Shown: piece by piece, positions 1 to 64,000 of the stretch
How the letters are laid out: each line of letters starts with the position of its first letter
How positions within the stretch are numbered: the first letter of the stretch is position 1
NCBI GenBank assembly: GCA_031268535.1
Contig: JAIRXB010000033.1
Coordinates: 1,886 to 65,885 of the forward strand
Length of the DNA: 64,000 nucleotides
Direction of reading: 5' to 3'
Source of the DNA: Puniceicoccales bacterium
GTDB taxonomy: Bacteria; Verrucomicrobiota; Verrucomicrobiia; Opitutales; JAIRLM01
Position numbers and translations under genes: made by a program
The notes under the pieces: generated by a model
Databases searched by the model: none
The model's input: only the letters and a program-made list of their open reading frames with translations
Told to the model about the DNA's origin: nothing

Positions 1-352
1 TGCACAGAGTTATTATTGGCGAATGGAACTTCGAGCTGTGCGCCGCCCCAATGCGGCCGCAGTACTCAACCACACCGGCAGTCGAACAGGCCAAAAAGGA
101 ACAATCCGCCCAATTTATGGCGGAAAAATCTGCACCGATTGACAAATTGCCTGGAAACGCGAATCCAGGCAAATAGTCAAAATTTTCACCGGCCACCCTA
201 GCTGCGTCGGCCCATGGACCATTGCGGGCGACGAGACGAACCTCATGGCCAAGCGACGCCAAATGTAGCGCCATGGCGGTTCCCCACGCTCCAGCACCGA
301 AAATGGCGAATTTCGCCACCGGACCGTTGCATTCGCCTAGAGCAGCAGACAT
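1..352 (-). CDS. gpsA: Glycerol-3-phosphate dehydrogenase [NAD(P)+], N-terminal part; runs off the left edge, so it is absent from the supplied ORF track
   Basis: Own translation of the minus strand from ATG at 352-350: MSAALGECNGPVAKFAIFGAGAWGTAMALHLASLGHEVRLVARNG...AGENFDYLPGFAFPGNL... It has a Rossmann GxGxWG motif and the ENxxYLPG motif typical of GpsA. The frame is open to position 1. Confidence 0.75.
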   Translation of the reverse strand, partial: MSAALGECNGPVAKFAIFGAGAWGTAMALHLASLGHEVRLVARNGPWADAARVAGENFDYLPGFAFPGNLSIGADFSAINWADCSFLACSTAGVVEYCGRIGAAHSSKFHSPIITLC

Positions 353-397
353 TGTGTTGCCCATAGCCATGGGACGTCAACTGGGCAAGCGCATTGT

Positions 398-420
398 GCG
401 CGCCGCCGAAGGCGGCGCGC
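398..420. terminator. Perfect 10-bp GC-rich hairpin between sctR and gpsA; possible terminator or attenuator with no clear U-tract
   Basis: GCGCGCCGCC-gaa-GGCGGCGCGC read directly from the sequence. It lies in the 293-nt gap between the sctR stop (646) and the gpsA start (352). Confidence 0.3.
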
Positions 421-645
421 ACGCAAGCGTCAATTCGCTTCATTTTTTGACGATTTTTCGGCGCAGCCGCCCCAATGGGGCAAACGCAATTATGGCTCTG
501 CGTCCGAGAAAGAACGCCAGAAGGCAGCTGTTTTGCAACTTTTTAGCCGTTGCGCTGCACGCTACGGCTCTTGCACTTGCGGCGTGGACGGCCTACGTGA
601 GCCTTCCGGCCATGAAAATTTTCTCCCCCTAGCCGGACCGAACAG

Positions 646-1311
646 CTAGCGATAGGTAAGCACGAGGCCCTCGATTAGCTTGGACCATCCGTCAGCCAAC
701 ACGAACAGCATCAATTTGAACGGCAAGGAAATTGTCATGGGCGACATCATCATCATGCCAAGCGCCATAAGCACATTAGACACAACAATATCAACCGCTA
801 TGAATGGCAGGAAGAGAAGTACGCCAATTTGGAATGAAGTGGTCAGCTCGCTAACCGTAAACGCCGGCACCAAAATGAGGAAATCGCTGCTGGATATGTT
901 GTTGAAGTCATCCTTTGGCCACAGCCGGGCTGCCGCATTCATGAAAAATGTGCGACTGTTTATGGAGGAATGGCGCAGCAAAAAGCGCCGCAGCGGCTCG
1001 CCAATGCGCTGCAAATGACCCGGCAGCTTCTCTATTTCCTGCAGCGAAAACTCGCTTTCGATGGCGATCTTCATTGTCTCCTTCGCCACCGGAGCCATGA
1101 CGTAGATCGTTATAATTAGCGCTAATCCGTTCAGTACGAGATTTGGCGGAACCTGCTGCGTGCCAAGGGCGTTGCGCACCAAACCGAGGACGATGACGAT
1201 CTTTACGAAAGACGTCACCATCAACATGAAGAACGGCGCAACGCCGAGAACCGTGATGAGGACAATGACCGTAATTGGGTCGTAGGTGAAAAAATTGGCC
1301 GCGGTGTTCAT
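646..1311 (-). CDS. sctR: Type III secretion export-apparatus protein SctR (YscR/HrcR family)
   Basis: The 221-aa ORF is collinear with YscR as I remember it: TSFVKIVIVLGLVRNALGTQQVPPN, LILVPAFTVSELTTSFQIGVLLFLPFIAVDIVVSNVLMALGMMMMSPMTISLPFKLMLFVL. It has four hydrophobic segments and no FliP-type cleavable signal peptide. Confidence 0.9.
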   Translation of the reverse strand: MNTAANFFTYDPITVIVLITVLGVAPFFMLMVTSFVKIVIVLGLVRNALGTQQVPPNLVLNGLALIITIYVMAPVAKETMKIAIESEFSLQEIEKLPGHLQRIGEPLRRFLLRHSSINSRTFFMNAAARLWPKDDFNNISSSDFLILVPAFTVSELTTSFQIGVLLFLPFIAVDIVVSNVLMALGMMMMSPMTISLPFKLMLFVLADGWSKLIEGLVLTYR

Positions 1312-1360
1312 GGTTTTGGCCGATTCTCGATGGAAGCGCTAGACATTCAAGCACCTTCGC

Positions 1361-2170
1361 CTAGCCATTCAATTCAACGATCTGCACGCCAACGCGGCCG
1401 TCTATGTTGACGAGTCGACCGCGACCGATTGGCTGGCCATTGGCCCGTATGGCGACATGTTCATCGTTGGGTCGCTCCAGCGTAAATGAATAGCCCTCTT
1501 TGATGCTCTCAAGATCTCTTAGCGAAATGCGCAACGTCCCAAGATCGAAAGTCAAACTGACTTCTATGGCGCCAACGTCAAACCCCTCCCTCGGCCTCGG
1601 CGCCAATGCCGCATAGGCCACATCCTTCAGCATGGCCTCAGCTCTCTCGTGAATTGGCCAGCTATCGCCACCAATGGCCCCATCACCCATGCCATCACCT
1701 ATGTCGTCACCGTCTCCGTTGTCCACATCTTCGTCGGAAGAATCCTTCTCTTCTTCCTCATCCTCCTCATCCTCAACGACATTTTTCTCTTCCGCCGGCA
1801 ATTTGTCTAAATTTTTCGGAGCATCATCGTCGCCATCCACGCCGTCTGGGGCCGTTCCGTCGGCCACCGCAGACTCGGCGGAATCGTCAACGTCCTCGTC
1901 ATCTTTTTCCTCATCCGAGTCGTCTTCGCCGCCATCGTCATCGTCTTCGGCATCGTCATCGTCTTCGTCCAAATCGTCATCCTCGTCCCAGTCCTTTTCG
2001 TCGTCATCCTCCTCTCCGTCATCGTCTTCGCCAAGTTTATCAACGTCGAGCTCATCGTCATCGGAATCCTCGCCGTCCCCATCCAGCAATTCATCATCCA
2101 ACTCATCGCCATCTTCGGACGAGACATCACCGTGTGCATTTTCCTTTTTTAACTTCGAACCCGTGGCCAT
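1361..2170 (-). CDS. SpoA-domain protein in the SctQ-C / HrcQb position, with a ~170-aa poly-acidic N-terminal region
   Basis: The track ORF is 1361-2239; I start it at ATG 2170 (MATGSKLKK). The C-terminal VSLTFDLGTLRISLRDLESIKEGYSFTLERP..VAIRANGQPIGRGRLVNIDGRVGVQIVELNG looks like a FliN/SpoA fold. The gene lies immediately upstream of sctR. Residues ~14-185 are almost only D/E/G/S. Confidence 0.6.
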   Translation of the reverse strand: MATGSKLKKENAHGDVSSEDGDELDDELLDGDGEDSDDDELDVDKLGEDDDGEEDDDEKDWDEDDDLDEDDDDAEDDDDGGEDDSDEEKDDEDVDDSAESAVADGTAPDGVDGDDDAPKNLDKLPAEEKNVVEDEEDEEEEKDSSDEDVDNGDGDDIGDGMGDGAIGGDSWPIHERAEAMLKDVAYAALAPRPREGFDVGAIEVSLTFDLGTLRISLRDLESIKEGYSFTLERPNDEHVAIRANGQPIGRGRLVNIDGRVGVQIVELNG

Positions 2171-2340
2171 GATAAGTTCCTTCGCGCCCGCGCAATAGGC
2201 AAGATGTGAGCAGTTTACGGCGCAGCGGCCACGACGCAACAGGAAAATCTCACAAAGAATTCCACCGGCGCCGCCGGCGCCAAAAATTCAAAATGAAACG
2301 CACCGTTTTGGAAAATCGGCCACGTCTCCAAAGACTTATG

Positions 2341-2418
<78 letters not shown>

Positions 2419-2534
2419 GCAAATCAGCCACAGAGCTAGGGGCGCCACTTTGACTGGCAAGTTTATTTTCGTCGCCAGCGGAATAAGTTTTTCCCCAAAC
2501 CTGCACGCCTAGGCTGTCCGGAGCCCAAAGGCGA

Positions 2535-3464
2535 TTACGGCTCGCCGCTTGCGTCGACGGCTTCTTCGGCGGAACATGCGCAGCAGTGCGGCAGATTTTT
2601 TTTTGCCAGCGACAGCAGCACGCGCCCGGCTCCGCATTCCACAAACCGATTCGCACCAAGATCATGGGCCGTACGCATGCAGCAGTCCCAGCGCACAGGA
2701 GATGTAATCTGTTCCAGCAAAAGGCGGCGAATCTCTTCGCCATCGCACAGCGCAGCGCCACTAACGTTCGACAAAATCGGTAGGCTCGGATTGCCAATCG
2801 TCAAACTGGCGAGATGCGTCGAAAATCGTCTGCGAGCCGGCTCCATTAGCGGGCTGTGGTAGGCGCCGGCAACTCGCAATGGAATAATCCTTCGAATGCC
2901 AAACTCGGCGGCCCTCCCAATCGCTTCACGAACCCTATGGCGTTCGCCGGAAACGACAACTTGGTCTGAAGCATTTACATTGGCCACAAACAGGGAGCAG
3001 GCGGAGCAAAATTCTTCGACACGTCCAAGGTCCGCGCCGACGGCCGCCGCCATGGATCCTGGATTTAGTGCTCCGGCCTCCTCCATGCACTTCGCCCTGA
3101 GCATCACGGCACGCAATCCGTCGCAAAATGTTAGCGCTCCAGAAGCAGCCAGGGCAGTCCATTCGCCAAGACTAAACCCGGCAAAGGCACGCAGATCCCC
3201 AAGCAGACCGCCGTCCCGAAGCGCACAAAATGCCGCATAGCCAACAACATAGAGCGCCGGCTGACAAATTTCCGGCTCAGTCAACTTTTCGATTGGTCCG
3301 CCGAGACAAATGGAGCGCAAATCGTAGCCGAGCAACTCCTCTGCGGCCGCAAAAACGCCACGGCCATCATCGGCAACCGCCCCAAGGAAGTCTTTCCCCA
3401 TGCCAACGAACTGCGACCCCTGGCCGCTAAACAGCAGGGCAAGACCACTGTGCCCGTTCTCCAT
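2535..3464 (-). CDS. fabD: Malonyl CoA-ACP transacylase
   Basis: Starts at ATG 3464 (MENGHSGLALLFSGQGSQFVGMGKDF). It has the GQGSQ motif and the active-site GFSLGE motif (AGFSLGEWTALAASG). The track ORF extends to 3551 and would overlap pnp. Confidence 0.85.
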   Translation of the reverse strand: MENGHSGLALLFSGQGSQFVGMGKDFLGAVADDGRGVFAAAEELLGYDLRSICLGGPIEKLTEPEICQPALYVVGYAAFCALRDGGLLGDLRAFAGFSLGEWTALAASGALTFCDGLRAVMLRAKCMEEAGALNPGSMAAAVGADLGRVEEFCSACSLFVANVNASDQVVVSGERHRVREAIGRAAEFGIRRIIPLRVAGAYHSPLMEPARRRFSTHLASLTIGNPSLPILSNVSGAALCDGEEIRRLLLEQITSPVRWDCCMRTAHDLGANRFVECGAGRVLLSLAKKNLPHCCACSAEEAVDASGEP

Positions 3465-3493
3465 TGCAAAAAACTTGCCAGCAAAACTGCCAC

Positions 3494-5767
3494 TCACAGG
3501 TAGCTGCGGCGGCGGTCTCCGCCTTGCCGCATGCCCGATTTGTGTCCGCACTGGCGGCCGCGATCGTCGTAACTCTCTCTCCTGGAGCCACCCTCTCGCC
3601 TATCGTTCTGCCTGCATTCGTACGGAATCCCCCTGGCGGCACAAATTGCGGCGCGGCGACTGAGCCGGACACGCCCCTTTTCGTCCACGCCAATGCAGCT
3701 CACAACCATTTCGTCGCCGACCTTGCACACGTCCCCAACTTCTTCTACGCGTCCATCGGCCAATTCGGACACGTGCACGAGACCCTCCTTCCCCGGAAGG
3801 CATTCGACGAATGCGCCAAATTCCTTGACGGTGCGCACGACGCCGCGGTAGGTCTTGCCGACCTCTATTTCGCTATTCAGCAACTCAATTTCGCGCGTGG
3901 CGGCATCCATCGATTCCTGTGACGTCGCAAAAATTGACACGCGGCCGCTGTTGTCTTGGCACACATTAACCTGCGCGCCAGTGTCATCCACTATGCGCTT
4001 GATATTTTTCCCGCCGGGACCGATGAGCGCACCGATTTTGTCGGGCGAAATCCGCAACTGCTTCACACGCGGAGTCCATGGGCGCATCTCCGGCCGCGGG
4101 CCGCCTATGGCTTTTTTTATGGCTTTGAGTATCTCCATACGCGCCAAGCGGCTGCGTTCAACCGCCTCCCGCGCAATGGCCATCGGCAGTCCGTCAATTT
4201 TCAAATCAAGCTGGAAGCCCGTTATGCCGGTCTCCGTTCCAGCTATCTTAAAATCCATGTCCCCAAAATGATCTTCCAATCCGCTAATGTCGGTCAATAG
4301 CACATGGTTGGCCACATTGCCTTCGCCGTCCCTGCTGGTCACTAGGCCAATCGAAATGCCGGCAACGCAATCCAAAATCGGCACACCGGCGTCCAAAAGG
4401 GCTGCCGTTCCTGCGCAGACCGTCGCCATGGACGAAGAGCCATTCGATTCGAGGATCTCGGAAACGAGTCGAATGGAATAGGGAAACGTCTCCGCATCGG
4501 GAATGATGGATAGCAAAGAACGTTCTGCCAGAGCGCCATGGCCGATTTCACGCCGACCCGGACTTCCGAAACGGCCGGTTTCTCCGACGGAAAATGGAGG
4601 GAAGTTGTAGTGCACAATGAACGATTTCTCGTTCGTCCCGCCGCTGATTCCGTCAAGCGCTTGGGCGTCACGGCTAGTGCCAAGGGTAAGCGACACCATG
4701 GCCTGCGTTTCGCCGCGGCGGAATAGGGAAACGCCGTGAACGCGCGGAAGAAAGCCCACGTCGCAGCGTATGGTGCGCAATTCATCCGGAGCTCGCCCGT
4801 CGCTGCGTTCTCCTCCCAAAATTCTCTCCCTATAAAATTCGGAACAAATCTCATCGGCGATGGCGGCAATGGCTTGAGGTGAAACGCCTTCCCCAAATTT
4901 CTCCAAAACTGCCACCGCCATGCGTCCGCGGACGTGCTCCGACCTTGCGGCAAATTCGCGCAGGTCGGCGGTGCACGCCAGCGACCGCAATTCCGCTCCA
5001 AAGAGATCGCGGCAGTGTGCACAAACGCCATCGGGCGCCGCATTTAGCTGAAATTTCCGCCTGGTCTTCGCAACCTTTTCCGCCAGACGAAGCTGCGCCC
5101 CAATGACTGGGGCAACATTTTCCTGTGCGAATTCAAGTGCCTCAATGAACCTGCTTTCCGGAATCTGATCGCCACTGCCCTCGGCCATCAGCATGTGGCG
5201 CCCATTGGAGACGTACACGAGATCCAAATTCGACTCATACAGCTCTGCGTTGGTGGGGTTTAGCACAAATTTCCCGCCAATCTCGCCGACCCGCACGCAG
5301 CCGATGGGCCCGCCCCATGGGATATCGGAACAGAGCAGGGCAGCAGACGCGCCATTCACCATGAGCACATCCGGCTCATTGGCCAAATCGGCGGCCAGCA
5401 GGAGCCCCACCACCTGCACTTCGTTGCGGAAACCCTTCGGGAAGAGCGGTCGCAGCGGACGGTCGCAGAGACGCGCCGTGAGAATTTCCTTTTCCGAAGG
5501 GCGCCCTTCGCGGCGGACGTAGCCGCCAGGAAACCGTCCGGCGGCGCAAAATTTTTCCCTATACTCCACGCTTAGCGGGAAATAGTCGTGCTCAGGCGAA
5601 GCCTTTGGCGCCGCCGTCGCCGCCACGAACACAACCGTCTCGCCGAGCTGAACTGTGACAGCGCCACCGGCCCTTCCCGCAAGGCCGCCAGCCGAAAACC
5701 TAATCGCAACGCCGTCGGCAACCTCTTCGTGCTCATGCAGTGACCCAATGGTCTGACTCTCTTCCAT
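3494..5767 (-). CDS. pnp: Polyribonucleotide nucleotidyltransferase (PNPase) with an Arg-rich C-terminal tail
   Basis: The 757-aa ORF has two RNase PH domains ([19 protein letters not shown]), a KH domain ([18 protein letters not shown]) and an S1 domain ([16 protein letters not shown]). It sits downstream of rpsO, the canonical arrangement. Confidence 0.95.
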
Positions 5768-5785
5768 TAATTTATCCCACTAAAC

Positions 5786-5823
5786 GCCAGAAATGCCACC
5801 GCCAACGGCGGGGCCAAACTGGC
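5786..5823 (-). promoter_or_regulatory. Stem-loop in the rpsO-pnp intergenic region; candidate rpsO terminator or pnp-leader processing hairpin
   Basis: GCCAG...CTGGC outer stem with an inner CCGCC/GGCGG stem, read from the sequence. The position matches the RNase III-processed pnp leader known in E. coli, but the analogy is by position only. Confidence 0.25.
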
Positions 5824-5861
5824 ACAAAAATTATCAATAAATGCGCGCCAAGAAAAATTTA

Positions 5862-6125
5862 CTACTTCCGCAGGCCAAGGGCATGGATTATGGCGCCATA
5901 CTTGCCCTCATCCCTGTGGCGGACATAGGCCAATAGTCTTCTGCGCCTGTTGGCCATGGCGATGAGCCCGCGGCGCGAATGGAAGTCCTTCCTGTGCTCC
6001 CGAAGATGCTCAGTTAGTTGGCGAATGCGCGCAGACAGCAGCGCAATCTGAACATCGCACGATCCGGTATCATTTTCGCTCAGTCGAAATTCAGCAATAA
6101 CCTCGCTCTTTGCTTTCCGATTCAT
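5862..6125 (-). CDS. rpsO: 30S ribosomal protein S15
   Basis: The 87-aa product starts at ATG 6125: MNRKAKSEVIAEFRLSENDTGSCDVQIALLSARIRQLTEHLREHRKDFHSRRGLIAMANRRRRLLAYV. The track ORF is artificially extended to 6455. Confidence 0.9.
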   Translation of the reverse strand: MNRKAKSEVIAEFRLSENDTGSCDVQIALLSARIRQLTEHLREHRKDFHSRRGLIAMANRRRRLLAYVRHRDEGKYGAIIHALGLRK

Positions 6126-6327
6126 AGTTACAATTCCAACAAATACTTTTACGTCGCAGATAACCCCGCCCACGTGCGTCAGACGCCAGGACGACTCCCG
6201 GTTCCGCAGGAAATCCGGCGGCACCAAAGATTCTTTCCTTTCAGCAAAGTCCAAGGTTTCATGGGTGAATGCAAGACAAAAAATGCAGAAGGCAGCAAGC
6301 AATTGCGAAGTGGCCGCATTTGGCCCC

Positions 6328-7089
6328 CTAGAACGTAATTTCCGTGCCGGCCACAAGCCAGAGGAGGCTGCGGCGCCCGCCCATGGAATTGTTCCAGTTC
6401 CCCTTTGAGGCGGCATTGCCGGCCCAGCGGACGCCGACGTAGGAGTAAGTTCCATGACTCCGCCTCAGCGCCATATCGCCGCCCCATCCGTAAAAAAGGA
6501 AGCCCGGCTTGCAGCCTGGCGCAATGGCGCTGAAAAAGTTCGCGGCGCCGCCGGGCCTGGCGCAATGGTCGTAGCCTACGGAGATGGAGCTCCTGACGGA
6601 AATGGCGGAAGAGGCGTCAAATATGAGCAGGTCCGCCGCCAGCGACGTTGAGAGGCTCCCATTGAAATCCCTCTCTTCGAAGCAGTACGACATTGCGCAC
6701 TCCAAAAAAAGGTCGCCGCCCACGCGAGCCGTAGCGTAGAGTTCATTGGCGCGGGAGCGGCAATCGGTGCGGAAATAGAAATAGGACCTATAGCCAAAAT
6801 CCAAAGTGTAAAGGCCGTCGGCGCCAACGATATAGCTAATGCGAGGCGCAACCTTGTTTGAGCCTCTGGCGCCATCCATTAGGCGAACGTCCGCGCCCAG
6901 CCGAATGGCTCCGCGTGCGAAATCGTTTAGGACAGAAAATGATAGCTCCTCCTTGCCCTTGCCGCACTTGGAGCCGTTAATTGCGTGCTCGCTGCTATGG
7001 CCCGTTGACACATCGAAACTCAATGCCATCGCGAACGGCGACGGTAAAAGAAGAAAAAAAATGGCAGCAAAAAATCGTTTCATCGGCAA
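6328..7089 (-). CDS. Putative outer-membrane beta-barrel protein of unassigned family
   Basis: It has an N-terminal signal peptide (MKRFFAAIFFLLLPSPFAMA), alternating hydrophobic/polar strands rich in Y/G/S, and a C-terminal ...VAGTEITF ending in Phe, as in many OMPs. Confidence 0.45.
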   Translation of the reverse strand: MPMKRFFAAIFFLLLPSPFAMALSFDVSTGHSSEHAINGSKCGKGKEELSFSVLNDFARGAIRLGADVRLMDGARGSNKVAPRISYIVGADGLYTLDFGYRSYFYFRTDCRSRANELYATARVGGDLFLECAMSYCFEERDFNGSLSTSLAADLLIFDASSAISVRSSISVGYDHCARPGGAANFFSAIAPGCKPGFLFYGWGGDMALRRSHGTYSYVGVRWAGNAASKGNWNNSMGGRRSLLWLVAGTEITF

Positions 7090-7273
7090 TCCCTCCGTTA
7101 GCGGAAGAGACCGTTTGCACCATTATTTGTGGATGCAACAAAAAAAAATCAAATGGGTCCTTTTGCCGAAAGAAGCCAACAGCCGTAATGGCGCGAAAAA
7201 TTTCGCAGCAGGCGCTTGGTAGATTTTCCCGTGGCCCTAGGCGCGACTACTTGCCCGGACGGGGTAGTCAAAG

Positions 7274-8803
7274 TCACCGTATGCTTCTCATCACCGCATC
7301 GAGCGTCTTTGCGGCCTTCCTTGTTTGTTTTAGCTGCCATTTGTCGCACTCTCCACCTTTAACGGTCGCTTCACCAACTGCGCGCCGGTAAAAGGAAGCG
7401 GCTCGACTTGGGAGCCCATCAAGGTCTCCCGACAATAGCCGTTTACACATTTGGCCAGCGGAGGCGCGCAATGAATTTATAATTTCAATGATCCCGTTCA
7501 ATGCGTCGATGTCGATGCGTTCTCCGTCGGCAGATATGACGTCGCGCTCGTAATTGCGCGCCATTTCATTGGGCGCCTTCGCCAAGCATAGGCACAGCGT
7601 GGAGCCGCCTTCGAAGTTGGGACAGTCAAGCGAACAAAGCCGCCGAAAGAAATACTCATCCACGCAGCACGTCCCATCACCGAACGGCTCAATGGGCCCT
7701 CGCGGTTCACGCGCCGAAAGTCTGAAGCAACCCAATTGATCGCCGAGAGAGATATAAAAGGAACTGTGGAGACATAGAACTTCGCACTTTAAAATGGCCA
7801 CAATGTCGTCCTTGGACAACTCGCGGCACTCGTCACTGCCACAATAATGCTTTTGTATGAGATCGCCAACGGCACGACCTCCCTCCGTGTCTTTTTTTTG
7901 CAGCCAAAAATTATAGGCCCTGTTCACATCGTCGGTGGAAACCAAACTTGAAAACAGCTCATCCACAGAAAAGCTAGTTTCTTCTCTCCGTTCGTCGCAC
8001 AAAGCGCGGAATGCATAGGCTTTCCCATGGAACTTTCGGCCGTCATTTTGAGCATTCGTCACGGCGTCAACGTAATCCAAAATCGCAAAAAACCTCTGGG
8101 CGTCGGCTTCCGAAAAACTTTCCGCCGCCACAACGGTGTCGTCGGCCACTTTGGAAACAGCACGGACGGCCTCGGCAAATCTTGTGATGAACTGTCCGTT
8201 CGCCTTCGGGCAGCGGAATTCACCGCCACTAATGGAACGACTCCACCACGCCGCTGGAGCAATTTCTGCGTCGGCGCCGATGGCTCGCTTCAGCGCTTTG
8301 AGCTTTTCTGGATCCTTGACGCAATCCAAAATAATGCGCCCAGCGGAACTTCCGTCGCGTTGCCCTGCAGTGAAAATTCTGTTGGCATAGCCCTCCAGGA
8401 CCGCCTCGACATTTTCAGGCGCCATGCGGGCGCTTTTGCTTCCCAGTCTTGCTGCGTCCTCCACAAAACCTTCGGCCTCAATCATAAACTTAATAATACA
8501 TAGGCCGAGCAGCCAAATCAGCAAAATTCCGCCTATGGCCATTGAGACCCAAAAGGCGACCTTCTGCGCATCCGTAATGGTCGTACCGCAAAACTGCGCC
8601 ACCATCGGTCCAAACGCACCTTTTTTTGCCAGTTCGCAAAACTGCGGCTCCGTAACATGGCGAAGCAATTGCCCGCTATCGCTAACGTAGGTTTTATGCA
8701 GCATTTTGCCTATGGCGCCGCCGGCAACATAGTTAACTATGGCCGCTTCTGATGGGAGATGAAACATCTTTTCACATACTGCATATCGCCAATCTTTAGT
8801 CAA
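7274..8803 (-). CDS. Hypothetical Cys-rich protein with one ~27-residue hydrophobic segment near the N-terminus; candidate secreted or membrane-inserted protein
   Basis: A 509-aa ORF with no motif I recognise. The hydrophobic stretch is VAFWVSMAIGGILLIWLLGLCIIKFMI at about residues 83-110. The architecture resembles the 14303-15925 family. Confidence 0.45.
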   Translation of the reverse strand: MTKDWRYAVCEKMFHLPSEAAIVNYVAGGAIGKMLHKTYVSDSGQLLRHVTEPQFCELAKKGAFGPMVAQFCGTTITDAQKVAFWVSMAIGGILLIWLLGLCIIKFMIEAEGFVEDAARLGSKSARMAPENVEAVLEGYANRIFTAGQRDGSSAGRIILDCVKDPEKLKALKRAIGADAEIAPAAWWSRSISGGEFRCPKANGQFITRFAEAVRAVSKVADDTVVAAESFSEADAQRFFAILDYVDAVTNAQNDGRKFHGKAYAFRALCDERREETSFSVDELFSSLVSTDDVNRAYNFWLQKKDTEGGRAVGDLIQKHYCGSDECRELSKDDIVAILKCEVLCLHSSFYISLGDQLGCFRLSAREPRGPIEPFGDGTCCVDEYFFRRLCSLDCPNFEGGSTLCLCLAKAPNEMARNYERDVISADGERIDIDALNGIIEIINSLRASAGQMCKRLLSGDLDGLPSRAASFYRRAVGEATVKGGECDKWQLKQTRKAAKTLDAVMRSIR

Positions 8804-8850
8804 GCCTATCAGCTATTTTTCACGGCCTTCCAGCGATAGCCAATGGCCGC

Positions 8851-18293: not shown

Positions 18294-18960
18294 AGCCTCA
18301 CCACTTAACCTTCCGAATTGTGCACAAGTTTCTACGGCAAACTCAAAAGCACCAACGGCCTCTCCGTCGTCCGGCCGGCCAATGTGATAGATGCACACCA
18401 ACGGCCTCTCCGTCGTCAATTGGCCAATTGGCAACCTTAAACGCAACGATGGCCAGTGCAGGTACGATTGGCTAATGCGGGACAGATACGCAACGACGAA
18501 CCACTGCGGCTGCCCACAATGCATATAGCTCATTCGAAATCTATGCGAAAGAGACCCGCCGCGATAATCTGCAGTGAAAATTGCCAAGCCGTCGCTCGCG
18601 AACGACATCACTGGAATATTTAGCAGTAGCCGCAAGGAGCTCAACCGTGCTCCAGACACGTTCCCTGCACAATTCTCGAACAAACTGAAGATCCTCACTC
18701 AAAGCACAGTGCGCATCACTACTGCTTCCCGCGACAGTCTCAAACGCGACAAAGACGGTGTCAACGATTCCAGCAGGTGCAATCAGCTAACCGTCTACCT
18801 CGTGCGCACCAATGGCGGCAGCAACGACCTCCGGCCAACATGGCCGCCAACCTCAAACGCAGCAGCAACTCCCGCATCATCGCTCGGCCAATGTAACAGA
18901 TACGCATGCATCAACGACCCCTGCGGCTGCCAAATGCAGCGACTCTTTCTGGTCCATGTG
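18294..18960. repeat. Cluster 2b of the degenerate repeat family
   Basis: GGCTAATG occurs at 18470. 18655-18790 is a second copy of the unit seen at 13605-13745 (aacaaactgaagat(t/c)ctcactcaaagcac). GGCCAATGtaacagatacgca..caacgacccctgcggc occurs near 18888. Confidence 0.55.
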
Positions 18961-19118
18961 GAAAGAGTCTCTTAGATGCATCGCGGCCACGAATTTGTCC
19001 TTCCCGCTCAAATCTCAAAAGCGTGCAGTAGTCGGGAAGATTTAAATGCATTGGCGAGGGCGCCAATGTCCACTCGGAATTAACAAAAACCACCCGCCGC
19101 CGTTTGAGCCTGGACACT

Positions 19119-20764
19119 TCAGTCTAGGCGTTCTTCTTTCAGCTCTTCGAGCTTATTTAAAGCGTAGCTAGCCGTCGCGAAACCGCCGCTAAATCTCGCA
19201 AGGGGGCCTACGGTTGATCCACTCGCCCACCTACTACCGCTAAGCTTATCCCAGCCTTTACCTATGCACAGGTTGCGAACAAATTCTGCCTTCTCCCCTA
19301 GCCCGCCAGTGGTTTTGCCACTTGCCGCTAAAGCTCCAAGCATATCAACGAGTGCAGCAACGACATCCGCGACTAAGTCAATGCATGAAGCTCCTTCCGG
19401 TGTGCGCGAAAGGCGTCGCCCACTAACACAATCCTGCACCTCAAATTTGCCGCCAACCTCATTGATGCGATTGCTAAACCCCTAGCGTCAGCCTCTGAGA
19501 GCCCATCCCTAACAAGTCGCACAATAAGTTCCTTGCATGCATCTCCGCCTCCGCCGGATCCGACTGCGGCCGCCATGAAAGCCGCAACAAATGGATCGGA
19601 GTCGCCGAAATAGTCCGTACGCGGATTTTCTGAAAATGCCGCTTCAAGCGCCGCAACAACGGCTGCTACCGGATTGCATCCGGCGCCAAATACAGCCGCA
19701 ACACGACCTTGAAACTGAGGAGCGCTCAAAACAACTGGAATCATGGCGCCGCAAACTCCTACGACTGCTTTACTCAAGAATGATTTCTCATCAGGAGAGC
19801 CTCCATTCTTCGCATGCCAGGCGGAACCCGCTTCGCCATCCATCCATTTGAGAGCCGATGCCGCAGCGCGAATTCCCATTCTAACCTTGGCTTCTTCGCA
19901 AACCAAGTTAAAAAACAGATTGAGAAGCTCTTCGTCATCTTTGGTGAATGTTTTACTTGAATCGCGAAAGTTAACTCCGCATCGCAAGCCCAAAAACTCC
20001 CCAAATAAATCATGGAGAACATTATGGCGAGATTTGCCGACCCCTTTGTAGAGTGGCGCTAAATGATACTGCAACCCCATTCCGTTAATATCGTAATCCT
20101 GTTCGCCAGGCTTACGACTGTTACAACACCAATAGGCCTCCCCCAGAATTTTTCCCTCTTTCATTTCCGCACCAAACGGGCCATGTATCCCCATGGCAAT
20201 TGCGACAAACGTTTCGCCGATGCTTTCTTGCCGCTGAGACCAATCGCCTCTTCGCTTAACAAAAAATTTATCGGCTAGCTCCTCAATGCGCTGGAAGCTG
20301 GAGGTGGGAGCGGTAAATTTAGCACTGTCAGCTACCACCTCCTGCTCCTGCAGTTTAACACTCTCAGCTACCACATCATGCTCCTGCGGCTGAGATGGAG
20401 CTTCCTGCGGCCGATATGTAGTCGGTGTCTGGGCATAAATTTCTCTGGCGAGCTGCGCAATTGGGTTGGTCCATGTATTCATGGCTAGCGCAAAATATAT
20501 GACAGCCGCTACACATGCGAGGCCGAGCGTTGCAATGGAGACAGCTGCAATTAAGCAGGCGAGCGGCAGATCTGGCCCATCGTAGATGATTTCAGCAGCT
20601 GCGCTTCTTCTGTTTTTTTCGCAAAAATTCTGAATAGCCTGTCCGTCGCAAACGAAATTTATAAGGAAGTGCGCCGTTACGGCTTGCAGGAGACTCATTC
20701 GCGCCAATGCCGGTTGAACGGAGGCATGTGATTCAGTTTTTGATTGCGGTAGTGCTGTATCCAT
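19119..20764 (-). pseudogene. Paralog family A, second copy, split by a frameshift near 19480-19486 (ORFs 19373-20764 and 19119-19439)
   Basis: The 463-aa ORF matches copy 1 up to ..LIVRLVRDGLSE and then diverges. The overlapping 106-aa ORF in another frame resumes the homology (..FEVQDCVSGRRLSRTPEGASCIDLVADVVAAL versus FELQDYVDGQSLSSTAKGVLCIDLIADVVAAL). Confidence 0.7.
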
Positions 20765-20834
20765 AGCATGTAAATTGTAGCGAAAGCGCGCAAAGAGTCA
20801 CTCTAAAAAAGCACAATTCAGTCTCCACTGTGGC

Positions 20835-21005
20835 TATGCACGCACCAATGTTTAGGGCAACGCAGCCGTCTCCATTTGGGCCAATGCCCACAAATATCCA
20901 GCCGACAACGGCATCCAAAAGGTCGGCGGCGCCGTAGATGGCCGCAAAGGTGGTGGCGAGCAGCGCCTCGCCGTCAAAATCAAAACCAATCAAAGCGGCG
21001 GCAGC
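20835..21005 (-). pseudogene. ~170-bp duplicated internal fragment of the neighbouring gene 21119-22561; the original is at about 21365-21535
   Basis: It translates to IGFDFDGEALLATTFAAIYGAADLLDAVVGWIFVGIGPNGDGCVALNIGAC, versus IGFDFEGEALLATTFAAIYGGADLLDAIVGWIFADIGANGDGYVAVNIGAC in the full gene. Confidence 0.65.
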
Positions 21006-21008
21006 GGG

Positions 21009-21150
21009 ACGTCAAAACCAACGTTTCTCTTGCCGGCCAACTCACTCAGCCTCCAAGCCGACGCTGCAAAATAGCTAATGGCAACGCTATCCGTTTCCAT
21101 CGGCGATCGCTCCGGCAATTAGGACGGTGGCTCCGATCGCCATTGGCGCC
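21009..21150 (+). repeat. Second copy of the last ~110 nt of the lipoprotein gene plus the lipoprotein/rsmE junction; copy 1 is 17153-17283
   Basis: Collinear match, for example ccaacgctatccgtttccatcggcga(c/t)cgctccggcaattagg(g)acggtggctcc. Confidence 0.65.
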
Positions 21151-22561
21151 AATCGGGGAAATCGGGATTTTTCCTCAGCCACCCTATGTGCTCGGCTGCC
21201 ACGTCGCAGGCGATGGGCGTTTCAAATAGCTCTCCACCATCGTGCCGTTTCTCGAAGATCTCCACAACTTGCTCCTCCAGCTCACACATCGTAGAGCCAA
21301 GATGCTTTGCGGGAAGCTGCTCAATTAGCCACAGCGCATAGTTGCGGAGAATCACAATGGCGGCTTCGCACGCACCAATGTTTACGGCAACGTAGCCGTC
21401 TCCATTTGCGCCAATGTCCGCAAATATCCAGCCGACAATGGCGTCCAAAAGATCTGCGCCGCCGTAAATCGCCGCAAAGGTGGTGGCGAGCAGCGCCTCG
21501 CCCTCAAAATCAAAACCAATCAAAGCGGCGGCGGCGATGTGCCTGTAGCCGCTCAACAGATAGCCAAGAACAGCAGTTGCCGCACTGGAGGCCATAAAAG
21601 TCACCTCCCGCAAATGCGGCGCAGTGTCACACCTACTAACGGCTTCGCGGATCTGATCAGACGCAATGCAAATCTCTTTGAATGCAGTCCACAGACGCAC
21701 GCACTCCGGATCACCGCGCAATGCCGCCATGAAATTGCCAAGTCTTTCGCGCAACAGCTCTTTCGCCGCTTCCGTTGCAAGTCCGGCATTTGGCACTACG
21801 ACAACGTGCCATCTGCGACTTTCGCCGGCCTCCGCCAACGCAGCGACGGCCCTTTCGTGCTTTTCCACTTCCCCCTTCTTGAGAGTGAACAGCCTCCCGT
21901 CACGGGCGCGCAGCGCCACTGCGGCTATGCGCTGGGGACTGTGCGGATAATCGATGGGCCAAACGATGTCTCCCCTGTCGTAGTGGATCAGGCCGTGAAT
22001 CAGCACTACGGCGCGCACGTCTCCACGATAAATGACACCGTCGGCGTCTATGCTGTAATCTCCGCTTTGAGTTCTGACTATGACGTCCGGTTCGATAAAA
22101 TATATATCGGCTCCAAGTTTACCGGCGATTATCCGCACAAGAGCGGCCTCAATCAATTTGTTGGCGGGCAACGCAATACTATTGCCTCTTTCCGAAAAGC
22201 AGCACTTCAATAGCTCCATCCCATTTGCGCCCATTGGCGATCGCCCAAGGTGGAGCGATTTCTGCCTAAGGTAAACGGCCGGCTGCTCCGGCGCAATTGG
22301 AGCGGCAACCCTCCGCAACAGCAGATTAAACATCCACGCTAAAAGCTTAAACTTGCGAAGCAGAGTTGCTTGGGCAACGGCGCCAGGGAAAAGCCAATAG
22401 CACCATGGCGACAATCGCCCGAAAGCCGCAGCATTCAGCAGCACACCATGGCTAACCGCGCGTCGCAATAGGGACGGCAATTCGCCCGTCGCACCGTCGT
22501 CGGCGGACGCCAAATCAATTCCGCAGCTGCGGAAATATACCGCCATCGGCCCAGCGTACAT
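21119..22561 (-). CDS. Hypothetical ~480-aa protein; start uncertain
   Basis: A long ORF. The track start (22729) would overlap prmC by 160 nt, so I prefer ATG 22561 (MYAGPMAVYF). No domain recognised. Confidence 0.45.
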   Translation of the reverse strand: MYAGPMAVYFRSCGIDLASADDGATGELPSLLRRAVSHGVLLNAAAFGRLSPWCYWLFPGAVAQATLLRKFKLLAWMFNLLLRRVAAPIAPEQPAVYLRQKSLHLGRSPMGANGMELLKCCFSERGNSIALPANKLIEAALVRIIAGKLGADIYFIEPDVIVRTQSGDYSIDADGVIYRGDVRAVVLIHGLIHYDRGDIVWPIDYPHSPQRIAAVALRARDGRLFTLKKGEVEKHERAVAALAEAGESRRWHVVVVPNAGLATEAAKELLRERLGNFMAALRGDPECVRLWTAFKEICIASDQIREAVSRCDTAPHLREVTFMASSAATAVLGYLLSGYRHIAAAALIGFDFEGEALLATTFAAIYGGADLLDAIVGWIFADIGANGDGYVAVNIGACEAAIVILRNYALWLIEQLPAKHLGSTMCELEEQVVEIFEKRHDGGELFETPIACDVAAEHIGWLRKNPDFPDWRQWRSEPPS

Positions 22562-22565
22562 ATCA

Positions 22566-23402
22566 TTATCCCCGGCAAATGAGAAACCGCTCATGGCCAT
22601 TAAAGTCACAGAAAACTTGCGGGCGCAGCCCATTCTGCTTCGCCAGCGAAGACAGAACAGCGCCGTGGCCAATGCCCATCTCCAAAGCCAGCATTCCGCC
22701 GCCATTGAGGTGCCCACCGGCATGGCCAATAATGGTTTTCAGCGCATCGGCGCCGTCGGCGCCTCCTCCCAGCAGCGCCAACGGCGGATCTCCGAGGCGC
22801 ACTTCCGGCGAAGAATTCTGCCACTCTTCTTCGCTGAGGTAGGGCGGATTCGACAGGATAAGGTCCCATTTGCCATGCAGCTGCGAAAACCAATCGCTGC
22901 ACACGAAATTGATGCGGTCAGCCATTTGGCAGCGGTCCCCATTCCGCTTCGCCAGCGCAAGAGCTTCGAGTGAAATGTCGCTGGCAGTTAACGTCGCGGC
23001 CGGAAAGGCTTTCCCAATGGCCAGCGCACATGCTCCGCAGCCGGTGCCGAGATCCAGCACAGATTTTGGCGGATTTTTGCTGAGTCGCTCAACGACAATC
23101 TGCACCAGCAACTCAGTCTCCGGACGCGGAATAAGTGCGGAAGGCGACAGAAGTAAATCGACGGCACCGAACGGACAGCTGCCAAGTATGTGCTGCAGCG
23201 GCACACGGCGGCAGCGCATGGCAACATACTTTTCCCACAGCTCCAGTTGCCCGGCCGACAGTGGGCGCTTTCCAGTTAGGAATAGATCCGCGCGGCGAAC
23301 GGCGAGAACGGCGGCCATAATCCACTCCGCATCGGCCCTCGGAAATTCGACGCCGGCCTCCAGCAAAAGGCGCTCTCCCTCGTCTAGATGTGCGGTTTGC
23401 AA
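22566..23402 (-). CDS. prmC: Peptide chain release factor N5-glutamine methyltransferase
   Basis: SAM-binding motif VLDLGTGCGACALA and catalytic NPPY (ILSNPPYL). Confidence 0.85.
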   Translation of the reverse strand: MQTAHLDEGERLLLEAGVEFPRADAEWIMAAVLAVRRADLFLTGKRPLSAGQLELWEKYVAMRCRRVPLQHILGSCPFGAVDLLLSPSALIPRPETELLVQIVVERLSKNPPKSVLDLGTGCGACALAIGKAFPAATLTASDISLEALALAKRNGDRCQMADRINFVCSDWFSQLHGKWDLILSNPPYLSEEEWQNSSPEVRLGDPPLALLGGGADGADALKTIIGHAGGHLNGGGMLALEMGIGHGAVLSSLAKQNGLRPQVFCDFNGHERFLICRG

Positions 23403-23497
23403 AATTGGCGGCGACGCTGCAAAATTTTCATCCCCTTGTCGAGCATTTTCTTCGGCGCCTCCGCGCCCCGTTGCAGCTCTTTCGGGGAGTCGTCAAA

Positions 23498-24262
23498 TCA
23501 GTTGGCGGCAGCGGAAATTATCGCCAGAAATTCTCCCGCCACCAGAGACGCCCCACCAACAAGGGCGCCGTCGATATCCTTTTCCGCAAACAAATCCGCC
23601 GCCCCATGGCGACTTACGGAGCCGCCGTATAGCAGCGGCGTTCGTTTTGCAATCCCTTCTCCGAAAACGTCTTCCACCACTGAGCGCAAATGCCTGTGCA
23701 TGGCCTGGGCATCTGCGGCCGAAGCGGATTTGCCGGTTCCGATGGCCCATATGGGTTCGTAGGCAACGGCAAATTTTCCAGGCGAACCCGCTTCCCCAGC
23801 GCGCAGTACGGCACGCAACTGGCTCTCCACGATCGCATTTTGCACTCCAAGATTGCGCTCTTCCCCCGACTCGCCGACGCAGAGAATGGGAACAATTGAA
23901 GCGCCAACGGCGGCCCAAAATCTCCTGGCCACAGCGGCATCCGTCTCGCCAAAAAGTGCGCGCCGCTCGCTGTGGCCAACGATGGCGTACGTAACGGAGT
24001 AGTTGCGCAGCATGGATGGAGAAATTTCACCGGTGAAAGCTCCCTTCTCCTCCCAATGGACATTCTGCGCACCGACGGCAATTGGCGATCCGGCAACCAT
24101 TTCCGCAACTGCCGGAATGGCAATGAACGGCGGACAGACCACGGCGGACGCGGCGCCAAATGATCCAGCTGACCGCAGCAGCTGCCCAACCAGGGCGCCA
24201 TCCGCGGCCGGGGACGAATTCATTTTCCAATTCCCAACCACCAACTTTCCGCCGGAAACCAC
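23498..24262 (-). CDS. tpiA: Triosephosphate isomerase
   Basis: VVGNWKMN, AQNVHWEEKGAFTGEIS, VGHSERR, AYEPIWAIGTG, YGGSV. Confidence 0.9.
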   Translation of the reverse strand: MVSGGKLVVGNWKMNSSPAADGALVGQLLRSAGSFGAASAVVCPPFIAIPAVAEMVAGSPIAVGAQNVHWEEKGAFTGEISPSMLRNYSVTYAIVGHSERRALFGETDAAVARRFWAAVGASIVPILCVGESGEERNLGVQNAIVESQLRAVLRAGEAGSPGKFAVAYEPIWAIGTGKSASAADAQAMHRHLRSVVEDVFGEGIAKRTPLLYGGSVSRHGAADLFAEKDIDGALVGGASLVAGEFLAIISAAAN

Positions 24263-24389
24263 GGCTATCCATTGAAATGACTACGGCAAAAATGGCAAGG
24301 ACACATTGGCCGCGGGAAAATTCACTTTGGAATCCAGGCGCGAATCAATGGATGTCAAGACATTGCGGAAGAAAGCTTTGCAGCTTTTT

Positions 24390-25259
24390 TCACAGGAAAA
24401 ATTTTCTTTGCTTTTCCGAAATTGCCATGGATAGGCGCTCCATAACCTGCAGCATATCTTCCCAAAATAGGCGTTTGGCGCCGTAGGCGTTGCGCAACAA
24501 ATGGGATGGGTGGTAGGTGACCATGGTTGGCACGGAACAAAAATCGAACCAGCGGCCGCGCGTCTCCCCCATGCGGCGATCCCCATCATAGCCGAGAAGT
24601 CCATTCGCAGCCGTTGCCCCAAGTGCGACAATAACCTTCGGCGCAACGATTTCCACCTGTGCCCGCAGAAAAGGCATGCAAAAATTTATCTCCTCCTGGG
24701 TCGGCGGCCGATTGCCGTGGGCCGTCGCAACCTCCGGTCGCCAATTCATCACGTTGCCAATGTAGACATCTTTGCGGCTTAGCCCCATGGCGCCAATCAC
24801 CTTGTCCAACAGCCTACCGGCGCTGCCAACAAACGGCTCGCCGCGAATCTCCTCTTCGGCACCTGGCGCTTCTCCGCAAAAGAAGATTTCGGCGTCCAAA
24901 TCGCCCGCCCCAAAAACGACTTTTTTGCCGTCTTTGGCGTGCACTAGGCACTCCGGACAACGCAGCACAATCTCTCGAAGCGCCTTCCATCGAACAATTT
25001 TTGCGCCTTCCGGAAGATCAAATGGTTCCGGCTCGCCGGCAACTCCGCAGACTGACGTCTCAGCAGATTCAACCACTTCGCAGTGCTTTGGAGCACCTTC
25101 CACATCTCCAATGGAGCGGAGCCGTTCCTCCAAGTTTTGCCCAACCTCCACTGAGGCCTCTCCCTCGGCCGCAAGCAGTTCCACTTCCCTTAGGAGGATG
25201 GCCAAAATTTCATCGCGGCTTAGGTTGCTCACCGCTACGGTAGCTAGCGGCAGCACCAC
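24390..25259 (-). CDS. Family-4 uracil-DNA glycosylase with a ~110-aa N-terminal extension
   Basis: GEAPGAEEEIRGEPFVGSAGRLLDKV and a C-terminal HPSHLLRN, the family-4 UDG signature. Confidence 0.8.
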   Translation of the reverse strand: MVLPLATVAVSNLSRDEILAILLREVELLAAEGEASVEVGQNLEERLRSIGDVEGAPKHCEVVESAETSVCGVAGEPEPFDLPEGAKIVRWKALREIVLRCPECLVHAKDGKKVVFGAGDLDAEIFFCGEAPGAEEEIRGEPFVGSAGRLLDKVIGAMGLSRKDVYIGNVMNWRPEVATAHGNRPPTQEEINFCMPFLRAQVEIVAPKVIVALGATAANGLLGYDGDRRMGETRGRWFDFCSVPTMVTYHPSHLLRNAYGAKRLFWEDMLQVMERLSMAISEKQRKFFL

Positions 25260-26092
25260 GGCCTTGCAACAGCATAGTCGCCTCCCGCTTCGGCGAAATG
25301 CTCCGCCGGTTCCCAGTCGCCATAGAATACGCGGTCCAGAAAAAGCCCTTCCGGCGGAGCTGTTTGCAAATATCGCGATTGGGCGACGGCTGGGCCGCAG
25401 AGAAGTTCTCCCAGCAATTCAACCGGCACCTTAGCGCGACCAACGGCCACCAGCGCGCCGACGATGCGGCGCACCATGCGGTAGAGGTAGCCGTCCCCTT
25501 CGGTCACGTAGGCAATGGCGTCGCCGTCGACAACTATTTCGCTGCGCCTCAATGTTCTAACCGTGTTTTCATTGGCGCTCCGATTGGAAAAATTTGCGAA
25601 ATCATGGGTGCCAATGAATTTTTCGGCGGCAGCGGCCATGGAATCCAAATGCAACTTTTCGGCGCCAAGCGACCAGCGATAGCGCTGACTGAATGGGTCG
25701 CCAAAGCCGCGCGCCATGGCATAGGCGTATCGCTTGCCTGTGGCGGAAAACCGTGCGTGAAATTCGCCACCAACCGCCACGACTTTCCAGGGCATAATGC
25801 TGCGCGGAAGACGCCAGCGAATGGCCCGCAAAAGTGCCCCCTCTCCGTGGCACCAGTGCGGAGCGTCGAAGTGAAAAACTTGCCCGATGGCGTGAACGCC
25901 AGCATCGGTGCGGCCTGACCCTACAACGGAAATCGGTTGGCCAAAAATTTCCCCCAACCTTTTCTGCAGAAAATCTTGAACCGCATTTCCGCTGCGCTGG
26001 CTTTGCCACCCATCAAACGCCGTTCCATCGTAGGCGCAAATGCCACACCAGCGCTCCAACAGCCGACACACGGCCCCATGGAGTGGCCCCAT
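25244..26092 (-). CDS. truA: tRNA pseudouridine(38-40) synthase
   Basis: YDGTAFDGWQSQ...VVGSGRTDAGVHAIGQVFHFD..YRMVRRIVG. Confidence 0.85.
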   Translation of the reverse strand: MGPLHGAVCRLLERWCGICAYDGTAFDGWQSQRSGNAVQDFLQKRLGEIFGQPISVVGSGRTDAGVHAIGQVFHFDAPHWCHGEGALLRAIRWRLPRSIMPWKVVAVGGEFHARFSATGKRYAYAMARGFGDPFSQRYRWSLGAEKLHLDSMAAAAEKFIGTHDFANFSNRSANENTVRTLRRSEIVVDGDAIAYVTEGDGYLYRMVRRIVGALVAVGRAKVPVELLGELLCGPAVAQSRYLQTAPPEGLFLDRVFYGDWEPAEHFAEAGGDYAVARPWCCR

Positions 26093-26147
26093 GGACTGCG
26101 GTCAACCAATTTGCACACGTCCGCCCCGTTGGGGCAGATCAAAAATT

Positions 26148-27026
26148 TCAAGCGCCATCCAAATCGGAATCATGGCTCTCCAGCGCCGTAAGGTAGAGCC
26201 TGACGCATGGGCCGTCGGCCAAACGCTCCCTAATGAGAATGGAGTCACCGTCGGCGGAAATAAATTCGTAGTCGCGGCCGCCATGGCTCACCGAGTCGCC
26301 GATGCCGTTGGCTTCGCAGTGCAGCGGTCCGCCAGCGGAAATGGAGACGAGCTTTGCGCGAAATTCCGTGGCAGCAGCGGCTCCGTCAAATGGGAGCCGA
26401 TAGATTTTTCCGTCGCTCCAATCGCGCACGGTGGCGCAGCGGGAAAAAATTTCTCCGCAAAGGAAGTTGCAGTTCTCCAGCGAGAAGAGCCCATCCTTCG
26501 ACCGCTGCCCGGAACGCAGCGCATGCAGCCTGCCGGTCTCGCCGTCGCGAATGAAGGCGGACACGGACCCGTCCATGCTAACGGCAAAGCCTTCCATGCG
26601 CAGGCGATAGGGAATTTCCTCCAGGTCAATGAGGTGAAGCGATGCCGTAGCGGGATCTTTCACGCGAAAGGATCCGTTGTGCAGCTCGACCGTTGGCGGC
26701 GTAAAAAGGTCACAGGGAAGAGCTGATCCGTCACCGTCCCTGTTGGGGGCAGGCCACATGGACTTTGGCAGTTCGGAGAACTCAGTGGACGGCTTTGGCC
26801 TGGAGATCTGAGGTCTATTTCCGTGGTCCGCATGCATCTTCCGAACGCGCACACACCTAAATGCGAACGCGGCAAAAAAAATCATCATTCCGCCGATCAG
26901 CAGCAGCACAACTCGCCGGACCAATTTGCTAATTTGCGTGCACACGGTGCGCCTCCCGAGAACCATTGGCGCGTCTGACGCCTTTTCCCGCCAAAACGCT
27001 GTCGTTTTCCTCCAATTTTGGGACAT
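26148..27026 (-). CDS. Hypothetical membrane-anchored protein, third gene of a PilM/N/O-like cluster
   Basis: One TM segment (VVLLLIGGMMIFFAAFAF) is followed by a beta-rich domain. Same strand as, and directly downstream of, 26929-27852, with a 98-nt overlap using the track starts. Confidence 0.35.
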   Translation of the reverse strand: MSQNWRKTTAFWREKASDAPMVLGRRTVCTQISKLVRRVVLLLIGGMMIFFAAFAFRCVRVRKMHADHGNRPQISRPKPSTEFSELPKSMWPAPNRDGDGSALPCDLFTPPTVELHNGSFRVKDPATASLHLIDLEEIPYRLRMEGFAVSMDGSVSAFIRDGETGRLHALRSGQRSKDGLFSLENCNFLCGEIFSRCATVRDWSDGKIYRLPFDGAAAATEFRAKLVSISAGGPLHCEANGIGDSVSHGGRDYEFISADGDSILIRERLADGPCVRLYLTALESHDSDLDGA

Positions 27027-27852
27027 GGACCCACTCCATGACGATGGAGAATTCCGCCGGATAGGAATTTACGACGACCGACTGGGCTGTAGCTCCGCGC
27101 TGAGCGGCCTTCGGCGAAGAAATTATAATGTTATGGGGCACAACCGGCATCAGGTTGTCCTCGATGGCATTCATAAAATTGCGAAAGGTGTCGGTTTTGC
27201 TGCGGAAGCGCAGACGAAAAATGTGCGAATCAACGGCCAGCAGCTGCCGCACGGACGGCACCGCAGTTCCGTCGAAAAAGTCATTGCGGCAAGTCGTTAG
27301 GTCGCGCTGCAAAACGCTCTCTCGCTCAACGCCAATGAAATATAAATCGCCGGAGGAAGACTCGAAAAGCAGCTGCAGCAGCGCCGCAATTTCGAGCAGC
27401 TCGCCGTAGTCCCTGTTGGCGATAGCCTCCCCCACGTGCCCCCGCTGCAAAATGTCAGTAAAGCCAAAATAGCCGTCCCCGCGCAGCGCCACTTTGAATT
27501 TTTTCGCTAGCGCCCTTAGCTTTTCAAATGTGACCGTCAGTTTGTCGGCAAATTCGCCAACATTGCCAATGCGCCCGCCGCTAGCGGAAAGCTCCGGCCT
27601 CGTGCGTATGGACACTATGGATTCCAGCACATTTTTATCGGCATTGAGCTGGGCAGTGAGCCATGGCAAATCTGACAAGCTCCTGCCGTCGTTCTCCTTG
27701 CGGAGCAACAGCAGCTCCCTGCGCGCCACTTCCAGTCGGCCCGCGATGGAGCGATTTCCGCCAGTAATCAGATGGGCCAAAAGGCACGCAAATGTCACCA
27801 TGGCCGCAATTAGCAGCAGTGAACCGTAGCGTCTCATGCACCTGCTTCCCAT
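26929..27852 (-). CDS. PilO-position membrane protein resembling Akkermansia Amuc_1100 as recalled from memory
   Basis: An N-terminal TM segment and a coiled stretch. FADKLTVTFEKLRALAKKFKVAL..GYFGF...ELLEIAALLQLL and FRNFMNAIE line up with my recollection of the Amuc_1100 pattern (F..L..F...L....KK.., ..AMNAI..). Not verified. Confidence 0.4.
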   Translation of the reverse strand: MGSRCMRRYGSLLLIAAMVTFACLLAHLITGGNRSIAGRLEVARRELLLLRKENDGRSLSDLPWLTAQLNADKNVLESIVSIRTRPELSASGGRIGNVGEFADKLTVTFEKLRALAKKFKVALRGDGYFGFTDILQRGHVGEAIANRDYGELLEIAALLQLLFESSSGDLYFIGVERESVLQRDLTTCRNDFFDGTAVPSVRQLLAVDSHIFRLRFRSKTDTFRNFMNAIEDNLMPVVPHNIIISSPKAAQRGATAQSVVVNSYPAEFSIVMEWVHVPKLEENDSVLAGKGVRRANGSREAHRVHAN

Positions 27853-27861
27853 GGCTTACCC

Positions 27862-46414: not shown

Positions 46415-46514
46415 ATTGAAGTTTTGCATAAATTGCGTTGCCCTAGATCAACTTGGCCATTTCGCGCTCGAAATACTTTTACATTTTTGCCAATTTTGTC
46501 AAAATTGGGCTGCC

Positions 46515-49500
46515 ATGATTGGAGGTTCATCATACTTTTCAACTCTTATGCAGGGCGCGAACGCCTTTAGGCAGACAAGCTCAAGAGCTCTTGCCGCAGC
46601 CCTAGAAAGAAAACCGAGGACTCATCAGGGACAGACAGTTGAAAAAATAAAAAGTGCCGTGTCTTCCAATGAAGCGGAAATCGTCAACGCCTTCGAGAAA
46701 AAAAATATTTTCATGCGGGGCCTCGCCATAGCATTTAGCTGGGCCGCCGAAATTTGCCACCAAGATGCGGCCGTTAGCGAAATGCTCGCAGCGCTCGATG
46801 GAGACGAAAATGCAATCCACTCACAATCTGGAGTCATGTCGGCCGCGAGCACCATCATCATCAGCACCATAAAAGCTTGCCGCGAAGCGGAATCTAAAAC
46901 GTTTGACACCGTCAGGAGCGCGATGGGGAGATCCGGGCTGAAAGATACACCTTTCAGTGTGCAAAAAATAGGGATGGCTGGACACCAATGCGCCCGCCTA
47001 TCCGACCTGATTGCGTCCGCCATAATTGCCGGAAAAATTAATATTAAAGACCTCTCCGACATAGTGCTTCCCCGTAGGAGCGACCTGGAAGAGCAACGGC
47101 GAAATCTCAGCACCTGCGGATTGTCGCAACAAAGCGACACAAGCCCATCGGAAACAGCATTTTTTGAGCGCCTAGGGGAGGTTTTCCAGTTGCCTGCCGG
47201 TGTCAGACTGACAACTGCCGACGGACACCCGCCGGAATTATCGGGCTGGGTGACATTTGCTGTCGCCATCGCCGAGCTGGCTGGAGCGCACGGCGCATTT
47301 GCAAGCATCGTGACGCAACTAAAAAACGACTTTGCAGCCAAAACGCCGGAAGTTTATGGCCGCAGCGCCGCCGTCGCAACCGAAGCTGCCAATGACGTTA
47401 TGACGGCGCCGGCCAATGGCTTTTCTGGCGGCACCGTCAACTTCGAAGCGCTCAGCTCATTATCACAAGATGAAATCAACGCCGCCGTTGGCGACGTGGC
47501 AAATTGTTTGCATAATACTTTTGGCGTCGAAATTGATGAAGCCCATATCCGCGACGTGGCACTGGGATCCGTCAGCGATCGGCTTCGCGCTGGATGCTTT
47601 GCCAAAGACACCGCCGTTAACGATAGCGATGACTCTCATGAACTAGATCCTGGAGAATTTAAAAGTGGTGACGATTTCATTACGGCGGAATACGCGATTG
47701 CTCTCGGCCGCATCGGCTTTGACGAAAACAGCATCACTAAAATTAACGAAGAGAAGTCCGCTGGAAAATATAACGCAAATTTAGCCAAAACACTTGCTTC
47801 CGCCATAGGCATTTTGCGAAATGCAGCAAAAAATGCAATTTTACAGCACAGAACGCCTGGGGGACAAACGGTTGCCGATGTGGCCGCAGATGTGCGCGCC
47901 GATGGGATGGTGGAAAACCTTAGCGCCATCGACGACACCACAAAAACACTGCTCGCAAACGTTGAAGCGGCGACAGATATCGCCGAGCAGGCGGCGGCGG
48001 CCGCTCCAACTGGACCAAGCATCTCAACCGTCAGCACAAAAGCTGAAACGCGCACCGTAATAGTAGACGCCATTGCGCAGCAGCGCATAAAGCAATCCGC
48101 CGCCACCATTGTGGCCCTCTTCGGCGCCGGCAACATTTCCGACACAACCTTCGCGCAACCCATCACCATCATGGGCGTTAAATGCCACAGGATTAGCGAA
48201 GCGGTTTCCGTGGCCATCGTCCACGGCGGCGAAGAAATCAGCGGGAAAATAGCCACCCTGCTTGAGCAACATAGGGCAGGGCAACAGCGCACCGCCCACG
48301 GAAACAGCACGCTGCTGGACGACCTAGTCGAAGCCATTGGCCTCAATGGGGAGAACGTAACGCTGCGCCCGGCCGACCCGGCAAAATTTAATGGCGTAAG
48401 CATCGCCTTCCTTGAGGCGTTCGTAGCCATTTCAGCCGCCTACGGCCGCGTAGACGAAAAAAACATCAGCTGCGAAAAAGATGCCGCCAAAAGGGGGGCG
48501 GAGCAGCTTGACATCAGTGGCGAGAATAAATTTGCCGCAGCCATAAGTTCGGCGGCATCTGGCCTCGCCGGATCCGCCTACGGCGCACTGCGTGGCGATC
48601 GCAAGGCGGAAATTGACAGCCGCCTGACAGCTTTTGTAAATGCCATTTCCAGAACGCTGGATGACGACGGAAGAGAACAAATTAGTCAAATCGCCGGCAG
48701 CCAATTCTTCGACCCATTCTTTTCCCGCTGGGCTCTGAACGGCTTCTGCGGAGACATGCCATTCGAAATTGGCATAACATCCATCACATCCACCCGCACA
48801 GGACAATATAGGCTGGGAGACATTTTTGCGCTCATCGGCGCACAATGCCCCTCCGGCATGGAGAATAGCGCAATTAGCGCCACAGACACGGCGGCAATTT
48901 GCTCTGCCGCAAATGAATTCCGCAAATCCACCATGGCCGCCATCGGAAAGTGGACGACCGCCTACGGCGAAAAAAACTTCGTGGACGTCTACCGCAAAAC
49001 CTACATCGAAAATCTCGGCGGCAATCATAGCTCCTTCATCGACGAAGTGGCCAATAGGCTCCAAGAAACCTTGGACAAATTTCAAAGGGCGGCGAACCAA
49101 GGCGCTTTGGCAACAGATGCTGGCGAAAAAGAATTCATCGGCAGCCGCCAAGAAGCAGCGGCGGCGATTGGCGAAGAAAACGCCATCTATAGAGGACTCT
49201 TCACCGCACAGTATGGCGATCAGCCACCGCCAAACAAAAAACTTGTAGATGGCTGCGCGCTATTTTTGGACAAAGTCGGCCTCGAAAACGAAACTTTTGG
49301 CAAGCCCATCATGTCCGGCATATATTTGTGCTCGAATGCGGCCGAACTAATTGCCGCCATACTCATGCGTAGCTATTCACTTGGCGGCGTTTTTGAAGGC
49401 GCAATGAGTGACTCATTGCTTGCGGCGCTATCTCCGGAAGATTGGTCGAGACATCTGCTGGGCGACAGCGGAAACGTCAGGCTGCACCCCAAGAAGGGGA

Positions 49501-50234
49501 AAACAGCCCTATCCATTTCCGATCTTAGGGCCGCCAGACCGATCATGGCGAAGCTTGCCGCCATATCTAGAAAAATAAACGAAGCGCACAATGAACGTTT
49601 AGACGCAATGAAAAGTGAGGAAAAAGCCGCAGGGAAAATCAAAAAAAGCGGAGCCGAAACCGTCGAAAGCGCGCGGGGCTTTGGCGGTTTCAAAACCAGC
49701 CAAAATCCATACGGCTTGCTGGCCGGCACGAGCAGGAACGAAGCTGTGGATCGGCTGCGCGATGGCGCCAAAAAAGCCAGAATTACGCTATCGGACAAAG
49801 ACATTGGCATAATTCTATCGCACAAGGCATTGGAGGTCAGAGATGCCATGGTCAAAGGGAAGCTCTACGGCAGGATCTCGTCGATCTTCGACGCGTTTAC
49901 TGGCACCTCCGAGGCAAGGAGCCGCGATGTCTTTGATATAGCAATCGAGGACGACAGCATAACGCTTCAAGAGTTTTTTGGGCGCTATGGGATATATGGA
50001 ATCAGCGGAAATGTCGTGCTAACCAAGAAGCAAGCCAATTCACTGCGAACGACCCTAATGAACCCAATACGCAGCTTGCTGCATGAAGGACTGCTAGAAG
50101 TCGACCTCGGAAATGGCAGGACGATCGTAGAGAACCATGGAGATGGAGAGGCAATGGTGCGCATTGAATGCCGCAAGAAAGCGCTAACGGCCAATAGGGA
50201 ATTGATGCGACTATTGGACGAACTCTCGGAATGA
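46515..50234 (+). CDS. Giant (~1240-aa) hypothetical protein with at least three internal repeat modules; candidate secreted effector
   Basis: Starts at ATG 46515 (MIGGSSYFSTLMQGANAFRQTSS). The repeat cores are FSVQKIGMAGHQCARLSDLIASAIIAGK, FAQPITIMGVKCHRISEAVSVAIVHGG and FGKPIMSGIYLCSNAAELIAAILMRS. No TM segment and no recognisable domain. Confidence 0.55.
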   Translation: MIGGSSYFSTLMQGANAFRQTSSRALAAALERKPRTHQGQTVEKIKSAVSSNEAEIVNAFEKKNIFMRGLAIAFSWAAEICHQDAAVSEMLAALDGDENAIHSQSGVMSAASTIIISTIKACREAESKTFDTVRSAMGRSGLKDTPFSVQKIGMAGHQCARLSDLIASAIIAGKINIKDLSDIVLPRRSDLEEQRRNLSTCGLSQQSDTSPSETAFFERLGEVFQLPAGVRLTTADGHPPELSGWVTFAVAIAELAGAHGAFASIVTQLKNDFAAKTPEVYGRSAAVATEAANDVMTAPANGFSGGTVNFEALSSLSQDEINAAVGDVANCLHNTFGVEIDEAHIRDVALGSVSDRLRAGCFAKDTAVNDSDDSHELDPGEFKSGDDFITAEYAIALGRIGFDENSITKINEEKSAGKYNANLAKTLASAIGILRNAAKNAILQHRTPGGQTVADVAADVRADGMVENLSAIDDTTKTLLANVEAATDIAEQAAAAAPTGPSISTVSTKAETRTVIVDAIAQQRIKQSAATIVALFGAGNISDTTFAQPITIMGVKCHRISEAVSVAIVHGGEEISGKIATLLEQHRAGQQRTAHGNSTLLDDLVEAIGLNGENVTLRPADPAKFNGVSIAFLEAFVAISAAYGRVDEKNISCEKDAAKRGAEQLDISGENKFAAAISSAASGLAGSAYGALRGDRKAEIDSRLTAFVNAISRTLDDDGREQISQIAGSQFFDPFFSRWALNGFCGDMPFEIGITSITSTRTGQYRLGDIFALIGAQCPSGMENSAISATDTAAICSAANEFRKSTMAAIGKWTTAYGEKNFVDVYRKTYIENLGGNHSSFIDEVANRLQETLDKFQRAANQGALATDAGEKEFIGSRQEAAAAIGEENAIYRGLFTAQYGDQPPPNKKLVDGCALFLDKVGLENETFGKPIMSGIYLCSNAAELIAAILMRSYSLGGVFEGAMSDSLLAALSPEDWSRHLLGDSGNVRLHPKKGKTALSISDLRAARPIMAKLAAISRKINEAHNERLDAMKSEEKAAGKIKKSGAETVESARGFGGFKTSQNPYGLLAGTSRNEAVDRLRDGAKKARITLSDKDIGIILSHKALEVRDAMVKGKLYGRISSIFDAFTGTSEARSRDVFDIAIEDDSITLQEFFGRYGIYGISGNVVLTKKQANSLRTTLMNPIRSLLHEGLLEVDLGNGRTIVENHGDGEAMVRIECRKKALTANRELMRLLDELSE

Positions 50235-50240
50235 TTCCGC

Positions 50241-50822
50241 CTAGGCTGGGCTTTTTCTTTGGAAAATTAGCAGCTGGGGCGAGCCTCTTCCGCGGCGTCC
50301 GATGGCCGTCAGCTGCACGAGTGACTCCGGCATCGGAAACTCGACGCCAAACGGCATTTCCACCGCAGCCACCGCATCGCCATTCGCAGCCCCCATCAGG
50401 GCCCCCACCAGCCTGGCGCAATCGCCGGGCCTTTTCTCCATAAGTTCGTAAGGCGGATCGACAAACAGGAAGTCAAATGGCTCCGCTTTGGCGGAGAAGG
50501 CGTCGCCGCAGCGGATCGTAAAGTTTTTTCGCGGCACCCCTGCCGAAATGGAAATACCATCTAGATTTACGCCTATTTGGCGACAATTTGCCGGAGAAAT
50601 TTCCACGAAATGGCCATGGAGAGCGCCGCGGCTAAGCGCCTCGAGGCCGTAGGAGCCAACGCCGGCAAAAATGTCCATAATCCTTGCGCCACTCAAAGAT
50701 TTCCCCGACGACGCCAGCGACGAGAAAAGCGCAGCGCGCATGGCGTCCGTTGCGGGCCTTGCGGACGACTTCCTTCCGCAGCCTATGGCCATGCCGCGCG
50801 CCATTCCGCCGGTGATGCGCAC
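50241..50822 (-). CDS. rsmD: 16S rRNA (guanine966-N2)-methyltransferase
   Basis: MRITGGMARG...RPATDAMRAALFSSL..DIFAGVGSYGLEALSRGA..VDPPY. Confidence 0.8.
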   Translation of the reverse strand: MRITGGMARGMAIGCGRKSSARPATDAMRAALFSSLASSGKSLSGARIMDIFAGVGSYGLEALSRGALHGHFVEISPANCRQIGVNLDGISISAGVPRKNFTIRCGDAFSAKAEPFDFLFVDPPYELMEKRPGDCARLVGALMGAANGDAVAAVEMPFGVEFPMPESLVQLTAIGRRGRGSPQLLIFQRKSPA

Positions 50823-50829
50823 GGCCAGC

Positions 50830-52833
50830 CTACTCCTCCCCTATGCGGCGCAAATTGTTGCGGATGTTTTCCACGGAAAATCCATTGGCCCGCAGCATGG
50901 TGTCTCCATCCAGACATTCACCATAGCCGTGAACGGCTATGACATTCTCCCACTTGGCGTAGCGCAGCCATGGCTGCGGCCCAGCCGCCTCCACGGCCAA
51001 ACGGCGACCGCAGTCTGGATCGATTACCTCGTTTTTGTAGCTAATCTCCTGCCGCTCAAAAACTTCCATGCAGGGCATGGAAACAACTCGGCAATGGGGA
51101 AAATCTTCCGCCGCCTCCATCAGCATGTGGAGCTCCCCCCCAGAGGCCATGGCGATGGAGCGCAGCGGTGGCTTTTCTGGCCTCACCACGTAGGCGCCGC
51201 GCCGCGCGCCGCAGCGCCGCAGCTCCGCAGGAGCGGCGATGGGCGGCAGAGGTTGCCGAGACATTATGAGTGCCGTCGGCCGAGAACAATTGTCAACGGC
51301 GATGGCAAAGGCGGCCACGCACTCGTCGGCGTCTGCCGGTCGCACCACATCCAAGCCCGGCAGCGCCCGCAGCGACGGAATCATTTCAACGGGCTGGTGG
51401 GTCGGGCCGTCCTCGCCGACGGCTATGGAATCGTGGCTGAAGACATAGATGATTGGCAACTTAGCCATGGCGCCAATGCGCATTGGTGGCCGCAAATAGT
51501 CGGAAAAAACTAAAAACGTCGACGCAAGCGGCCGGAAAATTCCGTCGAACGCCAGGCCATTGCCGATCGCCCCCATGACGTGCTCCCGCGCTCCGCATTG
51601 TATGTTACGCACCAATGTGTTATCCGCCGAAAGCATTGGGGAGTCGCCGATGGTCGTCCCAACCGAAGAAAAAACATCGGCTCCGACGCTCACCAAATTT
51701 GGCATGCGCCGCGCAACTTCCTGCAGCACGGCAGATGCGCTCCTCCTCGTTGGAGAAGGGGTGTCGGAAAATTTTGGGAAATTTTTCAGCAGCCAATTGC
51801 CGTCAAACTTTTCAGGGGAAAGTATCTCCAGCAGATTACTATTCCGCTCGAACACCATCGATAGGCGCTCCGTCCAGGCCTCCCTCTCCTTCCTTCTCCG
51901 CTCGCCAATGGCGCGCCATCTCTCCGCCAGAGCCGGGAAAATGGTAAATGGCTCATGTAGCGGGGCCAACTTCTCCCTCGCGGCAACTAATTCTTCGCGG
52001 CTCAGGGGAAGGCCGTGGCAGCGAAAATCTCCACAGACCGCTGAGTCGACACCCTTCGCAGCGATTGTTTTGGCGATGATAGCCTGGGGCCTGGAGCATG
52101 GAAATTGCCTGGCCATGCGCAGCGCCGCGGCGATCTGATTCAGGTCATGGCCGTCCACCTCCCTTACGGTCCATCCCAAAGCTTCCAGCGTAGCTTTGCA
52201 GTTGCGGCCGTTAGTTGTGTGCGATGCGCCATCCAGCGTTATGCCGTTGTCGTCGTAGATCACTATGAGATTGCCAAGCTCCCAGAGGCCAGCCAGGGCA
52301 AATGCCTCCATGGCAACACCTTCCTGCATGCATCCGTCGCCAGCTAGACAGACCGTTCTGCCCTGCAGCATGGAAACGTCATCGCCAAAACGGGCCGCCA
52401 GGAGCTGCTGGGAGAGGGCCATGCCAACGGCATTGGCAATGCCCTGGCCGAGAGGGCCCGTCGTGCATTCAACGCCGAGTGAGCGGCAAAATTCCGGATG
52501 GCTGCGGGCGCGCCCGCCGCGGCGAAAGGCGCGCAGATCGGCGGCGCTGACCGGGAAGCCGGCCATGTGCATCCACGCGTAGAGAAAGGCGCTTCCGTGG
52601 CCAGCCGAAAGGACGAAGCGATCCCGGTCGATCCAGGACGGATCTGAGCCGTCACAGCGGAGAAATTCACCGAAAAGCACTGCGCCTATCTCCGCGCAGC
52701 CGAGAGCCATCCCCATGTGTCCGGTGCCAGCGGCCGCCAGCATGTCGAGCACGAGAACTCGCCCATTTAGCGCACAGTCGCCAAGAAAGGCGACGGAATC
52801 TCCATCCAATGGCGAAACGTCGGCGCAAGCCAT
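50830..52833 (-). CDS. tkt: Transketolase; start could also be TTG 52890
   Basis: GTGHMGMALGCAEI, DRDRFVLSAGHGS, the ThDP motif GDGCMQEGV, and the C-terminal domains. Confidence 0.9.
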   Translation of the reverse strand: MACADVSPLDGDSVAFLGDCALNGRVLVLDMLAAAGTGHMGMALGCAEIGAVLFGEFLRCDGSDPSWIDRDRFVLSAGHGSAFLYAWMHMAGFPVSAADLRAFRRGGRARSHPEFCRSLGVECTTGPLGQGIANAVGMALSQQLLAARFGDDVSMLQGRTVCLAGDGCMQEGVAMEAFALAGLWELGNLIVIYDDNGITLDGASHTTNGRNCKATLEALGWTVREVDGHDLNQIAAALRMARQFPCSRPQAIIAKTIAAKGVDSAVCGDFRCHGLPLSREELVAAREKLAPLHEPFTIFPALAERWRAIGERRRKEREAWTERLSMVFERNSNLLEILSPEKFDGNWLLKNFPKFSDTPSPTRRSASAVLQEVARRMPNLVSVGADVFSSVGTTIGDSPMLSADNTLVRNIQCGAREHVMGAIGNGLAFDGIFRPLASTFLVFSDYLRPPMRIGAMAKLPIIYVFSHDSIAVGEDGPTHQPVEMIPSLRALPGLDVVRPADADECVAAFAIAVDNCSRPTALIMSRQPLPPIAAPAELRRCGARRGAYVVRPEKPPLRSIAMASGGELHMLMEAAEDFPHCRVVSMPCMEVFERQEISYKNEVIDPDCGRRLAVEAAGPQPWLRYAKWENVIAVHGYGECLDGDTMLRANGFSVENIRNNLRRIGEE

Positions 52834-53181
52834 CCACCTGGAGCAATCGCCGCAGATCCCACCGCAATCCACTGGGCCATGGGAGCCCAAACGCTAACTT
52901 TGTCACCATAAAAAAATTTTTCTCCGCCATTGGCCGCTTCTCGCCACCTGGCAGCCGTTTTTTTTTGCTAAATCGCTAAAAGAAAGCTGCTAAACGGGAA
53001 AATGCCACGCCGTTGGCAAAGGCCTCGGCCGTAGAGTTAGCAAAAAACTGCCGCCAAAAGCGGCCGCGGCGGCAAAAACGCTTGCAAGAATCTGCAGCGG
53101 CCCATTCCGTGGGGCCAACCGGAGCTCGGTCGCCACGGTGGCGTCGCCGAGCCGGCAACGATTATCCTTCGGGGGCACATC

Positions 53182-55365
53182 ATGCCTATCTTCTTTTGGC
53201 TCATACCTCTAGCTGCCTTCGGCGCCCTCGTCGCGGCCCGCATTTTTTACGGACAGATGGTCTCCATGCCGGCTGGCAATGGCGCCATGCGCCGCATCGC
53301 CGACCACGTGCGCCGCGGGGCGCGCGCCTACCTTTTCCAGCAGTACCGCGTCGTTGCTGTGGTCTTCGCCGCCATTGCCGCCATGCTCGCCGTACTCTCC
53401 CACGGCTTTAAGCTGCAAAACGGTTGGCTTCCGCTAGCCTTCCTGACGGGCGGTGTGGCGTCGGCGCTGAGCGGCTATTTCGGCATGGAAACTGCCACCA
53501 GGGCTTCGTCACGAACGGCCCAGGCGGCATCGCAGTCCCTTAACGGAGGCCTGCGGGTAGCGTTCCGCAGCGGAGCCGTCATGGGCCTCGCCGTAGTGGG
53601 CTTGGCGCTGCTGGACTATTCTTTTTGGTTCTTTATTTTGAACCGCTTCACAAGTTTCGATGGAGCCGACAGGCTAGCCGCCATAGCGGGCATGATGGTC
53701 ACATTCGGCATCGGCGTTTCACTGCAGGCGCTCTTTGCCAGAGTTGGTGGAGGAATTTTTACAAAAGCCGCCGACGTTGGAGCCGATCTTGTCGGCAAAC
53801 TCGAACTTGGCATTCCCGAGGACGATCCGAGAAATCCAGCGGCGATTGCAGACAACGTTGGCGATAACGTCGGAGACGTAGCCGGCATGGGCGCTGACCT
53901 CTACGAATCATTCGTTGGATCGATTTTGGCCACGGCGGCGCTTGGGGCGGCCGCGTTTCGCGACTGCAGAGCGCTCCAGATGAAGGCTGTCCTTCTGCCG
54001 GCCCTGATGGCGTCCTTTGGCGCAATTTTCTCCATTGTTGGAATCTGTTCAGTGAAAATAGGAAATGACGGATCCGTTGGCAAATTGCTCCGCTCACTCA
54101 ACGGTGCCGTCACGCTCAGCGGTGCACTTATGGCCATTGGCTCCCTTTGCCTATGCAAAATTTTGGGCCTTCCAAATCCCGTTGGCATCTGGGGCTCCAC
54201 CATGGCGGGGCTGCTGTCCGGCATAGTCATAGGAAAGTCGTCGGAGTACTACACCTCCCAAGCACACGGGCCGACGCGGCGCACAGCCGAAGCGGGATCG
54301 ACCGGCCCGGCCACCGTGCTCATATGCGGAATGGCGGTGGGCATGCTCTCAACGGCCGTGCCGGTACTGGCCGTCGTCGTCGGGACAATTTGCGCCTACG
54401 GCTTCGCCTGCGCATTCGATTTTTCCTCCATAGGCATGGGCCTCTACGGCATAGGAATTGCCTCCGTCGGCATGCTCTCGACGATAGGCGTCACTCTCGC
54501 TTCAGACGCGTTTGGGCCGATTGCGGACAACGCCGGCGGAAACGCGGAAATGAGTGGGCTGGACCCGGAAGTGCGGAAGCGCACCGACATGTTGGATTCG
54601 CTCGGAAATACCACGGCGGCAACCGGCAAGGGCTTTGCCATAGGGTCGGCGGCCCTAACGGCATTGGCGCTCCTAGCTTCCTACGTGGAAGGAATTCGCA
54701 TGTACCTAATGCGCAACGGCAAAACCTCAATTGTCCTGGATGGCGGCACAGTCCCACTGCCGAGCGCATCACTCGTTGATTTCCTCCAGTACTTTGAAGT
54801 GCATCTCCTTAATCCCAAGCTGCTTCTCGGCTTGCTGGTCGGCTCCATGCTCTCCTTCGTTTTCTGCGGACTCACCATGAATGCGGTTGGACGGGCCGCA
54901 TCTAAAATGGTGGCCGAAGTGCGACGCCAATTTCGCGAAATTATCGGCCTGGCTGAGGGAAAGGCTGAGCCGGACTACGCCGAATGCGTCCGCATCTCCA
55001 CTGCCGCCGCCCAGCGGGAGATGATTTTCCCGGCCGTGCTGGCCATAGCGGCGCCCCTAGTCATGTCCTTCACTTTCGGCGTGCCGGGAGTGCTCGGCCT
55101 GATTTGCGGAGCGCTATCCAGCGGCTTCGTGATGGCAATTTTCATGGCAAATGCTGGCGGATGCTGGGATAATGCAAAAAAATACGTGGAGGAGGGCAAT
55201 CTCGGCGGCAAAGGATCGGAGGCGCACAGAGCCACCGTTGTGGGCGACACCGTTGGAGATCCATTCAAGGACACGGCCGGGCCGAGTCTTAACATCCTCA
55301 TTAAGTTGATGACCATAATGTCGATTGTGACCGTTGGCGTGGCCGTATCCACCAGCGTCTTCTAG
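53182..55365 (+). CDS. hppA: Membrane-bound proton/sodium-translocating pyrophosphatase
   Basis: 727 aa and very hydrophobic. GGGIFTKAADVGADLVGK, DNVGDNVGDVAGMGADL and DNAKKYVE..GDTVGDPFKDTAGPSLN are hallmark H+-PPase motifs. Confidence 0.95.
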   Translation: MPIFFWLIPLAAFGALVAARIFYGQMVSMPAGNGAMRRIADHVRRGARAYLFQQYRVVAVVFAAIAAMLAVLSHGFKLQNGWLPLAFLTGGVASALSGYFGMETATRASSRTAQAASQSLNGGLRVAFRSGAVMGLAVVGLALLDYSFWFFILNRFTSFDGADRLAAIAGMMVTFGIGVSLQALFARVGGGIFTKAADVGADLVGKLELGIPEDDPRNPAAIADNVGDNVGDVAGMGADLYESFVGSILATAALGAAAFRDCRALQMKAVLLPALMASFGAIFSIVGICSVKIGNDGSVGKLLRSLNGAVTLSGALMAIGSLCLCKILGLPNPVGIWGSTMAGLLSGIVIGKSSEYYTSQAHGPTRRTAEAGSTGPATVLICGMAVGMLSTAVPVLAVVVGTICAYGFACAFDFSSIGMGLYGIGIASVGMLSTIGVTLASDAFGPIADNAGGNAEMSGLDPEVRKRTDMLDSLGNTTAATGKGFAIGSAALTALALLASYVEGIRMYLMRNGKTSIVLDGGTVPLPSASLVDFLQYFEVHLLNPKLLLGLLVGSMLSFVFCGLTMNAVGRAASKMVAEVRRQFREIIGLAEGKAEPDYAECVRISTAAAQREMIFPAVLAIAAPLVMSFTFGVPGVLGLICGALSSGFVMAIFMANAGGCWDNAKKYVEEGNLGGKGSEAHRATVVGDTVGDPFKDTAGPSLNILIKLMTIMSIVTVGVAVSTSVF

Positions 55366-55433
55366 GGACAACCGACGGCAGCCCGCTCGGTTTTTTCTTG
55401 GACCGCTGCGGCCGTCAGCCATAGTGGTCAGTC

Positions 55434-56063
55434 GTGCGCATAGTGCATTTCATTTGCGGCCCAATCGCAAACAATTGCTACCTCGCCGTTCGCGACGGCG
55501 AATCGGTCCTCGTCGATGCCCCCATCGGCAGCATGGCCAGCTACGAAAAATTCACAGAAACTAGCGCGAATGAGTTGCGCGGCCTGCTGCTCACCCATGG
55601 ACACTGGGATCACATGGCGGAAGCGGCCCTTTTCCAAAAAAAATATTCGGTGCCCGTCTACGCAAACGAAGGCGACCTGCCAATGCTGCTAAACCCTGAT
55701 GCCATGAGAAGTTACTCGGTCCCCGCCGTTGAAATTCTCCCCTGCCGGCCGGACGTGGCCGTCTGCGACGGAGACAAACTGCAACTGCTTGGTTCCGAAT
55801 GGATTGTCCGCTCCGTGGCCGGCCACACGCCCGGCGGCGTGGTATACGGCGTGGAGGATGAAAAATTGCTCTTCAGCGGCGACTCTCTCTTTCGCGGAAC
55901 GGTCGGACGCAGCGACTTGCCGGGCGGCAACGGCGAATTGCTGATTGAGCAGCTGCTGGAGCGGGTCATGTCGCTGCCAGACTGGGTTAATGTGCTTCCC
56001 GGTCACGGACATACGACAACCATAGGGGAAGAAAGGCGCCACAATGGCCACTTAAAACTCTAG
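55434..56063 (+). CDS. MBL-fold metallo-hydrolase (glyoxalase II / YcbL-like)
   Basis: THGHWDH motif, HTPGG, and a C-terminal PGHG. Confidence 0.8.
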   Translation: MRIVHFICGPIANNCYLAVRDGESVLVDAPIGSMASYEKFTETSANELRGLLLTHGHWDHMAEAALFQKKYSVPVYANEGDLPMLLNPDAMRSYSVPAVEILPCRPDVAVCDGDKLQLLGSEWIVRSVAGHTPGGVVYGVEDEKLLFSGDSLFRGTVGRSDLPGGNGELLIEQLLERVMSLPDWVNVLPGHGHTTTIGEERRHNGHLKL

Positions 56064-56893
56064 TGGCGCAAGTAGCCAATGACCGTCATTTTATCGCCGT
56101 TCTGCCTACAGCGTAGGCAGTAGGGAGAGAGCCCTATGAGATTTCGAATCCCCATTTCAATTTCGTTGGTGTTTTCCAAAAGAATGACATCACCAACGCG
56201 CAGATCAGCCACCGCATTGCGGGGCATCTCCAGCGCCGCCACGGCATTTATGGTGCGCGGAACGGCCGCCTCGTGGTACCTATAGGGGACAACTTCCTCC
56301 GCGCGAACCGCATCCAAAATTCTCTCCATCAAATTGCGATCCATGGAGAGCATGCCCGAAATCACCAATGGCACACTTTCGCCGCAGTGGGGATTTTTTT
56401 CGTAGATGTGAAATGAGACGTGAAACGGTAGGGAGCGGCGGCGGTGAACGCGGTGCAGGGCAACGTTTTCCACCGTAGCGGGAGCGCAAAGCCAGCCCTC
56501 CAGCGTTGAGAGGAGCGGATCGAGGAGCGATTCCACCAAAATTTTTTGCACGTCGGCCGGATAGATTTCGAAAGCCATTTTGCGCAGCCGCTCATCAAGC
56601 AGCGCACACGATGAAACAGACTCAACCCCAATGCGCATGGCCACATCGCCAACGCGCAAATCCACAGATGCGCCGCAGTCAATTGGAGTGTCGCCGCGCA
56701 ACACCAGGAAAAGTTCGCGGCCAAAATAGGAAACGCGCACAATGCGCGCCCTGTAAAAAACTTCATTGTTGAAATCAACAATCCACTGGGACATTTTTTC
56801 GGCGGCAAGGGAAATGGCCGAAATGGCCCTTTTGCGTTTCGCAGCGGGAGTTTTTTCGGATTTTGCGCGCGCGGCGCCGCTCTGCTGCGTCAT
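56060..56893 (-). CDS. sctQ: SctQ-like cytoplasmic-ring (sorting platform) protein
   Basis: It is the fourth gene after sctN-O-P. The C-terminal AVADLRVGDVILLENTNEIEMGIRNLIGLSPYCLRCRQNGDKMTVIGYL is SpoA-like. 277 aa. Confidence 0.5.
   Translation of the reverse strand: MTQQSGAARAKSEKTPAAKRKRAISAISLAAEKMSQWIVDFNNEVFYRARIVRVSYFGRELFLVLRGDTPIDCGASVDLRVGDVAMRIGVESVSSCALLDERLRKMAFEIYPADVQKILVESLLDPLLSTLEGWLCAPATVENVALHRVHRRRSLPFHVSFHIYEKNPHCGESVPLVISGMLSMDRNLMERILDAVRAEEVVPYRYHEAAVPRTINAVAALEMPRNAVADLRVGDVILLENTNEIEMGIRNLIGLSPYCLRCRQNGDKMTVIGYLRH

Positions 56894-64000: not shown

Follow-up and report, generated by a model that had tools for sequence, protein, structure and literature searches.

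A scattered, probably working Ysc-like injectisome with an inherited layout in a termite-gut lineage of Puniceicoccales

Introduction

It is a textbook peculiarity of the Chlamydiae that their injectisome genes are scattered, and the same has been noted in a few other intracellular bacteria. In Chlamydia trachomatis, cdsL-R-S-T presumably lie together, as do cdsN-O-P-Q. The HrcQa and HrcQb genes of Hrc systems stay adjacent. In the export gate, which has the stoichiometry R5-S4-T1, sctS and sctT are the partner genes of sctR, and we know of no T3SS or flagellum that functions without an SctR5-S4-T1 gate and SctU/V. The injectisome genes of Verrucomicrobium spinosum form a single block in the order C-D-x4-J-K-L-N-O-P-Q-R-S-T-U. 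All Chlamydiales, as well as Hamiltonella, are known to have their injectisome genes in scattered loci (PMC3459982).

Here we describe a 64-kb stretch of DNA (the window throughout this text) in which sctS-sctT-sctU do not follow sctR, and in which Q is not flanked by both sctP and sctR. Our literature search found no paper joining Puniceicoccales with type III secretion, and the Nucleococcus cluster appears in the Organicella paper, which makes no mention of a T3SS.

Results

The features of the two T3SS fragments and their surroundings are collected in Table 1. The sctR product matched Pfam FliP across the whole model (1.4e-67) and scored above the cut-offs of the NCBIfam yscR model TIGR01102 (262.4 vs 208.6 bits; model positions 2–202 of 202) and of NF009438 (282.7 vs 179 bits), while staying below that of the flagellar fliP model TIGR01103 (199.6 vs 217.45). 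Its translation includes the Met-rich loop MALGMMMMSP, which we take to be the conserved SctR/FliP gasket. Likewise, SctN passed the SctN model NF005391 (754.6 > 657) and TIGR02546, and fell below the cut-off in all three FliI clade models. Because SctR and SctN pass the injectisome equivalogs of NCBIfam and fail the flagellar ones, the genes, judged by these models, are injectisome-type and not flagellar. A remnant of flagellar export (FliI-FliJ-FliK ... FliN-FliP) would also bring in Pfam FliP and FliMN_C, which are common to both systems, and tblastn found the ATPase to be 48–52% identical to Opitutaceae loci taken as flagellar vs 44–48% to injectisome-looking proteobacterial loci, both assignments having been made without family models. 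Nevertheless, we give this reading virtually no probability in view of the family-model scores, the YscO and HpaP matches in the window, the YscK, YscD, needle and SctI genes of relatives, and the secretin and sctD included in the homologous V. spinosum cluster.

Table 1 Features of the window discussed in the text; all lie on the minus strand.
Feature	Position	Strand	Description
gpsA, 5' part	1..352	-	glycerol-3-phosphate dehydrogenase; housekeeping; runs off the window start; Pfam NAD_Gly3P_dh_N 2.2e-14
non-coding gap sctR/gpsA	353..645	-	293 nt; no sctS and no sctS relic
GC hairpin	396..422	-	12-bp stem; perfect 10 bp at 398-407 / 411-420; UUC / cUUCGg-type loop on the mRNA strand
sctR	646..1311	-	221 aa, full length; export-gate subunit; closing gene of its own unit; Pfam FliP
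sctQb	1361..2170	-	variable D/E-rich N-terminal region and C-terminal SpoA domain; corresponds to the C-terminal third of full-length SctQ
promoter-like TTGCGT-N16-TAAACT	2212..2239	-	41 nt upstream of the sctQb start
terminator-like GC hairpin with T-rich tail	2263..2279	-	just downstream of tRNA-Glu; consensus scan
tRNA-Glu(UUC)	2341..2418	-	directly upstream of sctQb; ARAGORN; Rfam tRNA 58.6 bits
sctQa	56060..56893	-	277 aa; N-terminal two-thirds of SctQ; last gene of N-O-P-Qa; start overlaps the sctP stop by 4 nt
sctP	56890..57630	-	HpaP/YscP-like length-control and substrate-switch protein; Pfam HpaP 8.8e-06; Flg_hook weak
sctO	57642..58154	-	stalk; Pfam YscO 1.1e-23
sctN	58167..59537	-	ATPase; Pfam ATP-synt_ab and T3SS_ATPase_C
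orf246	59627..60367	-	upstream of sctN; C-terminal hydrophobic stretch of ~70 aa (hydropathy); not conserved; gene status uncertain

An earlier, sequence-only reading of this DNA had recognised a full-length YscR-like sctR preceded by a SpoA-domain gene, and both its coordinates and our family matches agree on this point. The SpoA-domain gene, sctQb, matched Pfam FliMN_C (PF01052) at residues 199–267 (3.2e-16; 59.4 bits vs a cut-off of 23.8), and covered model positions 198–300 only of TIGR02551 SpaO_YscQ; hhalign aligned it to residues 240–345 of V. spinosum SctQ with a probability of 98.5%. The last gene of the distant fragment, sctQa, had no match in Pfam or NCBIfam and so is not a Pfam-detectable SpoA gene. 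A set of 11 sctQa homologues was aligned by hhalign to residues 6–259 of V. spinosum SctQ (probability 96%, E 3.7e-9), with a weak likeness of the C-terminal part of sctQa to the Qb SpoA profile (E 0.003, probability 11%). Because hhalign places the two products onto neighbouring stretches of V. spinosum SctQ, sctQa and sctQb are, on profile alignment, two halves of one SctQ. Their genes are 54 kb apart in the window, and sctQa immediately precedes sctQb in eight relatives. Of the N-O-P-Q part that had been proposed to lie 54 kb away on the same strand (56060–59537), N-O-P is thus real, while the gene counted as a second SpoA gene (56060–56893) is, on this alignment, sctQa.

At the head of this fragment, the SctN proteins of relatives align from residue 13 of the open reading frame, which runs to 59537, and the true start of sctN is likely the ATG at 59501, giving 444 aa as in the relatives. 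Further upstream, orf246 occupies the slot where V. spinosum and sister lineages carry sctJ-K-L, which are missing from this ancestral site in the window. It had no match in Pfam or NCBIfam, and was rejected as a candidate SctL, SctK or SctJ (BLASTP against SctL, E 1.8; HMMs for J, K, L and D empty in the window). Across the window, which covers 64 kb of an 85-kb source contig, none of sctS, T, U, V, C, J, K, L and D was found.

At the other end of the window, sctR is followed, as had been described, by a 293-nt gap and then by gpsA, the N-terminus of which was confirmed by its Pfam match. The claim that no minus-strand open reading frame of at least 60 aa lies in 353–645 calls for one qualification, as a 66-aa frame (243–443) extends into the gap, mostly overlapping gpsA out of frame; this frame had no match to SctS and by eye is unlike a membrane protein. 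A relic of sctS in the gap was also rejected: translations of the three minus frames contained none, an SctS/FliQ HMM (41 sequences, filters off, six-frame translation) had no match in the window, its best one anywhere having E = 1.2, SctS/T/U/V HMMs with filters off gave no match within the window, and neither did tblastn with V. spinosum SctS, T and U. That sctS is not encoded in 353–645 is upheld.

The gap folds more stably than its shuffles (z = −3.66), and the hairpin at 396–422 appears in both the minimum-free-energy and the centroid folds; the perfect 10-bp GC hairpin reported earlier at 398–420 was recovered and extends to 12 bp. No U-tract follows it on the sctR/gpsA strand, and it is not listed as a minus-strand terminator in our scan. 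We rejected it as a conserved element. An Rfam scan of positions 1–2700 returned the tRNA only, with nothing in the gap, and the hairpin at 398–420 is not conserved in L001, a relative with the same sctR-gpsA junction (gpsA 67% identical at the amino-acid level), whose sctR-gpsA gap aligns to that of the window only in patches. The hairpin could serve as an mRNA 3'-end stabiliser or as an atypical terminator.

On the upstream side of sctQb, the tRNA-Glu marks the break point between Qa and Qb, and does so also in L002, L003 and L004. The terminator-like hairpin behind it would, from its position, part the tRNA transcript from Qb-R, and TTGCGT-N16-TAAACT probably acts as the promoter for Qb-R. 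A like element stands 1–43 nt before sctQb in L001–L004 and 68 nt before it in L010, and these sctQb-proximal elements make up five of the seven matches in 204 kb of searched strand, with the pattern itself defined post hoc, after the sequence had been viewed. A single match to the motif is not significant, since 23 of 100 shuffles match as well. At the other fragment, TTGCCG-N17-TAAACT occurs just upstream of orf246 (60374–60402), and a conserved promoter-like CTTGCC... precedes the sctN start.

We then compared the window with related loci. The 13 closest (SctR 74–86% identical) all come from Puniceicoccales MAGs by title, and the matches of protein searches were named Puniceicoccales or Opitutales; by these matches, the window falls within a clade of Puniceicoccales that is known through MAGs from termite guts and, with relatives that are all metagenome bins, is itself most likely metagenome-derived. 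An exact look-up of its SctR sequence in the assemblies gave no record. The V. spinosum block bears out N-O-P-Q-R-S-T-U as the ancestral reference order used in the sequence-only reading. Eight clade members (L005, L006, L008–L013) keep N-O-P-Qa-Qb-R contiguous, sctN going undetected in L009 (contig start) and L013, and sctP in L010 and L013. Because these eight retain the run, the layout of the window is best described as one cut between the two SctQ genes and another after sctR, which are the two breaks that had been proposed from the sequence.

Neither cut is private to the window. The tRNA-Glu-Qb-R junction recurs in L002, L003 and L004, and sctR followed by gpsA in L001; L100 carries N-O-P-Qa without Qb-R, followed by non-T3SS DNA. 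The Qa/Qb cut is common to five of the closest relatives, and shared junctions occur in L001–L004 and L100. As for the cut after sctR, neither sctS nor sctT was found when the ±10 kb flanking sctR were searched in the 13 relatives, sctR being terminal in all of them, and sctS-T-U likewise do not follow sctR in three more distant verrucomicrobial lineages (L084, L085 and L088/L089); altogether, sctS adjoined sctR in 0 of the 17 fragmented loci examined. An IS630-type transposase lies directly 3' of sctR in L088/L089. A 251-aa gene that follows sctR in L084 was considered as a divergent SctT and rejected, having a prepilin-type N-terminus and no SctT HMM match. The R/S cut is thus old, being common to the whole clade and to other fragmented verrucomicrobial lineages, and the Qa/Qb cut, shared by the closest relatives of the window, is younger.

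These comparisons do not support the recent or private break implied by the sequence-only reading, which had itself named an identical layout in relatives as evidence against one; the synteny check returned such relatives. A recent private rearrangement or an assembly chimera, with a layout lacking evolutionary depth, would be in keeping with a contig that is most likely metagenome-derived, and the contigs of L001, L003 and L007 end near sctQb or sctR, hinting at assembly difficulty at the acidic low-complexity region. However, these junctions were recovered in assemblies made independently from different samples, and sctR is terminal in 13 of 13 relatives, making such an origin extremely unlikely.

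We next considered selection and conservation. All six T3SS genes of the window have intact, full-length reading frames. Estimates of dN/dS, all approximate with synonymous sites near saturation, were 0.009–0.08 for sctR against its relatives, 0.06–0.07 for the SpoA domain of Qb, 0.03 for sctN and 0.17 for Qa. SctN (83–87%) and SctR (74–86%) are far more conserved across relatives than neighbouring housekeeping genes (43–67%); identity to L100 is 50% for Qa and 37% for sctP. The stranded genes are under strong purifying selection.

This bears on whether Qb-R and N-O-P-Qa could be leftovers of an injectisome that is being lost from a reduced genome, with S, T, U, J, K and L deleted. Decay of this kind would account for the absence of S, T, U, V, J, K, L, D and C from the 64-kb window, for the non-conserved frame in place of sctJ-K-L upstream of sctN, for the fast evolution of Qa and sctP, and for the fact that no S-T-U was located in any member of the tight clade. 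Against it stand the six intact genes, the conservation of SctN and SctR in at least 13 relatives whose housekeeping proteins are far more diverged, the low dN/dS of sctR after the break, the further components carried by clade member L005, and the intact, separate S-T-U module retained in sister lineages; on balance we regard decay as unlikely. Because relatives share the cuts and purifying selection is strong, the scattered layout is inherited, rather than a recent break or a product of decay. Of the two options left by the sequence-only reading, a system scattered in the manner of Chlamydia fits the shared junctions, and a decaying one is at odds with the intact frames, the low dN/dS and the L005 components.

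Those components are sctD, sctI, sctJ, sctK and sctL, all above Pfam cut-offs, with an sctF-like gene just under its Pfam cut-off and a TPR chaperone; the D-F-I-J-K-L block is separate from N-R. Sister lineages carry J-K-L-N-O-P, Qa-Q-R and S-T-U as separate modules, and in GWF2_51_19 sctN stands alone. A stand-alone sctS-sctT-sctU was found between tatD and unrelated genes in L093 and L095, its SctU, P0364, being named Puniceicoccales. ClpP from these contigs is 74% identical to that of L081 and 64% to that of the window, by which the module probably comes from a sister lineage and not from the tight clade. Of the best 120 matches to the V. spinosum SctU protein, none bore a Puniceicoccales name, and an SctU profile run on representatives at 50% identity turned up a single Puniceicoccales SctU, P0364, among the 30 of 150 whose names were checked; a tight-clade SctU was present neither among those best 120 matches nor among the 30 named representatives. 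A metagenome scan with P0364 returned three distant loci only. Another candidate relative, P0361/L097, was rejected as an unrelated organism with an SctR only 39% identical.

A functional system that truly dispenses with canonical SctS, T and U, building its export gate differently or borrowing components, would explain both the missing sctS after sctR in all 17 fragmented loci and the failure to meet a tight-clade SctU among the matches covered. The SctU searches, however, covered the best-ranked matches only and could easily miss the copy of this clade, one Puniceicoccales MAG does carry S-T-U, and no T3SS or flagellum is known to work in this way; we judge it very unlikely.

Ankyrin-repeat proteins and many orphan open reading frames were observed in the relatives and in the window. 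By analogy, they may suggest a host-associated setting comparable to that of Chlamydiae.

Discussion

What we probably see is a working, scattered Ysc-like injectisome with an inherited, Chlamydia-like layout in a termite-gut lineage of Puniceicoccales. In the proposed course of events, genome rearrangement would have broken a Ysc-like cluster into several separately transcribed modules, the R/S cut coming first and the Qa/Qb cut later, in the subclade of the window. The first module of the window would be (orf246?)-sctN-sctO-sctP-sctQa, at 56060–59537(–60367), and the second sctQb-sctR, at 646–2170, between tRNA-Glu and gpsA. Transcription of Qb-R probably starts from a promoter-like element of its own that lies shortly past the terminator of tRNA-Glu. 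The pair would supply a sorting-platform SpoA subunit and the export-gate SctR pentamer, acting in trans with components whose genes lie at other sites. S, T, U, V and C presumably lie elsewhere in this genome, and the injectisome would be functional, serving a host-associated lifestyle.

We see an even chance that the pattern is broader, and that host-associated Opitutales/Puniceicoccales (the termite-gut 'Nucleococcus cluster' and its kin) fragmented a V. spinosum-type cluster independently of Chlamydiae. The loci would then form a series leading from contiguous V. spinosum through two to four modules to single-gene islands such as the sctN of GWF2_51_19, with one ancient, universal sctR/sctS cut and with SctQ halves expressed 54 kb apart from their own promoters. 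If true, this would be a natural experiment on the co-regulation and stoichiometry of a ~20-gene machine without an operon.

The scattering familiar from Chlamydiae is now met in a termite-gut verrucomicrobial lineage, with conserved break points, strong purifying selection, and both contiguous V. spinosum and intermediates for comparison. It offers an independent case for asking why host-restricted bacteria break up the operons of large machines and how co-expression persists. The findings also mark out these uncultured Puniceicoccales as symbionts or parasites that likely secrete effectors, and call for caution in annotation, as a stranded sctR is no proof of a dead system.

Among known systems, that of the Chlamydiae offers a close parallel in layout: it is likewise a PVC-superphylum injectisome with core genes in several loci among housekeeping genes, its scattering being conserved within the clade and not a sign of decay. 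The break points differ, however, the window keeping Q(b)-R together and R cut from S-T-U. The window proteins also fall outside the chlamydial Cds subfamily. SctN, which passes NF005391, fails NF004578 (341.8 bits vs a cut-off of 604), presumably the chlamydial SctN model, and the best Chlamydiia SctR found was 44% identical to that of the window, vs 56% for V. spinosum.

Hamiltonella defensa, an intracellular symbiont with a rearranged genome, resembles the window in that an otherwise clustered injectisome is fragmented, but belongs to another phylum and carries another T3SS family (PMC3459982).

The Hrc1-type systems of Pseudomonas syringae share with the window a cytoplasmic-ring protein encoded as two genes, HrcQa and HrcQb, the second being essentially a C-terminal SpoA domain. 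In the window, by contrast, the two genes are 54 kb apart and Qb has a long acidic N-terminal extension. The SctQ split of the window probably arose independently of the Hrc split, because its closest contiguous relative, V. spinosum, has an unsplit sctQ.

V. spinosum carries the same protein family (SctN 69%, SctR 56% and SctO 42% identical to the window counterparts). Its cluster is contiguous with one 346-aa sctQ, whereas the window has a split sctQ, the Qa/Qb and R/S cuts, and no J-K-L upstream of sctN; even so, the V. spinosum order explains every fragment in the window and in its relatives.

Injectisome identity and the stranded Qb-sctR pair

The pairing of a SpoA-domain gene (Qb) with sctR, which the sequence-only reading had described as stranded, was present as claimed (Table). 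sctR is full length (Pfam FliP, 1.4e-67; positions 2-202 of 202 of the yscR model covered). SctR and SctN scored above NCBIfam injectisome equivalog cut-offs (TIGR01102, NF009438, NF005391, TIGR02546) and below the FliP and FliI cut-offs, with YscO and HpaP matches in agreement; the genes are those of an injectisome, not a flagellum.

The claimed absence of sctS between sctR and gpsA also held. None of the reading frames in the gap suited sctS, an SctS/FliQ HMM (41 sequences) run unfiltered on the six-frame translation found no match in the window, tblastn with SctS, SctT and SctU of Verrucomicrobium spinosum gave no match, and the tRNA was the sole Rfam match, with nothing else in the region around the gap. 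A 66-aa ORF extends into the gap but is mostly an out-of-frame overlap with gpsA, and it had no SctS match. The hairpin reported in the gap is real, with a perfect 10-bp stem extending to 12 bp; it has no U-tract after the stem on the mRNA strand and is not kept in L001, the relative sharing the sctR-gpsA junction.

Ahead of its SpoA domain, Qb contains a D/E-rich low-complexity region of ~150 aa. Qb is of variable length in relatives (220-290 aa), and the contigs of several stop near this region. In relative L004, the ORF adjoining the tRNA-Glu before Qb (7124-8251, minus) resembles a phage capsid protein by eye, which might reflect integration at the tRNA.

Table. Features of the window.
Feature	Position	Strand	Remark
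fabD		minus	highest coordinates of the gene series at the window start, ahead of tRNA-Glu
tRNA-Glu(UUC)	2341-2418	minus	
GC hairpin	2263-2279	minus	T-rich tail
Qb	1361-2170	minus	SpoA domain
D/E-rich region of Qb	1660-2110	minus	
Qb-sctR spacer			49 nt
sctR	646-1311	minus	
sctR-gpsA gap			293 nt
Hairpin in gap	398-407/411-420		
66-aa ORF	243-443		no SctS match
gpsA	start at 352	minus	
Metallo-beta-lactamase-fold gene	55434-56063	plus	abuts Qa
Qa	56060-56893	minus	277 aa, after sctN-O-P
sctN, sctO, sctP	56890-59537	minus	followed by Qa
sctN start region	59499-59545	minus	
ORF upstream of sctN	59627-60367	minus	
ispG	60948-62444		
Large ORFs, no Pfam match	7274-8803, 14303-15925, 16052-17257, 19373-20764		regions
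Further large ORFs, no Pfam match	21119-22729, 26148-29547, 33106-38259, 46416-50234		regions

A split SctQ

Neither Pfam nor NCBIfam gave a match for Qa, the gene after sctN-O-P. Its profile (11 homologues) aligned to residues 6-259 of V. spinosum SctQ (probability 96%), and the Qb family to residues 240-345 (98.5%). Since these cover adjoining parts of what is in V. spinosum one 346-aa protein, Qa and Qb represent two halves of a split SctQ, and in the window the cut runs exactly between them.

The probable start of sctN is ATG 59501 (444 aa, as in relatives) rather than TTG 59537. Upstream, a conserved CTTGC...N17...TAGnAT (L005-L012, L100) ends 6-10 nt before the start codon in seven relatives, a spacing that suggests a very short or absent sctN leader. 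The ORF directly upstream of sctN, not kept in close relatives, has a C-terminal hydrophobic stretch of ~70 aa, and an unrelated 550-aa ORF in the same place in L005 (46-1698, plus) is likewise hydrophobic over a long stretch at its end; by analogy, both might be likened to chlamydial Inc proteins. ispG adjoins T3SS genes both in the window, just upstream of the sctN block, and in L005 (10458-11921, between sctI and sctJ), which may be a trace of an ancestral neighbourhood. The metallo-beta-lactamase-fold gene next to Qa lies two genes after sctR in L008 (12249-12902), positions consistent with a history of inversion around the operon end.

Gene order in relatives and age of the cuts

The 13 closest SctR loci (L001-L013, 74-86% identical) all belong to Puniceicoccales MAGs, whose isolate names, in our own reading, suggest termite guts. 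This SctR clade is tight in a large protein collection, with 22 clusters at ≥69% identity before a drop to ≤59%, where matches include other Puniceicoccales, Opitutales and V. spinosum (56%); SctN gave >120 clusters at ≥70% identity.

As history, the proposed broken operon is correct. V. spinosum, taken as the reference order, has C-D-x4-J-K-L-N-O-P-Q-R-S-T-U in a single block, and N-O-P-Qa-Qb-R is contiguous in L005, L006 and L008-L013, with sctN undetected in L009 (contig start) and L013, and sctP in L010 and L013. A recent break finds no support. tRNA-Glu directly precedes Qb-R in L002, L003 and L004, as in the window, gpsA comes after sctR in L001, and in L100, a further clade member with SctN 87% identical, N-O-P-Qa is followed by unrelated DNA; these junctions make the Qa|Qb cut common to the window's subclade. 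sctS follows sctR in 0 of the 13 relatives, and is also absent there in three more distant verrucomicrobial lineages: Qa-Q-R is followed by a pilin-like gene in L084 and by unrelated ORFs in L085, and O-P-Q-R in L088/L089 by an IS630-type transposase, then sctD and needle genes. In the latter, a GWF2_51_19-like lineage, the transposase (HTH_Tnp_IS630 + DDE_3; L088 9942-10364, L089 10821-11698) sits directly after sctR, at the R|S break point.

Cuts other than R|S and Qa|Qb are lineage-specific; J-K-L-N-O-P lies apart from Q-R in L081 and L087, and sctN is alone in the GWF2_51_19 lineage. No other locus was seen to be as fragmented as that of Verrucomicrobia bacterium GWF2_51_19 (L082/L083, 10001-11323), in which this lone sctN has proS on one side and unrelated genes on the other. 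Flanks outside the T3SS genes show no synteny among relatives.

Location of sctS, sctT and sctU

An SctU profile (V. spinosum and related matches) was run on 50%-identity representatives and names were then looked up, yielding SctU named Puniceicoccales. The corresponding contigs carry a stand-alone module of sctS (90 aa), sctT (264 aa) and sctU (360 aa), with gatB-tatD before it and unrelated genes after, including one for a 1645-aa ankyrin-repeat protein. Judged by ClpP, 74% identical to that of L081 and 64% to that of the window, these contigs probably represent a sister lineage. Fragmented Puniceicoccales thus include a case of a separate S-T-U module, probably in a sister lineage of the tight clade.

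In L081 (13042-16175), gatB-tatD is directed at the end of the J-K-L-N-O-P block, and in L093 (1834-4153) it leads straight into sctS-T-U, which may point to an ancestral neighbourhood common to both and to an inversion. Four proteins (P0452, P0457, P0479, P0487; 609-619 aa) with an SctU/FlhB domain at ~265-612 and an N-terminal extension of ~260 aa with a hydrophobic start look like SctT/FliR-SctU/FlhB fusions. L097 (839-11080) comes from an unrelated organism and has a FliP/SctR-like gene on its own, whose product shares 39% identity with SctR of the window; 7 kb with five unrelated genes, a flagellin gene among them, separates it from an S-T-U module.

Expression and selection

A putative promoter (TTGCGT-N16-TAAACT), located between the terminator-like hairpin after tRNA-Glu and the Qb start and 41 nt from the latter, probably drives expression of the Qb-R pair. 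Elements of the same form precede Qb by 1-43 nt in L001-L004 and by 68 nt in the unbroken L010; they account for 5 of 7 matches in 204 kb. The pattern was chosen post hoc; in relaxed form it has 3 matches in the window, where 0.36 would be expected, and two of these closely precede the two T3SS fragments. The cut would be tolerable if an internal promoter before Qb were older than it.

Purifying selection on the stranded genes is strong. dN/dS was 0.04-0.08 for sctR (window versus L001-L004; 0.009 for L002 versus L004, dS ~1.1), 0.06-0.07 for the Qb SpoA domain, 0.03 for sctN and 0.17 for Qa, values that are approximate because dS is near saturation. Identity to relatives is 83-87% for SctN and 74-86% for SctR, versus 43-67% for neighbouring housekeeping proteins. 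A second block in L005, convergent with sctR, holds sctD, a needle-like gene, a TPR chaperone, sctI, ispG, sctJ, sctK and sctL, so that the clade has at least 12 injectisome components. With this repertoire and such selection, the decay envisaged by the sequence-only reading is not supported.

Among its housekeeping genes the window has many large ORFs (290-1272 aa) without a Pfam match, candidate effectors in an injectisome-bearing genome; two of them (19373-20764, 14303-15925) are paralogous, with 42% identity. Large ankyrin-repeat proteins are found nearby in relatives L082 and L093.

Comparison with known systems

The termite-gut 'Nucleococcus cluster' comprises verrucomicrobial protist endosymbionts, in a description that does not mention a T3SS, and our literature search found no paper joining Puniceicoccales and type III secretion. 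These Puniceicoccales, probably from termite guts, have a conserved, scattered and apparently functional injectisome. Its SctN fails an NCBIfam model that we take to be chlamydial, and its break points also differ from those of the chlamydial map. Scattered injectisome loci are known in all Chlamydiales and in Hamiltonella (PMC3459982). The organisation here is of the same kind, but in another lineage and another T3SS subfamily, whose nearest contiguous relative is V. spinosum.

Follow-up and report, generated by a model that had tools for sequence, protein, structure and literature searches.

The 64,000-nucleotide stretch of DNA analysed here (the window), which stems from a Puniceicoccales bacterium (Verrucomicrobiota), carries a gene for an orphan protein of 1,239 amino acids that contains three diverged copies of a module with one invariant cysteine. 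Judged from its sequence, this Cys module is an undescribed domain family, yet the gene that carries it appears to be of a familiar kind. We tentatively favour the reading that the gene product is a lineage-specific, fast-evolving and host-directed protein with putative delivery by the type III secretion system (T3SS) of the bacterium, that is, a candidate effector. The circumstances, namely the presence of a T3SS, the lack of a Sec signal and of transmembrane (TM) segments, the fast evolution of the gene and the layout of its promoter, make a secreted effector plausible.

An Intact Gene for a Large Orphan Protein

The orphan gene is located at 46515..50234 on the forward strand, with its ATG at 46515 and its stop codon at 50232-50234, and lies within an uninterrupted frame of 1,272 codons with a G+C content of 53%. 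The public gene call for the same locus (P0002) begins 11 codons later at the ATG at 46548 and yields 1,228 amino acids. Five nucleotides past the stop, a consensus scan detected a terminator-like hairpin with a T-run (50239..50261, +), whereby such sites are not more numerous in this region than in shuffles. With a 3.7-kb open reading frame that is intact in a reduced genome, and with modules that are the best-conserved parts across species, the gene is, as far as can be read from its sequence, not decaying.

Alanine makes up 14.0% of the protein, and no Asp or Glu occurs within residues 1-30. The first 25 residues include seven Ser/Thr and no acidic residue, which was compared with the uncleaved, Ser/Thr/Pro-rich and acid-poor T3SS signal of ~20-25 amino acids. 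The N-terminus of the ortholog from a sister species (G001) contains both Asp and Glu and is of different composition, and thus a conserved N-terminal signal is not evident. A Sec signal was not found either, as there is no hydrophobic h-region in the first 40 residues. The maximal 19-residue Kyte-Doolittle mean is 1.64, and since the most hydropathic stretches include charged residues, a convincing TM segment is absent. An earlier sequence-only reading of this DNA had described an Ala-rich orphan of ~1240 residues that lacks TM segments and has an N-terminus free of acidic residues, which agrees with these data.

Three Diverged Copies of a Cys Module

The first module (M1) was delimited by its HMM envelope to 46875..47309 (+; residues 121-265) and has the core motif GLKDTPF..KIGMAGHQC(159)ARLSDLI. 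The second one (M2; 48078..48461, +; residues 522-649), which was detected by profile and Smith-Waterman comparisons and aligns with module 2 of the G001 ortholog, reads GNISDTTF..PITIMGVKC(557)HRISEAV. The third module (M3; 49221..49574, +; residues ~903-1020) is the most diverged copy and has no internal insert; it reads GLENETF..PIMSGIYLC(939)SNAAELI, followed by GNVRLHP, and was identified by a leave-one-out profile, by BLASTP to the homologue P0004 from another sister species (G002) and by hhalign. The modules are ~120-145 residues long and the copies are spaced by ~390-400 residues.

Ordinary self-BLASTP of the orphan protein (word size 2, E<=10) gave no off-diagonal match, so that Smith-Waterman alignments with shuffles and profile comparisons were needed to see the repeats. 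M1 (residues 121-265) and M2 (residues 521-650) aligned with a score of 75-83 compared to 28-33 ± 5 for the shuffles (z≈9), a score that was reached by none of 300-500 shuffled sequences, whereby the similarity starts at about residue 112. M3 showed no significant pairwise similarity to M1 or M2 (z 0.7-1.5); it was found by a profile that had been built without it (E=0.002 at Z=8818), and it matches P0004 (BLASTP E=3e-7), which matches M2, too. Comparison of the protein with itself by hhalign yielded one off-diagonal alignment, which chains M2/M1 and M3/M2 (P=3.5e-6). The linkers between the modules (~250 amino acids each) and the terminal regions are not detectably repeated, with all pairwise tests at z<=~2.

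An alignment of six clear module copies contains one single invariant column, which is the Cys (C159, C557 and C939 in the orphan protein). No His, Asp or Gln is invariant beside it, and in the copies that have diverged least the sequence is GHxCH. The internal repeats, their origin by internal duplication and the conserved core Cys had all been proposed in the sequence-only reading, which had also named repeat-detection software as a check; the three related modules, the invariant column and the significant hhalign self-comparison confirm these proposals.

The predicted structure of M1 (AF2 with six sequences) reached a pLDDT of 56.8 overall and of ~70-77 in the core, which is modelled as helix, hairpin, helix. 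In this low-confidence model the invariant Cys is placed at the N-terminal end of the helix that follows the beta-hairpin. Residues 40-1239 were modelled as mostly helical at low confidence (pLDDT 40.9). A Foldseek search of the PDB with the module model returned noise only (best E-value 2.8).

The Module Is Restricted to One Genus and the Gene Diverges Fast

Neither Pfam nor NCBIfam contained a match to the orphan protein at E<=1, the PDB sequences gave a lone noise match (E=0.27), and a PDB profile search with the module found nothing. An exhaustive HMMER search of 1.84 billion proteins with the module profile led to four matches, all of them genus members and those used to build the profile, and thus no module relative was found beyond the genus in this set. 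A word-indexed search of 5.8e9 proteins returned the orphan protein itself alone, and neither a search for other contigs encoding it nor a scan of genome contigs with the protein gave a match. Paralogs were not found in its own genome when the module HMM was run against every ORF of 60 or more amino acids, and the four remaining genera of the family lack the gene. A look-up of public sequencing runs, RNA as well as DNA, listed none for the gene. The assertion that the protein belongs to no described family has therefore withstood these searches, the clear match to a housekeeping family that would have spoken against it was not found in Pfam, NCBIfam or PDB, and the distribution in relatives, which had been suggested as a further check, turned out to be confined to the genus.

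Within the genus, the module occurs in the 1,239-residue protein, in a colinear ortholog in G001 (24% identity, E=6e-11) and in P0004 from G002, which comprises 311 residues with one module. The G001 ortholog is colinear for more than 500 residues without any stop. Between the same two genomes, atpB (ATP synthase subunit a) is 72% and the H+-pyrophosphatase 82-84% identical, and from this difference it follows that the orphan gene evolves very fast. In G001 the ortholog is flanked by a Mur ligase gene and thyA, and in G002 and G003 mreB comes after atpB, so that there is no positional ortholog to exploit.

The Promoter-Like Site Abuts the Start Codon

A consensus scan identified a sigma70-like promoter site, TTTACA-16-(TG)CAAAAT, at 46478..46505 (+), which ends 9 nt before the ATG at 46515. 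The site predicts a leaderless or near-leaderless mRNA and a transcription that would be independent of atpB. The G001 ortholog has TTGCCT-16-TAAACT located 6 nt ahead of its ATG. In the whole genome, 9 nt is the most frequent distance between the end of the -10 element and the ATG (11 genes, corrected P~8e-7), and ~24 genes, including the orphan gene, have a promoter that abuts the ATG in this manner. Pfam matches are missing for 20 of the 24 genes of this class compared to 2 of 10 random genes (Fisher P=0.0009, with a control sample of 10 genes), and several of the encoded proteins have Ser/Pro/Thr-rich N-termini. Genes for LpxB, an ABC ATPase and adenylate kinase also belong to the class, and thus the layout is enriched in orphans but not specific for them. 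The 12-mer TGCGTTGCCCTA is shared by the upstream regions of the orphan gene and of another orphan, at 20764 (-); with three copies in the genome and inconsistent placement, it is probably a chance occurrence.

Genomic Context and Type III Secretion Genes

The source genome has a size of ~1.05 Mb and is most closely related to "Puniceicoccales bacterium" MAGs from termite guts. Directly upstream of the orphan gene, separated by a 100-nt spacer, lies atpB (45533..46414, +; F-ATPase subunit a; PF00119, E=1.1e-39), and downstream rsmD and a transketolase gene follow on the opposite strand; a chaperone gene is not found among these neighbours. The gene for the type III secretion ATPase, sctN (58167..59537, -), is located 8 kb downstream and scores above the cut-offs of two models (NF005391, 754.6 bits with a cut-off of 657; TIGR02546, 669.6 with a cut-off of 604.75). 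SctV (TIGR01399, 888 bits versus a cut-off of 692), with SctX and SctY beside it, is encoded on a contig other than that of the window, and SctC, which is above its cut-off as well, on a third contig. A non-flagellar T3SS is kept across the family, since SctC and SctV exceed their cut-offs in 12-13 of 14 genomes. Because a complete-looking injectisome has been kept in a genome of ~1 Mb, the orphan proteins are natural candidates for host manipulation.

A Candidate Effector and Its Alternatives

According to the reading that we favour, the orphan protein would be exported through the T3SS into or onto a eukaryotic host, probably a termite-gut flagellate. It may have originated by triplication of a ~390-residue unit, of which the module of ~120-145 residues would be the recognisable remnant. 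Each module would consist of a helix, a beta-hairpin and the invariant Cys that opens the next helix, followed by a variable insert, a strand with the motif G-x-V-x-L and a hydrophobic helix. The three modules are presumably the working parts of the protein. They could provide three binding sites for one partner of the host or of the bacterium itself, with the protein as a multivalent scaffold, or they could derive from a Cys-dependent active site and be degenerate copies of it. Catalysis by the module is speculative, because neither His nor Asp is invariant alongside the Cys. The gene would be transcribed from its own promoter into a leaderless or near-leaderless mRNA, as would some two dozen further genes, most of them orphans.

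Two more specific suggestions of the sequence-only reading were not supported. A translocon or tip protein (SctE/SctB/SctA) does not agree with the absence of hydrophobic helices and the position of the gene between atpB and rsmD, outside any T3SS operon, and a Sec-dependent surface adhesin not with the absence of a signal peptide and of adhesin-type Pfam domains and the mostly helical model. It could also be that the protein reaches the surface or the medium by another route, for example by a type I-like C-terminal signal or by association with the outer membrane, and functions in adhesion or as part of a coat. A surface location is common among large proteins with repeats, and the genome has a second secretin-like gene (weak SctC-model matches on C5). 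However, the protein has no Sec/Tat-type N-terminus, TM segment, lipobox, RTX or beta-rich repeats or recognisable anchor, and its predicted content is helical and not that of a beta-solenoid, and we regard such a surface role as improbable.

A rather unlikely, though still serious alternative is a lineage-specific protein that is not secreted but stays in the cytoplasm, for example a helical scaffold or a cytoskeleton-like or regulatory protein, and that would evolve fast only through relaxed selection in a small symbiont population. This would be in line with the housekeeping neighbours, the mostly helical low-confidence model and the lack of a signal peptide, an adjacent chaperone and a eukaryote-like domain. 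However, the gap between the 24% identity of the orphan protein and the values for atpB and the H+-pyrophosphatase exceeds by far what general drift would produce, the gene is missing from the other genera of the family, and the promoter layout is common to many other orphans. Finally, the short single-module relative in G002 might point to a gene that is drifting to decay, or the gene might be a product of mis-assembly, in either case without a current function. Such an explanation is highly improbable in view of the uninterrupted frame and its G+C content, the stop-free and colinear ortholog in G001 and the promoter-like site that is correctly placed in both species.

Comparison With Known Effectors

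Obligate intracellular bacteria secrete large, lineage-specific proteins by type III systems, for example Tarp, TepP and the DUF582 paralogs of chlamydiae. The orphan protein resembles these proteins as a large orphan without Sec signal, with internal repeats, with fast divergence between close species and with interleaved housekeeping genes, from a host-dependent bacterium with a reduced genome and T3SS genes scattered over it. In contrast to them, its export is putative, and neither sequence nor profile comparisons revealed a similarity; its repeats have a period of ~390 residues with a structured Cys module, whereas the chlamydial ones are short, low-complexity phosphorylation or actin-binding repeats.

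The AvrE/DspE family, the SKWP-repeat proteins XopAD/RipS and the TAL effectors are giant repeat-bearing T3SS effectors of proteobacteria. Very large size, internal duplication, a function that is hard to read from sequence and T3SS dependence (putative for the orphan protein) can be counted as common features, whereas the orphan protein has no Pfam match to these families and differs in repeat number (three) and repeat length. AvrE-type effectors have an adjacent chaperone, which the orphan gene lacks.

The N-terminus of a helix is the usual place of a papain-type nucleophile, and in the model of M1 the Cys likewise appears to be located there, after a beta-hairpin, as in the papain-like effectors YopT, Cif and OspI. 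Unlike in these enzymes or in NEL E3 ligases (IpaH type), no His, Asp or Gln partner is invariant, profile and fold matches are missing, and three copies per chain are not the layout of such enzymes. A Cys-dependent enzyme of papain-like or NEL type is not supported, with the Cys alone being invariant and the Pfam, NCBIfam, PDB and Foldseek searches giving no hit above noise.

Further Pfam-less orphans are present in the same genome, namely tandem paralogs of 530-560 amino acids (33.1-38.3 kb of the window) and a 463-residue protein (gene 19373-20764). In two of the three tandem paralogs (starts 34889 and 36655) and in the gene for the 463-residue protein, a promoter-like site precedes the ATG by 9-12 nt. 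All of these orphans share with the orphan protein the status of Pfam-less candidate effectors in a T3SS-bearing genome, but show no detectable sequence relation to the Cys module, and their N-termini are Ser/Pro-rich, which is only weakly the case for the 1,239-residue protein.

Implications for Termite-Protist Symbionts

The verrucomicrobial symbionts of protists in termite guts are uncultured, and their ways of interacting with the host have, to our knowledge, not been described. It would be a bolder and quite unlikely proposal that the Cys module (~130 amino acids) represents a novel fold, with an activity or a host target of its own, which is triplicated in an effector of a "Nucleococcus-cluster" termite-flagellate symbiont, and that the leaderless layout marks a repertoire of ~20 orphan effectors. 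If this were true, the layout would allow a sequence-independent listing of effectors in an uncultured, T3SS-bearing symbiont. Taken alone, the orphan protein is one more uncharacterised candidate effector, which supplies a defined new domain with three copies and one invariant Cys. The promoter that abuts the start codon is a testable handle on the whole orphan repertoire and may outweigh the protein itself in usefulness.

A Large Orphan Protein With Three Diverged Cysteine-Bearing Modules

The open frame around the orphan gene begins at 46416 on the + strand, and the gene itself extends from an ATG at 46515 to a stop codon at 50232–50234, encoding a product of 1,239 residues, whereas the public call on the same DNA (P0002) starts at Met12 of this protein and comprises 1,228 aa. 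The composition (14.0% Ala, 1.1% Cys) and the lack of any acidic residue in the first 30 aa agree with the sequence-only reading, which had described an Ala-rich protein with an N-terminus devoid of acidic residues. The highest 19-residue hydropathy mean is only 1.64, reached in three stretches with Glu or His that fall on the hydrophobic helix of each module; therefore, the protein has no TM segment, as had been proposed, and no Sec-type h-region. That it belongs to no described family was likewise upheld, since a search of Pfam and NCBIfam yielded no family at E ≤ 1 and a search of PDB sequences gave one noise match only.

Repeats are not visible by ordinary self-BLASTP. Local alignment of residues 101–300 with 501–700 gave a score of 83 compared to 33.5 ± 5.5 for 500 shuffles, and with the tighter limits of module 1 (M1, 121–265) and module 2 (M2, 521–650) a score of 75 compared to 28.5 ± 5.0 (z = 9.4). 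Module 3 (M3, about 903–1020) gives no significant pairwise alignment with M1 or M2; it was detected by a profile of the other modules, from which M3 was left out, at E = 0.002 with the database size set to the ORF set of the source genome (G000). The single-module protein P0004 of a sister species aligns with both M3 (E = 3e-7) and M2 (E = 0.018). Comparison of a small family alignment against itself with hhalign, a kind of repeat detection suggested beforehand as a check, resulted in one off-diagonal alignment (504–961 onto 103–579, P = 3.5e-6), in which M2 pairs with M1 and M3 with M2, while the linkers give almost no signal. Thus, the earlier proposal of at least three diverged internal modules is confirmed. 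The repeat period is 383–399 residues and both linkers span ~250 residues, so that the most economical history would be a triplication of a ~390-aa unit with linkers that have since diverged past recognition.

The module consensus consists of a helix, the core G-[IL]-x-N-x-x-F-x(1,2)-P-I-x(3)-G-x-x-C-x(3)-[AS]-E-L, a variable insert, at most ~50 aa long and missing from M3, a G-x-V-x-L-x(2,3)-D motif, and a hydrophobic helix. The Cys suggested to be conserved in each core (C159, C557, and C939) is indeed the sole invariant column in the alignment of six modules from three species, whereby the least diverged copies read GHACH. AF2 modeling of M1 with this alignment (pLDDT 56.8, with 70–77 reached only in the first ~55 residues) predicted a helix (2–20), a beta-hairpin (32–39), and a helix (42–51), with the Cys at the hairpin–helix junction. 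In a 1,200-residue model (pLDDT 40.9), this arrangement recurs in M2 but not in M1, and the remainder is mostly helical. Foldseek of the module model against the PDB gave a best E of 2.8, and a profile search of PDB sequences with the module returned no match.

The Orphan Family Is Confined to One Genus and Diverges Rapidly

A word-indexed search of 5.8e9 proteins matched nothing besides the orphan protein itself, and the six-module profile, run with HMMER on all 1.84e9 cluster representatives, recovered four proteins, each of which had contributed to it. Following the distribution check proposed at the outset, we searched 41 related genomes with the protein and the 14 family genomes with the module profile, and matches were confined to the genus of G000. 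G000 contains no second copy. In the sister species G001, the ortholog is broken across two contig ends: the N-terminal fragment, P0003, ends in module 1, and P0005 (883 aa), which is colinear with residues 320–851 (24% identity, E = 6e-11), contains module 2 together with a degenerated third module. The homologue of the second sister species, G002, has 311 aa and one module, and no match was obtained in G003 (64% complete) and G004 (77% complete). The identity between G000 and G001 is 72% for ATP synthase subunit a and 82–84% for H+-PPase; thus, the orphan diverges far faster than housekeeping genes. In G001, the match to the H+-pyrophosphatase gene (C76:1512–3693) is split in two and includes one in-frame TAA, as a result of either gene disruption or faulty assembly.

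The neighborhood of the orphan is not conserved, as the position of the locus differs between species. Upstream in G000 lies atpB (45533–46414, +), which stands alone without a following atpE or atpF, as it does across the family (L110–L114); the next gene is mreB, on the opposite strand, in G002 and G003 and a NAD kinase gene in G006. The G001 copy is flanked by a Mur ligase gene and thyA. In G002, a prolyl-tRNA synthetase gene separates P0004 from a gene (L012:1990–3462, −; contig C25) for a 490-aa protein with a C-terminal DnaJ domain as its only recognizable part. Orphans are unusually frequent in the window, where they are mixed among housekeeping genes, and several further ORFs of 330–570 aa within 33106–38259 (+), 27862–29547 (−), and 38306–39304 (−) have no Pfam match at E ≤ 0.001.

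A Promoter Layout Shared Mainly by Orphan Genes

A sigma70-like site, TTTACA-16-(TG)CAAAAT (46478–46505, +), ends 9 nt ahead of the ATG at 46515. In a genome-wide test on 693 long ORFs, we counted the nucleotides between the last base of a −10-like hexamer and an in-frame ATG close to the start of the ORF; 11 genes had a spacing of 9 nt and 18 a spacing of 8–10 nt, a sharp maximum over a background of 0.5–1 gene per position (Bonferroni-corrected Poisson P ~8e-7). This maximum argues for ATG 46515 being the genuine start and for a predicted leaderless or near-leaderless mRNA that is transcribed separately from atpB. About 24 genes of G000 carry such a site 5–12 nt before the ATG, and leaderless or near-leaderless mRNAs are predicted for them as well. 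A Pfam family above cut-off is missing in 20 of the 24, compared to 2 of 10 random long ORFs (Fisher P = 0.0009), although the class is not exclusive and includes LpxB, an ABC ATPase, adenylate kinase, and a glycosyltransferase-like gene. In the window, its members lie at 34889, 36655, 20764(−), 10008(−), and 39924(−), each with the site upstream, in addition to the orphan gene; several class proteins begin with Ser/Pro/Thr/Ala-rich N-termini. In the G001 ortholog, TTGCCT-16-TAAACT is placed 6 nt ahead of the ATG, and no site of this layout was found for the G002 homologue. The 12-mer TGCGTTGCCCTA is common to the upstream regions of two window orphan genes (46433–46446 and upstream of 20764(−)); its 11-mer core has three copies in the genome, one at C30:10144, and the sharing is probably due to chance, with a regulatory site as the less probable reading.

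Host Association and Type III Secretion

The G000 assembly comprises 1.05 Mb in 33 contigs and is 93% complete; the 14 genomes of its GTDB family range from 0.7 to 1.4 Mb. Its nearest H+-PPase genes (71–84% identity) are from the Puniceicoccales MAGs Nm470_bin13, Po218_bin38, Roe453_bin74, and Iy174_bin61, which we take to be termite-gut bins from their naming series. The verrucomicrobial “Nucleococcus cluster” comprises endosymbionts that inhabit the nucleus or the cytoplasm of termite-gut protists, among them a Ca. Nucleococcus MAG of ~1 Mb (PMC8204192), and membership of G000 in this cluster is plausible.

Profile matches indicate that G000 encodes a genuine type III secretion system (T3SS) of the non-flagellar kind. 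SctV reaches 888 bits on TIGR01399 (cut-off 692) but only 644 on the FlhA model and is adjoined by SctX and SctY; SctC is above its model cut-off, as is SctN (58167–59537, −), encoded 8 kb from the orphan gene. Across the family, SctV exceeds its cut-off in 13/14 and SctC in 12/14 genomes. The T3SS genes of G000 are dispersed over at least three contigs, namely C3, C7 (sctV/X/Y), and C32 (sctC). Within 56060–59537 (−), the genes after sctN encode a 170-aa coiled-coil protein and a 246-aa protein whose match to SctP is weak (E = 0.0055); a 277-aa gene beyond these has no family match. The contig of sctC (C32:16560–18206) also holds a 3,687-codon open frame (30728–41788, +), a candidate further giant orphan.

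Possible Role of the Orphan Protein

We tentatively favor, as the most likely reading, that the orphan protein is exported as a type III substrate and acts on the host. This rests on six points taken together: a bacterium that depends on a host and has a conserved injectisome, a large protein without Sec signal or TM segment, restriction to one genus with very fast divergence, an intact frame kept in a reduced genome, linkers less conserved than modules, and a gene in a promoter-layout class made up mainly of orphans. Against it stand the absence of an adjacent chaperone gene, an N-terminal composition that is not conserved, and a sequence without eukaryote-like features. A cytoplasmic lineage-specific protein is a serious, though less probable, rival. 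For a type III substrate, the simplest mechanism would be multivalent binding by three equivalent modules. A Cys-based activity of the modules is possible, but the six-module alignment holds no conserved partner residue for this Cys.

Fast-evolving, repeat-bearing orphans are familiar from the T3SS-bearing reduced genomes of Chlamydiae and other intracellular bacteria, and the orphan gene resembles these. The modules constitute an undescribed domain family confined to one uncultured genus, and the promoter-layout class is a more general lead than the orphan protein itself.
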